Source: Nitrososphaerota archaeon
Lineage (GTDB): Archaea > Thermoproteota > Nitrososphaeria > Nitrososphaerales > Nitrosopumilaceae
Reading direction: 5' to 3'
DNA: 64,000 bases
Assembly: GCA_028867755.1 (NCBI GenBank)
Contig: JAGWFT010000001.1
Location: 228,727 to 292,726, forward strand
The notes beneath the pieces were generated by a model. The model was given only the letters and a program-made list of their open reading frames with translations, ran no database searches and had not been told where the DNA came from. Positions within the stretch are counted from its first letter, which is position 1; each line of letters starts with the position of its first letter. Below, one piece after another: positions 1 to 64,000 of this stretch. Both the position numbers and the translations under genes were made by a program.

Positions 1-1
1 C

Positions 2-52
2 AAAATCATACTATGATGTCTTGGGATTCAAGAGCTATCCAGGATCCAGTTG
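2..52 (+). CDS. C-terminal end of a CDS entering from the left edge (…KSYYDVLGFKSYPGSS*)
   Basis: Open frame from base 2 to TGA at 50-52, convergent with the next gene; function not assignable. Confidence 0.35.
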
Positions 53-84
53 AGATATAGTCTTTTTTCTAAAATAGATAAAAT

Positions 85-390
85 CTAATGTGCTATCTCT
101 TGGATAGGATTTTCAAGTTCTGCCAGTGTGAATACAAACCTAGAGCCCTCAAATTCTGTTGTACCCTCTCGTTCCCAATTTACTTGGTAGGTCTTTGTCA
201 CATGCCCCCCAATAATTGAAATTGTCTTTGGTACTGCCTCATACAGTTTTTCCACCTTATCTTTATCTCGTGTCATCAGCAGAGATCTACGCCTTTTCAT
301 GAGATACTTGATGGCTACATTTTTGTGCTGATGGCCCTCAACTTCTATCTTCTCACTGCCAAGATCTATGGTGAATTTTCTTTTTCCCAT
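85..390 (-). CDS. Conserved hypothetical protein (101 aa)
   Basis: ATG-started ORF with normal composition, best frame in the region. Confidence 0.75.
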   Translation of the reverse strand: MGKRKFTIDLGSEKIEVEGHQHKNVAIKYLMKRRRSLLMTRDKDKVEKLYEAVPKTISIIGGHVTKTYQVNWEREGTTEFEGSRFVFTLAELENPIQEIAH

Positions 391-683
391 GCTATCTAGG
401 TGAGAATTTTCTACAAAAATCGGATTGACAAATCACATCTATCATCTGCATTGAAAATTATGACAAAACTTCATGAGATAGAATGGAGCCGGGGGACTAG
501 GATACCATCTTGGTCATATTTCTGGGCCCACTTTGTTCTAAAATTGAAAATATGCAGTAAGCTAATCTGAGTAACTACAAAACTCCTTCCTTAATTTTTA
601 AAATCTAATCCATCTAAAGTAGATACGGTTTTTCTTTTATATTCAGAATATGGGATAAGCCTGTTTTATCTTGAGGCATATAG

Positions 684-962
684 CTAGACATACCATATCG
701 ATGATTCTAGGTGTGCCGTGTTACCTGAGACAATTACTCTCTTTCCAGCTGCTGTTGCCTTGTGTTTTTGTTCTTTTCCATCTTCGTCGATTATGGTAAG
801 TTCACCAATTCCCTTACTCGTGTACGTAACACAGCCCTCCTTCGGCTCAGATCTTTCCCAGAGATCTACCTCAAATCCGATTTTCTTGAACGTTGTCAGT
901 CGATGGCCACATTTTTTGGATGTCACAATACCTTTATCGGATTCTTCGCCCATTGTCTTCAT
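684..962 (-). CDS. Hypothetical protein (~92 aa, MKTMGEESDKG…)
   Basis: Track ORF 684..1016; start trimmed to ATG at 962; charged, beta-rich sequence. Confidence 0.55.
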   Translation of the reverse strand: MKTMGEESDKGIVTSKKCGHRLTTFKKIGFEVDLWERSEPKEGCVTYTSKGIGELTIIDEDGKEQKHKATAAGKRVIVSGNTAHLESSIWYV

Positions 963-1183
963 TCTTTGAATTTCCTTGTGATGAATATATGTTTTCTTGA
1001 TTCCGCCCCGAGCCAAGAAAGTTTAATGAATGTTAAAACACAAACAGGTTATTGATGATGTGAATCTGGTAAGACTCGGACTCTCATAGGTTTGAGTCCT
1101 ATAAGGTCCAGTTATCATTGTGATACAATTTTAGTTCCAAAAAGGTCAAATTAACCTCCGCTGTCTTTACCCATGAGACAGAC

Positions 1184-1260
1184 TGGCGGGACCGGCCGGA
1201 CTTGAACCGGCGACCTCTAGCACCCCAGGCTAGCATCATACCAAGCTAGACTACGGTCCC
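1184..1260 (-). tRNA. tRNA-Pro(GGG), CCA encoded
   Basis: Reverse complement folds as a cloverleaf: acceptor GGGACCG/CGGTCCC, anticodon arm CTAGC-CT GGG GT-GCTAG, T arm GCCGG-TTCAAGT-CCGGC, then G-CCA. Confidence 0.97.
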
Positions 1261-1331
1261 TCAAGTTGCAGGGAATTGTTGAAATTATTAAATGGTAGGA
1301 TTAACTTTTGCGCAAAAATTTGGCTTAGATT

Positions 1332-2474
1332 CTATAACCACTTTTCCAGTCGTTCTTTTTCAAACTTTTCCTTTTCTGAAAAATAATCAGATGATGGTGC
1401 TTTTAGCTCAGTTATTGGAGTAGGGCTTGAATACATGTCTACTCGGATGTACCCAGCTATCTTCTTTCCTGTTTCCAAGAAACACCCACCCTGTCCGTCA
1501 AAAACAGAGCCTTCCTGTTCTTTCTTAATTTTGGATATGATGTTTCTTGCAACAGTTATTCCTTGTCCTTCTGCAAATATTCCTGCCTTTGGTACTGCTA
1601 TCTTGTCTGTTACCATTATCTGATTTACATCTCCTATTGCAAAGACATTCTCAAATTTTGTCTTGCAGGTTCTGTCCACTTCGATGAACTTGCCTGGCTG
1701 CGCAAGCCCACAATCAACTGCTACAAGAGGCACCTTATGAGGAGGAATTGCGATCAGCAAATCAAAATTTGTCTCTCCAGATTCAAACTTGAGCTTGTTT
1801 GGCTCAACTGATGTAGTCTTGTGGCTTCCATGAAACTCTATGTTCTTTGATTTTAGAATCTGCAAGATTTCCTCACTTACTTGCGGGCCTCCGGCCGGAA
1901 GTGTGATTTGAGTAGGGCTGTAAAAATCCATTTGAATTGAACTACTAGCGCCAGTCTCTTCAAGAACTGACCTTATCAAGAGGGCTGCTTCATATGGTGC
2001 AGGAGGACACTTGTATGGCAAGCCTGTAATTGCAATAGCTATCTTGCCTAATTTCATCTGGCTTATCTTATCTCGAATTTTTGAAACGTCATTGAGATCA
2101 TACAATATCAGACTGTTTTCCCTCAGTCCTGGAATCTGTTCTGGTGCAAGCTCAACGCCCAACGCAATTATTAGATAATCATAGTGCAGCCTGCGATAGT
2201 TTGTTCTTACAATTTTGTTTTCAAGGTCTATCTTAGTTGCCTCTTCATTGATGAATTCAATTCCCTTTTTTGTAACAGCTTCGAGTTGTCTCTTTGAGGT
2301 TTCAAACTGTCTTGCACCGGTCAAGATCCAAAGCTTGACTAGGTCCATCATGAACCAGTCTTTTTTGTCAACTATGGTGATTCTAGCATCTTGAGGTAAT
2401 GCAGCACGTAGCTCGTTGGCAGCAGCAAGCCCTCCAAATCCCCCACCCAAAATTACGATGTTCGTTGGTCTAAT
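1332..2474 (-). CDS. FAD-dependent oxidoreductase, sulfide:quinone oxidoreductase-like
   Basis: GGGFGG Rossmann motif, CPPAPYE motif, AIGD motif, second Cys in GGCFLETG; frame extended upstream of track start 2450 to include NIVIL, true start uncertain. Confidence 0.8.
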   Translation of the reverse strand: MRPTNIVILGGGFGGLAAANELRAALPQDARITIVDKKDWFMMDLVKLWILTGARQFETSKRQLEAVTKKGIEFINEEATKIDLENKIVRTNYRRLHYDYLIIALGVELAPEQIPGLRENSLILYDLNDVSKIRDKISQMKLGKIAIAITGLPYKCPPAPYEAALLIRSVLEETGASSSIQMDFYSPTQITLPAGGPQVSEEILQILKSKNIEFHGSHKTTSVEPNKLKFESGETNFDLLIAIPPHKVPLVAVDCGLAQPGKFIEVDRTCKTKFENVFAIGDVNQIMVTDKIAVPKAGIFAEGQGITVARNIISKIKKEQEGSVFDGQGGCFLETGKKIAGYIRVDMYSSPTPITELKAPSSDYFSEKEKFEKERLEKWL

Positions 2475-2490
2475 GCAAGAACACCATTCA

Positions 2491-3246
2491 CTATCTTTCT
2501 TGGGTTGTTGGCCTTATGGTTATCTCGTTTACGTTCATGTGAGGTGGTGATTCTATGGCAAACAGAATAGAATTTGCAATGTCTTCTGACTTGAGAGCTT
2601 GCATAGTCTTTGCAGATTTTACAAATGCTTCAAGTGATTTATCAGTAATAGTATTTGTAAGCTCTGTATCAACAACACCTGGCTCTATTGTTGTAACCCG
2701 AATGTTATTTCGTGCAGAAAGCTCTTGTCTCAGGCCTTCACTAAATGCTCTAACTGCGTATTTTGTTGCACAATATACACTTCCTGCAGGAAAGACTACT
2801 CTTCCTGCAATTGATGAAATGTTTACAATGTGGCCAGAATTTTGCTTTAACAAATGAGGAATTGCTGCAGCAGTGCAATATAAGACTCCCTTGATGTTTA
2901 CATCAATCATTCTGTCCCACTCGTCAACTTTGAGGTTTTTGACAAAGCTCAATGGCATAAGACCTGCATTGTTGACAAGAATGTCTACTCTGCCCCATTT
3001 TTTTATTGCAGCATCAATTAGGCTCTCGCAATCACTACGCTTTGTAACATCGCATGATATCGTAATGCATTCGCCTCCAGCTTTTTCAATTTCTTTTTGC
3101 AGTTGTTCTAGTTTGTCCTTTCTTCGCGCGCCAGCAACAACCTTGGCTCCAGCCTTTGCTATTGATAACGCTGTGGCATAACCAATTCCACTGCTCGCAC
3201 CTGTTACTATAGCGACTTGACCTTTTATCGTCATACAGAAAATCAT
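2491..3246 (-). CDS. Short-chain dehydrogenase/reductase (SDR)
   Basis: TGASSGIG, NNAG and YCATK (YxxxK) motifs. Confidence 0.92.
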   Translation of the reverse strand: MIFCMTIKGQVAIVTGASSGIGYATALSIAKAGAKVVAGARRKDKLEQLQKEIEKAGGECITISCDVTKRSDCESLIDAAIKKWGRVDILVNNAGLMPLSFVKNLKVDEWDRMIDVNIKGVLYCTAAAIPHLLKQNSGHIVNISSIAGRVVFPAGSVYCATKYAVRAFSEGLRQELSARNNIRVTTIEPGVVDTELTNTITDKSLEAFVKSAKTMQALKSEDIANSILFAIESPPHMNVNEITIRPTTQER

Positions 3247-3353
3247 TTTTCATCAGGTGTACTGCGTAAATAAATTTTGTCAATTAATTCCAATAATTGT
3301 AGAAATTAACTTTGTTTCTTAACACTAATTTAGGATCAAGTGGGATCTAAGCC

Positions 3354-3578
3354 ATGGAGCAATTTGACTGTGCGTATTGCGGAGAAAAACAAGATCTGCC
3401 GTTTCAGTGCAATTACTGCAATGACAAGTTTTGTGCCGAACACAGATTGCCAGAGGACCATAGGTGTGTCAAGCTGCACCAGATAAGAACAAAAAGATTT
3501 GGAGAAAATAAGGTTCAGAGAAGAAAAGGCATTGGGAGACAGGGTTTCATAAAACGTGTATTTGGCAAGTTTGGTTAG
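3354..3578 (+). CDS. AN1-type zinc finger protein
   Basis: C-x2-C-x9-C-x2-C-x4-C-x2-H-x5-H-x-C pattern. Confidence 0.85.
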   Translation: MEQFDCAYCGEKQDLPFQCNYCNDKFCAEHRLPEDHRCVKLHQIRTKRFGENKVQRRKGIGRQGFIKRVFGKFG

Positions 3579-3847
3579 TAGAGAGCTTTTTGCGGATCAA
3601 GTTTTGATAGTTTTGCCTGATAAAACAGAGCAATTGCCAAAGCTAACAGTACACCTGCAGTAAGCCAATGAGCCACATGCATAACAAGATAGGCAATTCC
3701 AAAACCAATGCACATTAGTGCCTGAGTCATTAGTTTTATCCAGCTTGGTATCTTGGCTGCCCTGCTAATCATTTCTATGATAAACAGGCCTGCAACTGGA
3801 TATAGTATGATTTCAAAATAAACATCAAGGTCTATTCCATTATGCAT
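3575..3847 (-). CDS. Small membrane protein
   Basis: Three hydrophobic segments. Confidence 0.7.
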   Translation of the reverse strand: MHNGIDLDVYFEIILYPVAGLFIIEMISRAAKIPSWIKLMTQALMCIGFGIAYLVMHVAHWLTAGVLLALAIALFYQAKLSKLDPQKALY

Positions 3848-3874
3848 GATATCTCACGATGTATTGTCTAATTT

Positions 3875-4432
3875 CTAGTCTTCCCAACTTATCTTTACTG
3901 CTACCTTTTTGGTAATGAGTGCACGCGCATTCTCAAACGGTAAGGTCGCAACATCTTCAGCCTCAAATGGCCCATATGTCTGAAGATCTGTTCCCACAAT
4001 CTGGTCTATGGGTTTGAGAAATCTTACAACAACTGTTCTTGACCTATGATTTTTTGCTACAGTCTCAAGGAGCTTTAATCTTCCATTTAGTGTTGCAGAG
4101 AGAATAGTTTCTTTTCTCTGCCTTAGCTCATCTTCAGAATCAAGAATGAATCTTTCTTCATCAAGTAGATTTGAATAATCAATCTCTTCCAAGCCTGTTG
4201 CCTTTTCAATTCTAATTTTTAGAAGAAGTGATGTCAGGTCAGTTATCATTTTTACAAGCGAGTCTTTGATCTTCGATTCAGCCCCGTCATAGTCCTGATT
4301 TTTTAGATTCCCGAGAAATTCTGCGATATTGTTGTATAATTTTGAATCGAGCTCCTGTACTGAATCATTTTCTACTTCGCGAAGAAGCAAGGCATACAAT
4401 GAATTTGCATCAATTTTTTTTGTTTCTGACAT
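3875..4432 (-). CDS. DNA replication complex GINS protein (Gins15/Gins51-like)
   Basis: Helical A-domain followed by a C-terminal B-domain (VVVRFLKPIDQIVG…YGPF…DVATLPFENARALI). Confidence 0.8.
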   Translation of the reverse strand: MSETKKIDANSLYALLLREVENDSVQELDSKLYNNIAEFLGNLKNQDYDGAESKIKDSLVKMITDLTSLLLKIRIEKATGLEEIDYSNLLDEERFILDSEDELRQRKETILSATLNGRLKLLETVAKNHRSRTVVVRFLKPIDQIVGTDLQTYGPFEAEDVATLPFENARALITKKVAVKISWED

Positions 4433-4491
4433 TTACACACCCAACAATACTTAAATCATAGACTCCTTTGTTTTATGATCAAGGTGCAAAA

Positions 4492-5952
4492 TTGCCATAT
4501 AAAGTGATTGGTGGAGAGCCAGTATCAGTTTCTTACTCGGCTGATGAAGTTTTTGCAAAGATAAAACACGATCAGATAAAATTCATAGATTTACAATTTA
4601 CAGGTCTTAGAGGAAGATTTCATCACACGACAATTTCTGCTAACCTGTTTACCCCTCAACAGATGCAAGATGGCTTGCCAAAGCTAGATGGTTCTTCAAT
4701 CGTAGGATTTGCTTCCATCCAAGACTCTGACATGATACTCAAGCCAGATCCCAATACATATGCGGTAATTCCTTGGATGACAAACTCCAAAACAGCTAGG
4801 TTGATTTGTGATGTATACTGGGGTTGGGGAAAAGGCAGGCTGGAATCCGATCCAAGAGGCATAGCACAAAAGGCTGAAAAACATCTTACAACACAGGGTT
4901 TTGATACAAGCTACTGGGGTCCAGAGGTAGAGTTCTTTGTTTTTGACAAGATCCAATGGGATGTATTGACGCCATACAAGGGCCAGTCATATTCAATCGA
5001 GTCAAAGGAAGCCCCATGGAACCAAGAGGGAAAAGGATACCCAATGGCATTGAAAAAGGGATACTATCCCAGCACTCCTGCTGATACTTTAACAGAATAT
5101 AGAAACGATTGTGTGGAATGCTTGAATGAGTATTTTGGAATCTTATGTGACAATCATCACCATGAGGTGGCAACTGCTGGACAGTGTGAGATCGATATAA
5201 GATATGATACCTTGACAAATTCCGCAGATGGCGCACAGACTTACAAGTATGTTATAAGAAATATTGCTACAAAATATGACAAGGTTGCAACCATGATGCC
5301 AAAACCAATTTCTATGGATGCAGGTTCTGGAATGCACACCAATGTAAGCTTGTGGAAGGACGGCAAGAACATGTTCTTTGACAAGGATGACAAAGAAGAG
5401 ATAAGCCAAGCTGCAAGGTACTATTGCGGAGGAATCATGAATCATGCAAGAGCGTTGTCTGCAATTGTTGCACCGACAACAAATTCTTATCACAGATTGG
5501 TTCCTGGATATGAAGCTCCTGTGTATATTGCATGGAGTGCAAGCAACAGGTCTGCAATAATTAGAATTCCGGCTCATTTCAGGGGAGAAAAATATGCAAA
5601 GATAAAGAGGTTAGAGTTCAGGGCTCCAGATCCGTCTTCAAATCCATATCTTGTATTTGCAGCAGTTCTTGCAGCAGGACTTGATGGAATTAAAAGGAAG
5701 ACCGAGCCTGGCGACCCAGTTAACGAAGATATCTATAAGATGACAAAGACGCAACGAGATGCAAAGGGGATCAAAGACCTGCCAGCAACGTTAGGAGAGG
5801 CACTTGATGAGCTTGAAAGTGACAGAAAATTCCTCAACCCAATATTTTCAAACGAGACCATTGACAAGATAATTGAGATAGAAAGAGCAGACGACCACGA
5901 GATCTCAATAAGACCTCATCCTCACGAGTTTTATCTCTATTTTGATATCTAG
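4492..5952 (+). CDS. glnA: Glutamine synthetase type I
   Basis: GPEVEFF, HHHEVATAGQCEI, MPKP…GSGMH, RLVPGYEAP, NRSA and RLEFRAPD motifs; start trimmed to TTG at 4492. Confidence 0.97.
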   Translation: MPYKVIGGEPVSVSYSADEVFAKIKHDQIKFIDLQFTGLRGRFHHTTISANLFTPQQMQDGLPKLDGSSIVGFASIQDSDMILKPDPNTYAVIPWMTNSKTARLICDVYWGWGKGRLESDPRGIAQKAEKHLTTQGFDTSYWGPEVEFFVFDKIQWDVLTPYKGQSYSIESKEAPWNQEGKGYPMALKKGYYPSTPADTLTEYRNDCVECLNEYFGILCDNHHHEVATAGQCEIDIRYDTLTNSADGAQTYKYVIRNIATKYDKVATMMPKPISMDAGSGMHTNVSLWKDGKNMFFDKDDKEEISQAARYYCGGIMNHARALSAIVAPTTNSYHRLVPGYEAPVYIAWSASNRSAIIRIPAHFRGEKYAKIKRLEFRAPDPSSNPYLVFAAVLAAGLDGIKRKTEPGDPVNEDIYKMTKTQRDAKGIKDLPATLGEALDELESDRKFLNPIFSNETIDKIIEIERADDHEISIRPHPHEFYLYFDI

Positions 5953-6227
5953 GCTCTTCCTATTGCACCGTATATCAAGAATAATGCTGCTGCCATGATA
6001 GCTAGGCCAATAGCGAGGTAAGCTTTCCTGTGGCGGTCACCAGTTCCTGCCTTGTAAAGGGAGACAGCACCTGCCAGACCTACGAAGAGAATCAATGTTC
6101 CTATTATGACTGGATCCCAAGCACTATGAGTGATAACAGGATAAAAGACTCCAGAGAGCAGCGCAAAGAAAACTGCCAGGTAAATGTATTTTGCACCAGC
6201 CAAGATTTTGCTGCTGCCTAGTTGCAT
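5949..6227 (-). CDS. Small membrane protein
   Basis: Three hydrophobic helices. Confidence 0.7.
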   Translation of the reverse strand: MQLGSSKILAGAKYIYLAVFFALLSGVFYPVITHSAWDPVIIGTLILFVGLAGAVSLYKAGTGDRHRKAYLAIGLAIMAAALFLIYGAIGRA

Positions 6228-6286
6228 AGGATTGCCTATCTAGAATAGTCAAATAAACCTTTGAGAAGAGAAAGAGTGTTTTCTTT

Positions 6287-7972
6287 TTATTCCATGCCCA
6301 TAGGTGGCATGCCCATGCCGCCCATCCCACCCATTCCTTCCATACCACCCATGCCGCCCATTCCTCCTCCTGGTGGTCCAGAAGTTTTGGTTACTGAAAT
6401 CACATCATCAATTCTTAGAATCATGCATGCTGCTTCTGTTGCAGATGAGATTATCTGGTTTTTTACAGATAATGGTTCGAAGATATCTGTTGCATGCATG
6501 CTTGCGACTTGGCCTTTCATAACATCAATGCCAGTCCACTTGTTTCCCTTCAACTGCTTTGATCGTAATGAAGCAAGAGTATCAATTGGATCCATTCCTG
6601 CGTTTTCTGCAAGTGTGATTGGAATTACCTCAAGAGAATCGGCAAACTTTTCCACTGCTAATTGTTCTCTTCCTTCAAGTGATTTTGCCCACTCGCGAAG
6701 TTTTGTTGCAGCATAGGTTTCTGGAGCACCCCCGCCTGCTACTATCATTGGGTTTTCCATTACATCTTTTACAACCATTAATGCGTCGTGTACAGATCTC
6801 TCAACTTCGTCAACAACTCTTTGAGAGCCTGCTCTTACAAGAAGAGTTACTGCCTTGGGATGCTTGCAGCCTTCAACGAATACCCATCTATCACTCTCTA
6901 CTTTTCGTTCTTCTACCAGTTCTGCAGAGCCAAGATCCTTTTCAAATAAATCATCAAGATTTGTAATCATTCTTGCGCCAGTTGCTTTTGCAAGTTTTGC
7001 CATGTCACTTTCTTTTACTCTTCTAACTGTAAGAACTCCTGCCTTTGCAAGATAATGCTGTGCCATGTCATCTATGCCCTTTTGGCAGAACAATACATTG
7101 GCACCAGATGCAACAACCTTATCAACCATGTTCTTGATCATTCTGTTTTCCTCATCAAGAAATGACTTCATCTGCTGTGGATTATTGATATTGATCTTGG
7201 CATCAAATTCTGTCTTGTCAATCTCAAGCGCGTTGTTTATGATTGCAATTTTTGCTTTTTCAATCTTCTTTGGCATTCCACTGTGAACCACTTCCTTGTC
7301 AAGTATGATTCCTTTGGTAATGCTGGAATCCTTGATAGAGCCGCCAGCCTTTTTTTCTACCTTGATATCATCAATGTCCACTCTATATCCTTCCTCGGCT
7401 TTTTCTGCAACTGCCAATACTGCCTTTACTATCATATCTGCCAAGTTTGCAGAATCTCTTCTGACAAGCTTTGTCTGCATTGAGGTCCTTGCAATTCTTT
7501 CAAGAACATCTTTGTCAGTAGGAGAAACCTTGTCTGCTATCTTTGACAAAAGATCTTTTGCCTTGTGTGCAGCCTTTCTGTAACCATCAACTATTATTGT
7601 TGGATGAACATCCTGCAAAATGAGAGACTCGGCATTTTCTAAAAGTGCACCAGCAAGTACCACTGCAGAGGTTGTTCCATCACCCACCTCATTATCGGTT
7701 GCTTTGGAGATCTCAACTAGCATTTTTGCTGCGGGGTGCTGAACGTCAATTTCCTTAAGAATGGTGGCACCATCATTTGTAATTGTAACGTCACCAAGTG
7801 AATCTACCAGCATCTTGTCCATTCCTCGTGGACCAAGGCTGGTATGAATGATTTCTGCAATCAGTTTTGCTGCAGAGATATTATTTTTCTGGGCGTCACG
7901 ACCCTTGGTCTGTGTTGCGCCGTCTTTTAATATAACAACTGGAATTCCGCCCGATGAGGCTTGAATTGACAT
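6287..7972 (-). CDS. ths: Thermosome (group II chaperonin) subunit
   Basis: [21 protein letters not shown] and GDGTTS motifs; GGM-repeat tail. Confidence 0.97.
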
Positions 7973-8090
7973 ATTTTAGCTGGGATCGATTTTCCCTTAT
8001 TATTTCTTTATGTAGACAAAAACCATGACCTGCTGAAATTTTTGAATGTCGAACGATGTTTTTAAATTAGGAAAACTGGTCGAACAATGC

Positions 8091-9413
8091 ATGTCACGCT
8101 CATCACCACGGGTTGCTTACAACGAAGTATTATCTATGCTCAAGACACATAACCAATGGTTTGCAGAGTCAATTCCCCTAATTGCAAGCGAAAACATTCC
8201 AAGCCCGGCAGTTAGGGAGGCAACTATTTCTGACTTTGCAAATAGATATGCAGAGGGTTGGCCTGGCGAGAGGGTTTATGCCGGATGTATCTACATAGAT
8301 AAGGTAGAGTTCAAGTGCATGGAACTTGCCCAGAAGCTATTCAAGGCAGAGTTTGTTGATGTAAGGCCAATTTCTGGTGTTGTTGCTAATTTGGCAATTT
8401 ATTCTGCATTTACAAATCCCGGAGATGTGATGCTTGCGCCATCAATTCCATCTGGTGGCCACATATCACATGGTAAAAAGGAGCACTCAGGTACTGCAGG
8501 GCTTGTACATGGACTGGATATCGAGTTTTATCCATTTGATGCAGAAGAGATGGCAATTGATGTTGACAAGACAAAGCAAAAGGTAAAAGAACTTGAAAAG
8601 GCAGGTAGGACTCCAAAACTTGCAATGTTTGGCGGTTCAGTCTTCTTGTTTCCACATCCAGTAAAGGAACTAGCAGATTTTCTGAAAAGCTACAAGATGT
8701 TCATAAACTATGACGGAGCCCATGTTGCAGGACTTATTGCAGGAGGTCAATTCCAAGATCCTCTCAGGGAGGGGGCTGATGCAATGACTATGAGCACCCA
8801 CAAGACTTTGTTTGGTCCCCAAGGAGGAATGATATGTTCATTTAACAAGTATGGTGACGAGATCAAAAAAGCAACTTTTCCAGGCATGACAAGCAATCAT
8901 CACTTGCATCACATGGCTGGAAAAGCAATTGCATTTGCAGAGATGTTAGAGTTTGGCAAAAAATATGCTCTTCAAGTGGTAAAGAATGCAAAAACCTTGG
9001 CAGAAGCTCTAAGCTCATCTGGATTTACAGTGCTTGGAGAGAAGCGAGGATTTACAAAATCTCATCAAATTGTTGTAAACGTTCTTTCGTTTGGAGATGG
9101 TGGTACTATTGAAGCTGATTTAGAAAAAGCAAACATAATTGTAAACAGGCAGCTTATCCCAGGAGATATCAAGGCAGGACGCAACTACTTCCATCCAGGC
9201 GGAATGAGATTGGGAGTTTCCGAGCTAACAAGGCTTGGCATGGGTAAGTCTGAGATGAAACAGGTTGCAGAATTTATCAAAAATGTAGTTGTAGATAAAA
9301 AAGACAAGAAGAAGATTGCGTTAGAAGTGAAGCGATTCAGAAAAAGATTTCAAAAGGTCCACTATTGCTTTGAGAGCAAGATGGGTGGATATGATTATGT
9401 CAAGTTGCGTTAG
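8091..9413 (+). CDS. glyA: Serine hydroxymethyltransferase
   Basis: LIASEN, RYAEG, GGHISHG and STHKT (PLP Lys) motifs; start trimmed to ATG 8091, ~24 nt after a TTTAAAT box. Confidence 0.96.
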   Translation: MSRSSPRVAYNEVLSMLKTHNQWFAESIPLIASENIPSPAVREATISDFANRYAEGWPGERVYAGCIYIDKVEFKCMELAQKLFKAEFVDVRPISGVVANLAIYSAFTNPGDVMLAPSIPSGGHISHGKKEHSGTAGLVHGLDIEFYPFDAEEMAIDVDKTKQKVKELEKAGRTPKLAMFGGSVFLFPHPVKELADFLKSYKMFINYDGAHVAGLIAGGQFQDPLREGADAMTMSTHKTLFGPQGGMICSFNKYGDEIKKATFPGMTSNHHLHHMAGKAIAFAEMLEFGKKYALQVVKNAKTLAEALSSSGFTVLGEKRGFTKSHQIVVNVLSFGDGGTIEADLEKANIIVNRQLIPGDIKAGRNYFHPGGMRLGVSELTRLGMGKSEMKQVAEFIKNVVVDKKDKKKIALEVKRFRKRFQKVHYCFESKMGGYDYVKLR

Positions 9414-12400
9414 GCATAATCTGTAAGCAAGGCCTGGCTACCATTTTCTTCTTTACCAAATACAAGTTCTAGTTCATCGAGTAAAGAGAGAACCCTGCTC
9501 CTAAGGTATGGTTCAATCCTATACTTGTCAAGCATCCTTCTTGCAAGCTTGAGATATTTTTGTACAGATGGACGCGTCATTGTTTGGATTAGCTTGTTCT
9601 CGCACTCGAGACATTTTCCCACAAGAGGAATTCTCCTGTAGCTTGCGCCACATGACGTGCACCTAAATGACTGCCCAGAATATGCCCTGAGGTTTCCCAT
9701 TATGTCAGGCAAAAGGTGGGTGGTCATTACCATAGAGACTACCTCGCTTGGGTCTACAGCGTTTATGATATCAGCAGTCCTAATTTGCATGTCAAGCTTC
9801 TCAAGGACTGATCCAAGTGTAGAATACGCACTACGCGATTTTGATGTGGTAAGAGTACTGGTAATATGGGTAAAACCATAACCGTAGAATTGTTTTTCAG
9901 TCTCTAGCCTTGACTTTAGGATCTCAATGTCTTTTATCTCACTTGCCTTTTCTTTTTGCAGTGTTGCTTCAAAAAATGATAGCGGATAGCTTGTTACTAC
10001 TTCAAAGTTGTGAGCCTGTCTTTGTACTTCTTGAGGTATAACAATTGGTTGCACAAGCAGTGGTGCATCCATCAGTCCCCCAATTCGGTCAGATAAGAAC
10101 AATCTTGAAAAATTGAGTAAGCTATCCATCAATAACATTATCGAGTCGGCATCACCATCAGCATCTCTTCTTTTTGCAGAATGCCAAACGGCAGTACCAA
10201 GACAGACTTGGGTATCAGTGTAACCAATGATTCTTCCAACAATTCCAACCGAAGTGTGCGGTGCAAGGCCAATTATCAGATGACCAACCAGGTCATCAGT
10301 AGTTTTTGCATTATAGTATGCAGGATGGGCAAATAATTTTACAAGTTCTCTGTCAAGATACTGGCAAACTAGGACAAGAGTGTCCCCACATTCTTTTGGG
10401 ATTATGACATCCTGAGTTCTTAGTTCAACTATTTGGTCTGGGTTTACAAGTGGCTTGCCATCGATGTCCTGTGTGTAACCAAGCTCTACAAGCCTTGCAG
10501 GTGTTGTGCCAATCCATGACGGTTTGAAGTGTGAGATTGGCGCGTTTGTCGCATCAAACCTGATTGTGCCGTCTTTGAATACGTTAAGGTCAAGGCTCTG
10601 TCGTATGAGACCTTTTTCCAGCGGCTCTGGAACTCGGTCTTGGTTAATGAGTTCCTTTACTCCCTTGAATGGTACCTGAGCACGAATTCCAGTTCTTTCC
10701 TGTGCAGAATAAAGCAATTCCTTGAGAGGAAATGCACGGTACGAGTGGGCATGTGCCTTTACTTTGCATTTTGGACAGCGAGATTCTTCCAATTCGTCAC
10801 GACATTTTGGGCAAACAAATGTCGTGGAGGTCTTTGTCTTGCATAGCTGGCATACTATGCTAATTGATGGTAGGTTACAGTTTTTGCATGTTCTGTTATT
10901 GATGTTACAGTAAAAGTTGGATTGTTTTGATGCCTTGAGAAGATCACGCGATGCACCGCCCTTGCTTCCAACTGGAAAGAGTGTATGCACTGGGGGTTTC
11001 ATCTTTCTAAGAGACGCCTTTTCAGGTCTTCCAACCCTTACACCAACAGCAGTTGAGAACTTGGGCCTTACCTTGATCCCAGATGATATTGAGATTATTT
11101 CCGGAACTGATAGTGTTTTGTCCAGCTGTAATGGTTTTCTGAAAAGCAGGTTGAAAAAGACCTTTGCTTCTGTATCTTTTAACATAATTTTATCACCTGC
11201 CAACTCGTGGGGGACACCAAGTTTTTCCAAGATCTCTTTTGTGTCATTTTGATAAACTACAAGATCTGGCTCTATCTTGCTTGGATTGAGGATCTTTTCT
11301 AATTCTTCAACTGTAATCTGATCCCAATAATACAGATAGTGAGGGTGTAGTCCGATTCCAAAGTTAAGTGATATTCTAAATGCCTCTTCGAGGTCTGGAA
11401 CCTTGTTTATGTAGCTTAGTAGGTTGAGGTCGTCTGGCTCGTACTTTGTGATCTTTTCTTTTAGCTCCTCAGCCCAGAACTCTTCAACATATCCAGTCGG
11501 GACAAGCTCTGCATTGTTCTCAAGAAAATCGCCATAACTTATGAGAATGTCACCAAGATGTAGAATTTTTACAATATGTGGCTTTAGATGAATTCCATGT
11601 GCAGTGTCCCTTATCTTGACTACATTTCCATTGTCTAATCTGACAACTGGGGTATCAATCGAGTCCACAAATGCTACAGTTGAAGCCTTTCCTGGGATGT
11701 CAAGTTTTATCTGCGTGCCAACAGCAATTACATGATCCAAAATTTCTGCAACAACAGGATGAACCCCAATGGATGCAAAGCCAGTATTGCATGCACGCCC
11801 GTATCGTAGTCTGAATCCGCCAAGTTTTTTTGGCATTGAAAGGACGGATCTGCCTGTAATTACCTCTCTCATTCTATGTGCTGCTGCATCCTCGTCTCCA
11901 GTCTGGATAGCACCTTTTAGGTCCTTGAGCCATTCCCATCCATCTAGCTTGAAGAGATCAATGAGTTTTAGCAACTTGCGAGACCTACCAATTAATCCAT
12001 CGTTGAGCACACGAAGTGCACCTCCACGGACACGGTTGGTGTTTATTCTTACCATGTTTCTATGGCTTACAATCTCTACCGGATCTGTATCTATACCGTT
12101 TAGCTCTACTGGTAGATTGGAAATGGTAGTTACCACATCCTCATCGGGAACATGGAATTGGAAATTTCCTACCTCTCTCTCATAGAGACGCAGTTCTTCT
12201 ACAAATCTGCCTGTCTCATCATCGTAGGAATTTGCCTTGTATTTGTCAAGCCCGGCAATCTTGCGTACATGGTCTGCAATGAGTATGGTAGATGCTGCCT
12301 CCGTGCCGCCTGCAGAGCGTATGGGCCCTGCGAACGAAACTGAGAGATAGTCTGAACCGTCGGCATTCTTTTTTATCTTAACCTCGCTTATTCCCTGAAG

Positions 12401-12787
12401 AGGGGCGATGGTAACGCCTTCAGTGACTATTGCAAGACCTACACGCACGGCTAGGTCAAGCTTTTCTTGTAGATCAGTCTCAGAATCTGAATACTTACCT
12501 TGGGCTATCTCTTCTGCAAGCTTAAGAGCGGCCAGTTCCTTTGTTGTTGTCTGGATAAGATTTCTGAGATTATCTGTGACATCTATGTCGTGCATTTTTG
12601 ATACACGATCAGAGAGGTCAAACGCTATCTTGGGCTCTACCATTCCAGAGGAATCTGCCAGTGTGGCCTTGGCAGCAGCAGCCTTTTCAAAAATAGAAAA
12701 GACCTCGTTTGATATTTTACTATAATAATTAAAATATGATTCTGGCATTGGGACTTCCTTGAGTCTCAATGCTACGTTTTCAGACAT
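9410..12787 (-). CDS. polC: DNA polymerase D large subunit DP2
   Basis: FAGPIRSAGGT, RVRGG, GFRLRYGR, KRRDADGDADS catalytic motif, Cys zinc clusters; 1125 aa, no intein evident. Confidence 0.97.
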   Translation of the reverse strand: MSENVALRLKEVPMPESYFNYYSKISNEVFSIFEKAAAAKATLADSSGMVEPKIAFDLSDRVSKMHDIDVTDNLRNLIQTTTKELAALKLAEEIAQGKYSDSETDLQEKLDLAVRVGLAIVTEGVTIAPLQGISEVKIKKNADGSDYLSVSFAGPIRSAGGTEAASTILIADHVRKIAGLDKYKANSYDDETGRFVEELRLYEREVGNFQFHVPDEDVVTTISNLPVELNGIDTDPVEIVSHRNMVRINTNRVRGGALRVLNDGLIGRSRKLLKLIDLFKLDGWEWLKDLKGAIQTGDEDAAAHRMREVITGRSVLSMPKKLGGFRLRYGRACNTGFASIGVHPVVAEILDHVIAVGTQIKLDIPGKASTVAFVDSIDTPVVRLDNGNVVKIRDTAHGIHLKPHIVKILHLGDILISYGDFLENNAELVPTGYVEEFWAEELKEKITKYEPDDLNLLSYINKVPDLEEAFRISLNFGIGLHPHYLYYWDQITVEELEKILNPSKIEPDLVVYQNDTKEILEKLGVPHELAGDKIMLKDTEAKVFFNLLFRKPLQLDKTLSVPEIISISSGIKVRPKFSTAVGVRVGRPEKASLRKMKPPVHTLFPVGSKGGASRDLLKASKQSNFYCNINNRTCKNCNLPSISIVCQLCKTKTSTTFVCPKCRDELEESRCPKCKVKAHAHSYRAFPLKELLYSAQERTGIRAQVPFKGVKELINQDRVPEPLEKGLIRQSLDLNVFKDGTIRFDATNAPISHFKPSWIGTTPARLVELGYTQDIDGKPLVNPDQIVELRTQDVIIPKECGDTLVLVCQYLDRELVKLFAHPAYYNAKTTDDLVGHLIIGLAPHTSVGIVGRIIGYTDTQVCLGTAVWHSAKRRDADGDADSIMLLMDSLLNFSRLFLSDRIGGLMDAPLLVQPIVIPQEVQRQAHNFEVVTSYPLSFFEATLQKEKASEIKDIEILKSRLETEKQFYGYGFTHITSTLTTSKSRSAYSTLGSVLEKLDMQIRTADIINAVDPSEVVSMVMTTHLLPDIMGNLRAYSGQSFRCTSCGASYRRIPLVGKCLECENKLIQTMTRPSVQKYLKLARRMLDKYRIEPYLRSRVLSLLDELELVFGKEENGSQALLTDYA

Positions 12788-12788
12788 G

Positions 12789-13538
12789 CTACTTCCTTAC
12801 GAACTGGATGGTTTTTACGATATCGGCTATTGTCTTGAAACTTCCGCCTTTTTCAATGAAGGTGCCAATTACTATGGCATCAGCACCTGCCTTGACAATC
12901 TCGCCAGCAGTCTTGGCGTTTCGTATCCCTCCGCCGACTATGAGAAATCCCTTGAAGAGTTTTCTAACAGCTGCAACCATCTCTGGCCTAACATTTGATT
13001 TTGCTCCAGAGCCTGCTTCGAGATATACAAATCTCATGCCCATGAATTGAGCAGATAAGGCGTACATGGCGGCCAAACTTGGCTTGTCAAACGGAATGGT
13101 TCTTGCAGAGCCAACATGCCATACTGTTGTACCTTCACCGATTATAATATAGGCTGTTGGTAGGGGCTCAAGTCCAAATCTGAGTACGTTCGGGGCACCT
13201 AGTGCCTGGGCCTGTGAGATAAAGTATGGGTTGTCAGAGTTCAAAAGCGAGCTAAACAGGATTGCATCTGCTCCGGGGACCACACCAGTAACATTTCCTG
13301 GAAAGAGTATTACTGGGATCTTGACAGATTTTTTGATATTTTTAACAGTCTCGGCCATGGTTAGCTGATCGGTCGCAGATGATCCTCCAACCAATATGAC
13401 TGATGCACCGTTCTTCTCTGCTTCCTTGGCAAGTTTTGATGCCGGTATGTTTCCATCATTTTCAGAGTCAATTAATACGAAAAGTAAGGCCCCCCTCTTC
13501 TTCTTGGTGGCATTCAGATAGCTTTCTACGCTTTGCAT
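12789..13538 (-). CDS. Geranylgeranylglyceryl phosphate synthase
   Basis: LIDSEN, ILVGGS, ILFPG, YLEAGSGA and VGGGIR motifs of the GGGP/PcrB family. Confidence 0.93.
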   Translation of the reverse strand: MQSVESYLNATKKKRGALLFVLIDSENDGNIPASKLAKEAEKNGASVILVGGSSATDQLTMAETVKNIKKSVKIPVILFPGNVTGVVPGADAILFSSLLNSDNPYFISQAQALGAPNVLRFGLEPLPTAYIIIGEGTTVWHVGSARTIPFDKPSLAAMYALSAQFMGMRFVYLEAGSGAKSNVRPEMVAAVRKLFKGFLIVGGGIRNAKTAGEIVKAGADAIVIGTFIEKGGSFKTIADIVKTIQFVRK

Positions 13539-13572
13539 ATGACTGGTTAATAGCTATTCATTAAAAGTTTAA

Positions 13573-13965
13573 TTGAATAAGGTTATACAGATTTGTATAG
13601 CTTTGAGTACATCCCCAGAAGAAAATTTGAATAACATAATAAGGCAAATTATAGAAAAATCATTATTTACGGAGCGTCAAATTGAAATTATTTTAAAAAG
13701 ACGGAGCCTATCAGAACATCAGTTTAGCATAACTAAGGGGGCTTTTTACAGGCAGGTCAGACAGTCCCAGGATAAGTTTGAGGCCTTGTGTTATTCCTGG
13801 ATATTGCTCAGGGCGTTAGGGGTCCTTCGTGAGGAGGATATGGATGTGATAAGTCGTCTCTCAGAACAGGTTTCTGTGATAAAAAACAGTGATGTTTTCC
13901 CTGAACGTGAGGAACAAGTCATGTCTGTGATAAAGGAGCTACTAAAACGCATGTGTAAGATGTGA
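13573..13965 (+). CDS. Hypothetical protein with possible helix-turn-helix
   Basis: FTERQIEII…ITKGAFYRQVRQ resembles a LuxR/sigma-region-4/Bat-type HTH. Confidence 0.65.
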   Translation: MNKVIQICIALSTSPEENLNNIIRQIIEKSLFTERQIEIILKRRSLSEHQFSITKGAFYRQVRQSQDKFEALCYSWILLRALGVLREEDMDVISRLSEQVSVIKNSDVFPEREEQVMSVIKELLKRMCKM

Positions 13966-14084
13966 TTTTGACCTGTGAGAGTGTTTTTGGCATGAATAAT
14001 TCGTGATAAACATGTTGTGATTGATGTGCATTGTGTGAAATTATTTTATTCAAATATGATAAATCACGTTGGTTATGATGTGTA

Positions 14085-14645
14085 GTGATGTTAGTAGACA
14101 TAGATGTAGGAATGATTTTGACCATAATTGCTTCATTTGTAATTGGTCTTGCATGTGTAGTAGCATACAACAAGATCAGGCCACGCCTAGGTTCACAAAG
14201 CAGCGATCTAAAAATTTTGGTAGAACGGCTACAATATTATGAAAATCTGTTAATAGACATGAAAATTAGGCTAGATTCATTTGAACTAGTCAAGGAACCT
14301 GAAGAACTTCCTCAGGCGCAAATTCCAAAGCCAAAGGAGCAGAAACATGAACCAGTTGTGGCTGTAGAGATAAAAGAAGAGAAGCCCAAAGAAAGGACAC
14401 ATAACATGAACTTTGGTAGTGCAACAGAGTATGTACTGCGATTAATCACAGAAAAGCCTACGACATCACGTGACATTCAGGTCACAATAGGAAGAACACG
14501 AGAACATACATCACGCATGATGAAAAAGCTTTTTGAGGAAGGCTTGGTCGAAAGGGATATGCAAACAAAGCCCTTTACCTACAAGATAACCGAGAAAGGC
14601 CTTACTAGAATAGGGACATTAAAGGAACCACCAACAATACAATAG
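14085..14645 (+). CDS. Membrane-anchored coiled-coil protein with C-terminal winged helix (MarR/ArsR-like)
   Basis: N-terminal TM segment (MILTIIASFVIGLACVVAY), coiled coil, Pro/Glu/Lys linker, then TTSRDIQ…TREHTSRMMKKLFEEGLVER…YKITEKG. Confidence 0.8.
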   Translation: MMLVDIDVGMILTIIASFVIGLACVVAYNKIRPRLGSQSSDLKILVERLQYYENLLIDMKIRLDSFELVKEPEELPQAQIPKPKEQKHEPVVAVEIKEEKPKERTHNMNFGSATEYVLRLITEKPTTSRDIQVTIGRTREHTSRMMKKLFEEGLVERDMQTKPFTYKITEKGLTRIGTLKEPPTIQ

Positions 14646-14817
14646 GTTGGCTTTTGATCTTGGTTTTGACTTAAGTTTGAGGTTTTGGTTTTGAAGGTTT
14701 TTTGGGCTGATGGAAGGTTTTAGGATTGTTTTTAGTCAAAAATGATGAAAAATCAACATAAATTATTAATCTTATTTTATTATAAAATCTTAAATTAAGG
14801 AATTTATAATATACAGC

Positions 14818-14973
14818 ATGTCAGATATGGAGCAGCTCGTAAAGATAACATCCGCGGGCACGATCTCGATCCCTAAGGATTTTAGGAGATATCTTGAACT
14901 CCAGAAGGGAGATTATATCAAAATATCAGTCGAGGGGGATCGTCTAGTTGTTAAAAAGGCAACAATCTCTTAA
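14818..14973 (+). CDS. AbrB/MazE/SpoVT-family DNA-binding protein (51 aa, not in ORF track)
   Basis: Manual translation MSDMEQLVKITSAGTISIPKDFRRYLELQKGDYIKISVEGDRLVVKKATIS* fits the AbrB pattern. Confidence 0.88.
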   Translation: MSDMEQLVKITSAGTISIPKDFRRYLELQKGDYIKISVEGDRLVVKKATIS

Positions 14974-15365
14974 GTCGTATTTTGTTCTCTTTGGGCTAGT
15001 TTGAGCACTTGATAGTCCCATTCCTTCCCTTTTCTCTCTCTGCCCATCCTTCCTTTAAGAGCAAACCTTGAGAGATATGTGGAGATCACGCTTAGTTTGA
15101 TTGGCTCTTCGTACTCGTCCTCATATTTTTCAAGAATCATAGAAGAGGTAAACTTACCCATTGGGAAGTGCTTGTCCACAATATTCCAGATTTTGGCCCC
15201 AATCGTATCAAGTTGTGCTGATTCCTCAGGTTCCTCTATGTTCATCAAATCCATTAATTCGAATATCTTTAGCATCTTTTCACGGGTAACATTACCCTCT
15301 AGGCTAAGGTTGTACTTGGCGCCTTCTGCGTCCTCTAGGTCTATTCGTATTCGTTTTCGAGCCAT
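14970..15365 (-). CDS. Conserved hypothetical protein with C-terminal winged-helix-like domain
   Basis: FTSSMILEKYE…IKLSVISTYLSRFALKGRMGRERKGKEWDY looks like a recognition helix plus wing. Confidence 0.75.
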   Translation of the reverse strand: MARKRIRIDLEDAEGAKYNLSLEGNVTREKMLKIFELMDLMNIEEPEESAQLDTIGAKIWNIVDKHFPMGKFTSSMILEKYEDEYEEPIKLSVISTYLSRFALKGRMGRERKGKEWDYQVLKLAQREQNTT

Positions 15366-15522
15366 CGTGATCGATCAGGTTAACACATCTACACTTGAAC
15401 AGATCATAGAAGAATTGTTAACAAGTAAGTTTGTTAACATTCACTGCGTAATCCACGCCTAGCCATTTTTCCCATCTTAACAGGCTTCCCTAAGCTTTTA
15501 TCCAGGGGCAGGCCAAAACTAT

Positions 15523-15546
15523 GCCTAGAGTGGAAATAAAGGGGTC
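15523..15546 (+). repeat. ORB box 1
   Basis: 24-nt sequence identical to ORB box 2; AGTGGAAA core and G-string. Confidence 0.9.
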
Positions 15547-15584
15547 CATTTAGGCATATTAACAATGTTAAGGACCATCTTCAC

Positions 15585-15608
15585 GCCTAGAGTGGAAATA
15601 AAGGGGTC
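15585..15608 (+). repeat. ORB box 2
   Basis: Exact direct repeat of ORB box 1. Confidence 0.9.
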
Positions 15609-15680
15609 ATTTTGGGCTCCTTTTAGATTCACCTTAACACCAAGTTCACTAACTGTTAATTTGGTTCCAGAAATACCCAC

Positions 15681-15702
15681 ACCCCTTTTCTTCCACTCTA
15701 GC
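15681..15702 (-). repeat. ORB box 3 (inverted)
   Basis: Reverse complement GCTAGAGTGGAAGAAAAGGGGT. Confidence 0.87.
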
Positions 15703-15838
15703 TTTATTAAAAAATATTTTTTTAAGAAAATAAAAATAATTAATGATATACTAAATTTGAATTAGTTATTCTATTCTAATCTAATTAGTATGGTAGAGTC
15801 CATATGTGGATAGAGAAGAAACAATGGTGTGTGGGTTG

Positions 15839-17047
15839 ATGACAAGAGATCCTATTGATAAATTACTTGATGATGCAGCAAGCGGTAAATCATTATTCAA
15901 AAACAGAGAGGTGTTGCATTTTACGTTCATACCAAACATGGTATTGCATAGAGATGATGAACAGAAAAAAGTTACCCAATCACTTATTCCACTGCTGAAA
16001 AAGGCCAGGCCATCAAACCTATTGATATATGGCAAACCAGGTACGGGTAAGACATTAGTTGTAAAAAAAGTACTAGATAAGATTCAAGAGCGAGTTAAGG
16101 ACGGCTCATTTCCAATACAACTGCTGTACGCAAATGCAAAGGAAGAGACCACATTATACGGACTTTTGGTAAAATTTGGCCGCCAGTTGGGACTTGCATC
16201 ACAAAAGGAGCTGCCAACAACTGGACTATCAATCAGTGAAGTCTTCAATAGGCTAATAGCAGTAATTGAAAAGAACGCCCTCAATACTGTCTTTGTAGTA
16301 GACGAGATTGATTATCTGGCAGAACTAGTATCAAAGACAGGAAAGGATGTTTTCTATTCATTAACACGAGCAAATGAGAGACTGAAAAAAGGCTCACTTA
16401 CTTTGATTGGCATATCAAACGACCTAACGTTCAAAGAAAGACTGGACCCCAGGGTTCTAAGCAGCCTAAGTGAGGAAGAGATTGTCTTTACCAACTATAC
16501 AGTTAACCAGATCAAGGAAATATTGATGGATAGGATCAAGGAAGCATTTGTTCCACACATAGTGGATCCAGCAGCCCTAAACCTATGTGCTGCAATGTCA
16601 GGCCAAGAACATGGCGATGCCAGGCGGGCAATAGACCTACTTCGTGTAGCAGGCGAGATAGCAGAACGAGAGCAGTCTGATATTGTAAAAGAAGACCAAA
16701 TTCGCAAGGCCTCTTTGAAGATGGAAGAAGATAAGGAAACAACAGCACTTAACTCATACCCCCTTCATGAAAAATTACTCATACTTGCAGTAATGAAGGC
16801 AAACGGCACCACGACAGGTGAGATATATCACTCCTACAAGAATCTCTGCAAGATCACCAGACAGAAAGAACTCACACAGCGTAGAGTCACTCAAATGCTA
16901 AGCGAGATAGAAATGACAGGATTAATCTCAGGAAAGATAGTCCATCAAGGGATGCATGGGAGAACAAAAAAATTTGCCCTGACACTAAATCCAAATACAA
17001 TAAAAAAAGCATTCAAAGAAGACTTGGCATTAGAAGATCTACTGTAA
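15839..17047 (+). CDS. cdc6: Orc1/Cdc6 replication initiator
   Basis: Walker A GKPGTGKT, Walker B VVDEID, HGDARRAIDLLR, C-terminal winged helix; start trimmed to ATG 15839. Confidence 0.97.
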   Translation: MTRDPIDKLLDDAASGKSLFKNREVLHFTFIPNMVLHRDDEQKKVTQSLIPLLKKARPSNLLIYGKPGTGKTLVVKKVLDKIQERVKDGSFPIQLLYANAKEETTLYGLLVKFGRQLGLASQKELPTTGLSISEVFNRLIAVIEKNALNTVFVVDEIDYLAELVSKTGKDVFYSLTRANERLKKGSLTLIGISNDLTFKERLDPRVLSSLSEEEIVFTNYTVNQIKEILMDRIKEAFVPHIVDPAALNLCAAMSGQEHGDARRAIDLLRVAGEIAEREQSDIVKEDQIRKASLKMEEDKETTALNSYPLHEKLLILAVMKANGTTTGEIYHSYKNLCKITRQKELTQRRVTQMLSEIEMTGLISGKIVHQGMHGRTKKFALTLNPNTIKKAFKEDLALEDLL

Positions 17048-18478
17048 TCCTTCATTTGTTTCTGTAAAGTCTTTTGTAAAGACCTTCATTGTAGCCAGGT
17101 TGATGATCATGGCTATCCCTGGTGTAGGTGTAATGCCAACACTTGCCTGGTAACCAGTCTGGCTCTGCCAAGCCCCAGAGTTTACTATCAAAGTACCCTT
17201 GTACATGTCAAGATCAACAACATGTACATGGCCAGAATGAAAAATATCTGGAACCTCATTTATCACCATGAAATCTTCAAGCTCGGGGGCAATTGGCGTT
17301 CGTTTTCCATAAATTGGGCTAAGGTGCCTTGTTCTCAATAATGCACGCATTGCCCTTGCTGGTTGTGCATAGCTCAAGCCCGGAGTAGTTCCTACTACAT
17401 CATCAAGGCTCTGACCATGGAACATCAAGACCTTTACGCCATTGAGATCCAAAAAGGCAGGATTTCCAAGCATAAAGAAATTCTCTCTATTCCACAAACT
17501 TGTGTTGTGTTTTTCTGGTATTGCAGGTTGGGGAAGCGCTCTTCTACCTGGATCGTGGTTGCCAGGAATTATGAAGGTCTTGATATGTTTTGGAATCTTG
17601 TCTAAAAGCTGTGCTGCTTTTGCCATCTGTCCGTCGATATCCATTATGAGCAACTCCTTGTCCTGGTTTGGAAAGATGCCAATCCCATCAACTATATCCC
17701 CACATATCAAGAGAAACCTAACTTTTCTTGCCACTGGATCAGGACTTGAAAGCCAAGAAATGAAATCTGTAAACTCCTTTTCCATAAAATACTGGCTGCC
17801 TATGTGAATGTCTGATATCAAAACGGCATATGTCTCAGTCTTTGAGCGATTTGCTATGTGTTCTGGAACATCTGGCACTAGGAGCTCCTTTGCGATAAAT
17901 CCACCATTCTTGCCGTTTGCAACGCCAACCATTACAAACTGGTCCATCAAGAGCGAGTTTGCAGTCTCCTGCAGCTCTTGGTTCCACACCAAAATCTCTA
18001 CAGAACCTGTCGGATCGTCTATTACTAACTTGGTGACATCACGTTCAATTTTTCTATCCATCAAGAGGCCTGCAATGAACACCTCTTCACCAAGCTTACC
18101 ATCTGTCACATTTTTAATTGGTGTAAGTTTCTTTGCCTGTGATCTCTGCATCATTATTTTAAGCAATTTTGAATACCTATCTGAAAAAAGGGCCGTAAAA
18201 CCATCTATTCCCTCTGCTGATGTGACCTTTTTTGTGGGATCAAACAATATCTCATACCTATCCTCAACACCACCATCCACTTCCGACTCTACAAACATCT
18301 TAAGGTCGCTTTGATTTATCAAAAACAAATTTTGTTTTGCCTTTTCGCGAACAATCTGTTTAATTATATTCTGAAGTTCCTTCACGTCTATTTTTTCTAA
18401 TATCTTAAAAGCATCAGGATGAATCTGAAATCCTTTACTCAATGCATATGTTATTGCCGAGGATACCTCTTCTTTCAC
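17039..18478 (-). CDS. polB: DNA polymerase D small subunit DP1 (proofreading exonuclease)
   Basis: OB fold plus phosphoesterase motifs SDIHIG, GDIVDG, PGNHD, FHG and SGHVH. Confidence 0.95.
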   Translation of the reverse strand: MKEEVSSAITYALSKGFQIHPDAFKILEKIDVKELQNIIKQIVREKAKQNLFLINQSDLKMFVESEVDGGVEDRYEILFDPTKKVTSAEGIDGFTALFSDRYSKLLKIMMQRSQAKKLTPIKNVTDGKLGEEVFIAGLLMDRKIERDVTKLVIDDPTGSVEILVWNQELQETANSLLMDQFVMVGVANGKNGGFIAKELLVPDVPEHIANRSKTETYAVLISDIHIGSQYFMEKEFTDFISWLSSPDPVARKVRFLLICGDIVDGIGIFPNQDKELLIMDIDGQMAKAAQLLDKIPKHIKTFIIPGNHDPGRRALPQPAIPEKHNTSLWNRENFFMLGNPAFLDLNGVKVLMFHGQSLDDVVGTTPGLSYAQPARAMRALLRTRHLSPIYGKRTPIAPELEDFMVINEVPDIFHSGHVHVVDLDMYKGTLIVNSGAWQSQTGYQASVGITPTPGIAMIINLATMKVFTKDFTETNEGLQ

Positions 18479-18554
18479 AAACTGTCATAATACAACTTTT
18501 AATTAAATCTGTTCGAGCTACCAACCCTCAAATAACTCCTCAAAAACAAACTCG

Positions 18555-19094
18555 ATGTTGGTAAAAAAAAGACTCCTGATTTTTCTGATCTTCATTGTAA
18601 TATTTTCCATTGCATATTCTGCCGGCAGTGCAAGCAATCTATCAGAAGATGATTCCAAATCATTTATCAAAGAGTTTCAGCATGTTGTAGAGGGAATAGA
18701 CGCAATCGGCATATTTACTCACAACACATCTGTTGCCCTACCCATGTTTGTGCCAGGTTTTGGAATAATATGGGGATCATTTGCAGCATGGTCTACTGGA
18801 TTGGCTTTCAAGGCTCTTGTGTCTACCACTCCAACACTTGCAAAGCTTCCACCACTTGCCATAATCTATCTCTCGCCTTTTGGCGTAATGGAGTTAATTG
18901 CTTACTCAATTGGAATGTCAAGAAGCTTTCTTCTCATCAATACAATATTGAGAAGAGGATCACTCAAGAAAGAGTTACGCCCCACAGCAATAGAGATAGG
19001 AATTGTAATTGCATTGTTGCTAGCAGCGGCATTTATTGAATATGCCATGATCCAAGAATTTGGTTCAACACTTACTCAGTCAAAAACGCACTAG
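18555..19094 (+). CDS. SpoIIM-like membrane protein
   Basis: IFTHN…PFGVMELIAY…AAFIE pattern, several TM helices. Confidence 0.75.
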   Translation: MLVKKRLLIFLIFIVIFSIAYSAGSASNLSEDDSKSFIKEFQHVVEGIDAIGIFTHNTSVALPMFVPGFGIIWGSFAAWSTGLAFKALVSTTPTLAKLPPLAIIYLSPFGVMELIAYSIGMSRSFLLINTILRRGSLKKELRPTAIEIGIVIALLLAAAFIEYAMIQEFGSTLTQSKTH

Positions 19095-19130
19095 ATTCGT
19101 TTTTATTTTAACATAAAATAATCAAAGACA

Positions 19131-19865
19131 ATGCTCGGTCTTAAGATCCACACACTTCCAAAACTCAACAAACCCACGATGATAGCTGCACTTCCAGACA
19201 TGGGAAATGTTGCTGGAATTGGAATGGATTTTCTTGTAAAAAAATTAAAGGCAAAACTATTTGCAGAGATCTATGCGTTTTGGCCTCCAGCAGTATCGCA
19301 TGAACATGGACTGATAAAATATGAACAATCAAGCTACAAATTTTATTATTTACAGAAGGAAAACCTCGTGTTCTTTTCTGGAGAGTTTAACCCATCTGAT
19401 CCCCGTCGCCTTTACGAATTATGTTATGAGGTAGTTGACATGGCAAAAAAACTCAAAGTAAGTATGCTATATTCCATAGGTGCAGCCTTGCGGCAGCCAA
19501 GTCCTACAGAACCTAAACTGTTTGCCGCTACAACAACACAAAAACATCTAAACTTGTTAAAGAAGGAAAAACTAGAGATTCTCAACGGAAAAGGCCAGAT
19601 TACTGGCTTCAATGGCTTGGTGTTAGGTATTGCAAAAGAAAAACAACTTGATAGCATTTGCATTTTGGTAGAAATAGATAATCCAAATGTCATTCAACCC
19701 AAATCAGCTAAGCTCATACTTGCAAAACTATTGCAAATCTTAGAACTTGAACCACTGGATATGAAAGAATTAGAGGAAGAGGAAAAGAGAAAACAGTTCA
19801 TGGAACAACAGATGAGCTACATGAATGGACTAGCAAAGAAAGACAATCAACCGGGAATTGCCTAA
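19131..19865 (+). CDS. PAC2-family proteasome assembly chaperone-like protein
   Basis: ALPDMGNVAGIG, YSIGA and ITGFNGLVLG motifs. Confidence 0.85.
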   Translation: MLGLKIHTLPKLNKPTMIAALPDMGNVAGIGMDFLVKKLKAKLFAEIYAFWPPAVSHEHGLIKYEQSSYKFYYLQKENLVFFSGEFNPSDPRRLYELCYEVVDMAKKLKVSMLYSIGAALRQPSPTEPKLFAATTTQKHLNLLKKEKLEILNGKGQITGFNGLVLGIAKEKQLDSICILVEIDNPNVIQPKSAKLILAKLLQILELEPLDMKELEEEEKRKQFMEQQMSYMNGLAKKDNQPGIA

Positions 19866-19922
19866 CTGTGTTAAGAAATTATACCTATTCGTTAAATACG
19901 AGTTTTTGCCTTTGCTAATTAA

Positions 19923-21623
19923 ATGAAATCTGGTATCTTGTCTCTAATGGCAATTGCTGTAATTTTAATTATGTTCTGTTTACCTAACAACGCATATTCT
20001 GATTTTGTATCCAACAACAAATATCTGATTCAAGCTACAGGACTTGTATCCGGAACGCAAGACATTCTTGATTCCACAATTGACATACAACTAACTGCAG
20101 GTGCCCAAAGTGGCAGCAGCATACTTTCTACACTAGACAATGGCCTTGTTACAATTAACGGAGACAGTTATCTTAACACTGGCAACTGGACTACAACTCT
20201 GTTACGCGATGGAAAATTCCTTCTTCTACAAGGAAATGCACAAGATCAGCACGGTAACGTGGTACAACTCAATCTCTTTGGAAGACAGATAGACAGCAGC
20301 CAAAATGGTGTTGTTTACAGCATTACTGGTAAGATTACCAGCTCTGAAACCATGCGTGTAATCTACAGTGCAAAAGCAACCGTTGTTGTAAGCACAACAC
20401 CAACACAAACATCAACCAACCAAACAACAACGCAGCAAACACCATCAAATATTGTTAACATAAGCATCGTTGCTGGAGCATCTAACCACAATAATCAAAT
20501 CTTCTTTTCCCCCTCGGCCACCAGTGTGGCTCCTGGCACTGTTATAATCTGGACTAACAATGATAACATGCCTCATAGAATAATCACTGGTGTAGCAACT
20601 GTCATCGGAGGAAATGCTTCATCGCCAAAATTTACTCCTGACGGAATAATCGACAGTGGTATCATAGCTCCTGGCAAATCTTTTCAATATACCCTAACAA
20701 ACTTTAACTCCAAAACATATCTTAGTCCTGCAGCAGCACAATATCTGAATTTACCGCAAGATCAAACTGCTGGCGACATAACCTTCTTTGATCCAAATTA
20801 TACTTGGATGGTAGGAGTGATTAGCCCAACTTCAATTTCAACCCAAACACAAACAGCCCAGATTAACATATTGCAAGGAGCATCTACTGCCACAAATAAT
20901 CAGTATCTCTCCCCACCCTCTGTTCAAATTACGCCAGGCTCTACAGTTGTTTGGGTAAACCATGATTCTGTTGGACATAGAATATTGAGTGGTCAAAGCA
21001 GGCAAAATATTGCAGCAACTGGCAGTATTACACCAACAGGAACTCCAACATCACCATCATTTGTTCCAGATGGAAAGATAGACAGTGGTATCATAGCTCC
21101 CGGCCAAAGTTTCAAGTATACAATAACTGGAAGTGGCACCTTTGCATATTATGATCCCTCAAATACATGGCTAAGCGGAAACATCATTTCGGTTTCACAA
21201 ACATCAACAATGCCACCAGTGCAAGTAAGCATTCTACAGGGCGCGTCAAGGGCACAAGGGTCTGCCTCTCAGCAAAATCAAAACTATGTGAATGGATACT
21301 ATTCTCCAGACCAAATTCAGATAGCACCAGGTACCACAATAATCTGGACTAACAATGATAACGTGGCTCATTCAATATGGAGTGGTGCTGCAACCTTTAG
21401 CACAGTTAATCCATACGTGCCAGATGGCAAGATAAAGAGCGGGTCAATAGCTCCCGGCCAAACTTTTCAGGTTACCATCAACGATACTGGATTGACTAGA
21501 TTCTACGATCCATCATACACATGGATGAATGGCGTAATTGTTTCACTCCCGTCCACGCAGACTCACACGCTCAATTCTGGTGGCTTCCAGAATGGTATCA
21601 ACAAAGCCTGTCCTTTCTGTTAA
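19923..21623 (+). CDS. Secreted protein with three cupredoxin (plastocyanin/azurin-like) domains, canonical Cu ligands substituted
   Basis: Signal peptide; three repeats of F/YSP-x4-I-x-PG-x-T-x-x-W-x-N-x-D-x3-H…PDG-x-IDSG-x-IAPG; C-terminal CPFC. Confidence 0.82.
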   Translation: MKSGILSLMAIAVILIMFCLPNNAYSDFVSNNKYLIQATGLVSGTQDILDSTIDIQLTAGAQSGSSILSTLDNGLVTINGDSYLNTGNWTTTLLRDGKFLLLQGNAQDQHGNVVQLNLFGRQIDSSQNGVVYSITGKITSSETMRVIYSAKATVVVSTTPTQTSTNQTTTQQTPSNIVNISIVAGASNHNNQIFFSPSATSVAPGTVIIWTNNDNMPHRIITGVATVIGGNASSPKFTPDGIIDSGIIAPGKSFQYTLTNFNSKTYLSPAAAQYLNLPQDQTAGDITFFDPNYTWMVGVISPTSISTQTQTAQINILQGASTATNNQYLSPPSVQITPGSTVVWVNHDSVGHRILSGQSRQNIAATGSITPTGTPTSPSFVPDGKIDSGIIAPGQSFKYTITGSGTFAYYDPSNTWLSGNIISVSQTSTMPPVQVSILQGASRAQGSASQQNQNYVNGYYSPDQIQIAPGTTIIWTNNDNVAHSIWSGAATFSTVNPYVPDGKIKSGSIAPGQTFQVTINDTGLTRFYDPSYTWMNGVIVSLPSTQTHTLNSGGFQNGINKACPFC

Positions 21624-21664
21624 GAAAGACGGAACATAGGCTACGCTAGTTAGTAAAAGTAGTA

Positions 21665-22363
21665 TTAGAAATTTATGTATGATTCTAGTCTTGTTTGATC
21701 AAATACCATTACGGAAAGATCAGAAAATTGTTTTCCTTCCAGATCTTTTACTGTTCCAACAAAACAAGTCTCCTTCTCCGTTGTAAGAAACTCAAAGACA
21801 TGCACTTTTATTTTTGAAGTGTCAAACCCATGATTTTTCAAATAGATTGCAATCTCAGACTGCATAAAGTGCTTTGAGGGCTCTTTTGGCCAGGGGCGTG
21901 GCACCAGCACTACACTTAATCCATCTGCCAGTGCTTTTTGGAGCTCAAGCTTCTTTTCTTCTATGCTAGTTGACACATGCATAGTTATCACCCTGCTTTT
22001 GTCAAGTGGTACCCTTGCTTTTGATGCAGCAACTTGCACTGAGCTTATACCTGGAACTACCTGCACATCTCCGAAAATTTCAATTAACCTATCAACAACC
22101 TCTGATTCAGAAAAGTTTACGTCCCCCGTGAATGGTACAACACAAGTCTTGCTCCCAAGAACCTTGGAGACTTTTTGGTATGCTTCTTCCTGATCTTGCA
22201 TCGTTATCTCATAAACCTCTTTATTTTTGATGAGCTCCTCAATAGTTTTGAGAGTATACTTGTAACCTATTACAATGTCAGAATTTGTCACAATTTCCTT
22301 TACTATATCTGTGACATATTCTGGTGAGCCAGGTCCTACTCCCACTGCAAAAACTTTTCCCAT
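21665..22363 (-). CDS. cbiE: Cobalt-precorrin-7/precorrin-6Y C5-methyltransferase
   Basis: Tetrapyrrole methylase fold (AVGVGPG, FTGD, VPGISS); start trimmed to ATG 22363. Confidence 0.75.
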   Translation of the reverse strand: MGKVFAVGVGPGSPEYVTDIVKEIVTNSDIVIGYKYTLKTIEELIKNKEVYEITMQDQEEAYQKVSKVLGSKTCVVPFTGDVNFSESEVVDRLIEIFGDVQVVPGISSVQVAASKARVPLDKSRVITMHVSTSIEEKKLELQKALADGLSVVLVPRPWPKEPSKHFMQSEIAIYLKNHGFDTSKIKVHVFEFLTTEKETCFVGTVKDLEGKQFSDLSVMVFDQTRLESYINF

Positions 22364-22446
22364 AAAGACATCTTTTGTAATGTTCAATATAATTCACAAT
22401 TTGGAAACACAATTAGCTTTTATTTGCGAGCTCAAAGTCTTTATCA

Positions 22447-23136
22447 TTGAATAACACAATAATCCCAGTCTCTCTCCTTTTGATTCTGGTTAGTTTTGTT
22501 CCAATCTCTTCTGCAAGTATGCAAAACTCTACATTGGATTCACAGGGAAACTATGCAAATCTATCTCTTGGTATAACATTTCAGGCCCCTGCTGGCTGGA
22601 CAGTCCAAGAACCAAAAAAATCCCAGCCTGATGCACCAGACATTGCCGTGATTGCTCCATACTCTGGTGGATTTACACCATCAATTTCATTTACCATTGA
22701 GAAATCAAATGGGACAACACTTGATGATTATATAAAAAATAAAAACAGTCAATTGATTAATGCCAGCCAGTCAAGCAACATATTATTTCTGTCAGAACAA
22801 GACGGAACAATTGGTGGAGTTGATGCCAAAATATCATTGTTGCAAGAAAATTTTACTTCGCAAAACAGCAGTAATGCAATAAGATTCAAACAGGCAACAG
22901 TTCTGACAAATAATGAATTTTATACAATAACTTATGCAAATAAGGAATCAAATTTTGACAGCGATTTATCAAGCTATGATCAGCTATTGGGCTCTATCAA
23001 ATTTATGAGCAATGACACATCTTTTTCTTGGACTGGCTATCTTTTCATTGGCATAGCAGGGGCTGCGCTTATTGCAGGTGCGATAATCGCAATTAAAAGA
23101 AAATCATCACAAAAAAATATCTCCTCAGATAAATAA
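22447..23136 (+). CDS. Exported PsbP/DcrB-like protein with C-terminal TM anchor
   Basis: Signal peptide, GITFQAPAGW, FYTITYA motifs, TM helix followed by basic tail. Confidence 0.7.
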   Translation: MNNTIIPVSLLLILVSFVPISSASMQNSTLDSQGNYANLSLGITFQAPAGWTVQEPKKSQPDAPDIAVIAPYSGGFTPSISFTIEKSNGTTLDDYIKNKNSQLINASQSSNILFLSEQDGTIGGVDAKISLLQENFTSQNSSNAIRFKQATVLTNNEFYTITYANKESNFDSDLSSYDQLLGSIKFMSNDTSFSWTGYLFIGIAGAALIAGAIIAIKRKSSQKNISSDK

Positions 23137-23240
23137 AAACAAGTTACTATTCGTGAGTAATATGGTCCATATCTATACAGAAAAAACATAGTAGGATAGA
23201 TGAGAGAAAGATAAAATACGGTGTTTGGAGAACATAGGGT

Positions 23241-23564
23241 ATGAAAAAGGAGTACATTGTAGTAAGGATTGAGAGCTCCCCTGATGGTGCACCATACGTA
23301 GTAGTCTCTCTATCCTCTTCTAAAGATTTCAAAGAGCAAAATAGCACCCCAATGTCTCCCTTTGGCTCTGGCGTCATGGGATTTACCAATATGGATGACA
23401 TGATAAAGGGCCTTAACAAAATGATGGCAGGAGGCGGCATGGGAGGAATGGGAAGCGGAATTACCTCTATCAAACTAGATATGCATGAATACAAGGAGCT
23501 AAACCTTTCAGTGGGAGACAAGGTATATCTAGAAATAACAAGAGCCGAGTCTCTTGGAATTTAG
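23241..23564 (+). CDS. Conserved hypothetical protein (possible OB/arcadin-1-like fold)
   Basis: LNLSVGDKV beta motif and Gly/Met-rich insert; family assignment tentative. Confidence 0.65.
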   Translation: MKKEYIVVRIESSPDGAPYVVVSLSSSKDFKEQNSTPMSPFGSGVMGFTNMDDMIKGLNKMMAGGGMGGMGSGITSIKLDMHEYKELNLSVGDKVYLEITRAESLGI

Positions 23565-23571
23565 GATTATA

Positions 23572-24234
23572 CTATCGGGAAATTTCTCCGCGCAGGATTT
23601 CATATGCCCTTGCGGCGTCCTTTTCATGTAACACTAGGACAATATCGTCTTGTCCAAAAAAGGCATTAACAAGCTCAATTCCGCTATCATGAAGAATTTC
23701 CGATACATACGATACTACGTCTGACTCATTTTCTGACTGGGGTATGTGAATGCTTATCTTTGCAAGCCCAGTTTGGAAAAAGTTTTTGTGTGAAGAAAAG
23801 GATTCCAGCAATTTTCTTACATCACTAATGTCTTCAGTTAGGAACCTAAACGAGTCTGTGAACCTAAAAAATTCGTAATTTGGATCAGCTCTGGTAAATC
23901 CATCCATCAACGCCCTTACATCCTCCATTCCAAAATCTTGCGAGGAAAATTTGATATCTAGTATTCCATCGGTAAGCGAGAGTCTGGCATTTTTTAGCAC
24001 TGGCTCGCTTTGCACATCATCTTTTTTCTCAAAAGAATCTGCATATCTCTTGATTGCTACCACGATAGTGTTGAGGTTTACAGAACCGCCAACTTGAGTC
24101 TCCACCTCTTTTTGGATCTTCACAGCAAGTGCCGTATAGTTTACCAAATCCATCTTGATGCAATCGTAAATTGACCTGTTCTTGGTGATTATCTCTCTGA
24201 CTGCATCAGGAACAGAAAGATTAACCGTACGCAT
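23572..24234 (-). CDS. ACT-domain regulatory protein
   Basis: N-terminal helical domain plus C-terminal ACT-like segment (ILHDSGIELVNAF…IVLVLHEKDAARAYEIL). Confidence 0.75.
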   Translation of the reverse strand: MRTVNLSVPDAVREIITKNRSIYDCIKMDLVNYTALAVKIQKEVETQVGGSVNLNTIVVAIKRYADSFEKKDDVQSEPVLKNARLSLTDGILDIKFSSQDFGMEDVRALMDGFTRADPNYEFFRFTDSFRFLTEDISDVRKLLESFSSHKNFFQTGLAKISIHIPQSENESDVVSYVSEILHDSGIELVNAFFGQDDIVLVLHEKDAARAYEILRGEISR

Positions 24235-24342
24235 ATAGGAATATGAACTGTCATCTATATTAGCCTATGTAATAATCATATATCATAACCACATAATATT
24301 TATATAATGTCATGAATATTACATAGTATAAGTGATTATGAC

Positions 24343-24843
24343 ATGATAGAACAAGATGAGTTTGACAACCTCTTCCAAAGAATGCTACGACCTTTCAAAG
24401 GTCTAGATAACATATGGGATGAGCTAGAAGGTTCTGCTAACCTGCAGACGTTTGGTCCATACTATTATGGTTACACGGCAACGATAGGACCAGATGGCAA
24501 GCCAGTGGTAAGAGAATACGGAAACATACGACCAGGTCTTCTTCCAGCTGTAGAAACAAGAGAACCCTTTGCAGATGTTATCGTAGATGACAAAGAGAAG
24601 GTTCTGAAAGTTGTGGCTGAAATGCCAGGAGTAGAGAAGAAGGACATCAAGATCGAAGTAGTCGGTCGTACGATCTTAATTGATGCAGAACATGAAGAAA
24701 GAAAATACCACACCAAGATTCCCATCAAGCAAAAGGTTGACGAAAATTCTGTCAAGGCAACCTATGCCAACGGAATTCTTGAAGTGAGGTTCAAGCTAAA
24801 GGAAGAGGAAAGACCTCGAGGCAAAACAGTAGAGGTTGAATAA
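24343..24843 (+). CDS. hsp20: Small heat-shock protein Hsp20
   Basis: Alpha-crystallin domain ([12 protein letters not shown]…[10 protein letters not shown]), C-terminal V-x-V. Confidence 0.95.
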
Positions 24844-24872
24844 CTCCCTTTCTTTTTTATGGTGATAAAATT

Positions 24873-27014
24873 ATGAGCGAAATTATATTAAGAATTGCAG
24901 AGGCGTCACAACGACATGTAGGCAAAGGAATTGCCGTAGTTGATCCAAAAGTTGTTGAAGGCAACAACTGGGAAACAGGCAATATCCTGGAGCTAATAGG
25001 GAATAGAAAAAGCCATGCAAAGCTATGGCCAGGCTCTGCCGAGCAATATGGGACTGGAATCATAAAGATAGATGGAATCACAAGACAAAACATTGGTTCT
25101 GGAATAGGAGAAAAAATTTCCATAAAGAAAGTTGATGCACAGAAAGCTGAACAAGTTACACTCTCTCCAATTGAAAAGCTAAGCGCCGAAGGCCTGCAAG
25201 AATACATGCAAGCAAATTACATCGGGCATGTATTGACTACTGGGGATACTCTTATAGTAGCTACACAACTTGGTGGAAAAACCCAACTCGTGGTAACAAA
25301 CACTGCACCATCTGGTAAACCTGTCATAGTTTCCGAGAAGACTGAGTTCAAGCTAGGATCGATGACAAAAGCCATTGACAACTCAGTCCCTAGGATCACA
25401 TATGATGATCTGGGTGGCCTCAAAAATGAGGTGCAGAAGATACGCGAGATGGTGGAACTTCCCATGAGACATCCTGAATTGTTTGAGAAGATTGGAGTTG
25501 AGGCACCCAAAGGAGTACTGCTTTATGGACCGCCAGGCACTGGAAAGACACTGCTAGCAAAGGCTGTTGCAGGTGAGACAAATTCTCACTTTATCTCAAT
25601 TAGTGGACCTGAGATAATAGGCAAATTCTATGGTGAGAGCGAGGAAAGATTGCGTGAACTATTCAAGCAGGCTGAAGAAAATACTCCAAGCATAATTTTC
25701 ATAGACGAGGTTGACTCGATCGCGCCAAAACGGGAGGAAGTAACAGGCGAGGTGGAAAAAAGAGTGGTATCGCAGTTGTTGACACTAATGGACGGAATGA
25801 AATCAAGGGGCAAGGTAGTAGTAATTGCTGCCACTAACAGGCCAGACTCGATTGATCCAGCACTTAGAAGACCTGGCAGATTTGATCGTGAAATCGAAAT
25901 AGGAATACCAGACACTGCTGGAAGAAAAGATATACTTGATATCCATACGCGCGGAATGCCGCTTGATGAAAAGGTAAAGCTTGAACAAATTGCCAAGGTG
26001 ACTCATGGATTTGTTGGAGCTGACCTTGAGATTCTTGCAAAAGAAGCTGCAATGAGATCTCTGCGAAGAATATTGCCTGATATTGATCTAGAAGAAGAAA
26101 AAATTCCAGCAGAAGTTTTGCAAAGAATTGTGATTACTGAAAATGACTTTAAAGATGCACTAAAAGAGGTTCGACCATCTGCGCTAAGGGAAGTTCTAGT
26201 TCAGGTGCCCAATGTTACATGGGAAGATATTGGTGGATTAGAATCGTTAAAGGACGAGCTTCATGAGGCAGTAGAGTGGCCTCTAAAACACAAAAATGCA
26301 TTTGAGTATACAGATGTCAAGGCACCAAAAGGAGTACTGCTTTATGGACCACCAGGCACTGGAAAGACGCTAATTGCAAAAGCAGTTGCCTATACAACAG
26401 AATCTAATTTCATAAGCATCAAGGGCCCAGAATTGCTCTCAAAATGGGTTGGCGAATCAGAAAAAGGAATACGCGAGATCTTCAGAAAAGCACGTCAGGC
26501 TGCACCATGCATAATATTTCTCGATGAGATGGATTCTCTAGCTCCTAGCAGAGGCTCTGGCAGTTCAGATTCAAACGTTACAGAAAGAATAGTATCACAA
26601 CTCTTGACAGAGATTGATGGTCTTGAAGAGTTGAATGATGTATTGGTGATTGGAGCTACCAACAGAGTGGACTTGATAGACAGCGCATTGCTAAGACCAG
26701 GCAGATTTGACAGAATACTTGAAGTATCATTACCAGACCCAAAGGGGCGCGAACACATCTTTAAGATACACACAAAAAACAAGCCAATTGCAAGCAACAT
26801 AGATTTTGCAAGATTGGTAAAGATAGCTGATGGATTCAGTGGCGCAGAAATTGAAGGTGTATGCAACAGGGCTGCAATGAGTGCAATAAGGAGATACGTT
26901 AACAATGGAGAAAAATCGGTCAAATCAATAAAGATAACTCAAGAAGACTTTGAAAATGCAATAGAAAAATTGCGACCAAGAAAGATCAATCCACTACAAG
27001 CTATGACATTATAG
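24873..27014 (+). CDS. cdc48: Cdc48/VCP-family AAA+ ATPase
   Basis: N domain plus two AAA modules (GPPGTGKT twice, DEVD/DEMD, RPGRFD twice). Confidence 0.96.
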
Positions 27015-27045
27015 CTTATATGATTAAATCAAGTTAAAAGAAACA

Positions 27046-28104
27046 ACGGCAAAAGAAGCAATTCTGTATCAAAAACTACCTGACGACAAGGTAAGGTGTA
27101 CAGCTTGTGCTAGGTATTGCGAGATTGGAAAAAACCAGATTGGTCTTTGTGGTATAAGAGCAAACAACAACGGCAGACTTGATCTTTTGGCTTATGGAAA
27201 AGTAATAACTGGTCATGTTGACCCAATCGAGAAAAAACCTGTAACACATTACAGGCCTGGAACCAGCATATTTTCCATTGCTACTACGGGCTGCAACTGG
27301 CTTTGCAAATATTGTCAGAATTATGATATCAGTCAGAGAAGGAAGATTGAGGGAACCGATATGACGCCTGAAGAGGTGGTAAGCATGGCTAAAAGCTCAG
27401 GCTCTCAAGGCATTGCATACACATACAACCAACCATCGATCTTCATCGAGTTTGCAAGAGATTGTGGTGTAATTGCAAGAAGAAATGGATTATTCAACAT
27501 ATTTGTATCAAATGGTTACGACACCCCGGAGACTGTACACATGATGAAAGAGTTTCTTGACTGCATAACAGTAGACTTTAAGGGAAATGCAGAGCCGCAA
27601 TTTACACGAAGATATGTCGGCGTTCCAGATCCTCAACCTATCTTTGATACTCTCAAGGAAATAAGAGACAAGACAACAATTCATGTGGAAATCACTGATC
27701 TAATAGTCCCCCAGGTGGGCGATGACTTGGAGCATGCAGTTAAACTTTGCAAATTTATTTATGATGAATTTGGGCCTGACATGCCAATTCATTTTCTAAG
27801 ATTTCATCCAGATTACAAAATGATGGAATTTGAATCAACACCAATCAAGACACTTGAGAAACACCATGCAGTGGCAAAAAAAGAGGGCCTCAAGTATGCC
27901 TATCTGGGAAATGTCCCAGGACATCACCTTGAGCATACGTATTGTCCAGAATGCAAAAAAATTGTAGTAAAAAGATATGGCTTTGATATCCAAGGATGGT
28001 ATCTTGATGATAACAACAACTGCAAGTTTTGTGGTAACAATATACCAATAACAGGAAAGCTGACAGAAAATTACAAGCAGAACAGATTCCAGTTTGTGTT
28101 CTAG
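27046..28104 (+). CDS. AmmeMemoRadiSam-type radical SAM enzyme
   Basis: CNWLCKYC (CxxxCxxC) and C-terminal CPEC…CKFC; conserved N-terminal CTACARYC…GLCGIR lies upstream of track start 27187, exact start uncertain. Confidence 0.85.
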   Translation, partial: TAKEAILYQKLPDDKVRCTACARYCEIGKNQIGLCGIRANNNGRLDLLAYGKVITGHVDPIEKKPVTHYRPGTSIFSIATTGCNWLCKYCQNYDISQRRKIEGTDMTPEEVVSMAKSSGSQGIAYTYNQPSIFIEFARDCGVIARRNGLFNIFVSNGYDTPETVHMMKEFLDCITVDFKGNAEPQFTRRYVGVPDPQPIFDTLKEIRDKTTIHVEITDLIVPQVGDDLEHAVKLCKFIYDEFGPDMPIHFLRFHPDYKMMEFESTPIKTLEKHHAVAKKEGLKYAYLGNVPGHHLEHTYCPECKKIVVKRYGFDIQGWYLDDNNNCKFCGNNIPITGKLTENYKQNRFQFVF

Positions 28105-28790
28105 AGTGCAACAGCTCTAACAGGGGAGCCAGTAGCGCCCTTTAGCTTGAGGGGCAATACTGTGAGCTTGAAAGTAGTCCTTTTGATCCTGTCAAGATTA
28201 CACAGGTTTTCTAAAATCAAAACATTGTTCTTCAATAATACATGATGGGCAGAATACTTTGAATCCTTTCCCAAATCAATGCTAGGCGAGTCTATGCCTA
28301 TGAGATTAATTTTCTTTTCTGAAAGATACTTTGCTGCACTTGCTGAAAGCCCTGGATTTTTTGTGAAATAGTCCTTTCTTGTTATGTTTTTTGCCCATCC
28401 AGTCCTGAAGATTATGGTTGAATTTGGTGATATCTTGCCATTTCTTGCCTCAAAGGCAACAATATCGCTTTGGGTGATTGACCCGTTAGGACCCTTTTTT
28501 ATATTGCATAAAATTGCAGTGGTAATCAACCGGCTAAGGGGAATGCTGTCTATCTTGAACCCTTTTTCTATAAAGTGATACGGTGCATCAAGATGGGTCC
28601 CAGAATGAGAACTAAAGAAAATTAATTCAAGATTGTATCCGTCGGACTTTTTATCTGCCCATGAAATGAATTGAGGGCGTGGAGAACCTGGAAAACTTGG
28701 AAGCTTGTTTGAAATTTCAAGTGTTAGGTCAATTGGTTCCACCAAATTAATTGGAACTGGTGATAAATCAATTTTGATATTCATAACCAA
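28101..28790 (-). CDS. Metal-dependent cyclase/kynurenine formamidase-family hydrolase
   Basis: HSGTHLDAPYH (HxGTHxDxPxH), GIDSPSID, ILENL, GSPVRAVA. Confidence 0.9.
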   Translation of the reverse strand: MVMNIKIDLSPVPINLVEPIDLTLEISNKLPSFPGSPRPQFISWADKKSDGYNLELIFFSSHSGTHLDAPYHFIEKGFKIDSIPLSRLITTAILCNIKKGPNGSITQSDIVAFEARNGKISPNSTIIFRTGWAKNITRKDYFTKNPGLSASAAKYLSEKKINLIGIDSPSIDLGKDSKYSAHHVLLKNNVLILENLCNLDRIKRTTFKLTVLPLKLKGATGSPVRAVAL

Positions 28791-28821
28791 AGGTTAAATA
28801 TTGTGCGGCGAGAATTACTTT

Positions 28822-29079
28822 ATGCCAACTACTTACATCTTGATAAATTCTGATCTAGGTTCTGATATGGAGATAATTCAGAAGATAAAGGACATGCTGA
28901 GCAAGGAAAGCTCTGTAAAATATGAGGTTCAGGGAGTCTATGGTGTTTATGACATAATAATCAAGATCAGTGCAAACTCGATGGATCAGTTAAGAAGCAT
29001 GATAACTGATAAGATAAGAAAGATAGACAAGGTCTACTCTACCCTTACAATGATGGTAATAGAAGAGCAGGAAAAGTAA
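28822..29079 (+). CDS. Lrp/AsnC ligand-binding-domain protein
   Basis: VYGVYDIIIKI…IRKIDKVYSTLTM pattern, no HTH; start trimmed to ATG 28822. Confidence 0.87.
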   Translation: MPTTYILINSDLGSDMEIIQKIKDMLSKESSVKYEVQGVYGVYDIIIKISANSMDQLRSMITDKIRKIDKVYSTLTMMVIEEQEK

Positions 29080-30228
29080 CTAGTCTCTTTTCAGCGCGTC
29101 AATTACCTGTAAAATCTCTGATTCTGTATTGAAAAAGTGCGGCGAAGATCTAATCACTTTCTTGGAAAATATCTCTCGCACAGCAAGTATCATGTTTTCC
29201 TTTTCAAGCCTCTTGACTACTAATTCGGGGTTCTTGCCCTCGATGGCAAAAGAGACTATGCTTGTTCTCCTGTTGTCCTCTTGGGGTCCAAACAGGGTAA
29301 TGCCTCGCATCCTTGATAGCTCCTCACGCATCATGTTTGCAAGTTTGATGTTTTGGCTTCTTATCTTATCAATGCCTATCTTGAGAAGAAAGTTCACAGA
29401 TGCCTCAAGCCCTGCAGCTCCTACCCAATTGCGAAATCCTGCCTGAAACCTTGCAGGCATTTCCTTGTGGACTATCTTATTATCATGAAAAATTGCAGAC
29501 TCACCACCCACCTGTAGTGGCTCTATCAACTCGCTTGATTCTTTTTTGCAAAAAAATATTCCCATGCCCATCGGGCCACACAACCACTTTGAGCCATTAA
29601 AAGACATGAAATTGCATTTTATCTTGTTTACATCAACATCATTGATGCATCCAACCGTTTGCGCAGCATCAATAAAGTAAGGTATGTTTTTTTCTGCAAG
29701 ATAGTTGCCTATCTCTTCCACCGGAAGGATTGCCCCGGTGTTAAACAACGCATGGCTTAGGACAACAAGCTGTGTGTTGTCATCTGTCATCTTCTTTAAC
29801 GAGTCAAGATCAAAATATCCAGTCTCATCAATAGATATCTCCCTTAGCTCTATTTTTTGACCAGCCCTTACCCAAGGATAGTGGTTTGCAGGATGTTCAT
29901 GATTTGAACCCCGTGTTATGATGTTGGATTTTGGCTTGAATTTCATACCATTAGCTACAAAGTTTATCCCATCAGTCACGCTTTGCGTTAGAATTACTTC
30001 TTCATGGCTGCACTTGATTATCTTTGAAATTGATTTACGCAGGTTGTTAAGCCGCTCTTTTACATAATTGTCTGACAATTCAGAATCAGGGCCATATTCA
30101 TTATATTTTACCAGAAAATCATTCATTGTTTCTATGCCAGTTCTTGGCATTCGTGATGTGGATGCATTGTTTAGATAAATTCTAGCCCGGTAGGGAAATT
30201 CTTGTGCAAAGTCAGAGCTCAAGTTCAT
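29080..30228 (-). CDS. PLP-dependent class V aminotransferase (SufS-like fold)
   Basis: YLNNAST, EHPAN, IDAAQ and GSKWLCGP motifs. Confidence 0.88.
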   Translation of the reverse strand: MNLSSDFAQEFPYRARIYLNNASTSRMPRTGIETMNDFLVKYNEYGPDSELSDNYVKERLNNLRKSISKIIKCSHEEVILTQSVTDGINFVANGMKFKPKSNIITRGSNHEHPANHYPWVRAGQKIELREISIDETGYFDLDSLKKMTDDNTQLVVLSHALFNTGAILPVEEIGNYLAEKNIPYFIDAAQTVGCINDVDVNKIKCNFMSFNGSKWLCGPMGMGIFFCKKESSELIEPLQVGGESAIFHDNKIVHKEMPARFQAGFRNWVGAAGLEASVNFLLKIGIDKIRSQNIKLANMMREELSRMRGITLFGPQEDNRRTSIVSFAIEGKNPELVVKRLEKENMILAVREIFSKKVIRSSPHFFNTESEILQVIDALKRD

Positions 30229-30254
30229 TATTATATTACAATTTGGTACCTATT

Positions 30255-30869
30255 GTGTTGTTTAAAAATCATAACAATGAATCTGAGAATTCTCCAAAAT
30301 TAAAAGACATTCTTTCACAAGTACAGATTAACTCTGTTTTGTATTCTGATCCATTTCTCAAAGCAGGATTCATATCAAAACTTGTCAGTGAGATGAAAAC
30401 TGATGTATTGTACTTGGATCTTGATTTGTTGTACAGTGGATATGTCATATCTGGCACAATCCCGTCACAAGAAAATCTTATCTTGTATCAGCCTTCTGAG
30501 CATACAATTAGCGATATACTAACAAAAATTTTAGTCAAGGCAAGTACGTCTCAAGTGCTAGTCATAATAGACTCAATCAATGGTCTCTTCAACATATTAA
30601 ATCACAAAAAAGAAGTTGGAAAGGTGGTAGCCTCAATTGTTGTGCTACTTGCAAGCATCACCCGTGTTACCAAATCATATATCGTCATATCCAGTATGGC
30701 AAGATACAAAAAAGAAGAAGGTTGGGTTTTGTCTCCAACTGGAAAACGATTCATCGAGACAAAAAACAGCAAGAAAATTTTGCTTGAACAGGGAAAGGAA
30801 GGAATCATTGTAAATCTTTTGGATGATTCAAGCAAAATTTTGCTTCCAGCAAGCTCTATTCTGATCTAG
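30255..30869 (+). CDS. Hypothetical protein, degenerate RecA/KaiC-like fold
   Basis: VLYLDLD and VIIDSING (Walker-B-like) with no GxxxxGKT; start trimmed to GTG 30255 to remove overlap. Confidence 0.65.
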   Translation: MLFKNHNNESENSPKLKDILSQVQINSVLYSDPFLKAGFISKLVSEMKTDVLYLDLDLLYSGYVISGTIPSQENLILYQPSEHTISDILTKILVKASTSQVLVIIDSINGLFNILNHKKEVGKVVASIVVLLASITRVTKSYIVISSMARYKKEEGWVLSPTGKRFIETKNSKKILLEQGKEGIIVNLLDDSSKILLPASSILI

Positions 30870-31147
30870 TCAAGTCTCTTGATTATGTGATATCCAAACT
30901 GTGTTTTTACAATATCAGAAATTTGGCCTTTTTCCAATGTAAATGCAGCCTTCTCAAACTCTTTTACCATGACACCACGTCCAAAAAGACCCAAATCCCC
31001 ACCTCTCTTTTTTGAGACATCGATTGAATACTGCTGGGCAAGCTTTGAGAAGCTCTCGCCGCTTGATAATTTTGTTTTGATCTCTTGAGCCACACTCAAC
31101 TTTTCTACCAGTATGTGCGCACAGTGAATCTTGGTTACCATTATCAA
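30866..31147 (-). CDS. Parvulin-type peptidyl-prolyl isomerase
   Basis: CAHILV, FSKLAQQYS, GGDLG, MVKEFE and TQFGYHII motifs. Confidence 0.95.
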   Translation of the reverse strand: MIMVTKIHCAHILVEKLSVAQEIKTKLSSGESFSKLAQQYSIDVSKKRGGDLGLFGRGVMVKEFEKAAFTLEKGQISDIVKTQFGYHIIKRLD

Positions 31148-31315
31148 CAGGTTGTTGGCAAATTATAAAAAATCCTCGGTCAAAACTAAGTCTCTTATTC
31201 TAAGTTTTTAGAATGAGCCGATCAAAATCTAACACTGTTATAAAATTCCCAAACGCCGTTATAACATCGATTTTCTCAGCAAGTTATATTAAGATCTGTT
31301 CGCGAAGTACTAAAC

Positions 31316-31615
31316 ATGCCAGTTGGAATTATTCCAGATATCGGCGAACAAATGTGCATAGGATGTGCACTCTGCGTAGAGATTTGTACATCACTAGGCC
31401 CAGACGTATTAAGAGTAAAACCAGTAGAGGGCTGGAAGAGAGGTAAAGCATTTGTATTTTATCCAGAGAGATGCATCTCAGACGGTGCATGCATCGGCGT
31501 TTGCCCAACAAAGGCAATCTTCTGGATGAGACCAATGGACTTTACTCCAGGACAGCCAGTCCCACTATACAGAAACTCTGTATTCGTCAAAGGTTGGACT
31601 GAACTAGTCGAATAG
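31316..31615 (+). CDS. Dicluster 4Fe-4S ferredoxin
   Basis: CIGCALCVEIC and CISDGACIGVCP. Confidence 0.93.
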   Translation: MPVGIIPDIGEQMCIGCALCVEICTSLGPDVLRVKPVEGWKRGKAFVFYPERCISDGACIGVCPTKAIFWMRPMDFTPGQPVPLYRNSVFVKGWTELVE

Positions 31616-31693
31616 GTCTAACATTAACTCCTTTTTATTATTCTCACCCTAACCTTCGGTTTCTAAATATATGGAATGGAATAATCTCTAGCA

Positions 31694-32188
31694 ATGAGCA
31701 AACCAGGAAATCTCTGGAGAAAAGTACACGGCAAAATTGCAAAAAAACCTACCAACTTTAGTTGGCTACTTGACAACGAGCTTGCTGGTAGCGGGATGCC
31801 AACCACACCATCAGAAATTAACTGGGTGGTAAAGCAGGGAGTCAAATCAATAATTACAATGACAGAAGAATCCTTGCCGGATTCATGGGTGAAAGATATC
31901 AAGTACTTGCACGTGCCAACAGAAGATCTCTCAGCTCCTGACATGGAACAAATTGATCAAGCAGTAGAGTTCATCTACGAAAGAATTCAAAATAATGAGC
32001 CTGTCATGGTTCATTGTGCTGCAGGGATAGGAAGGACTGGGACCATACTGGCGTGCTATCTTGTAAAGTATAACAAATTATCTGCAAAGGACGCTATAGA
32101 AAAAGTGCGAAAAGAAAGACCAGGTTCGATTCAATCCGAATCTCAGGAACTAGCAATCAGCCTGTATTACAAGCATATTCACATGTAG
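31694..32188 (+). CDS. Dual-specificity protein phosphatase
   Basis: VHCAAGIGRTG (CX5R) motif. Confidence 0.93.
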   Translation: MSKPGNLWRKVHGKIAKKPTNFSWLLDNELAGSGMPTTPSEINWVVKQGVKSIITMTEESLPDSWVKDIKYLHVPTEDLSAPDMEQIDQAVEFIYERIQNNEPVMVHCAAGIGRTGTILACYLVKYNKLSAKDAIEKVRKERPGSIQSESQELAISLYYKHIHM

Positions 32189-32344
32189 CTACTCTGGTAT
32201 TGATGTAGTTACCATCTTTCCATTTTCAAGTTTGATGAAGAGGTATCTGTTATCCTTGAAGATCAAGGTTATCTCGTTGTCTTTTTCAGACTTGTCTTCA
32301 ACTTCAAGCAATTCCTGTCCTCTAACACCGTCGAATTTTGCCAT
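32189..32344 (-). CDS. Small hypothetical protein (51 aa, not in ORF track)
   Basis: Manual translation MAKFDGVRGQELLEVEDKSEKDNEITLIFKDNRYLFIKLENGKMVTTSIPE*; fills the gap between neighbours. Confidence 0.75.
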   Translation of the reverse strand: MAKFDGVRGQELLEVEDKSEKDNEITLIFKDNRYLFIKLENGKMVTTSIPE

Positions 32345-32373
32345 GATGTCACTCTGGTATTTCCATTTATATC

Positions 32374-32916
32374 CTATTTGGTGATTTCAATCTCTATTTC
32401 TTTAGAGTTTGACTTGGTATCAACTTCATCGGCATAATCATGCTTGAACCAGGAGACATAGACCTCTGCTCCAATCTTGTGTTTTCCAGGGCCAAGCTCA
32501 GATGCCTTGATCTCCATTTTCTCATCAAAATCAAGAAGCATCTGTTGTGCTTCTGTTTGATTTACTGGTATGTGTGGTTCAAAGTTCTTGGATATCTGTA
32601 CCCAGACCTTCTTTTCTGCCATCTGGGTAAGCTTTGGATTTCTTGTCCAAAAAAGAGCTGCCTTTTTGTATGTATCAAGCGAAGTTCCTATCTCACGTTT
32701 TCTCAATCCGCCTGAGTAGAGCTTGACGCCGTACTTTAGCTTGAATACGTTATCATGCTTGTTGTATGCTCTTTCCCAATTTTTTTCATTGAATGCTTCA
32801 CGAAGCCCTCCGGTCACGGAGAATTTCACGTTTATTGTTATGTTATCGTCCATGCTGAATTTATCAGCAGTTTTTTCTAACAAAACCTCACCAATTGCGT
32901 TCTTTTCGTTTGTCAA
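32374..32916 (-). CDS. Conserved hypothetical protein
   Basis: 180-aa ORF with a beta-sandwich-like pattern. Confidence 0.75.
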   Translation of the reverse strand: MTNEKNAIGEVLLEKTADKFSMDDNITINVKFSVTGGLREAFNEKNWERAYNKHDNVFKLKYGVKLYSGGLRKREIGTSLDTYKKAALFWTRNPKLTQMAEKKVWVQISKNFEPHIPVNQTEAQQMLLDFDEKMEIKASELGPGKHKIGAEVYVSWFKHDYADEVDTKSNSKEIEIEITK

Positions 32917-32962
32917 CTCTTCGTAATGATTTATATCCTCAATAAGTATTTTTTTGACTTAC

Positions 32963-33244
32963 ATGGACGTTCAGGTTAAAAAGTCTTCTTCAAGGGAAGT
33001 TCTGTTAGATATACAAAAATCTGACATAAGTACTCTATACATCGTCCAACACGAATTGCTCAAGGACTCTGCAGTGGAATTTGCAGGTGTAGTGCTAAGA
33101 CATCCACTAACCAAAGAATTTGCAATGCGTGTAAATACGTCCAAGGGCAATCCGATCAAGGAAATTGAAAAGGCTATCAAGGCCGCAATAGATTATTCTG
33201 ATGAGATAAAAAAAGCAATTAATTCAAAAATTAAAGGTGCGTAG
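32963..33244 (+). CDS. rpoL: RNA polymerase subunit Rpo11 (RpoL)
   Basis: ELLKDSAVEFAG…HPLT pattern; directly upstream of tfs. Confidence 0.82.
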   Translation: MDVQVKKSSSREVLLDIQKSDISTLYIVQHELLKDSAVEFAGVVLRHPLTKEFAMRVNTSKGNPIKEIEKAIKAAIDYSDEIKKAINSKIKGA

Positions 33245-33559
33245 ATGAAATTCTGCCCCAAGTGTAATGCTAGGCTTAAGCTAGCTGACTCAGAGTCTGA
33301 ATTTGTATGTCCTAAATGTGGTTATAGCGAGAAAGGTACCAAGGCAACAAAACACGCAAAGGCAGAGGACCGCTCTACAATCAACATACTTGATGAAAAA
33401 GAGAAAAAAGAAACATTGCCTGTCATAAAGATCGAATGTACAAAATGTGGTCATAACGAAGCTGTATGGTGGATGCTTCAGACCAGAAGTGCAGATGAGC
33501 CCACCACTCAATTCTATCGTTGTGTTAGTTGCAGCTACACTTGGAGAAATTACGCATAA
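33245..33559 (+). CDS. tfs: Transcription factor S
   Basis: Two zinc ribbons, QTRSADEP motif. Confidence 0.95.
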   Translation: MKFCPKCNARLKLADSESEFVCPKCGYSEKGTKATKHAKAEDRSTINILDEKEKKETLPVIKIECTKCGHNEAVWWMLQTRSADEPTTQFYRCVSCSYTWRNYA

Positions 33560-33594
33560 AGTTTAACTTGAACGTACTAGAGATGTGAATAAGT

Positions 33595-34341
33595 TTGGTA
33601 TTTTCCGCAAAGACTGGAGGTTCTGATGAATGGAAAGCAGTAATATCTGCCATTTCTACACTTGTAGAAGAGGCAACCTTTGAGGCTACTGGCGAAGGAA
33701 TTGCTTTTCGAGGAATGGATCCTTCCCATGTTGCATTAATTGATATTGCATGGCCTAACTCTGCATTTGAAAAATATGTCTGCGACGAAGACGTAAAGTT
33801 TGGCGTAAGAATAGATGAGTTTGCCAAGCTGATCAAGAGGGCTGATAAAAAAGAGAACATAGAGATTAGCATTTCAGAGGAAAAATTATTGCTTGTCACT
33901 ATTGGTAAAAATAAGAAATACAAAATGAGGTTGATTGAAAGTTCTGCCACAGACACTCCTTTACCAAAAATCTCTTACAATGCAAAGGTTGCTGTAACTT
34001 CAGCTGAATTTGATAAAATTCTGGGCGATGTTCAGGTGGTTTCAGAATATCTTTCAATCAATGCAAGTTCGAGCAAGGCAGAATTTTCTGGCAGAGGTGA
34101 CTCGGGAGAGGCAGTGGTTACGCTAGAGAAGGGAATGCCTGAGATGCCAGAAATTGAGGTCAAAGAAGACAGTACAGCCACATACAGCCTTGAATATCTC
34201 AACAGCATTGTAAAGGCAGTAGGTTCTGCGGCTGGTACGGTTGTATGCGAATTCTCTACCAAGATGCCGCTAAGGTTAGAGTTTAAGGTTGCAAATATAG
34301 GTAGAATTCATTTCTATCTGGCTCCAAGAGTTGAAAGTTAA
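33595..34341 (+). CDS. pcn: DNA sliding clamp PCNA
   Basis: MDPSHVALI, YSLEYL and FYLAPRVE motifs. Confidence 0.96.
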   Translation: MVFSAKTGGSDEWKAVISAISTLVEEATFEATGEGIAFRGMDPSHVALIDIAWPNSAFEKYVCDEDVKFGVRIDEFAKLIKRADKKENIEISISEEKLLLVTIGKNKKYKMRLIESSATDTPLPKISYNAKVAVTSAEFDKILGDVQVVSEYLSINASSSKAEFSGRGDSGEAVVTLEKGMPEMPEIEVKEDSTATYSLEYLNSIVKAVGSAAGTVVCEFSTKMPLRLEFKVANIGRIHFYLAPRVES

Positions 34342-34523
34342 AGATATCCAGATTGAGAGATGAAGCAAATTCAGTAACTCTGGTCAAGCTATGACAGCCG
34401 GTAATTGTTCTATTGTTAGTCATTTTTTTACTGATATTTTTCTCAATTCTTCTCCACCCTTTCCGGTTTCTACTGCTTAATTGACACCATCAAGTATTTA
34501 TGGTAAGAAAGTAAGAATATAGT

Positions 34524-34808
34524 ATGAAAAACACGGCAACTTACGCGGAAAAGGATATCACGGTAGTTAGCGACAAGGGGCAAGTAGTCATACCGCAGTC
34601 CGTGAGAGTAAGACTCGGACTCAAGCGCAAGACAAGACTCATAGTGTACGGATACAAGGATGCTGTCATAATGAAAAAGATGGATATTCCTGACGTAATA
34701 AAAGACCTGAAGTCACTATACCAAAAGGTAGATGCTAGGGCTGCGAAATACAGCAGAATATCCGATGAAGAGATAAACGAAATAGTACAAAAGTACAGAA
34801 AGAAATAA
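34524..34808 (+). CDS. AbrB/MazE-family antitoxin (VapB-like)
   Basis: VSDKGQVVIPQSVRVRLGL motif; upstream of a PIN gene. Confidence 0.87.
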   Translation: MKNTATYAEKDITVVSDKGQVVIPQSVRVRLGLKRKTRLIVYGYKDAVIMKKMDIPDVIKDLKSLYQKVDARAAKYSRISDEEINEIVQKYRKK

Positions 34809-34822
34809 TCGGGCCAGTTTCT

Positions 34823-35230
34823 ATGAGGATCGTCCTTGACACCAACATACTGGTATCTGCAATGATAGTGGATGGAAAGCAGAGAGCTCTCTTGAATACC
34901 ATAATAACCAAAAATCATAAACTAATCATCTCAAAAAAGATCATAGAAGAGTTTGTCAAAGTAACAGCAGAATCTAAAATACGAAAATATGCTACCAAGG
35001 AGGAAGTTGCAAGATTCCTACACAATCTTTCCCTCATATCAACACTGGTTCCTGTACGATCCAGGGTAAAGGCAGTAAGGGATGAAAAAGACAATCCCAT
35101 TCTAGCAACTGCTTATGACGGCTATGCCAGCTATCTGGTAACTGGAGACGACGATCTGCTTACGTTGAAAAAGTTCAAGAGAGTGAAAATAGTGAAGGCC
35201 ATTGAGATGCTAACGATACTGGAACAGTAA
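34823..35230 (+). CDS. PIN-domain toxin (VapC-like)
   Basis: VLDTNILVS, EF, D-x-K-D-N and LVTGDDDLL acidic PIN motifs. Confidence 0.92.
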   Translation: MRIVLDTNILVSAMIVDGKQRALLNTIITKNHKLIISKKIIEEFVKVTAESKIRKYATKEEVARFLHNLSLISTLVPVRSRVKAVRDEKDNPILATAYDGYASYLVTGDDDLLTLKKFKRVKIVKAIEMLTILEQ

Positions 35231-35302
35231 AGAACAAGTTCAAGGTAAAAGAACCCAATCTGTGCATTTTTGCCTTGGAAAGCCTCTCTTGCCAAAATCC
35301 AT

Positions 35303-35785
35303 CTAAGTTTCTAGTCTAAATTCCTCAAAGTAGACCTTGCCATTCTCTACTGCCTTCTTAATGCTTTTTTGTCGTGGTGAGAGATCAGCCTCTCCAGTCT
35401 TTGCATCAATGAAAGTTATCTTGTCCACCTTGTTCTCATTGAAAAGTCCGTCAAAAGCTATAAAGTCAATTGGTTCTGCTAGAAACCTGCAATCCCTTGG
35501 TTGATGGCCAAAATTGGAGACTGTAGGTGCAAGATGCTCTAGCGTCTTTCCAATATAGACCTGTTTTGATTTTTCGATGGATTCTTGGATGATCTTCTTT
35601 TTCTTTACCTCGAACTCTTCTTGTGCCTGTCTTAATTGGTCTAACAGGTCTTGAGGTGGTTTTTTACCACTGAATATTTTAAATTCGTTCAATCTGTGGA
35701 TTGCCTGACAGTCCGGACATTGGGCATAGGTGTTCCTCTCTGCTTGTATGAAGTTGACAAGCAGCTTTGCTGCAGTATTTGGCAT
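35303..35785 (-). CDS. Holliday-junction-resolvase-like PD-(D/E)xK endonuclease with CxxC
   Basis: GKTLEHLAP…RFLAEPIDFIAFDG…FIDAKTG…LSPRQ; CPDC near N-terminus. Confidence 0.8.
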   Translation of the reverse strand: MPNTAAKLLVNFIQAERNTYAQCPDCQAIHRLNEFKIFSGKKPPQDLLDQLRQAQEEFEVKKKKIIQESIEKSKQVYIGKTLEHLAPTVSNFGHQPRDCRFLAEPIDFIAFDGLFNENKVDKITFIDAKTGEADLSPRQKSIKKAVENGKVYFEEFRLET

Positions 35786-36032
35786 TCTGTGCTATATGAC
35801 TATATATGCATAATTTGGTCTATGTCAAACTATTTTATAATATCAATCAACGGAAAACCATTGTCCTAATATGGCACTCACTAAACACCAGATTAATTCT
35901 TAAAATCAACCTACGATCGAAATGTACCAACTGCTAGTTTAAGTGAATGAAGACAATGATAGGTGCATTTGTTATAACAATTTTTCCGAGAGAAACATGT
36001 TCTTATTCTGGTTTCACCGATCTCGAATCTGA

Positions 36033-36779
36033 ATGAGAATTTTATTAAAACTCCGTTCATTGGAAACACAAAAATACGATATGGGCTATCATCATAAATT
36101 ACAAAGCTTTATCTATAAAATGCTAATGACCCAAGGCTTAACTCAAATCCATGACAAAAAAGGTTACAAGTTTTTTTGTTTTTCAAATATTTTTCCCTCA
36201 AATAACATGCATAGGGGTGATCTAAAAAGTCTAATTATTTCATCGCCTAATGAAAAAATAATTCGTGCGTTTGAGAGGCAGGCACAACAGATAAGATCCG
36301 ATCAATCTTCTATTATGATAGGAAATATGACATTTATTCTTGATAGATTTGAAGTTTTCTCATTAAATTTACCTGACGATAATGTAAGAATGATAACAGG
36401 AACCCCAATTATTATCAGGATTCCAAGGGAACGATATTTGAAATATGGGATTAATCCTGAAATTCCATATAATTATATCTTCTGGCGTAAGGAACATCCG
36501 ATTGAAATGTTTATTGAACAGATTGAGGAAAACCTAAAGAAAAAATATGAAGAGTTCACAACAAAACCTGTTGTAGAAGAAACAATACTTAGTAAAATAA
36601 AATTTCGAAAGCAGATATCAAATAAGATTCCACTCAAAGGAGATATTCAGACAATAATAGGCACTCTGTGGGAATTCGATTTTCATAAAAAAGAGAACAT
36701 GGATCTATTACAGTTTAGTTTAGATGCAGGATTTGGAGAGAGAAACTCTCTTGGTTTTGGATTTATGAATTTACAATAG
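36033..36779 (+). CDS. cas6: CRISPR RNA endonuclease Cas6
   Basis: KFFCFS motif and C-terminal GFGERNSLGFG G-loop. Confidence 0.95.
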   Translation: MRILLKLRSLETQKYDMGYHHKLQSFIYKMLMTQGLTQIHDKKGYKFFCFSNIFPSNNMHRGDLKSLIISSPNEKIIRAFERQAQQIRSDQSSIMIGNMTFILDRFEVFSLNLPDDNVRMITGTPIIIRIPRERYLKYGINPEIPYNYIFWRKEHPIEMFIEQIEENLKKKYEEFTTKPVVEETILSKIKFRKQISNKIPLKGDIQTIIGTLWEFDFHKKENMDLLQFSLDAGFGERNSLGFGFMNLQ

Positions 36780-36813
36780 ATATTCTTAAAAATTACAATA
36801 GGATGCTGTCTTT

Positions 36814-38304
36814 GTGGAAATAATTTTCAAAAGAACTGGAGATTTTTGGATTGATTTGGGCATCATCTCTCTTTGGACTAGATTGGCCTCACAGGCCTCT
36901 AAACGAGGATCATCATATGTTACTCAGGTGAAGAGACATGGGAGATATGGTAAAGACATTCCAGTATTGAAGGTCATACTTTCTCCCGACCAATTATCTT
37001 TGATAGCCGAAAAAGAAAATGCCATTGTGGAGGAGTTAGATAAGACTTGCGTGAAGCTTTGCAATGATTATATAAGAAAAGCAAGTACTGGCAGAAACTG
37101 GTGGTGGGGAATTTCTAATTTTTTCTTCAAAAATACAAAACCGGAATCATTTTTTAAAAATCCTGAAGATATGGTTAAAGAACAGAAAGGTAAATGGAGT
37201 AAAGAAACATGCAATTTTTGTGGCCTTGAAAGAATGGTAAAAGATCTGGGAACTACTGAACACCCATTAGTTGTAACAAGTAAAAAATTCCAAAGTTTTT
37301 ACTCTGAGTTATCTACTAGTGTAAAGATATGTAATTATTGTACATTTGTAACAAAATTTGTTCCAACAAAGTTATTCTTCAATACTGGCAGAAATGCTAT
37401 TCTTGCAATGATGTTTGAAAGCTCGGATCTAATTACTTTAAATAATTTATATATTGAATTATCACGACTTTTCGCAGAGGCAAACGAATATGGAAACTTC
37501 CCAAACGTCCTTTCTTGGACTCAATATCCTGCAGAAACTTTCATGAATTTTCTATGTGCAATAAAAATAGAAACGACTAATTCAAATATTTTAAAAAATA
37601 CTCTTGAAAAGTTAGAGAATAGTAAAGCACATGTAATAAAAGGAACACTCGGACAAGGTCTTATAATTGCTAATTATATAATTATTCCAAATCTTTTCAA
37701 GACCTATAATTTTATTGAGCATTGTGACTGGAAATCTAAATCTGGTAAAAAGTATAATGCACTGATTAATACTTTGAAATTTCTAATGGTTAAAACATCA
37801 ACAGGAATGGATACTATTAAAAGAGAGGAATTCTGTCACCGCATATTCTATAGTTATGATGTGACAAATCTCTTATTTGAATTTCTCATTGATAATAGCT
37901 TAGGGAAAAGTCAGACAGGCAATTTACCATCTGCAGGCTTTTCAGGATTTAATATAGAAGTATTTATCACTAAGTATGAAAAAATACTCGCGTACATGAA
38001 CCAGTATCAGATTGACATCTCAAAAGAAATTGGGGCTATGATTGGTGATCTAGCAAAGAAGACTGGGAAGAAATCATTATTGTATTCTCTTCGTAGTGCA
38101 AGAAACTTGAATGACCTCTTAGCGTTCATCAATGAGATTCTGAACAGCTATCTGGACATGATAATATTAGATCGAAATCACATAGATGGCCTTCTTAAGG
38201 CAATAGATAACTCCAATTGGTCCACATACAAGTCTCTCATAGGAATTCATGCAGTCTTGTCTTTCCTAGAAAATAATGAATTAGTAGAGGTAAAAAGCAG
38301 ATGA
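36814..38304 (+). CDS. cas8b1: Type I-B large subunit Cas8b1 (Cst1, CxxC-CxxC)
   Basis: N-terminal TGDFWIDLG, CNFCG and CNYC pairs; position between cas6 and cas7. Confidence 0.8.
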   Translation: MEIIFKRTGDFWIDLGIISLWTRLASQASKRGSSYVTQVKRHGRYGKDIPVLKVILSPDQLSLIAEKENAIVEELDKTCVKLCNDYIRKASTGRNWWWGISNFFFKNTKPESFFKNPEDMVKEQKGKWSKETCNFCGLERMVKDLGTTEHPLVVTSKKFQSFYSELSTSVKICNYCTFVTKFVPTKLFFNTGRNAILAMMFESSDLITLNNLYIELSRLFAEANEYGNFPNVLSWTQYPAETFMNFLCAIKIETTNSNILKNTLEKLENSKAHVIKGTLGQGLIIANYIIIPNLFKTYNFIEHCDWKSKSGKKYNALINTLKFLMVKTSTGMDTIKREEFCHRIFYSYDVTNLLFEFLIDNSLGKSQTGNLPSAGFSGFNIEVFITKYEKILAYMNQYQIDISKEIGAMIGDLAKKTGKKSLLYSLRSARNLNDLLAFINEILNSYLDMIILDRNHIDGLLKAIDNSNWSTYKSLIGIHAVLSFLENNELVEVKSR

Positions 38305-39287
38305 CAAGTAAAGCAATAACAATAGGAATACTATTCAAGGTCGAGGTAGGCAATGTTAATGCCGGGTGGACGGAAGGTGTAGTAACCATAATGAAAAAAG
38401 TTGAGCTTCCTGATGGTAATTCTCATCCATATATTTCCGGCCAAGCCATGCGAAGATATATGCGAGATACTATGCAGGATATAATAACTGGAACATCAGA
38501 ACAAATGTCTCCATCAGATCAGGCTAAAGACAAACGAGGAAAATCGCCAATCACTACCCTTGGTGATCCTAGGAAATATATCGATGATGATCTTTTCGGA
38601 TTTATGAGGGCAGTAAAAAAAGATCGGAAAGAAAAGGGTAAGGAAAAAGATGAAGAGTCTGAAATCGGTTCTACTCGAAAACGAACATCTCCATTAAGAG
38701 TATCTGCTGCATTTGGTTTTTTCAAATTTACTGGAAACAGAGATTTGGGAACAAAAAGTTCCATAGAGCATTCAGGTTCGGCTGAATCTGGCGGATCAAT
38801 TTTTGAAACTGAGATCACTAACAACATTTTCAAAAATAATCTCATGCTTGAATTAGATCGAGTTGGTGTATGGAAAGATTATGAAACAACAGATGAAGAG
38901 GGAGAGGGAAGTCTTTCGGAAATTCAAAGAAAAGAGAGAATAAAGATTATGATTAAATCGCTCAAATATCTATGGGGAGGCGGAAGACAAAGTAGATTCC
39001 TTGTTGATTTGACCCCACAATTTATCATTTATGCGAGAATGTCTAAGAAGGTTCCAATTTTTCTAAATTCTCTAAATATTACATATGAAAATTCCCAATA
39101 TTATCTAGGCTCTGCGATACAAGAGGCCCTCAAAGACTATGAACAAGACATTGAGAATGTAATTATCGGGTCCAGAGATGGATTTTTAAAAAATGTTAAT
39201 AATTTAGAAAACAATGGAAGAGCAGTACAAACCATAGGGAATGCAATAGATATGATGATAAAAGACATTGACACAGCAAAAATCTGA
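38301..39287 (+). CDS. cas7: Cas7 (Cst2/DevR) backbone subunit
   Basis: YISGQAMRRYMR, DDDLFGFM, RTSPLRVS and IFETE motifs. Confidence 0.93.
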   Translation: MTSKAITIGILFKVEVGNVNAGWTEGVVTIMKKVELPDGNSHPYISGQAMRRYMRDTMQDIITGTSEQMSPSDQAKDKRGKSPITTLGDPRKYIDDDLFGFMRAVKKDRKEKGKEKDEESEIGSTRKRTSPLRVSAAFGFFKFTGNRDLGTKSSIEHSGSAESGGSIFETEITNNIFKNNLMLELDRVGVWKDYETTDEEGEGSLSEIQRKERIKIMIKSLKYLWGGGRQSRFLVDLTPQFIIYARMSKKVPIFLNSLNITYENSQYYLGSAIQEALKDYEQDIENVIIGSRDGFLKNVNNLENNGRAVQTIGNAIDMMIKDIDTAKI

Positions 39288-40011
39288 AACTAATCAGAAA
39301 AATATACAAGCAGTTTGTCTTACTGTGAGAGGAGATTTTAATTCATATAGAATTTCTACAAATATAAAATATCAACGGAGTTATATTATTCCTACAAAAA
39401 CAACTCTAATTGGTATGCTTGGTGCTGCGCTTGGGATACAAAATAAAGAACTCGAAATTCTTTTTAAAACAGTCAAGACTAACGCTGTTTTAATTTCACT
39501 TATGGGCCGTGCAAAAGATCTATGGCTTGTAAGTAAACTAAAAGTAGATGGTAATCATGAAAAATCTCCAATAATGAGAGAAGTTCTGGTCAATCCAGTA
39601 TACATGATCTACTATCAGGCAGATAACGACATGATTTTAAAAATTATTGATGCGTTAAAAGATCCAAAATTTGTACTTAGTCTTGGTAGGTCTGATGAAA
39701 TGATAGAAATAAAAGAAATCCAAACACTAAAACTGACCGAAACAAAAGGTATAGCCAGTTTTAAAAATACAATTATTCCATTCAATTATAGAAGTCTCTT
39801 TCTTGCCTATGAAACTATGCCTGTACAAAGAGGAACAACCATGGAATTGCCAGAAGTGATTAACATACCTGTTTCTTTTGAATACGATTCAGCTGGCAGA
39901 AGAAAAGTAAGTGAGTCAAAAGATGTTACTATTATTTATGAACTTGGTATAAAATTAAAAGATTCGTCTGGAGCGTGGAGTGATGGAAAACGAAATCTAT
40001 TCCTTTACTAA
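39268..40011 (+). CDS. cas5: Cas5
   Basis: N-terminal RAMP motif (SY…SYIIPTKTTLIGMLGAALG), LSLGRSDE. Confidence 0.93.
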   Translation: MTQQKSETNQKNIQAVCLTVRGDFNSYRISTNIKYQRSYIIPTKTTLIGMLGAALGIQNKELEILFKTVKTNAVLISLMGRAKDLWLVSKLKVDGNHEKSPIMREVLVNPVYMIYYQADNDMILKIIDALKDPKFVLSLGRSDEMIEIKEIQTLKLTETKGIASFKNTIIPFNYRSLFLAYETMPVQRGTTMELPEVINIPVSFEYDSAGRRKVSESKDVTIIYELGIKLKDSSGAWSDGKRNLFLY

Positions 40012-42199
40012 AATTCTTGCAAAATCTGAACCAGAAGAGACTCTTGAGGAACACATAGAAAATGTACTCAAATTTCTCATCAAATTCATAAAATGGAAGA
40101 AAAAAGAAATAAAAAAAATATCTGAAATTACCGGCTTGCACAGAACTGAAATTCAAGGAAGATTATTTGCAACAGCATATTTACATGATATTGGAAAATG
40201 TAGCAATTCATTTCAGAGATTTATAAGAAAGGAACAATCTAACCGCTTTCCTCACGCTCTTTTAGGACTTCCCTTTATCATATCTGCAGTAGATCCGTTG
40301 TCAGTAGAAGATACAACAATTTATCCTGAAGCAATTTCAGTAATGTCCCATCATACTCCGTTTTATGATGGTCTTTACGCGTATGAAAAAGATAACCCAC
40401 CTAATAAATTTTTAATTATAAATAAAGCACTTGAATTTTATAATAAAATCGAACAATCATATTCCAATATATTCAAAGAAAAATATCCATTTCAATTAGG
40501 TAACCCAGATCTAGACTCATCGTTGTCTACCCTCTTGGAAAAAATCAAAAACCCTCTAAAATTTAATCGGCCCACACATCTTAGGGAAATTCATTCTTTT
40601 TTCGTGAATTTTTTGCATACTGTAGATTGGCTTGGTAGTGGAAAAACGTTTGATTATCAGTATTCGGTAAAAAGCATTTCCGAGAAGATTGCAAATGAAT
40701 TGAAACAAAAAAAAAGTTTGACTTCTTGGAATGAAATTCAAATTAAAGCATCACATACGTATGGCAATTTGCTTCTTTGTGCCCCCACTGGTCAGGGGAA
40801 AACAGAAGCTGCACTATTATGGGCTGATAGAAATATGTATCATGATAAGATAATTTATCTATTACCTACGCGGGTTACAACGAATGCACTCTATAAGAGA
40901 TTAAAATTCCTTGGAGATTCTGTTGGTGTATCACATGGAACTTCAGCTTTAATTATTGCAGAGGAAGAACAATGGAATAACAAAAGAATTATGGCAAGAA
41001 GATTACGTTCTGGTTCTTTTATGGAACCAATTACTGTTGCAACGGTTGACCAGTTATTATTACCACATTTTAATTGGAAGTATTGGGAAATGATTGAACA
41101 AAATGCATCTAACGCTGCAATCGTCTTAGATGAAATTCATGCATATGATTACTACACTCTAGCTTTGATCACTGAGATGATCAAAAAATTTCCACGGAGT
41201 CGTTTTGCTTATCTCTCAGCCACTTTACCAAAGTATATTCAAAATCATCTTACTAACTTGCATGAAGAAAAAATTACCACTATTGTGGACTATGAACATC
41301 TTGATTTATCAAGACATAACATACAATTTATCGAGACTACTATTGATAATTCAGTTGACGAAGTAAAACAATATTACAAAGAAGGTAAGAAGGTGTTGAT
41401 CATATTAAACACTGTCAAAGAAGCAACTCGATTTTACAAGAATTTTTTAGATCTTAATTCCATACTTTATCATTCTAGATTCATAGAGAAAGACAGACGC
41501 AAGAAAGAAGAATTAATTGAAGAAGCAAATGACAAAAACAAAGGTTGTATCGTTGTTGCTACACAGGTAGTAGAGGTCAGTCTTGATATCGATTTTGATA
41601 TTCTTTTCACTCAGATTGCACCACTGGACGCTCTGATTCAACGTTTAGGGAGAGTGAATAGAAAAGGTAAAAAATCCACAGATATTACTAACGTGAAAAT
41701 ATATGATTTTGGTGAATTTGATTATATGGTATATGGACTAGATAATCTACAAAATGCAAGAGAAATTGCGTCTACATGGTTTTCTGTTAAACATAGATTG
41801 AAAGAAAATGAAATTCAGGATTTAATAGAATGGCAATATCCACAAGAAAAAACCTCTGCTAGTTTTCTAGAAGAATGGGATAGAGTTCACGAGGATCTAG
41901 AATGGTTTAGAAATCAATTATGGGATATTCAAACTCTTCGAATGAAAGATGATATGAAGGTACTTATGAAGTTAGCAAAAACCAGACAAGATAAATTTCC
42001 TGAAATTGCTGTAATTCCTGAAATGTTCAAAGATGAAGTTAATCTCTTGCAGCCGAGTAGAAAACTTCAAGTTATTGAATATCTAGTCAAGGTACCATTT
42101 TCTCAGTTCAAGAACGGTATTAGGCCTGCAAAAGATGATTCTGATCTAGTCTTTTGTAAAATGGATTATAGCTTTGAATATGGTGCTGACGCGCTTTGA
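39980..42199 (+). CDS. cas3: Cas3 helicase with N-terminal HD nuclease
   Basis: LHDIGK, APTGQGKT, DEIH, SAT, ATQVVEVSLDID and QRLGRVNR motifs. Confidence 0.96.
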   Translation: MMENEIYSFTKILAKSEPEETLEEHIENVLKFLIKFIKWKKKEIKKISEITGLHRTEIQGRLFATAYLHDIGKCSNSFQRFIRKEQSNRFPHALLGLPFIISAVDPLSVEDTTIYPEAISVMSHHTPFYDGLYAYEKDNPPNKFLIINKALEFYNKIEQSYSNIFKEKYPFQLGNPDLDSSLSTLLEKIKNPLKFNRPTHLREIHSFFVNFLHTVDWLGSGKTFDYQYSVKSISEKIANELKQKKSLTSWNEIQIKASHTYGNLLLCAPTGQGKTEAALLWADRNMYHDKIIYLLPTRVTTNALYKRLKFLGDSVGVSHGTSALIIAEEEQWNNKRIMARRLRSGSFMEPITVATVDQLLLPHFNWKYWEMIEQNASNAAIVLDEIHAYDYYTLALITEMIKKFPRSRFAYLSATLPKYIQNHLTNLHEEKITTIVDYEHLDLSRHNIQFIETTIDNSVDEVKQYYKEGKKVLIILNTVKEATRFYKNFLDLNSILYHSRFIEKDRRKKEELIEEANDKNKGCIVVATQVVEVSLDIDFDILFTQIAPLDALIQRLGRVNRKGKKSTDITNVKIYDFGEFDYMVYGLDNLQNAREIASTWFSVKHRLKENEIQDLIEWQYPQEKTSASFLEEWDRVHEDLEWFRNQLWDIQTLRMKDDMKVLMKLAKTRQDKFPEIAVIPEMFKDEVNLLQPSRKLQVIEYLVKVPFSQFKNGIRPAKDDSDLVFCKMDYSFEYGADAL

Positions 42200-42215
42200 A
42201 TCACCATATTGTTCA

Positions 42216-42236
42216 GTTTGAATCGAACTATTGTAG
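42216..42236 (+). repeat. Inverted partial CRISPR repeat (21 of 30 nt)
   Basis: GTTTGAATCGAACTATTGTAG is the exact reverse complement of nt 10-30 of the + strand array repeat. Confidence 0.92.
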
Positions 42237-42263
42237 CCTCATTCACTAATTTTTCAATTATAT

Positions 42264-44675
42264 CTTTCAATCCTACAATAGTTCGATTCAAACATGTTTG
42301 ACCCAACTGTTTTAATCGTTTGTGTAGCAGTCTTTCAATCCTACAATAGTTCGATTCAAACAGGTTTTGTTAGATCATGTGTAGTTTTTGGTATTGTCTT
42401 TCAATCCTACAATAGTTCGATTCAAACCAGAGTAAACGTATATCTGTGTTCTTGTTTCTGCATCCTTTCAATCCTACAATAGTTCGATTCAAACTGCATC
42501 CTGGAACTGGAACAAGTTTGGCTATGACAGACTTTCAATCCTACAATAGTTCGATTCAAACTTTGCAGATGACACCAACGAATCAGCACTCTTGATCCTT
42601 TCAATCCTACAATAGTTCGATTCAAACATTGAGAAAATTCGTATGGAGCTAGAATCATCTATCCTTTCAATCCTACAATAGTTCGATTCAAACCGTTGAC
42701 ACAACTTTTTGCAACAGATGTTTTGAGCACTTTCAATCCTACAATAGTTCGATTCAAACCTCGGAGATGCCTTCGTAGGCATTGGTATGCTAATCTTTCA
42801 ATCCTACAATAGTTCGATTCAAACATGGTAGATTATTTCTGGCCGTTGCAATTGTAATCGCCTTTCAATCCTACAATAGTTCGATTCAAACCCATATCCA
42901 GTTAATCTAACCATTAATGACAATCTACTTTCAATCCTACAATAGTTCGATTCAAACACATATTCAAAAGGCCAACTGAGACAGTCATAAAGACTTTCAA
43001 TCCTACAATAGTTCGATTCAAACTCAATATACGCATATCACCACGAATTAAAGAAGATACTTTCAATCCTACAATAGTTCGATTCAAACGTGTCACCAAA
43101 ATCTCCTGGTGCATTAATGCAAGAGACTTTCAATCCTACAATAGTTCGATTCAAACTGGTGAAAAATTCACAAACACAATGACAGAAAGATACTTTCAAT
43201 CCTACAATAGTTCGATTCAAACTGGCTCGTTTGCTCCAGGAAGAGAATTGGTATGTAGCTTTCAATCCTACAATAGTTCGATTCAAACACATCTTGACAT
43301 TAACAGAACTAAACTCAAGATCAACTTTCAATCCTACAATAGTTCGATTCAAACATTTACATTCCAGCAAAACTAGAAAAGAAAGTTGTCCTTTCAATCC
43401 TACAATAGTTCGATTCAAACAATTATTGTAATGTTCTTTCTGTATGGATTAGTAACCTTTCAATCCTACAATAGTTCGATTCAAACAACTCCAGCTGGCT
43501 GGCGTCCCACAAGATGGAGCCACTTTCAATCCTACAATAGTTCGATTCAAACATGATTGTCTTATTTGTCGGCCTGCAACTACCACTTTCAATCCTACAA
43601 TAGTTCGATTCAAACTGCCTTTTGGAGAAATGAAAGATTTGACATAGTTAACTTTCAATCCTACAATAGTTCGATTCAAACTTTGACAAGAACCCTCCAG
43701 TCTCCATCCTTGGGATACTTTCAATCCTACAATAGTTCGATTCAAACGGCAATATATGTAAGCATTGTATTGCCTTTATCACTCTTTCAATCCTACAATA
43801 GTTCGATTCAAACTCTAATCATTGGCTCTTTTTTCCATTTTATGACTAGCTTTCAATCCTACAATAGTTCGATTCAAACTACTGTGATGTCCGAGAATCT
43901 TCCAAGTCTGACCTGTCTTTCAATCCTACAATAGTTCGATTCAAACCTGTGTTGTTACAGATCCAACAAACGGTCTCTGCTACTTTCAATCCTACAATAG
44001 TTCGATTCAAACGAGATTGTACTTCATTTTTACACTTGTCTCGATATACTTTCAATCCTACAATAGTTCGATTCAAACCTAGTGCAGGCTTTGTTTTCCA
44101 TCCCTTGTTACCATCTTTCAATCCTACAATAGTTCGATTCAAACCAGCTACTGCATTTACTGTACCCTCGTTTGGTGTTATCTTTCAATCCTACAATAGT
44201 TCGATTCAAACTCTATTCTCCCTAGCTCTTTTAGCAACCTTATCTTTCTTTCAATCCTACAATAGTTCGATTCAAACTGGAGTAGGGGCTGGAGTAGGTG
44301 ATGGTGATGGTATCTTTCAATCCTACAATAGTTCGATTCAAACAGGATTACCAGCAGTCAGAAAGATTTGCCATGTACACTTTCAATCCTACAATAGTTC
44401 GATTCAAACGTCTTTACTACATAATAGAAGACAGTTTCCGATGAATCTTTCAATCCTACAATAGTTCGATTCAAACTATCGAATTTCTTCGAATCCTTGT
44501 TGTATTTGAACCACTTTCAATCCTACAATAGTTCGATTCAAACAATATATTGTGTCATATTTTTATTATTTTTACTGATCTTTCAATCCTACAATAGTTC
44601 GATTCAAACTTATTCTAATATGATGTTGTCGAGGTGTTCGAATCCCTTTCAATCCTACAATAGTTCGATTCAAAC
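42264..44675 (-). CRISPR. CRISPR array: 37 identical 30-nt repeats (GTTTGAATCGAACTATTGTAGGATTGAAAG as transcribed), 36 spacers of 33-38 nt
   Basis: Repeats counted one by one; spacer lengths sum correctly to the span; ATTGAAAG 3' handle and right-side leader indicate minus-strand transcription. Confidence 0.98.
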
Positions 44676-44860
44676 CGCCAGTTTTTTCAACGGATTTATG
44701 CATACTTTAATCGATAAGCCCTTTTAGTTTTTCGGCAACCTCCAATAGTGCAGTCTACTTATAAAAGCAACTTTTCAAGCGCGTAATGCATCACAGTTAA
44801 TAATCTAGTCAGCAATTTGTCACCCATCATTCTATAGTTTTTTTATAACATATTGAATAA
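44676..44860 (-). promoter_or_regulatory. CRISPR leader / divergent promoter region shared with cas4
   Basis: AT-rich non-coding 185 nt next to the terminal repeat, TATA-like TTATAAAAG near 44759. Confidence 0.7.
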
Positions 44861-45370
44861 TTGGAGGCGTTCACAGATGCAGGCCTGACCCATACTGGCT
44901 CTGAGATTAACTATTATTTTGTATGCAAAAGAAAACTCTGGCTTTTTTCTCATAACATAGAATTAGAGTCTGATTCTGATCTTGTGCTGCAAGGTAAACT
45001 TTTGCATGAACACAGCTACAAAAGGAAATTAAAAGAGATTGCAATTGACAAGATAAAGATCGATTTCATAGAGAAAACAAATGAAGTGCATGAAATAAAA
45101 CGTTCAAGAAAAATAGAGGATGCTCATGTGTATCAGCTGCTATACTATCTGTACTATCTCAAAAAATATGCCGGACTTGACACAAAGGGAGTCCTTAACT
45201 ATCCGTTGCTTAAAAAAACTGTAAAGGTAGAGCTAACTCCACAAAAAGAAAGAGAGCTGCAAAAGATAATTCAGAAAATAGATCAGATAACAGAACTTGT
45301 AAAACCTCCAGAGGCAAAATGGATATCATACTGCAAGAGTTGTGCATATAGTGAGATGTGCTGGGGATGA
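44861..45370 (+). CDS. cas4: Cas4 exonuclease
   Basis: YYFVCKRKLW, RecB-like IDF…EIKRS, QLLYYLY, terminal CKSCAYSEMC. Confidence 0.95.
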   Translation: MEAFTDAGLTHTGSEINYYFVCKRKLWLFSHNIELESDSDLVLQGKLLHEHSYKRKLKEIAIDKIKIDFIEKTNEVHEIKRSRKIEDAHVYQLLYYLYYLKKYAGLDTKGVLNYPLLKKTVKVELTPQKERELQKIIQKIDQITELVKPPEAKWISYCKSCAYSEMCWG

Positions 45371-46353
45371 AAGATTACTATGTATTTAAAAATGGAAGAT
45401 TGCGCAGAAGCGAAAACACCATAAAATTAGAATCATCAACAGGAGAGAAAAAATCTCTTCCCATACATGATATCTATTCCATACATCTGTTTGGCGAGAC
45501 TGATCTTAACACAAAACTGATTGTATTTCTAAACCAGCACGGAATCCCGCTACACTTTTACAATTATTATGGATATTATTCAGGAAGTTTTTATCCGCGA
45601 GAAAAACTACTCTCCGGATTTCTTATCGTAAAGCAAGTACAGCATTATCTTGATTCTCACAAGAGGCTGGAAATTGCAAAAGAATTTGTCAGAACATCTA
45701 TACATAACATTCTCTCGAATTTACAACAATACAGCAAGAGAGGCAAAGACATGGGCGAATTCATCTCAAGAATTAAAGGTGAATCTGAGGCCATTGAGGG
45801 AGTAACCAATATTCCAGAACTTATGGGAGTAGAAGGCAGATCAAGGCAGGCATACTTCTCCTCCTTTGATTCATTTTTAAGAAAGGGATTCGAGTTTGAA
45901 AAAAGAACCAAGCTTCCTCCCCAGAACATGCTTAATAGCCTGATATCATTTGGAAATTCTTTGCTTTATGCTACAATACTTACAGAAATCTACCATACGC
46001 AGCTCACGCCAACTATAAGTTATCTTCACGAACCAGGCGAGAGGAGATACTCTCTTTCTCTTGATATAAGTGAGATATTCAAACCTATCATAGTAGACAG
46101 GGTCATCTTTAATCTTATCAATAACAGAATCATAAAACCAGAACACTTTGACAACAAGCTAAAAGCCAGTTTTCTAAACGAACAAGGAAGAAAGATCTTT
46201 GTATCTGAATACAAGAAGAAGCTTGAAACTACAGTTCACAATACCACCTTAAAGAGAAATATCAGCTATCAGCGCCTGATAAGAATAGAATGCTTCAAGC
46301 TAATCAAACACATACTTGATGAACGAGCCTACAAAGGCCTTAGGAGCAAATGA
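45358..46353 (+). CDS. cas1: Cas1 integrase (type I-B)
   Basis: MGVEG, NSLISFGN, SYLHEP and LSLDISEIFKP motifs. Confidence 0.97.
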   Translation: MLGMKDYYVFKNGRLRRSENTIKLESSTGEKKSLPIHDIYSIHLFGETDLNTKLIVFLNQHGIPLHFYNYYGYYSGSFYPREKLLSGFLIVKQVQHYLDSHKRLEIAKEFVRTSIHNILSNLQQYSKRGKDMGEFISRIKGESEAIEGVTNIPELMGVEGRSRQAYFSSFDSFLRKGFEFEKRTKLPPQNMLNSLISFGNSLLYATILTEIYHTQLTPTISYLHEPGERRYSLSLDISEIFKPIIVDRVIFNLINNRIIKPEHFDNKLKASFLNEQGRKIFVSEYKKKLETTVHNTTLKRNISYQRLIRIECFKLIKHILDERAYKGLRSK

Positions 46354-46617
46354 ATGTACGTGATTATTGTTTATGATATCGAGGTGGAAAGAATTGATGC
46401 GGTCAGGCATATATTAAAACAATATCTGACGTGGATACAAAACTCTGTCTTTGAAGGAGAGATAACAGAGGGTCATCTTGAAGAATTAGGATTCAAGCTG
46501 TTTGAGCTCATAGAGAAAGAAAAGGATTCTATAATTGTTTATTCAATAAATAATCCATCGTGGATAAAAAAAAGAGTCTGGGGCAAAGAAAAGAATATGA
46601 CAACAAATATTTTGTAG
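46354..46617 (+). CDS. cas2: Cas2
   Basis: VIIVYDI and WIQNSVFEG motifs. Confidence 0.96.
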   Translation: MYVIIVYDIEVERIDAVRHILKQYLTWIQNSVFEGEITEGHLEELGFKLFELIEKEKDSIIVYSINNPSWIKKRVWGKEKNMTTNIL

Positions 46618-46878
46618 ATATACAAACATTAGGTTGAACTACACGTAATAGCCTTTTCAACATAAAGCATTCATCAAAACAAGGATTGAAACATGTCTAA
46701 TAACAATTAAACAACGATGAAAATGTGGGGATGCTTCCAAAAGGAAGCCACCTGAACACGGTTATGAAGACAAACCGTGTAATCTGAGCTTGTCATTGTT
46801 TTTCTGATATAAAAGTTATACTCGAGATAGGTTTCCAGCATTCTATATAATTTAATTTGTAATTCTTTTGATAGTTTG

Positions 46879-47595
46879 TCAGAAACTTCTATGCAGCCTG
46901 TCCTCTTTTATTATTTTGTCGATCTTCTCTGCGGCCTTTTCTGAGACAGATAGCTTATCAAATAATGTCATGTATCGTTCCTCTTTTTTGTTGTCTTTCA
47001 TCCATTTATTCAATTTCATAGTAGCAAGGTCCCACACTTTTCTTGAAGATTCTGTCATACGTGTATAGGTATACAGCACCTTACAATCAATATCATATAC
47101 CATTCGCTCTAGTGCTAGCTTTTCTTGAAAGGACTTTGTTTTGTCAAGCTGTTCACGTAGTCGAGATCTTTGTATCTCCAATCGTTCAATGTTAAGAATT
47201 ATGACTTCTTCGGGGTTGAAGATGTTGTAATTCCTGAAAATTTTTGAATACCAGTAATTGATATCCCCATTTATGGTATTCCGGTTTACTTTCATCAACT
47301 CTGAGATCTTTCTTGCAGAATAGCCGTATTCAAAATGCAGCTTGTACACTTCCTGCATTCTCTTGTCCCGCTCAAGCTTGGAATAAGGCCCACCTTCTTT
47401 CTTTACCGCCTTTTTAGAATCTGGTCTTCTGTTTTGTTCAATAAATTCGGAGATACCACCATCAGATGGTAAATTCAACGACTCTTCCAAAGCCAATTTG
47501 CATTCATTTTGTATGGATAAATAATAAACGCTGGTATAATACGGTAGAGCTACCGTATTATACTTTTGTTGACTCGACTGTTTATAACTAAACAA
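46879..47595 (-). CDS. HTH-containing coiled-coil protein
   Basis: GYSARKISELMKVNRNTINGDI HTH followed by a heptad region; true start probably TTG near 47490-47496. Confidence 0.7.
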   Translation of the reverse strand: MFSYKQSSQQKYNTVALPYYTSVYYLSIQNECKLALEESLNLPSDGGISEFIEQNRRPDSKKAVKKEGGPYSKLERDKRMQEVYKLHFEYGYSARKISELMKVNRNTINGDINYWYSKIFRNYNIFNPEEVIILNIERLEIQRSRLREQLDKTKSFQEKLALERMVYDIDCKVLYTYTRMTESSRKVWDLATMKLNKWMKDNKKEERYMTLFDKLSVSEKAAEKIDKIIKEDRLHRSF

Positions 47596-47770
47596 TCAGA
47601 ATTTGCTTCCGATTACTACAAAATGGCATAGTTTGGCATAGTCTAGTACCAGATTCCAATTTTAGAACTTGCTAATTACAAAATCTTGTTAAAATGATAT
47701 ATGCCAAAAAGTAACCAGTCTAAAAGATCACTAAAAGCATTTTAAGGATATTATAGTCAGGTATACTGAT

Positions 47771-49171
47771 TTGAAGCTAGTTCTAAAGTTTGGTGGAACA
47801 TCAATTTCCTCTGTAGCAAATATTCGAAATGTGGCAAATTTAATAAAATCGCTCTCAAAAGAACACAAGATAATTCCTGTCTTCTCTGCAATAAGTGGAG
47901 TCACAGACGATCTAATCAGAATAACAAATCATGTAAAAGACAGAAACGAGCAAGCAGCAAATTCACTTGCAAACAAGATTATCAAGATGCACATGCATGT
48001 TTCCAACCAATGTGTAAAAAATCCAAAAATCCGAAAGGATCTAGTAACCAAAATGAAGGCTGACCTTGACGAGCTTGAGGAGTTGCTGCATGGAATGCTG
48101 CTACTCGGAGAGGTAACTCCTAGATCTTCTGATTATTTGATTTCCTTTGGAGAAAGACTATCTGTTAACTTGGTTGCTTTTGCGTTAAATGACATTGGCA
48201 TCAAGGCAGCACCCCTGACAGGAAAGGATGCTGGCATTATCACAGATTCAAATTTTGGAGAAGCAAAGCCACTGATGGATACTACAAGGCTGCATGTATC
48301 TCATAAAATTGAAAACCTTTCACAAAAAAAGATAATGCCAGTGATAGGCGGCTTTGCTGGAGCAGATCAGCATGGTAACATAACTACATTTGGCAGGGGA
48401 GGGTCTGACTATACTGCCACCATAATTGCATCAAGCATAAAGGCAGATGAGGTGTGGTTGATGAGCGACGTAGATGGATTGATGACAACAGATCCAAAGA
48501 TTGTAAAAAATGCCAAACTCATCAAGGAAGTATCATATGTTGAAGCCATGGAGATGGCGCTATTTGGGGCAAAACAGATTCATCCAAGAGCTCTTGAGCC
48601 GCTAGTTACAAAAAAAATTCCACTCAGAATTCGAAGTACGTTTAACATAAAAAATCCCGGAACGCTTGTAACAGCAGATCCGCAGATTGATACCCAAAAG
48701 ACAGTCAAATGTGTAAGCGCAATAAGACACACAGGACTAATTGATGTAAGGGGAGGAAGTATGGTAGGCGCCCCAGGGACTGCAGCTACAATATTTTCTA
48801 CTCTTGCAAAAGCCGGAGTCAACGTAATGATGATTTCTCAGAGCCCGTCAGAATCAAGCATTTCAATTATTGTAAAAAAGAATGACATGGATAAAGCTGT
48901 CAACACACTTGATATGAACTTGCTTGGTAAAATAATCAAAAAAGTAGAGGTCACAGTAGATGTATCCATTATAGCGCTAATTGGGTCTGGAATGAGAGGA
49001 ATAGTTGGCGTTGCATCCAAGGTATTTACTGCAGTGGGAAAGAAAGGTGTGAACGTGATAATGATTGCACAAGGTTCCTCTGAGCTCAACATTGCCTTTG
49101 TTGTCAAGGATTCAGATTGCAATGCTGCAGTGCAAGCATTGCATGATGAATTTGATTTAGCAAAAAACTAG
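47771..49171 (+). CDS. lysC: Aspartate kinase with two ACT domains
   Basis: LKFGGTS, SFGERLS, TFGRGGSDYTA and SDVDG motifs. Confidence 0.94.
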   Translation: MKLVLKFGGTSISSVANIRNVANLIKSLSKEHKIIPVFSAISGVTDDLIRITNHVKDRNEQAANSLANKIIKMHMHVSNQCVKNPKIRKDLVTKMKADLDELEELLHGMLLLGEVTPRSSDYLISFGERLSVNLVAFALNDIGIKAAPLTGKDAGIITDSNFGEAKPLMDTTRLHVSHKIENLSQKKIMPVIGGFAGADQHGNITTFGRGGSDYTATIIASSIKADEVWLMSDVDGLMTTDPKIVKNAKLIKEVSYVEAMEMALFGAKQIHPRALEPLVTKKIPLRIRSTFNIKNPGTLVTADPQIDTQKTVKCVSAIRHTGLIDVRGGSMVGAPGTAATIFSTLAKAGVNVMMISQSPSESSISIIVKKNDMDKAVNTLDMNLLGKIIKKVEVTVDVSIIALIGSGMRGIVGVASKVFTAVGKKGVNVIMIAQGSSELNIAFVVKDSDCNAAVQALHDEFDLAKN

Positions 49172-49219
49172 TACATTTTACTGAAAAGCATATTTATGCT
49201 GATCAGACACCGTAACACT

Positions 49220-50689
49220 ATGAACCGATTCCTTATTGTAGGAATTATTGCAGTTGTTGTTGGTATAATATTACTGGTTCCTCTGTTATCTAATAATCTG
49301 GCCACTGCGGGAAGTGTTAAAAAAATACAATTTACTCAAACTGTGACATCATCGCAGGATCCAGGACAGGGACATGACAACGAACAACTTGCAATGATAT
49401 TGCTGCCAAACAACGGAACTCTTTATGATGGTACGCTAACATACACTGCAAGCGAGCCTGTTCAGGTAGTAATTCTTCATCAAATTGAAAAAAGCGACTC
49501 AAAAGGCCAGCCTGTATGGACTGTAGATAATAATACGATTTATGCTGAGACCATAATTAATTCCACCACAAACGGCGGAACACTCGAGTTTGCAGGATCA
49601 GCTGTTGGTCTACATTACACCAATTCTTCACAATTTGCAGCAACAGTGAGCGTTGATGGATGGATAAGGGGCACTACACCAGGGTTCCTTGAAAATAACA
49701 CGCAGGTAATTTCTGAGAATAATCTGAAGCTATCTAGAGCGGAGATTCCTGTGAACATACCTTTGCATAAGGCGTTGTACAATGGAAAATCAGTCTACTA
49801 TATCATAACTGATTCAAGCAATAGCATGGATGCTAATGATATATCATCTAAACAAAACTGGAAGGTGCAACAATCTCCTCTCTTGGCTCAGGCTCCACAA
49901 AAATTGCTAAGCAAGATGTACATATTTACAAATGGAATAACTGGAAATGGAACAAAAGGATATCAAGATGAAATATTTTCAAATACGCCATCAAATAGCA
50001 ACTATACCCCACTCAGCCTGGTAGTGCAAGTCACGTGGAATGTGGGAAGAACCCCAAAAATCCTAAACTCTACACAAGATATTCTTGACGGAAATACGAC
50101 AGGAAAACTAAAACTAACTGTCACCGATGATGTCATGAACACGCCACAAATAGTTTGGCCAGACGGTCAAATGAGTATCAGAAATAATACAAAACTATCT
50201 GATCAAACATCTTACGTTGGGGGTCAAGTGTTCAACATAGACACGACAAACAAACTTGTTACATTTGTAGCCCACAGGGGATGGGGACCAGATGGCAGTA
50301 CTATTTACTATATCATTACAAGCGGTACACCTCAAGGACCAGCCAAAATGATGGGATTGACAAATAATCCTGCACTCTCGATACTTTCGCCTGTATCACG
50401 AGATCTTTACCACTTTGCTAATGGTATCAGGAGCGGGGGACCATTTGGTTTTCAGGAGGGAGTTTCTGGCGCGCAACTAGGTGATGTCAAATATTCTCCT
50501 ATCTGCAAGATCTCGATGATAACGTGGACAAATCCTCAGAATGCAACATTATTGGAAAACATAAACGACATTAATTTTGAAAAATCTCAAGGAAGCATAA
50601 CTGTACAACCTGCATTGGCATTCAATAACAACTACTTGGTTGATTGTCCTATTATTGAGATTTCAAAAAGCGCTCATGAAAAGGGATAA
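49220..50689 (+). CDS. Membrane-anchored extracellular protein with an internally duplicated domain
   Basis: N-terminal TM; two copies of G..YYIIT…Y.F.NGI…G..G.Q…Y(T/S)P; start trimmed to ATG 49220. Confidence 0.75.
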   Translation: MNRFLIVGIIAVVVGIILLVPLLSNNLATAGSVKKIQFTQTVTSSQDPGQGHDNEQLAMILLPNNGTLYDGTLTYTASEPVQVVILHQIEKSDSKGQPVWTVDNNTIYAETIINSTTNGGTLEFAGSAVGLHYTNSSQFAATVSVDGWIRGTTPGFLENNTQVISENNLKLSRAEIPVNIPLHKALYNGKSVYYIITDSSNSMDANDISSKQNWKVQQSPLLAQAPQKLLSKMYIFTNGITGNGTKGYQDEIFSNTPSNSNYTPLSLVVQVTWNVGRTPKILNSTQDILDGNTTGKLKLTVTDDVMNTPQIVWPDGQMSIRNNTKLSDQTSYVGGQVFNIDTTNKLVTFVAHRGWGPDGSTIYYIITSGTPQGPAKMMGLTNNPALSILSPVSRDLYHFANGIRSGGPFGFQEGVSGAQLGDVKYSPICKISMITWTNPQNATLLENINDINFEKSQGSITVQPALAFNNNYLVDCPIIEISKSAHEKG

Positions 50690-50712
50690 ATTTACTCTAA
50701 AAATTTCTTAAT

Positions 50713-51510
50713 GTGATAATGATGCTTGGTAAGTTATACATTGTAGGAGTTGGACCGGGTCATCACGATCACATGACTTTTAGAGCTAAACAAGTAATTG
50801 AGGAAAGCAATACAATTGTAGGATATGAAACATACGTAAATCTGGTTGAAGATCTAATTGAAGGAAAAGAAGTTCACAGATATGCCATGACACAGGAAGT
50901 TGAACGTGCTCATCAATGTATAGATCTTGCAAAATCTGGTAAGATAGTTTCTCTGGTCTCAAGTGGGGATCCAGGAATCTATGGCATGGCTGGTTTGATT
51001 TATGAAATTCTTGCTGAAGAGAACTGGGACAGAAAAACTGGTCTGTATGTTGAGATAGTTCCAGGAGTCTCTTCTCTTAACTCATGTGCTGCACTGGTTG
51101 GCTCTCCATTGATGACTGATTTTGCAGTAGTTAGCATGAGCGATTTGCTTGTACCGTGGGAAATAATAATAAAAAGAGTTGAAGCTGCAGCGCAAGGGGA
51201 TTTTGTAATTGTGATATACAATCCTGCAAGCAAGAAAAGGATTCACCAGTTACAAGACACAAGAAAAATTTTGCTAAAATATAGAATACCAAATACTCCT
51301 GTAGCAATAGTCAAGGGGGCATACAGAGAATCGCAGGAGGTTGTTCTAACTGATCTGGAAAATATGGAAAGCCATCAGGATAAGCTAGGAATGATAACTA
51401 CTGTGATAATAGGCAATTCTTCTACATTTAGATACAAGGACATGATGGTTAATCCTCGTGGATATACATCAAAATACAATATAGTAGAGCCACAGAAAAG
51501 CCGAAGCTAA
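50713..51510 (+). CDS. cobJ: Precorrin-3B C17-methyltransferase
   Basis: VGVGPG, VSSGDPGIYGMAG, PGVSS, DLLVPW, YNPAS and PRGY motifs. Confidence 0.93.
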   Translation: MIMMLGKLYIVGVGPGHHDHMTFRAKQVIEESNTIVGYETYVNLVEDLIEGKEVHRYAMTQEVERAHQCIDLAKSGKIVSLVSSGDPGIYGMAGLIYEILAEENWDRKTGLYVEIVPGVSSLNSCAALVGSPLMTDFAVVSMSDLLVPWEIIIKRVEAAAQGDFVIVIYNPASKKRIHQLQDTRKILLKYRIPNTPVAIVKGAYRESQEVVLTDLENMESHQDKLGMITTVIIGNSSTFRYKDMMVNPRGYTSKYNIVEPQKSRS

Positions 51511-51530
51511 GACAAGACCAGTTCAGGTTC

Positions 51531-52586
51531 TTAGGTAGTAGATTTGATTGATTCAAAGAGCTCTGGAGATAATACTATTTTCTCTCTTACCGGCCTGATT
51601 ATGTCAGACACATATTTTCCTGCACTGGTCTTCAAGTCTGAGGGATGTATCTTTTTTTCTGAAAAGTCCTTTTCTAGCTGTTGGTAACTGGTATAGCTGA
51701 CGTTACCTCCAAATTTTTCCGGTCTTTCAATAATGATTTCACCAAATTCATGAAACACGACATATCTGAAAATTTCAAGAATGGGGTTTTTCTCTATAAT
51801 ACCTTCAGGGCACCAAGCTTTTTTGAATTTTGACCTGATCTCCTCGTCTGAATCATGGATGAATATTCCTGATGCTGATTTTGATTTGCTCATTTTGCTT
51901 GAGATAAACTGTGAATCAGAATCAGTGCCAGTCTCTGGCTCTCCTAGGCCTGCAAGTATGTGGTGATGAATTGCTACTGGCACCTTCCATTTCATTTTAG
52001 GAAAGATTTCTCGCACTAGCATGTGAATTTTCCTTTGATCCATTCCTGCATGCACTATATCCAAATCCATCGAATGAATATCTACAGCCTGCATGGGTGG
52101 GTAAAAGAGCTGGCCTAGCTCAATCTTGTCTTTGTCTGCACTTCTTCCCATTATTGTAAGTGAACGCATGGTTCTATCAAGTGACATGTTTTTTGCAAAT
52201 TTGACCAGATCCATCCAGTATCCCTTCCTTGATTCGTAAAGGTCTGAGCCCTCTACAATTTCCACACCTGGACAGAATAGTTTGAAGGCATCGGCATAAT
52301 ATTTTGAGACCATCCTGATCTTGTCCCAGTCTCCACCTAGCTTGTTATTGATGTAGGTGTGCCAGTCTGCCAAAAATACGGTGCATTTTACTCCAGCCTT
52401 GATAAGATCATTTATTTTAAAACCAGTAAGTATCAAACTTCCAAGATGTAAAAACCCGGAAATTTCTAGTCCGATGTAATGTTTTGGATGGTCATTTGTG
52501 CTAAATAGATTGACCAGTTCTTCCTGTGTGACTATTTCCTCAGTAGGTTCTCTTGTAACAAGTTTGATTTTTTCTGTAACATCCAC
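51531..52586 (-). CDS. tyrS: Tyrosine--tRNA ligase
   Basis: YIGLEISGFLHLG, YPPMQAVD, GMDQRKIH and KMSKS motifs. Confidence 0.94.
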   Translation of the reverse strand: MDVTEKIKLVTREPTEEIVTQEELVNLFSTNDHPKHYIGLEISGFLHLGSLILTGFKINDLIKAGVKCTVFLADWHTYINNKLGGDWDKIRMVSKYYADAFKLFCPGVEIVEGSDLYESRKGYWMDLVKFAKNMSLDRTMRSLTIMGRSADKDKIELGQLFYPPMQAVDIHSMDLDIVHAGMDQRKIHMLVREIFPKMKWKVPVAIHHHILAGLGEPETGTDSDSQFISSKMSKSKSASGIFIHDSDEEIRSKFKKAWCPEGIIEKNPILEIFRYVVFHEFGEIIIERPEKFGGNVSYTSYQQLEKDFSEKKIHPSDLKTSAGKYVSDIIRPVREKIVLSPELFESIKSTT

Positions 52587-52620
52587 TTCGAGTCAAATCT
52601 TCTTTTGTGATCCTATAAAG

Positions 52621-53184
52621 TTACGCATCAAGATCATCCAATTTCTTTCTTGGTCTTGTGCTAAGATATAGTGCATGTGAACTTATGATAAAGGCTGCAA
52701 GAAATGATTTTGTAGCAAAGTTCAGGTTCCATGGCCTGGTGGGGTCTGGGTATGCCACTGTTAAGGAGTCAATATCTGGAACCTTTCCGTTAATAATTCC
52801 AGCCGTGATTTGTGCATTGAGAACTATAAAGTTGTAAATTACCTCATACAGGGTGATTGCTGCTAGCCCAGCCAACATTAGCTGTACCAATGTAAGTTGC
52901 CAGGAAGGAACTTCGACTGTTCTCTTCCAACCAATTCTTGTGACACAGTACCACCCAATTATGGTGGAAAAGAAGAACCATGATGTTAGCTTGGCGAAGT
53001 GAGCCGTAGGAAATTCTGTCTTTTCTAATATTTCACCCATTACATATGTGCCATTTTTTTGCCATTCTTCAGACATCTCATAAATGCCATAGAAGGTTAT
53101 AGATCCCATTATGAATGCGCATGCATAGAAAATGTACAGAAATATCTTGTATCCTGACTGATCCCTGTGCAATCCAATCTTCAT
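52621..53184 (-). CDS. Integral membrane protein
   Basis: Four hydrophobic helices. Confidence 0.75.
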   Translation of the reverse strand: MKIGLHRDQSGYKIFLYIFYACAFIMGSITFYGIYEMSEEWQKNGTYVMGEILEKTEFPTAHFAKLTSWFFFSTIIGWYCVTRIGWKRTVEVPSWQLTLVQLMLAGLAAITLYEVIYNFIVLNAQITAGIINGKVPDIDSLTVAYPDPTRPWNLNFATKSFLAAFIISSHALYLSTRPRKKLDDLDA

Positions 53185-53273
53185 TAAACACGATTGATGT
53201 TACCTGAAATATAAAAATTGGTTTTAATTTCATTCGGAAGTTTAATTATAGTATAAAGTTTGATAATATATAA

Positions 53274-54362
53274 TTGAAAATTCCTATAAATTCCCCAGTA
53301 ATTGGAAAGGAGGAAATCAATGAAGTACGATCTGTTTTACTGGAAAAATCATTAACCACTGCTGCAAATTCTGGAGGCAAAAGAACCCAAGAGTTTGAAA
53401 GACTTTTGTCATCGTATACCAAATCAAGATACGCAATAGCAGTAAATTCAGGTACTGCAGCACTGCAGGCTGCGCTTTACACTCTTGACATAAAAAGTGG
53501 CGATGAAGTCCTGCTCCCATCATTTACTTTTGTAGCCACTGCAAATTCTGTTGTATCAGTTGGTGCAAAGCCAGTGTTTGTGGATGTGACTCCAGATAAT
53601 TATACGATGGATCCTGACGACCTGGAGAGAAAAATCACAAAAAAATCAAAGGCAATAATGCCTGTCCATCTGTACGGAAATTTTTCATACATGAGTGAAA
53701 TTTCTGAGATAGCAGACAAGCATAATATCGATGTAATTGAGGATGCTGCGCAGTCACTGGGAACTACATATAAAAATAAACAATCAGGAACATTTTCACG
53801 ATTAGGTTGCTTTAGCATGTATGCTGCAAAGGTAGTGACATCAGGAGAGGGTGGGGCAATTGTCACAAACGACAGAGATCTATTTGAAAAACTTCGTAAA
53901 ATAAGAAACCATGGAATGCTTCATGGGTACGACACCAGAATTTTAGGATTAAATCTTAGGCTTCCAGAAATATCTGCTGCCATAGCCAAGGTTCAAATGA
54001 AAAAACTTCCAAAGTTTCTCAAAAAAAGAGAGAAAAATGCCAAAACTTTAACAGACCTCTTATGCGACCTGAATTTCATTCTACCAAAAGAAAGAGCTGG
54101 TGTCAAGGTAAACTGGTATCTTTATACAATTTCCACAAAGAATCGAGATAGATTATCAAAGCAATTAAATGAAAAAGGAATTGGTGCAACAGCATATTAT
54201 TCCATCCCAGTACACAAAACTCCATTTTACAAAAACAATACAAAATTACCGATGACTGATTGGGCTGCTTCTGCAGTACTGAGCTTGCCTGTACATCCTC
54301 TTGTAACGGAAAATGATCTTCATTACATCTCAAAAACCATTCACCAATTGATCAAAAAATGA
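53274..54362 (+). CDS. DegT/DnrJ/EryC1/StrS-family aminotransferase
   Basis: NSGTAAL, PSFTFVAT, PVHLYG, EDAAQ and FSMYAAK…GEGG motifs. Confidence 0.93.
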   Translation: MKIPINSPVIGKEEINEVRSVLLEKSLTTAANSGGKRTQEFERLLSSYTKSRYAIAVNSGTAALQAALYTLDIKSGDEVLLPSFTFVATANSVVSVGAKPVFVDVTPDNYTMDPDDLERKITKKSKAIMPVHLYGNFSYMSEISEIADKHNIDVIEDAAQSLGTTYKNKQSGTFSRLGCFSMYAAKVVTSGEGGAIVTNDRDLFEKLRKIRNHGMLHGYDTRILGLNLRLPEISAAIAKVQMKKLPKFLKKREKNAKTLTDLLCDLNFILPKERAGVKVNWYLYTISTKNRDRLSKQLNEKGIGATAYYSIPVHKTPFYKNNTKLPMTDWAASAVLSLPVHPLVTENDLHYISKTIHQLIKK

Positions 54363-54838
54363 ATCTTATAGGAGAGTTTGCAGGTGAATTGTGCAAAATA
54401 CTGCTTCCAATTGAGGACAGGGTTTACCTTGGGAATTCCGAATCTGGTATAGCCATATGCACTCTGTCTAGCATGAAACTGCTCACTGAAATTGTAAATT
54501 CTTCATTTATGGTCAAAATCAATATAGCTGGGAGACTGCTTTCAGAAAATAAAGGAATTGATTTACTTGTTAGATATGTTATATCCAATAGAAAAATTCA
54601 CACTATCATACTATGTGGTAACGATGCAGTAGGACACAAGCCTGGACACTCGTTATTTTGTTTATACAAAAATGGAATAAACCAAGACAGAAGAATAATT
54701 GGTTCTCAAAGTCCAGATCCATTTTTGTCATTGACAAGTGAAGAGGTGTTAGAGTTTCAAAATCAAGTAAGAATTATTGATAAGATAGGGCAAACCAATA
54801 TTTCAAATCTCAGTATGGAAATCAACAACAAAAGCTAA
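54359..54838 (+). CDS. MtrA-like (corrinoid methyltransferase subunit A) soluble domain
   Basis: AICTLSS, G-x-L-x-SEN-x-GI, ISN, LCG…GHKPGHSL…NG and IIGS…PFL motifs; no TM anchor. Confidence 0.75.
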   Translation: MNLIGEFAGELCKILLPIEDRVYLGNSESGIAICTLSSMKLLTEIVNSSFMVKINIAGRLLSENKGIDLLVRYVISNRKIHTIILCGNDAVGHKPGHSLFCLYKNGINQDRRIIGSQSPDPFLSLTSEEVLEFQNQVRIIDKIGQTNISNLSMEINNKS

Positions 54839-54840
54839 GC

Positions 54841-55173
54841 TCAATAACCGTCAAGCTGTCTTTGTTTGTTGACTTGGTGTTTCTTTTGATATTCTTTTAG
54901 TATGTCCTCGGGGGTCATGTTCAGTTCCAGTGAAGCTTGTACCACAAAGTGCCATATATCGATAAGCTCCTCCCTGGCAGCTGCCTCGTCAAACTCTGTC
55001 GGTTTTTTCCACCACTTCCAATTCGTTGTTCGCTGCAGCTCTACTGCCTCGTGAATTATGGCAGTACACAATGAAGAAATTTTCCCTTGTGTATCTTTTG
55101 GATAACGCTCTAGGTTCATCATTTTCTCCAAATTCTTTTGAAGCCTGAAAATTGTATCCAGCCTGTCTTCCAT
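54841..55173 (-). CDS. Dimeric all-alpha dUTPase (MazG-like)
   Basis: EAVEL…WKWWK…EELIDIWHF…KKHQVNKQRQ. Confidence 0.87.
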   Translation of the reverse strand: MEDRLDTIFRLQKNLEKMMNLERYPKDTQGKISSLCTAIIHEAVELQRTTNWKWWKKPTEFDEAAAREELIDIWHFVVQASLELNMTPEDILKEYQKKHQVNKQRQLDGY

Positions 55174-55207
55174 GGACTTTTTTTCTATTTGATATCTATA
55201 ACCTTTT

Positions 55208-56101
55208 TTAGAAATGAACTATTTTTCTATAATATCTGAATCTGTTTTGTATCTGGGATTTTCTCAATTTGACTAGGCCAGCAATTCCATATCTTTCGAC
55301 TGCAAATGAACCCATTACATTTCCATACGCAGCAGCCTCTCTGATTGTTGATAGTTTTGTACTGTTTTTACTAGCCATGTATCCAATCATGCCACCTGCA
55401 AAAGAATCTCCAGCTCCTGTAGGGTCAACGATATTCTCCAAGGAAAAGGCAGATGAAGGAAATACCATATCATCACAAAATAGCAGGGATCCGTGCTCTC
55501 CCTTCTTTATGATTACAATTTTTGTTCCCCATTCCATGATCTTTTTTGCGGCTTTGATTAGGTTGTGAGTTTTTGTCAGCAACTTGGCCTCTTCGTCATT
55601 TATAACAACAGAATCGACCACTCCCATCATCTTTATGACATCATTTCTTTTAGTTGAAATCCAGAAATCTATAGTATCACACATGGAAAACTTGACCTTA
55701 TCAAACTCCTTGATTATCTTTGCATTTTGGGCAGGATCATTGTTTGCAAGATAAACAAATTCTGATCTTCTATATCTTTCAGGAACTGTAGGCTTGAAAT
55801 CCTTTAGTACATTTAGCTCAGTCTTGTTGGTAGTCCTTGAGCTTAATGTCTTGTCATAACTTCCATCATATCGGAAAGTTTTCCCGTTTGCATGTACTAC
55901 TCCCCCAGTGTCCAAGAACTTGTTCAAGATTTTTTGATATTGTTTTGGAAAGTCATAGCCTATTACTGCAATAAGGCTAGGTTTCTGAAAAAAACTTGCA
56001 GATACTGCTGCATATGTGGCAGCACCACCTAATGCATTTTTAATAACTCTAGATGGAGTCCTGATGGTATCTATAGCAACAGATCCAAAAACAGTCAGCA
56101 T
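55208..56101 (-). CDS. PfkB-family carbohydrate/nucleoside kinase
   Basis: GGAATY, KKGEHG and DPTGAGDSFAGG motifs. Confidence 0.92.
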   Translation of the reverse strand: MLTVFGSVAIDTIRTPSRVIKNALGGAATYAAVSASFFQKPSLIAVIGYDFPKQYQKILNKFLDTGGVVHANGKTFRYDGSYDKTLSSRTTNKTELNVLKDFKPTVPERYRRSEFVYLANNDPAQNAKIIKEFDKVKFSMCDTIDFWISTKRNDVIKMMGVVDSVVINDEEAKLLTKTHNLIKAAKKIMEWGTKIVIIKKGEHGSLLFCDDMVFPSSAFSLENIVDPTGAGDSFAGGMIGYMASKNSTKLSTIREAAAYGNVMGSFAVERYGIAGLVKLRKSQIQNRFRYYRKIVHF

Positions 56102-56113
56102 ACTTTGCTGGTT

Positions 56114-56584
56114 TTACGTGCCGTCTATAAATGCTCTAGCTTCGTCTTGTGTTGGGTAGTATGTGAATGGGACACTTACAGTTGTAAAGAGGACGTTATA
56201 CTGACTTGTTCCTGTTAGTTTTAGGCTGGGGATGTTGTCACTCTTGTTGTACTTGTCCAATATTGTAGTGTCGGCAAGAAATGGAGTCTGAGCAACTGTT
56301 TTTCCCATCGCAGGAATTAGTGATGGCTGTAATACTCCAGTACCAAGATCTTCCCCATTGGCAGACACAGAGAAATCAGTCTTTCCAATGTTTAGAACTA
56401 ATAGTGAGGGATTGTTGAATTGCAGCTGTAGACTGTATAGTGTGCCTTGATCACTCTTATCTACGATCTTACTTTGAATAATAGAAACATGAAGATTAGA
56501 CACTGATAGATATTGAATATAGCCAAATATGCCTACAGCGGCGACAATTATGCTTATGACAACGATTTTTGTTCTTTTTTCCAC
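56114..56584 (-). CDS. Membrane-anchored LEA_2/WHy-domain protein
   Basis: N-terminal TM, FNNPS motif, beta-sandwich pattern. Confidence 0.7.
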   Translation of the reverse strand: MEKRTKIVVISIIVAAVGIFGYIQYLSVSNLHVSIIQSKIVDKSDQGTLYSLQLQFNNPSLLVLNIGKTDFSVSANGEDLGTGVLQPSLIPAMGKTVAQTPFLADTTILDKYNKSDNIPSLKLTGTSQYNVLFTTVSVPFTYYPTQDEARAFIDGT

Positions 56585-56720
56585 GCTGGTGAATGGTAAA
56601 ATCCCTTTTTAGCACAGGTAGAAAAAAAATCCAAATAACTTGTGTAAACTTTTTGATCTGTTTTTAAAGCTACTTAGAGCTAACAGAATAAATCAAAATA
56701 GTAAGATTGAATGTTACAAA

Positions 56721-57197
56721 ATGGCTAAAATAAGAATCAGATATGGACAAAATGAAATTGAGATCGAATCCAAGGATTTCTATATAGATAACCAAAGTGT
56801 AGATGAGGTAGTAAACAACCTCTCAGTATATGTCAAAGATTACAGCCCGAGCACACTTCAGCATGACTATTCGTACGGACAGCCTACTCGAGGTACCGAA
56901 GTTTTAAGCATGCTAGATGATGCAGAAATTCACGAGCCAGAGTTTGCCAGGCCTACTTTCCTTGATAAGCAGCAAATAAAGAGCAAGGTTAGAACGCTCG
57001 TTGAGGATGCGTTCTTTGACCAGCCACGAACAGTCTCTGAGGTTGTTGCCCAATTACATGAATATGGCTGGACAGCAGTTCCGCTTGATGTATCCAAAGC
57101 CTTGACAGATATGGCCTTTAGCAATGAACTACAAAGAGACTTGCGGGAAAAGCGCAGTTATTACTCAATTGCTAAGATTGAACAGTGCCTTAACTAG
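56721..57197 (+). CDS. Hypothetical protein with C-terminal winged helix
   Basis: FFDQPRTVSEVVAQL…VSKALTDM…LQR…YYS; start trimmed to ATG 56721. Confidence 0.72.
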   Translation: MAKIRIRYGQNEIEIESKDFYIDNQSVDEVVNNLSVYVKDYSPSTLQHDYSYGQPTRGTEVLSMLDDAEIHEPEFARPTFLDKQQIKSKVRTLVEDAFFDQPRTVSEVVAQLHEYGWTAVPLDVSKALTDMAFSNELQRDLREKRSYYSIAKIEQCLN

Positions 57198-57375
57198 CCT
57201 TATAGTCACACTTGCTGCAAGAATCAAACACATCCCCTTCCAAGTGATCAAAATGAGCGTTGCACTTTAGGCACGTGTGATGCATATCAAAATAGCCGTC
57301 ATTTTCGACTTTTCCTACACGATTAGACTGCAATTCCATGCTTCCGCATTTTATACAATGGCATCCGCATTGCAT
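57190..57375 (-). CDS. Small Cys/His-rich metal-binding protein
   Basis: CGCHCIKC, HHTCLKC and CSKC in 61 aa. Confidence 0.78.
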   Translation of the reverse strand: MQCGCHCIKCGSMELQSNRVGKVENDGYFDMHHTCLKCNAHFDHLEGDVFDSCSKCDYKAS

Positions 57376-57397
57376 GGAATTTGATGAATTTCTACTG

Positions 57398-58321
57398 TTA
57401 ATAACCTGAGTGGAAATTCAACCTATTTGCAAATCTCAGGGCAACAACTGATAAAATTGCAATGGCTAGCGGCACAAAAACTGGAAACTCTGGAATTGCA
57501 GTTGTTCCTGTGATCTGCAGTGTTCCATTATGAGCAGGTTTCATTCCTATCCAAGCATACGTACCGTTGTCATTAAATGAGCTAGCAAGAGTTGAATTTG
57601 TGTTTATTGTTGCTTGATATGGACCCCATAAAAGTGCCTTAGGCATTATCACTACTACATTAGAATTTGCCTTGTCAATATTGAATGCATATGTTTTTGC
57701 TGATTGATCAAAAACATAAGATCCGGCATTTGCCAGAGTCCTTATTCCAACATTGAATGTCTGGTTTTGCCACTGTACAGTTTGGACAGTTTCAGGTTCA
57801 TTGATGATGTATGTAAGATGCATGCCATTTCCAACTTGCCTGAGACCCTTTTCACCAAGATACACAGGCCTGTCTTGGGCCCAAATCATATCTACTCCTT
57901 TAGGAAAATAAAAATCAGTGAAGTATGAGTCACTTGGGGCATAATAATTCCAGCGCCAGACTCCGTTATCATTGGTTACTACGTTAGGTATGTCATATCT
58001 GATCAGTGTTACATTTCTTTGAGTAGGCAATAATAGAACAGACATTGGGCTTTGACTAATTGTGGAATATTGTACAGAATTGCCAGCTTGATCAGTAACT
58101 GTCAAGTTAGCAAGACTGCCGGAAATCATCTCAACATGAATAGGAGTGGTACCGTTTCCCTGCACTTCATGAAGCACATGAGCTGTTCCGTTCCCATCAA
58201 TTGCAATCTTGATGTCTTCCTGAGGAGGGCCTCCAATTGATAGCTGGCCAAACGCAGCTGTAGTTGAAAAAATTGTTACGGCTATTATGCAAGCAATGAA
58301 AAGTTTCAACATAGGCATCAT
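57398..58321 (-). CDS. Exported protein with PEF(G)-CTERM-like sorting signal
   Basis: Signal peptide; C-terminal IPEFP + TM helix + basic residues; start trimmed to ATG 58321. Confidence 0.8.
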   Translation of the reverse strand: MMPMLKLFIACIIAVTIFSTTAAFGQLSIGGPPQEDIKIAIDGNGTAHVLHEVQGNGTTPIHVEMISGSLANLTVTDQAGNSVQYSTISQSPMSVLLLPTQRNVTLIRYDIPNVVTNDNGVWRWNYYAPSDSYFTDFYFPKGVDMIWAQDRPVYLGEKGLRQVGNGMHLTYIINEPETVQTVQWQNQTFNVGIRTLANAGSYVFDQSAKTYAFNIDKANSNVVVIMPKALLWGPYQATINTNSTLASSFNDNGTYAWIGMKPAHNGTLQITGTTAIPEFPVFVPLAIAILSVVALRFANRLNFHSGY

Positions 58322-58322
58322 C

Positions 58323-58802
58323 TTATTCTGAGATCGTAACGTGTAAAATTTTGGCTTCTTGATTAGGACAGTCATTTTTATCTCTTGGAAGATTCACAAT
58401 CTTATCTGCAACATCCATCCCCTTTGTAACCTGCCCAAATACGGTATATTGTCTATCAAGAAACGTGCTGTCTGTGGTAACTATGAAGAACTGTGAACCT
58501 GCACTGTCTGGGTCTGTTGCCCTTGCCATTGAGACGATGCCTCTTAGGTGTGACTTTGAGTTAAACTCTGCCTTTATTGTATAGCCAGGTCCTCCCATAC
58601 CCCATTTCTTTTTGTCAGAATTCTTGGTATTAGGGTCACCTCCTTGAATCATAAATCCAGGTATTACTCTGTGAAAGAGGGTTCCATCATAAAAATTACT
58701 TTTTGCAAGTTTAGTGAAATTTCGTATAGTTTCTGGAGCGTTATTTGGTAATAGCTCAAATACAATGTTTCCAAAATTAGTTTCTATAGTAGCCTGTGCC
58801 AC
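58323..58802 (-). CDS. Cyclophilin-type peptidyl-prolyl isomerase
   Basis: FHRVIPGFMIQGGDP, SMAR, AGSQFFI and YTVFGQV motifs. Confidence 0.96.
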   Translation of the reverse strand: MAQATIETNFGNIVFELLPNNAPETIRNFTKLAKSNFYDGTLFHRVIPGFMIQGGDPNTKNSDKKKWGMGGPGYTIKAEFNSKSHLRGIVSMARATDPDSAGSQFFIVTTDSTFLDRQYTVFGQVTKGMDVADKIVNLPRDKNDCPNQEAKILHVTISE

Positions 58803-59073
58803 CTTTCACAACCATCCATTTTATCATAATAACCTTTCTACACAATCTTACTTTTTCAGTAAAGGGTTTCCTTTGATTATTCTATTGTAACCGCTCAAGT
58901 AAGATAAAAACATTTTAGCTGAATAAAATCAATAGTCAAAACTCTGGAAAATTTTGAAAATTATGATGCAAACAGAAGACTATGTTAAAATGTAAAACCA
59001 ATTTTCCAATATGCAATATTATTACCAAAAATATAGTAACAGTCTTATATAGAAGATCTGAAAAATAAAAATC

Positions 59074-59316
59074 GTGAATCGTACTACTCAGAGCACAAAT
59101 ATCAAGCAAGCAATAAACAGTCTGCTTGACAGAGGCTTAACAGATAAACAAGATATCTACACAAAAGTTGTAGAAGAGCTTGGGGTTCCAAGACCAACAG
59201 TAAGGCGGGTTGCAAGAGATCTTAGAAACGAACTTTTACAGAAAATTAAGATTTTGCAGTCTGAAGTTCCAGAATTAGAGGGTAATTCTAAGGCTGCTGC
59301 TGAAAGCAGTGACTAA
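59074..59316 (+). CDS. Small HTH protein
   Basis: VVEELGVPRPTVRRVA HTH-like segment. Confidence 0.72.
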   Translation: MNRTTQSTNIKQAINSLLDRGLTDKQDIYTKVVEELGVPRPTVRRVARDLRNELLQKIKILQSEVPELEGNSKAAAESSD

Positions 59317-59400
59317 CAAAACCCCTCTATTTTTATAAATATATTTTCTAATTTGGAAATTTCCATTACTGTTATATTCTGCTATTTGAAGAATAAATTC

Positions 59401-59856
59401 ATGGGAAATATACCCACCATTGTAACATCCTGTCTTGCAGTGGCTCTGACCATAGTGTACTTCTTGGTCTCAGATCAAGGCAAATTCACTTTCATAATCT
59501 TGGCAGCAGCAGCATGGTTTCTAGTTATAATATGCTGGCTGGCCGACAAGAGTCAAAAGTACATGCACAAACTTGAGGGTCATGAACAGACACACGATGA
59601 AAAAAAAAAGCTAGCTAATTACAATCAGCAACAACATACCGTCCAGATAAGCTCTAGTGAACTAAGCCATGTCAAAGCAGAACTTAGTGCTGACTTGGAA
59701 GAATTGCAAAGCTCACTGAAGAACAAAGACACAGAGATTGAAAACCTCAAGGCAGAGATTGCAAGCCTTCACACTCTCGTAGAGATAGAAAAACTAAGAG
59801 CAGAATTAGCTAACCTCAAAGCTCTTGCAGCAAAACAAAGTGCCAAAAAGAAATAA
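59401..59856 (+). CDS. Two-TM coiled-coil membrane protein
   Basis: Two N-terminal TM helices and a long C-terminal heptad region; start trimmed to ATG 59401. Confidence 0.75.
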   Translation: MGNIPTIVTSCLAVALTIVYFLVSDQGKFTFIILAAAAWFLVIICWLADKSQKYMHKLEGHEQTHDEKKKLANYNQQQHTVQISSSELSHVKAELSADLEELQSSLKNKDTEIENLKAEIASLHTLVEIEKLRAELANLKALAAKQSAKKK

Positions 59857-59860
59857 CAGA

Positions 59861-59980
59861 TTATTTACAATGAGGACATTCGTGCTTTCCGTGATTTTCT
59901 TTGCAAGAAGGACAACTAATGGCCCCCCCATAGTGGCAGTCACATCTGCACCCATCATTTAGCTTTTCTTCTGTTATCAA
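59861..59980 (-). CDS. Cys/His-rich microprotein, metallothionein-like (39 aa, not in ORF track)
   Basis: Manual translation MITEEKLNDGCRCDCHYGGAISCPSCKENHGKHECPHCK* from TTG 59980 (alternative ATG 59998). Confidence 0.7.
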   Translation of the reverse strand: MITEEKLNDGCRCDCHYGGAISCPSCKENHGKHECPHCK

Positions 59981-60003
59981 CTGATTAATGAGAATCATAC
60001 GTC

Positions 60004-60450
60004 ATGTTAATATTTAACGATGTAAAATTACGAAATGTGAGGTATATCACAGCAATACTTGCAATGGCTGCACTTTTAGTTTCAAGCTTTGCACTTCCAG
60101 CTTCACAGGCAGTTGTACCTACGCAAAACTATGTACCTGAAAGTGATGTTACAATGCAAAAATCTGTTGTAAATATGAATATCCCATCCAATCCAAATCT
60201 ACCGTTTGGCTGTGTCTGGGGAACAGTACAAAATGCTGCACCGGGTTATCCGGTTGATATTGAAATTTACAAAAACGGTAAACCAGTTTACTTTGCTCAA
60301 GCTAATGTGACTTCAGACGGTTCGTATCAACAATATTTTAGAGTCATGAATGTTGATCATGGGCATGAAACTAACATTTTTGAGGGAGATTACACCGTTG
60401 AAATTTTCAAATATATTGTAAATTCCACATCAAGCGCTGCTTCGACCTAA
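60004..60450 (+). CDS. Secreted hypothetical protein
   Basis: Signal peptide and Ig/beta-sandwich-like pattern (DGSYQQYF…GDYTVEI). Confidence 0.72.
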   Translation: MLIFNDVKLRNVRYITAILAMAALLVSSFALPASQAVVPTQNYVPESDVTMQKSVVNMNIPSNPNLPFGCVWGTVQNAAPGYPVDIEIYKNGKPVYFAQANVTSDGSYQQYFRVMNVDHGHETNIFEGDYTVEIFKYIVNSTSSAAST

Positions 60451-60468
60451 AACCTAATTATAATAAAA

Positions 60469-60561
60469 CGGGCTCGGAGGGCTTCGATCCCTCGACCTGT
60501 AACTTAGGAGGCTACCGCGCTATCCATGTTTCGCGTCATTAAGACTCTGCGCCACGAGCCC
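60469..60561 (-). tRNA. tRNA-Arg(CCT) with an 18-nt intron in the D-loop (position 15/16; intron 60529-60546)
   Basis: Acceptor GGGCTCG/CGAGCCC, anticodon arm GTAGC-CT CCT AA-GTTAC, T arm GAGGG/CCCTC; removing AGTCTTAATGACGCGAAA restores D-loop AGCATGGATA. Confidence 0.92.
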
Positions 60562-60586
60562 AGCAAAAATCAAACTTGGTAACAAT

Positions 60587-61297
60587 TTAAGCGTAATCGA
60601 GATTCGAAATTATCATCTCTCTGATTTGCTGCCAACTAGGATCACTGTTATTGTTCCATTTCTCATAATACACGACGTCTTTCAAGGCAAGTCTGTTAAG
60701 CCAGCCGGCTGTCTCTAAATCTGGTTTTTCAGCAAAACCTGTAACATGTCCAAGACACAGGTATGCAACGGGAACAACATGCTCAGGAATCTCGAGGTGT
60801 TTTTTGAGGTCATCATTTGAAAGTATGCTGACCCAGCCTACTCCTATATCCTCTGCTCTTGCAGCAAGCCAGAGATTTTGTATGGCACAACAAACACTGT
60901 AAATTCCAGTCTCTGGTATACTGGACCTTCCTATAACAAAAGGTCCAAACTTGGAAGGATCATAAGTGACACAAACATTTAGTGCAGAACCCAAGATTCC
61001 TTCAAGTCTCAATGAAAGATATTTTGATCTCTTGGGGTCTTCGACTAGATTAGAAGAACGAATTCTTTCTTTGTCAAAAGAATCCTTTACTTTTTTTCTT
61101 GTTTGCTTATCTTTGATTAGTATAAAGTTCCATGGCTGTGAAAATCCCACAGAAGGTGCATGATGAGCCGCATTGAGTATTCTTGACAGGACTCTTTCAT
61201 CTATTGACTCGGAAGTAAAGTGAGACCTTACATCACGTCTTGAAAAAACTGCTTTGTAAAAGCCGTCTTTTTCCTCTGGTGAAAATTCACCATTCAT
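60587..61297 (-). CDS. bluB: 5,6-dimethylbenzimidazole synthase
   Basis: RRDVR, AHHAPSVGFSQPW, AIQNLWLAARAE and GVGWVS motifs. Confidence 0.92.
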   Translation of the reverse strand: MNGEFSPEEKDGFYKAVFSRRDVRSHFTSESIDERVLSRILNAAHHAPSVGFSQPWNFILIKDKQTRKKVKDSFDKERIRSSNLVEDPKRSKYLSLRLEGILGSALNVCVTYDPSKFGPFVIGRSSIPETGIYSVCCAIQNLWLAARAEDIGVGWVSILSNDDLKKHLEIPEHVVPVAYLCLGHVTGFAEKPDLETAGWLNRLALKDVVYYEKWNNNSDPSWQQIREMIISNLDYA

Positions 61298-61378
61298 ACG
61301 GTATCCATTTAGAGTGTTCGCATATTACTCTTCTTTTCTAAAACGTTAATATCGTGTACAATGAGGTCGTATTTCATT

Positions 61379-61453
61379 GGGCCGATGGTCTAGCCTGGTT
61401 AGGATACCCCCCTGACACGGGGGTGGTCGAGAGTTCAAATCTCTCTCGGCCCA
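61379..61453 (+). tRNA. tRNA-Val(GAC)
   Basis: Acceptor GGGCCGA/TCGGCCC, anticodon arm CCCCC-CT GAC AC-GGGGG, T arm GAGAG-TTCAAAT-CTCTC. Confidence 0.97.
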
Positions 61454-61622
61454 TTTTATCTCACTTTACGGGCAACGTTGCGGCCCGAACTTAATCGAGA
61501 ATGAACAGGTGACTGTTTGAATCCTCTGCGCGATCAGAAATTATTTTTCCAGTACAACCTTTCCGTTTGGCAGTACTGCAACAAATCTCCAACCTTCCAA
61601 GATGAGATTCTCTGTCTGCTCG

Positions 61623-62924
61623 CTAGATGCTACTCTCTGACCTCGGACTTGCAGATGCCATCATCTTGAGCATCTCTTGCACCTGTTCAGGGGCAGCTCT
61701 TGCAATCAAACTTTGAAACTCTTCTTTCTGTTTTTGCAGTGGATCTTTTACGGTTGTTTCCAAATCAAGCAACTCCTCACTTCTCTTGAAAGCTTCTTGC
61801 ATTTCTTTCACCAAGACTTCGGCCAAGACTCCCTTGTTTGTCGTGTACTTTGCTTCAATGGATCCCTTGTGTCCCATGAAGAAAACACGAAAGTCATGTG
61901 CAATCTTTCCCCTTGCTTCTGCGATTAGGAGCTGCGTGTCAAAGTATGCACGAAGTACATACGGTCTCCATGTGAATCGCGGTCTGAAGGTATTTCTGAC
62001 CACATTTGAGATGCGCACCGTGAGTAGGAACTTGTTTCCATCTCTTCCTTGTCTTCCGTAATTGTAATCCTTGTTTGGTGCAATCACGGCTGACTCGGAA
62101 TTGAGCATCTCGCCTTTTGCTAGTCTATCATTGAGGTATGCAAGTACTCTTTTTGCTCCTCCATCTGACAGAAAAGTAAAGTATTGGTGTCTTGCTTTTG
62201 AGAGAGTTCTGCGCACAATTATCTTTGCAGGTTCTTGTCGAAAGGTTGCAATTCCATTTGTGATAGCCAAGTCGGGCAGGTCCTTTATCAAAAGGCCGTC
62301 TGTTCCGTCATGATTTCCAAGAACTTCGGGTCTTAGTCCTGCTTTTGCCATCAGTGATATGATTGCACCTTCTCGAAGAGCTGCCCTGCTTAGTATCTCT
62401 GACATCTCGTCTGCATCAGGCACCCGTTCGTTTTCCAGTGTCGGAGTGCTGTCTGCATCTGCTATCTTTAACCTCCGTTTTATCTGGATGTCAAAGTGCC
62501 TCAGCCATGACTTCAAAGCTGTCATCATTGCCTCTATGTATTGTGGGGCATAGTCTTCCTGCTCCATCCACGTTATGTGGTCTTGGAGCAAGTCAGTTAC
62601 CGCCCTTAGATCCCTCATGCCAAGTTCTGCAAGCTCCATTGGTGTCATCTTGTGCACCTCGCAGAAGCGAATCAGCCTGCGTGATCTTGTCTCGGCAGTT
62701 ATCGGGCTTCCTCTTGCAATGTTGTCATACCATCTCTTTATGTCAGAGTTTTCAAGCAGCTTGCGCGTCTTGTTTTCTCGTTGCTTTTTGGCAGTGGTTA
62801 TGATTGTGTTGTGTGTTGTTTTTCCCATATCAGACTGCCCACTTGCTTTGCGCAAGCAGTCCTCATCGAGAATTTTAGCAATTGTATCATTATTTAGCTT
62901 TGTTACAATATTGGTAGGATCCAT
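61623..62924 (-). CDS. int: Tyrosine recombinase/integrase
   Basis: AGLRP (Arg I), PYVLR (HxxR variant), MGH and KY catalytic signature; start may be ATG 62828. Confidence 0.9.
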   Translation of the reverse strand: MDPTNIVTKLNNDTIAKILDEDCLRKASGQSDMGKTTHNTIITTAKKQRENKTRKLLENSDIKRWYDNIARGSPITAETRSRRLIRFCEVHKMTPMELAELGMRDLRAVTDLLQDHITWMEQEDYAPQYIEAMMTALKSWLRHFDIQIKRRLKIADADSTPTLENERVPDADEMSEILSRAALREGAIISLMAKAGLRPEVLGNHDGTDGLLIKDLPDLAITNGIATFRQEPAKIIVRRTLSKARHQYFTFLSDGGAKRVLAYLNDRLAKGEMLNSESAVIAPNKDYNYGRQGRDGNKFLLTVRISNVVRNTFRPRFTWRPYVLRAYFDTQLLIAEARGKIAHDFRVFFMGHKGSIEAKYTTNKGVLAEVLVKEMQEAFKRSEELLDLETTVKDPLQKQKEEFQSLIARAAPEQVQEMLKMMASASPRSESSI

Positions 62925-63156
62925 TGGTTCTACATTATTGTCTGCGCGGAGGATATATCTGAGGTCTGGCGCCCTATCCTTATATATTCAGGCACGAGGT
63001 CTAGCAGGAACTTATTTTAGGACATTGGATCTTTTGCGGGGGAGAAAATAAACTCCATTCTGTTTTTGGAGATGGCTCAGTGAGTTTTATCTGTGACACG
63101 CCCTCACTCTGTACGGTGCACCATAATATTGAAAGAGTGATTCCTGCAAAAAACTA

Positions 63157-63339
63157 TTAATCGTTTTCATCCTCAACAACCTCACAAAACTCCAAACTCT
63201 TGACCTCTTTTAGGTTGTCATACTGCCTGCACGTCAACTTTACGCGATATTCGTCTTTTTCTCCCCTAAACTTGAAACGAACAAGAATTTTCTTGCTAGA
63301 AGAGTCTGGTTGCTCATCTTTCATTGGTGGAAAGTGCAT
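63157..63339 (-). CDS. Small hypothetical protein
   Basis: 60-aa ORF co-oriented with the other element genes. Confidence 0.6.
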   Translation of the reverse strand: MHFPPMKDEQPDSSSKKILVRFKFRGEKDEYRVKLTCRQYDNLKEVKSLEFCEVVEDEND

Positions 63340-63448
63340 AACCGTATAATTTTAAATGTACCGGACAGTTGTACATAGATAACAATTAATCTCTCTATCG
63401 GTTCGAGTCAGATGTAGCTAGATTTTAAAATCATTAATTTACTATTTG

Positions 63449-63577
63449 TCAATGCCTGATTTTAGTAGCAATAAAATAATTGCAATGATCACATTTCCAA
63501 ATACTCATTTCTTTACCGGATGAAAAATACATCTGACCTTTTTTACACATGGAACAAACTTCCCCTGCTGTTATCGT
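63449..63577 (-). CDS. Zinc-ribbon microprotein (42 aa, non-canonical start, not in ORF track)
   Basis: Manual translation (T/M)ITAGEVCSMCKKGQMYFSSGKEMSIWKCDHCNYFIATKIRH*: CxxC-x17-CxxC. Confidence 0.6.
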   Translation of the reverse strand, partial: TITAGEVCSMCKKGQMYFSSGKEMSIWKCDHCNYFIATKIRH

Positions 63578-63580
63578 GCA

Positions 63581-63925
63581 CTAGTCACCCCCTGATCTAA
63601 CCTTTGAGGAAATGAGATCTATCTCCGCTTTGCTGAATCTGGAAGATCGTTGTATCTCGTCTATCATTTCCATGTATTTTGAATGAGTTATTTCAGCGCC
63701 AAGTTTGGAAAGATGATCGTTGTAAATTATTCTTCCAAACATGGTATGTCTATACACGTTTTGATCTTTTGTCACAAGACCTAGCTTGACAAGATGTCGG
63801 AGCCGTGAATAATACTGCTTCTTTGAAAGTCCCATTTCTGAATGGGTGCTGGTTTGGGATTTCATCCCATCTCTTGTTGCAATAAAGATTTTCAGTGCGT
63901 CTGGTTTTGATATGAGTGATAACAA
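63581..63925 (-). CDS. Winged-helix (ArsR-like) DNA-binding protein
   Basis: THSEMGLSKKQYYSRLRHLVKLGLVTK…YRHTMFG. Confidence 0.8.
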   Translation of the reverse strand: MLSLISKPDALKIFIATRDGMKSQTSTHSEMGLSKKQYYSRLRHLVKLGLVTKDQNVYRHTMFGRIIYNDHLSKLGAEITHSKYMEMIDEIQRSSRFSKAEIDLISSKVRSGGD

Positions 63926-64000
63926 ATCAATTATCTTCTGTATATGCTCGTCACTTTTGGTGGGCAGTTTACTATCATAGAAATTATAATTATCCTTACT

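Follow-up and report, generated by a model that had tools for sequence, protein, structure and literature searches.

Ammonia-oxidising archaea and Bathyarchaeia are among the most abundant archaea on Earth. To our knowledge, both groups have one Orc1/Cdc6 origin, we know of no segregation system in either, and almost nothing is known of how replication initiation or chromosome handling is controlled in them. The SegAB system of Sulfolobus needs the ParA-type ATPase SegA together with SegB. In bacteria, the bitopic regulators ToxR and CadC carry periplasmic sensor domains. Among archaea, Sulfolobus acidocaldarius has the membrane-anchored regulators ArnR and ArnR1; ArnR begins with an HTH, continues with HAMP and sensor domains, and ends in its membrane helix (PMC10117864).

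At Sulfolobus oriC1, an essential non-ORB motif situated between the ORBs is bound by a non-initiator protein (PMC12141716). UBP binds the ucm motif of Sulfolobus oriC1-3 (Dhanaraju et al. 2025, PMC12141716); it has a beta-rich saddle fold, binds DNA through beta-hairpins, is abundant, occupies hundreds of genomic sites and is encoded by a gene that is not origin-adjacent (PMC12141716). The highly conserved oapABC (arvABC) cluster of haloarchaea, divergent from the origin-linked orc1 across oriC, encodes a small GTPase, a DUF2073 protein and a DUF2072 zinc-ribbon protein (PMC7002104, PMC10927574). OapA is a vesicle-forming GTPase without an assigned replication role (PMC10927574, PMC7002104), and because of this haloarchaeal precedent function should not be read from position beside an origin.

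Here we analyse the origin-flanking block of a Nitrosotalea genome, contained in a window of 64,000 nucleotides (the whole stretch of DNA that was analysed). Judged from sequence, three of its genes, ORF130, ORF186 and ORF131 (hereafter the trio), encode strong candidates for origin control. New here are the phylum-wide spread of ORF131, its linkage to ORBs, the pairing of its residue 93 with the origin repeats, and the TGTGAT array on the ORF186 promoter; a description of the trio genes was not found in the literature on Thaumarchaeota.

Organization of the origin-flanking block

The features of the block, in window positions, are as follows.

12789..13538, minus strand: GGGPS gene (PcrB family; Pfam PcrB E 7e-52), left flank of the block, divergent from ORF130
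13573..13965, plus strand: ORF130, all-alpha protein of an unnamed family (AlphaFold2 model, relatives' alignment)
13829..14088, plus strand: GTGA/TGTGAT array, spanning the ORF130 3' end and the ORF186 promoter
14085..14645, plus strand: ORF186, with TM helix, coiled-coil-like stretch, P/E/K linker and predicted winged helix
14646..14740, plus strand: T-rich spacer after the ORF186 gene, containing five copies of GGTTTT
14818..14973, plus strand: AbrB/SpoVT-domain protein of 51 aa, solitary; its stop overlaps the ORF131 stop
14970..15365, minus strand: ORF131, with C-terminal winged helix, divergent from cdc6 across the origin
15366..15805, no strand: oriC intergenic region, with TTAACA/TGTTAA sites, three ORBs and an A/T-rich tract at ~15700-15790
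15523-15555, 15585-15617 and 15681-15701: ORB1, ORB2 and inverted ORB3
15806..17047, plus strand: orc1/cdc6 initiator gene (Pfam Cdc6_lid, Cdc6_C, AAA)

The four ORFs that an initial annotation had placed between GGGPS and the ORBs are all present in the ORF listing of the window, and a scan of the 1.64-Mb genome identifies the oriC region as its sole ORB cluster. All four products had been taken for putative DNA-binding proteins. ORF186, AbrB and ORF131 carry DNA-binding folds; for ORF130, the fold searches demonstrated none. No P-loop ORF occurs in 12789-15805 according to the ORF list and Pfam. The absence of ParA from the locus, also part of that annotation, was confirmed; genome-wide, a single AAA_31 match turned up, a partial one at a distance of ~917 kb.

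Proteins of the block

ORF186 is a predicted TrmB/MarR-type winged-helix protein. Its residues 117-172 match Pfam HTH_27 at 24.6 bits, exceeding the curated cut-off of 22.2, and the TrmB profile matches 16 of 19 relatives (best E 2.5e-9). In the relatives' alignment, the winged helix carries the invariant motif SREHT.R...KPF.Y, and the recognition helix is likewise invariant. Residues 8-26 form a single hydrophobic helix (Kyte-Doolittle mean 2.68, with the next best value elsewhere in the protein at 0.2), preceded by acidic residues and followed by K/R. These matches, together with a linker rich in P/E/K, agree with the earlier description of this gene product as a TM, coiled-coil, linker and winged-helix protein, the coiled-coil-like stretch being read from sequence only. 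Almost every Nitrososphaeria relative has the TM helix, as do the sampled Bathyarchaeia-type relatives of full length. ORF186 relatives from outside these two classes lack it, and it is missing in L054 (Methanosuratincola), L067, L068 and L072. ORF186 thus combines a DNA-binding domain and a TM helix in a single chain, as membrane-bound one-component regulators do. It has no sensor domain, with no domain match between the helix and the winged helix and ~7 residues before the helix.

In the AlphaFold2 model of ORF131, the winged helix at residues 55-120 is confidently predicted (pLDDT 85-91), in agreement with the initial reading of a second winged-helix-like protein, and the N-terminus is modelled with low confidence as beta-beta-alpha, a beta-hairpin followed by a helix. 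Fold comparison with the Fur DNA-binding domain gives Z 11.1 and an rmsd of 1.9 over 70 residues. The recognition helix corresponds to residues 91-103 and includes V93. Of 19 relatives, 18 are hit by the Penicillinase_R profile (best E 1.1e-7), and the ORF131 of the window itself scores 13.5 bits, below the cut-off of 22.6. A profile search against PDB chain sequences returned only weak matches of winged-helix or designed-helix type. Of 111 high-quality Nitrososphaeria genomes, 110 carry exactly one copy of the gene. A search of 201 Thermoproteota genomes recovered relatives in 138, every record being named 'hypothetical'. The predicted-complex score for Cdc6 with ORF131 was 0.00 against a mark of 0.32, a result that counts neither way.

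ORF130 is modelled by AlphaFold2 as six helices (pLDDT 77). Its true start is probably the TTG at 13603, which would give a protein of 120 aa; the Atlas record begins at residue 11. The 'HTH-like' label of the initial annotation finds no family match in Pfam or NCBIfam and no significant fold match, and is not confirmed: Foldseek searches against the PDB, VIA-wide and against the Atlas gave no informative match, recovering only the protein's own family (TM 0.73), and its profile against PDB chain sequences gave only weak matches of designed-helix or winged-helix type. Weak leads towards an HTH of sigma70-r4/LuxR type come from residues 29-87, which align with EsrB (7vim) at Z 5.9 among many tied rows, and from an Atlas feature match (score 0.81) to a cluster with Sigma70_r4 on 14% of its members.

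The 51-aa protein contains a SpoVT-AbrB domain, as had been proposed, at scores above both curated cut-offs (PF04014, 40 bits versus 24.7; TIGR01439, 40.1 versus 28.3). Nitrosotalea has its gene, as do 8 of the 10 further Nitrosopumilaceae genera that were sampled, whereas none was found at the sampled loci of other families; it is a family-level addition, confined to Nitrosopumilaceae. No toxin gene (PIN, MazF or similar) adjoins it: its neighbours are ORF186 and ORF131, no other ORF of at least 40 aa fits, and the same toxin-less arrangement is repeated in 8 further genera. A type II antitoxin of the VapB/MazE type was ruled out on the lack of a toxin partner.

Linkage of the trio to the origin

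The trio is found flanking cdc6 in all well-assembled Nitrososphaeria genomes that were examined, as well as in many Bathyarchaeia. Within the order, the trio lies beside cdc6 in unchanged order in 13-15 of 17 families, the misses being incomplete genomes, and the arrangement is kept in 10 Nitrosopumilaceae genera. Sampling of 20 genomes from the other orders within the class showed ORF131 adjoining cdc6 in every one, and the arrangement is kept in 11 of 20 loci from other classes, Bathyarchaeia included. The synteny with cdc6 that the initial annotation offered as a check applies to three of the four genes and extends far beyond Nitrososphaerota. ORF130 and ORF186 are both present or both absent in 20/20 other-order loci of the class, and both are missing from the locus in three of its families (f22, f23 and f25); at four other-class loci, one occurs without the other within the stretch fetched. 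ORF130 has GGGPS as its neighbour at most loci of Nitrososphaeria and at some of Bathyarchaeia, and the PolD genes are, like GGGPS, conserved within the same block. The trio persists at loci where GGGPS and PolD are missing.

ORF131, rather than the membrane protein ORF186, has the tightest tie to the origin. Over the 900 bp upstream of ORF131, the density of strict ORBs is 1.11 per kb, compared with 0.016 per kb elsewhere in the same loci, and the nearest ORB lies a median of 177.5 bp from the ORF131 start (IQR 164-214), in the same orientation in 33 of 36 loci. Four loci, L056 (Infirmifilum), L065, L066 and L072, have full ORBs upstream of ORF131 without a cdc6 gene in the vicinity. Because the ORBs stay where cdc6 lies elsewhere, ORF131 appears to be linked to the origin itself, not to the initiator gene. 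Five other-class loci have ORF131 with neither an adjoining cdc6 nor a strict ORB.

Repeat arrays

The three motif clusters reported initially (GTGA, GGTTTT and GTTAAC, the last counted here as TTAACA/TGTTAA) are all real, and each is the densest of its motif in the 1.64-Mb genome. GTGA occurs in 12 forward copies in 13829-14088, against 0.74 expected and 5.1 +/- 1.8 in local shuffles. The array includes an inverted pair, CGTGATAAA (14002) and TTTATCACG-type (14058-14068), around a TATA-like box at 14037-14054; its distance from the ORBs is 1.4-1.7 kb, and six Nitrosotalea species conserve it. In a set of 39 loci from several classes, TGTGAT/ATCACA reaches 9.07 per kb in the 250 bp before ORF186, compared with 0.94 elsewhere. 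The sites are centred on the promoter (-100 to +50 relative to ORF186) with a peak at -50..0, and a small secondary rise appears 800-1000 bp upstream, near the GGGPS/ORF130 promoters. Outside Nitrosotalea, the conserved part of the array consists of few promoter sites only.

The GGTTTT cluster, with 5 copies in 55 bp, is the genome's top cluster of this motif. Other Nitrosotalea species have 0-1 copies and share the T-runs alone, and a conserved binding array was ruled out on its absence from these sister species; the spacer is probably a species-specific terminator region.

Ten TTAACA/TGTTAA sites are found at 15380-15654, covering the ORF131 promoter and recurring between the ORBs, and their positions interleaved with the ORBs are held in six Nitrosotalea species and in other orders. 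The repeat itself varies between loci, with TGTTAA and TGTGAA variants found at the same positions with respect to ORB1. Where residue 93 of ORF131 is Thr, loci average 3.27 TGTGAA and 0.94 TGTTAA (n=33), whereas non-Thr loci average 0.88 and 5.82, respectively (n=17); L050 and L060 are discordant with this pairing. A tree-based test of the covariation yielded 3 independent pairs on supported branches (median p 1, sign test not significant). Because this test, with few independent changes, lacked power, the covariation is only a lead, one that would have the origin repeats follow residue 93.

Proposed roles and alternatives

We favour, at a little less than even confidence, the reading that the locus represents, in Nitrosotalea, an old and conserved DNA-binding module flanking the origin and composed of two parts and one later addition, with ORF131 as an origin accessory, ORF130 and ORF186 serving autoregulation and membrane hold, and AbrB added. 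In such a module, the ORF131 gene would form one edge of the origin, and its protein would most likely bind TGT(T/G)AA repeats over its own promoter and between the ORBs; so placed, it could control its own expression and modulate Orc1/Cdc6 action, as an origin accessory factor. ORF130 and ORF186 would be a co-inherited pair, with ORF186 seated in the membrane by its N-terminal helix and its winged helix cytoplasmic. Alone or with ORF130, ORF186 would most likely bind the TGTGAT array on its own promoter, leading to autoregulation, and when DNA-bound would also keep origin-proximal DNA at the membrane as a physical consequence. AbrB would be an extra small regulator, added in Nitrosopumilaceae. 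The assignments of proteins to motifs, like any effect on replication, licensing or segregation, are ones that we infer.

The initial annotation had raised the possibility that the membrane-anchored winged-helix protein serves to tether or license oriC. The anchor, the fold and the synteny hold, but the TGTGAT sites lie on ORF186's own promoter, as autoregulation predicts; since these conserved sites are fully explained by plain autoregulation, self-regulation is a simpler reading than origin tethering or licensing, for which ORF186 is a candidate only. We consider it rather unlikely that ORF131 is an unrecognised accessory factor of Orc1/Cdc6 origins throughout Nitrososphaeria, Bathyarchaeia and other Thermoproteota, reading a TGT(G/T)AA code interleaved with the ORBs, while ORF186 and ORF130 tie the origin region to the membrane without a ParA-type ATPase.

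There is a real, if lesser, chance that the proteins are ordinary local transcription regulators that control themselves and perhaps cdc6, GGGPS or polD, with a function unrelated to replication and an origin position that is historical, the block being old and rarely broken. TGTGAT on the ORF186 promoter and TTAACA over the ORF131 promoter are what autoregulators would have, GGGPS and PolD genes are conserved in the block as well, and oapABC is likewise divergent from orc1 even though OapA/ArvA acts in vesicle formation (PMC10927574, PMC7002104). Arguing against this view, the ORBs stay by ORF131 where cdc6 has moved away, at a distance and orientation fixed across classes; the repeats extend beyond promoters to the intervals between ORBs, and the trio outlasts GGGPS and PolD.

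A ParA-independent segregation or centromere system, in which the TGTGAT array is centromere-like and ORF186, with help from ORF130, separates sister origins or keeps them apart, strikes us as improbable. It would account for a membrane helix and winged helix conserved in two classes, for an array unique in the genome at its distance from the ORBs, and for a genome whose partial AAA_31 match stands alone, away from a locus with no ParA gene; the generic fold matches of ORF131 also include the centromere binders AspA and TubR, undistinguished from many repressors. No motor or partner was identified, however, the array shrinks to few promoter sites outside Nitrosotalea, three families dispense with ORF130 and ORF186 at the locus, and ORF186 relatives without the membrane helix exist. 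More improbable still is that ORF186 senses membrane state and controls the divergent gene for GGGPS, with which archaeal lipid synthesis takes its first committed step. ORF130 and ORF186 usually have GGGPS as their divergent neighbour, and the secondary TGTGAT rise falls near its promoter, but the pair occurs without adjoining GGGPS in f21 and several other-class loci, ORF186 offers nothing beyond its single helix as a sensor, and both ORF131 and the ORB linkage would be left unexplained.

Comparison with known systems

Concrete candidate proteins, sites and predicted specificity residues are now defined for these lineages. Like SegAB, the locus supplies candidate DNA-binding components for archaeal chromosome handling, but it has no ParA-type ATPase, and the proteins are unrelated in fold class. 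ORF186, a membrane-anchored candidate DNA binder whose candidate site array is unique in the genome and lies 1.4-1.7 kb from the ORBs, resembles ArnR and ToxR/CadC as a TM-anchored protein whose bound DNA must lie at the membrane; it differs in its reversed order, with the membrane helix first, only a few residues outside and no sensor domain.

ORF131 stands out as a single-copy, phylum-wide winged-helix gene at fixed distance and orientation from the first ORB, and its recognition helix and the origin repeats appear to covary. The closest sequence family of its winged helix is BlaI/MecI/CopY (Penicillinase_R; MecI Z 8.4). In those repressors, the winged helix is N-terminal, is followed by a helical dimerisation domain and works with a sensor protease, whereas in ORF131 it is C-terminal, after a beta-hairpin domain. 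Assignment of ORF131 to these repressors was rejected on this C-terminal placement, the sub-threshold Penicillinase_R score and a CopY TIGR02698 score of 15.1 versus 122. WhiP/Cdt1-like initiators have tandem winged-helix domains and are needed to fire their cognate origin; ORF131 has a single winged helix. The likeness to UBP/ucm lies in a short non-ORB motif between the ORBs of an Orc1-dependent origin and in a small non-initiator binder, shown for UBP and proposed for ORF131. There is no homology between the two, and ORF131 differs as a winged-helix protein encoded at the origin edge, with candidate sites clustered there only.

As a conserved small gene cluster divergent from orc1 across oriC, the locus also resembles oapABC, although Pfam searches find no OapABC/ArvABC domains in the four proteins or their relatives. 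If the trio should prove to be mere autoregulators, it would provide a second case, after oapABC, of misleading origin-adjacent conservation.

Proteins encoded beside the origin

The genome carrying the window, in which archaeal amoA was found, is a Nitrosotalea genome. Three uncharacterised genes (ORF130, ORF186 and ORF131) and a short AbrB gene occupy the flank of its origin, with the following layout:

Left of ORF130, minus strand: PolD large subunit and GGGPS, both minus
13573-13965, plus strand: ORF130
14085-14645, plus strand: ORF186
14818-14973, plus strand: AbrB gene, 51 aa
14970-15365, minus strand: ORF131
Between ORF131 and cdc6: 440-bp gap with three origin recognition boxes (ORBs) and an A/T tract
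15806-17047, plus strand: cdc6
Beyond cdc6, minus strand: PolD small subunit

The initial annotation had described ORF186 as a membrane protein with a linker and a winged helix, and each element was recovered: one strongly hydrophobic helix (residues 8-26), a P/E/K-rich linker, and a winged helix that matches HTH_27 over the Pfam cut-off and TrmB in 16 of 19 relatives. K/R residues flank the hydrophobic helix on its C-terminal side, and the remainder of the protein would thus face the cytoplasm. A SREHT.R...KPF.Y motif in the winged helix is invariant across families. The 51-aa protein is likewise the AbrB protein it was taken for, consisting of a bare AbrB/SpoVT domain. The predicted structure of ORF131 bears out the second winged-helix assignment, with a confident winged helix at residues 55-120 preceded by a low-confidence beta-beta-alpha N-terminus; this domain is generic by fold (Fur DNA-binding domain, Z 11.1) and nearest by sequence to the BlaI/MecI type. 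The HTH-like character ascribed to ORF130 was not confirmed: its predicted structure has six helices, searches of Pfam, NCBIfam and fold databases returned neither family nor fold match, and a weak lead points to a sigma-r4/LuxR-type HTH (residues 29-87).

Relatives in other families begin at TTG 13603 and the Atlas record opens at residue 11, so ORF130 probably starts there rather than at TTG 13573 (region 13573-13605); the divergent promoters of GGGPS and ORF130 would then have about 64 bp instead of 34. Cdc6 alignments of relatives start 10-17 residues downstream of the annotated start, and the true cdc6 start may be ATG 15824 or 15842. The annotated 5′ end contains a degenerate fourth ORB-like element (15811-15836) with 77% complementarity to one arm of ORB3 (15675-15700); if a later start is used, this element would fall in the leader.

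Synteny and linkage to the origin

Synteny with cdc6 across Nitrososphaerota, proposed in the initial annotation as a check, is kept for all three uncharacterised genes. With each protein used as query, 13-15 of the order's 17 families have the relatives next to cdc6, their order and orientation unchanged; the families lacking them are represented by incomplete genomes. Among 111 high-quality genomes of the class, 110 carry a single copy of ORF131. These order-wide tallies and the single-copy count take in the unpublished genomes G010, G011 and G017, on which alone no claim depends and from which no sequence is given here. The same block occurs in ten Nitrosopumilaceae genera, including one complete 1,645,259-bp genome, with the AbrB gene in eight of the ten and in no other family sampled. 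In one Nitrosopumilaceae genus (L083; G168:C1:83300-89300), ORF131 and cdc6 are in place, and none of ORF186, ORF130 and AbrB was detected within 2.9 kb past ORF131.

In other orders of the class, 20 genomes were sampled; ORF131 adjoins cdc6 over a 200-640-bp gap in every one, and ORF130 and ORF186 are both present or both missing at all 20 loci. Searching with a profile built from 36 ORF131 sequences recovered the family in 138 of 201 Thermoproteota genomes, and exact look-up places relatives, every one recorded as "hypothetical protein", in Bathyarchaeia, Methanosuratincola, Caldarchaeum and Infirmifilum. ORF131 is beside cdc6 at 11 of 20 loci of these other classes, often with ORF186 and/or ORF130 still adjoining it; four loci have just one of the pair inside the fetched stretch.

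Individual copies of ORF131 vary. Matches at G165:C4:22007-22387 (TAG) and G050:C1:922458-922832 (TAA) contain one in-frame stop each, which may come from sequencing errors or mark the gene, universal otherwise, as broken in these genomes; in G050, a full-length ORF suggests that the stop sits just beyond the gene end. In family f15, a relative in a 2.8-Mb genome (L016; G036:C1:1480400-1485800, 2246-2815) has a linker insertion of ~20 residues and a long C-terminal tail. At one locus of another class (L064; G267:C1:861700-872200, 57% GC), the ORF131-ORF130 pair adjoins a gene (5900-6736) whose product starts with a ParA/MinD-like P-loop, VSNQKGGVGKTT, with a ParB-like ORF 2.5 kb off, the sole locus among those seen with such neighbours.

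The linkage of ORF131 is to the origin, not merely to cdc6. Complete ORBs lie upstream of ORF131 at four of nine loci without a nearby cdc6, numbering two or three in an origin-like arrangement in L056 (Infirmifilum), L065 and L066, and one in L072; strict ORB density in the 900 bp upstream is ~70 times that of the remaining sequence of the same loci. Across 70 loci scanned, a median of 177.5 bp (IQR 164-214) separates the start of ORF131 from its nearest ORB, whose orientation agrees in 33 of 36 cases. In the window, ORB1 is ~160 bp away.

Repeats at the origin and before ORF186

All three motif clusters singled out in the initial annotation (GTGA, GGTTTT and GTTAAC) lie far above chance, each being the top cluster of its motif genome-wide. 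As conserved signals, the TTAACA/TGTTAA repeats and the TGTGAT core survive; GGTTTT is not conserved in the aligned Nitrosotalea species, and the stretch that holds it resembles a T-rich terminator spacer.

TTAACA/TGTTAA sites hold position in six Nitrosotalea species, interleaved with ORBs and separated by variable stretches; they are also repeated at the origin in several further orders, some of whose families lack ORF130 and ORF186. These sites, not the A/T-rich tract, lie between ORB2 and ORB3; the tract (15681-15790) is beside cdc6, outside the facing ORBs (ORB1/2 versus ORB3). A palindrome right at the ORF131 start codon, GATCGATC (15368-15377), is kept in 6/6 aligned Nitrosotalea species.

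TGTGAA is the repeated hexamer at corresponding places in many other lineages, and the variant follows residue 93 of ORF131, which falls within the first turn of the predicted recognition helix: loci with Thr93 (n = 33) average 3.27 TGTGAA and 0.94 TGTTAA, the others (n = 17) 0.88 and 5.82. On the Cdc6 tree, there are few changes of residue and motif, some of them clustered; with two discordant loci and a paired test that has no power, this apparent covariation is a lead, not a result.

The conserved core of the GTGA cluster, TGTGAT/ATCACA, is 10 times as frequent in the 250 bp upstream of ORF186 as elsewhere, with its peak at -50 to 0 (39 loci, several classes). In Nitrosotalea, the array continues into the 3′-terminal part of ORF130, where repeated Ser-Val-Ile codons account for some of it.

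A possible two-part module and its precedents

The data are compatible with a module in two parts, based on predicted binding. ORF131 would act at the origin repeats. The ORF130/ORF186 pair would work at its own promoter, through the TGTGAT array that lies 1.4-1.7 kb from the ORBs, and the membrane anchor of ORF186 means that binding there would bring origin-near DNA to the membrane. Autoregulation by itself accounts for promoter-centred sites such as these.

The haloarchaeal oapABC genes are conserved to a like degree and likewise divergent from orc1, and OapA was later found to drive vesicle formation (PMC7002104, PMC10927574); function therefore cannot be read from position alone. For an origin motif other than the ORBs that is bound by a protein of its own, the nearest functional precedent is UBP/ucm of Sulfolobus (PMC12141716); the fold of UBP is unrelated to that of ORF131.

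What the first reader, a model, noticed from the sequence alone, without database searches (positions are those of the whole stretch)
42194..42293. Perfect 21-nt anti-repeat plus a degenerate tandem copy at the CRISPR trailer, overlapping the cas3 stop
Seen: 27 nt outside the terminal repeat is GTTTGAATCGAACTATTGTAG (42216-42236), an exact inversion of 21 of 30 repeat nt. A second degenerate copy lies 22 nt to its left (42194-42212, CTTTGAATCACCATATTGT, 14/19 identical) and contains the cas3 TGA. The gap also holds TTTCAAT (42252-42258), the 3'-handle motif. In the pre-crRNA the last repeat and anti-repeat would form a 21-bp stem. In the cas mRNA 3' end it is a sense repeat truncated one base before the expected Cas6 cut site (8 nt from the repeat 3' end). 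Established: type I-B systems use no tracrRNA. Inference: possible roles are a bidirectional terminator for convergent transcripts, a Cas6-binding decoy or feedback site on the cas mRNA, a cis anti-repeat that blocks processing of the trailer repeat, or a scar of array inversion.
Basis: partly seen in the sequence, partly recalled or inferred. Interest (0 to 1): 0.75.

Follow-up and report, generated by a model that had tools for sequence, protein, structure and literature searches.

The report
Inverted repeat copy capping CRISPR array
Just past the old end of this archaeon's CRISPR array sits an inverted copy of two-thirds of the repeat; four related lineages keep it, it can fold a 21-bp hairpin with the last repeat, and it may silence that repeat or be a preserved recombination scar.

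Summary
A perfect 21-nt inverted copy of repeat positions 1-21 lies at 42216-42236. It is 16 nt after the cas3 stop and 27 nt before the terminal repeat of a 37-repeat type I-B array transcribed on the minus strand. The genome is probably a Nitrosotalea (Nitrosopumilaceae).

It is not private and not an assembly artefact. Three other lineages (four further assemblies) with Cas3 89-97% identical carry it: 21/21, 21/21 and 20/21. Neutral sites in cas3 have diverged 20-24% over the same span, so at most one change in 21 nt has P about 0.0015. It was not found in 398 other family genomes or in more distant loci.

It travels with the interference genes. The array and the adaptation genes have a separate history, so the element marks a module junction. 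The 21-bp hairpin is the predicted minimum-energy fold on both strands in every lineage. No compensatory changes exist, and gene conversion from the array repeats could also explain the conservation.

Best reading (about 0.4): a trailer-repeat hairpin that sequesters the intact terminal repeat, analogous to the leader-repeat hairpins that block extraneous crRNAs in types II-A and VI. Main rival (about 0.4): an inert inverted-duplication scar. The array-inversion reading is not supported. The degenerate second copy is only marginally above chance.

The parts
36033..42199 (+). Type I-B interference module: cas6, cas8b, cas7, cas5, cas3 (cas3 = 39980-42199)
   Evidence: Pfam hits Cas6_C, Cas_CXXC_CXXC, DevR/Cas7, Cas5, and Cas3 HD+DEAD+Cas3-like_C. 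The anti-repeat is inherited together with this module.
42194..42212 (+). Degenerate repeat-like stretch that overlaps the cas3 stop codon (TGA 42197-42199)
   Evidence: 14/19 to repeat positions 1-19 in the sense reading, local chance about 0.01. Over 30 nt it scores 18/30 in both orientations, which is chance level. It is shared with L024 and L027 but absent from L025, whose cas3 keeps the C-terminus seen in the outgroup.
42216..42236 (+). Anti-repeat: perfect copy of repeat positions 1-21 in the orientation of the cas operon, inverted relative to the array
   Evidence: Conserved 21/21 in L024 and L025/L026 and 20/21 in L027/L031. P(at least 20 of 21 identical) = 0.0015 at the 4-fold-site rate.
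42237..42263 (.). 27-nt gap; with repeat positions 22-30 it forms the 36-nt hairpin loop
   Evidence: Its first 15 nt are shared with L024 and L027; the rest is variable and the gap is 22-30 nt long in relatives. L025 has an unrelated gap that begins with a disrupted copy of the repeat's 3' end.
42264..42293 (-). Terminal (trailer-end, oldest) repeat, 30/30 identical to the consensus; the other arm of the hairpin
   Evidence: The 21-bp stem is the predicted MFE structure on both strands (z = -4.9 and -5.0 in the window) and in all lineages.
42264..44675 (-). CRISPR array: 37 repeats of 30 nt, spacers of about 36-38 nt, transcribed on the minus strand
   Evidence: Orientation rests on the 3'-terminal ATTGAAAG tag motif, on a leader at 44676-44860 homologous to the cas2-proximal leaders of canonical loci, and on decayed terminal repeats at the opposite end in G199 and L030.
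44676..44860 (-). Leader with a TATA-like box (about 44758-44766) pointing into the array; cas4 starts divergently at 44861
   Evidence: Leader alignment with G199 and L027 shows a conserved TATA box and a downstream GGAGGTTG-type motif, both also present in L029 and L030.
44861..46617 (+). Adaptation module cas4, cas1, cas2
   Evidence: Pfam. Its history differs from that of the interference module: against L027, cas1 is 79% identical (aa) with 4-fold identity 0.49, versus cas3 at 89% and 0.80.

Best explanation
The 21-mer is an inherited, inverted partial copy of the CRISPR repeat. It belongs to the 3' flank of the cas6-cas3 interference module and faces the trailer end of a convergently transcribed array. 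An RNA reading through this junction from either side contains both arms and is predicted to fold a 21-bp hairpin. In the pre-crRNA (minus strand) that hairpin locks positions 1-21 of the intact terminal repeat into a duplex ending one nucleotide before the expected Cas6 cut. In lineage L025/L026 the pairing extends over the cut site and the tag. The proposed effect is that the terminal repeat is not recognised or cut. No 'extraneous' crRNA, whose guide would be trailer sequence and cas3 antisense, is then made or loaded into Cascade, and the transcript end is capped by a stable stem. The same stem at the end of the cas mRNA would mark the border between the two convergent transcription units. 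Shown here: the sequence, its inheritance, its excess conservation and the predicted fold. Inferred: transcription through the junction, the block of Cas6 and any fitness benefit.
For: (1) The element is perfect and unique in the genome. (2) It is present in all four known lineages of this Cas3 clade that reach an array. (3) One change in 21 nt across lineages whose 4-fold sites are identical in only 65% of cases gives P = 0.0015; only 18% of 21-nt windows of cas5-cas3 coding DNA are as conserved. In L025 both flanks are non-homologous while the 21 nt are identical. (4) In two separate lineages, integrity ends at the same boundary between positions 21 and 22: the sequence is replaced in the window group and carries a 5-nt insertion in L025. 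The part that would let Cas6 cut the sense copy is therefore lost twice. (5) The hairpin is the MFE structure on both strands in every lineage. (6) It survived an exchange of the array and adaptation module in L027 and still pairs at 19 Watson-Crick pairs plus 1 G-U of 21. (7) The terminal repeat is intact in all four carriers, whereas in G199 and L030, which lack the element, the terminal repeat has lost its 3' tag. (8) Precedent: hairpins between a flank and the outermost repeat block extraneous crRNAs in types II-A and VI (PMC13187072), and terminal-repeat mutations do so in V-A (PMC6610086).
Against: No compensatory change supports the stem: there are 0 covarying pairs, and the two differences in L027 give one A.C mismatch and one G.U. 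Three of the four carriers have arrays with the same repeat, so gene conversion from the 37 array repeats could maintain identity without any RNA function. The only lineage with a different array repeat (L027) shows 1 change, close to the neutral expectation for its branch. The element is confined to one small clade: it was not found in 398 other family genomes, in the genome collection or in more distant Cas3 relatives. G177 and G194 keep intact terminal repeats without any anti-repeat. In the window lineage the Cas6 cut site itself stays unpaired. With 36 spacers, one extra crRNA is a small cost. There are no transcript data.
Confidence: 0.4

Rival explanations
1. It is an inert scar. An inverted duplication of the terminal repeat, by template switching or illegitimate recombination, arose once at the junction where interference modules and array-plus-adaptation modules are exchanged. 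It has persisted by descent, kept identical by occasional gene conversion from the array repeats.
For: The element sits exactly at a module border. Against G199, the adaptation side and both outer flanks are 79-85% identical in DNA, but cas6-cas3 is unrelated (G199 is unpublished). Against L027, the interference side is close and the adaptation side is far. Repeat debris marks other borders too: a conserved 12-nt repeat end after cas2; a solitary repeat before cas6 in G199 and a repeat at the contig start upstream of cas6 in L028; and a decayed antisense repeat after cas3 in L028. There is no covariation. The distribution is rare and limited to one clade. The 3' third of the copy has decayed or been replaced.
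Against: Without gene conversion, so little change has P about 0.0015-0.004. In L027 the element was not converted to the local array's repeat variant, so conversion is not continuous. In L025 the first 21 nt are perfect while the adjoining 9 nt carry two indels, which a conversion tract spanning the whole repeat would have repaired.
Confidence: 0.4
2. It acts in the cas mRNA, not the pre-crRNA. The sense copy of repeat positions 1-21 in the cas3 3' UTR binds Cas6 without being cut, because the cleavage site and tag are missing. That would give feedback on, or stabilise, the cas6-cas3 transcript.
For: The copy is in the sense orientation 2-18 nt after the cas3 stop and is inherited with the interference module, not with the array. 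The portion needed for cleavage has been lost or disrupted in both sub-lineages.
Against: Nothing here shows which repeat nucleotides this Cas6 binds. In cas mRNA that reads on into the array the copy would be buried in the same 21-bp stem. T-runs that could end archaeal transcripts lie upstream of the copy in L024 and L027, which may exclude it from the mRNA.
Confidence: 0.1
3. It is a terminator or insulator for the convergent cas and CRISPR transcription units, acting during transcription.
For: Its position between the two converging units and its very stable stem.
Against: No terminator-like site was found, and no T-run follows the stem on either strand. Archaeal termination depends on T-tracts, not hairpins (established knowledge). 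The T5-T6 runs on the plus strand lie in the loop (window), before the stem (L024, L027) or are absent (L025).
Confidence: 0.05

Closest known systems
Leader-repeat hairpins that block extraneous crRNA (ecrRNA) formation in type II-A and type VI-B/E-J systems (PMC13187072 and the work it cites)
   Same: A sequence just outside the array is complementary to the one outermost repeat that has no invader-derived guide. The predicted intramolecular hairpin competes with recognition of that repeat, and the hairpin recurs in related loci.
   Different: Here the complementary sequence lies in the trailer, not the leader, and the system is class 1 type I-B with Cas6 processing in an archaeon. The arm is an exact 21-nt copy of the repeat and is inherited with the cas3 gene. 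There is no experimental support and no covariation. That paper states that repeat-guide systems usually rely on mutated terminal repeats instead.
Mutated or degenerate terminal repeats that prevent ecrRNAs (type V-A, PMC6610086; survey of repeat mutations, PMC12839519)
   Same: They address the same presumed problem, an extra repeat at the old end of the array. Relatives G199 and L030 use this solution: their terminal repeat has lost the 3' tag.
   Different: In the window lineage the terminal repeat is 30/30 intact and a second, inverted copy lies beside it.
tracrRNA anti-repeat of type II systems
   Same: A stretch complementary to the CRISPR repeat lies next to the array.
   Different: There is no cas9 and the locus is a complete type I-B. 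The pairing would be in cis within one transcript, and nothing like a tracrRNA body follows.
CreA/CreR-type degenerate mini-arrays of type I systems (crRNA-like regulators; my knowledge of Li et al. 2021, cited in PMC13187072)
   Same: They are solitary repeat-derived sequences beside Cascade genes.
   Different: Those keep the 8-nt tag and a spacer-sized pseudo-spacer that matches a promoter. This copy lacks the tag, and the two sense copies are 22 nt apart, not a spacer length.

Membership tests
Flank-repeat hairpin that blocks ecrRNA production | Flanking sequence complementary to the outermost, ecrRNA-forming repeat | tested here: met
   21/21 complementarity to the terminal repeat, 27 nt away. 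For class 1 systems the ecrRNA-forming repeat is the last one (PMC13187072).
Flank-repeat hairpin that blocks ecrRNA production | Hairpin predicted and recurrent in related systems | tested here: met
   It is the MFE structure in all four lineages on both strands, but only within one small clade.
Flank-repeat hairpin that blocks ecrRNA production | Pairing maintained by compensatory change | tested here: not met
   0 of 21 pairs covary. L027 has one A.C mismatch and one G.U.
Flank-repeat hairpin that blocks ecrRNA production | Hairpin occludes the nuclease's binding or cleavage site | tested here: inconclusive
   The stem covers repeat positions 1-21 and the expected cut after position 22 is unpaired in the window. 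In L025/L026 the pairing extends over the tag. The binding determinants of this Cas6 are unknown.
Flank-repeat hairpin that blocks ecrRNA production | Loss of the hairpin releases an ecrRNA | not testable with these tools
   This needs RNA mapping or in vitro Cas6 assays.
tracrRNA (type II) | Association with cas9 and a type II locus | tested here: not met
   cas6, cas8b, cas7, cas5, cas3, cas4, cas1 and cas2 are present and cas9 is not.
CreA/CreR-type mini-array | Pseudo-repeat that retains the 8-nt 5' tag, followed by a spacer-sized pseudo-spacer | tested here: not met
   The copy stops at position 21 and lacks ATTGAAAG. The second copy lies 22 nt upstream.
Degenerate terminal repeat | Same orientation as the array, one spacer length beyond the last good repeat | tested here: not met
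   The 21-mer is in the opposite orientation. The stretch 42194-42223 can be read as an array-sense repeat at 18/30 with a 40-nt spacer, but that score is at chance level.
Intrinsic terminator | Stem followed by a T-run | tested here: not met
   0 terminator-like sites in 41900-42600, and no T-run follows either arm.

The most novel reading that the evidence does not exclude
A type I (class 1) CRISPR system keeps its last repeat intact and silences it with a cis-encoded trailer anti-repeat. This would be the trailer-end counterpart of the leader-repeat hairpins of Cas9 and Cas13 systems. The silencer is carried by the interference-gene cassette, so a cassette arriving next to a compatible array brings its own cap for that array.
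Probability: 0.3. Interest if true: 0.7.

Novelty: new variant of a known kind. Interest (0 to 1): 0.5.

Why it matters
Every CRISPR array has one repeat too many, and recent work shows that several systems actively prevent it from yielding a useless guide RNA. For the common class 1 systems the only known remedy is decay of the last repeat. A conserved trailer anti-repeat would be a second remedy, arrived at independently, in ammonia-oxidising archaea whose CRISPR biology is almost unstudied. It would also give array designers a simple cap for type I arrays. If it proves inert, the locus still documents cleanly how interference and adaptation modules of one CRISPR locus are swapped at the array's old end, leaving repeat fragments as border marks.

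Tried and rejected
1. Array inversion is rejected: relatives without the element have the same array-leader-cas4 orientation.
2. Assembly artefact is rejected: four other assemblies show the arrangement.
3. I looked for more carriers and found none. A Cas3 scan of genome contigs gave no relatives. The hairpin pattern had 0 matches in genome contigs, and its one match in metagenome contigs is the same strain as L027. It was in 0 of 398 family genomes. A search for short Cas3 C-terminal fragments gave only 43-44% relatives.
4. More distant Cas3 relatives (L029, L030, L033-L035) have no repeat copy after cas3; their adaptation genes or array, where visible, follow cas3 in the same orientation.
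5. The CreR-like reading of the repeat fragment after cas2 found no seed match of its downstream sequence to any promoter region of its own locus in three lineages.
6. Rfam gave only sub-threshold CRISPR-DR2 hits and spurious miRNA-precursor hits that reflect a long hairpin.
7. The sigma-70 and terminator scan is uninformative for an archaeon and found no terminator.
8. Neither the literature searches nor the earlier notes of this scan turned up a trailer anti-repeat in a type I system.
9. The TTTCAAT motif in the gap is dismissed because relatives do not conserve it.
Full report
WHAT IS THERE

The window carries a complete type I-B locus. On the plus strand lie cas6 (36033-36779), cas8b (36814-38304), cas7 (38301-39287), cas5 (39268-40011) and cas3 (39980-42199). 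A 37-repeat CRISPR array follows at 42264-44675, then a 185-nt leader (44676-44860), then cas4, cas1 and cas2 (44861-46617, plus strand) (Pfam; repeats).

The array is transcribed on the minus strand, for three reasons:
- Read that way, the repeat ends in the class 1 tag motif ATTGAAAG.
- The leader next to 44675 has a TATA-like box and a downstream motif. These align with the leaders of G199 and L027, and with the cas2-proximal leaders of canonical loci L029 and L030.
- In relatives the opposite end carries decayed repeats.

The cas6-cas3 operon and the array therefore converge, and 42264-42293 is the terminal (oldest) repeat. A protein in the window shares a 90% cluster with a protein that NCBI names as from Nitrosotalea sp.. 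Distant Cas3 hits are named Nitrosopumilus or Nitrososphaeraceae. The host is therefore probably a Nitrosotalea (Nitrosopumilaceae).

THE OBSERVATION

42216-42236 on the plus strand is a perfect copy of repeat positions 1-21 in the orientation of the cas operon, that is, inverted relative to the array.
- It starts 16 nt after the cas3 stop and ends 27 nt before the terminal repeat.
- In the whole genome the 21-mer occurs 37 times on one strand and once on the other; a reversed control gives none.

The proposed second copy (42194-42212, 14/19) contains the cas3 TGA as stated, but its support is marginal:
- Scores that high are rare in the window (5 per 61 kb on both strands). One within 60 nt is expected about 0.01 times.
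- Over 30 nt the same stretch scores 18/30 in both orientations, because the repeat resembles its own reverse complement. That score is at chance level.

The TTTCAAT in the gap is not conserved in relatives.

IS IT INHERITED?

Close Cas3 homologues exist only in metagenome-derived assemblies: P0001 (97%), P0002 (89%), P0003 (89%) and P0004 (70%). Their contigs show the following.
- L024 (97%): the 21-mer is identical, 18 nt after the stop, with a 22-nt gap and then the array's terminal repeat.
- L025/L026 (89%): the 21-mer is identical and lies 2 nt after the stop. A 5-nt insertion follows, then a slightly altered copy of the repeat's last 9 nt. This is a nearly full sense repeat. The array begins 14 nt later.
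- L027 (89%; L031 from JGI is the same strain): the match is 20/21, with a 24-nt gap. A full array follows, with leader, cas4, cas1 and cas2.
- L028 (70%): there is no anti-repeat. A decayed repeat in array orientation lies 1 nt after the cas3 stop, with no array after it.

The element is thus present in every known member of the 89-100% Cas3 clade, in assemblies from four different sources. It was not found in:
- 398 other genomes of the family;
- the genome collection;
- Cas3 relatives at 43-51% identity. Their adaptation genes or array, where visible, follow cas3 in the same orientation, and no repeat copy lies after cas3.

CONSERVATION

Four-fold degenerate sites of cas3 are 76-80% identical between the three deep lineages. 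They are identical in all four sequences at 65% of sites.
- At that rate the chance that at least 20 of 21 sites stay identical is 0.0015.
- Even in cas5-cas3 coding DNA only 18% of 21-nt windows have at most one variable column.
- Within the window/L024/L027 subgroup the flanks are about as conserved as the 21-mer. The signal rests mainly on L025, where both flanks are unrelated but the 21 nt are identical.
- L025 and the outgroup L028 share a Cas3 C-terminus that the subgroup has replaced.
- Integrity ends between positions 21 and 22 in both sub-lineages: the sequence is replaced in one and interrupted by an insertion in the other.

MODULE HISTORY

- Against L027, cas5 and cas3 are 92% and 89% identical (4-fold identity 0.88 and 0.80). 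By contrast cas4, cas1 and cas2 are 70-79% identical, with 4-fold sites near saturation (0.28-0.49). L027's array also uses a repeat variant that differs at position 18.
- Against the congeneric G199, the reverse holds. Leader, adaptation genes, repeat and both outer flanks are 79-85% identical in DNA, while cas6-cas3 is unrelated. G199 is an unpublished genome, and these statements rest on it.
- In G177 and G194 the unit of array, leader and divergent cas4-cas1-cas2 recurs with other neighbours.

The interference module and the array-plus-adaptation module are therefore exchanged independently, and the junction is the array's old end. The anti-repeat travels with cas3, not with the array. In L027 it keeps the window-type base at position 18 although the local array differs.

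Repeat fragments mark other borders as well:
- a 12-nt repeat 3' end, 45-65 nt after cas2, conserved in the window, L027 and G199;
- a solitary degenerate repeat directly before cas6 in G199, and a repeat at the contig start upstream of cas6 in L028.

STRUCTURE

RNAfold predicts the 21-bp stem as the minimum-energy structure on both strands in all lineages.
- In the window the energies are -37.0 and -42.4 kcal/mol for 151-nt stretches (z about -5).
- In L026 the pairing extends over the tag region.
- RNAalifold finds 21 pairs. None covary, one is broken (A.C) and one is G.U, both in L027.
- No terminator-like site is found, and no T-run follows either arm.

INTERPRETATION

Two readings remain about equally likely.

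(a) A functional hairpin between the trailer and the terminal repeat.
- The literature shows that arrays carry one repeat that would yield an extraneous crRNA, and that for class 1 systems it is the last repeat.
[quoted passage not shown] Repeat-guide systems usually let the last repeat decay (PMC13187072; PMC6610086; PMC12080349).
- Here the four carriers keep a perfect terminal repeat beside an anti-repeat. G199 and L030 lack the anti-repeat and have a terminal repeat without its tag.
- However, G177 and G194 have intact terminal repeats and no anti-repeat.

(b) An inert scar of an inverted duplication at a recombination-prone border, kept identical by gene conversion from the 37 array repeats.
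- Nothing here excludes this for the three carriers whose arrays share the repeat.
- L027, the only informative lineage, shows one change, close to neutral expectation for one branch.
- Against conversion as the sole cause: L027 was not converted to its array's variant, and L025 keeps indels in the adjoining 9 nt.

A Cas6 decoy on the cas mRNA and a transcription terminator are minor rivals. The array-inversion idea is rejected.

VERDICT

The feature is real, inherited and restricted to one lineage. It shows excess conservation of uncertain cause and has a plausible, testable mechanism with a published analogue at the other end of other CRISPR types. I did not find it described for type I in the papers searched. 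This scan's earlier notes list the same stretch only as another first reading of this genome.

Noticed in passing
window 46681-46692 (also L027:6338-6349 and the reverse strand of L011 near 6963-6974): A 12-nt copy of the repeat's 3' end, including the 8-nt tag, lies 45-65 nt after the cas2 stop in the cas sense. It is conserved in the window, L027 and G199 although the surrounding sequence differs. It may be a relic of the canonical cas2-leader-array position or a crRNA-like regulator. Its downstream sequence has no seed match to promoters of its own locus.
   Followed up: partly
L015:7368-7397 (minus strand; G199, unpublished) and L028:1-30: A solitary 25/30 repeat in the cas sense lies immediately upstream of cas6 in G199. 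A 29/30 repeat in the same orientation sits at the contig start, 128 nt upstream of cas6, in L028. In both, the interference cassette is bracketed by inverted CRISPR repeats.
   Followed up: partly
window 36033-46617 compared with L027 and with L011/L015: The interference and adaptation modules of this I-B locus have different histories. The breakpoints lie at the array's old end and upstream of cas6. The flanking resolvase-like gene (35303-35785) is 85% identical to G199.
   Followed up: yes
L034:5830-6500: In a distant relative (Cas3 44% identical), the array after cas3 holds three copies of an element of roughly 200-330 nt where spacers should be. Each copy begins with a small GC-rich hairpin.
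   Followed up: no
L014:7540-7625 (G131, same genus): A mini-array lies upstream of a 1167-aa ORF, far from any array found with this repeat. It consists of a decayed repeat end, a 38-nt spacer and one full repeat.
   Followed up: no
window 39758-39787 (minus strand, inside cas5): A 20/30 match to the repeat lies inside the cas5 coding sequence and is conserved in L024, L025, L027 and L028. It is probably chance plus coding constraint.
   Followed up: no
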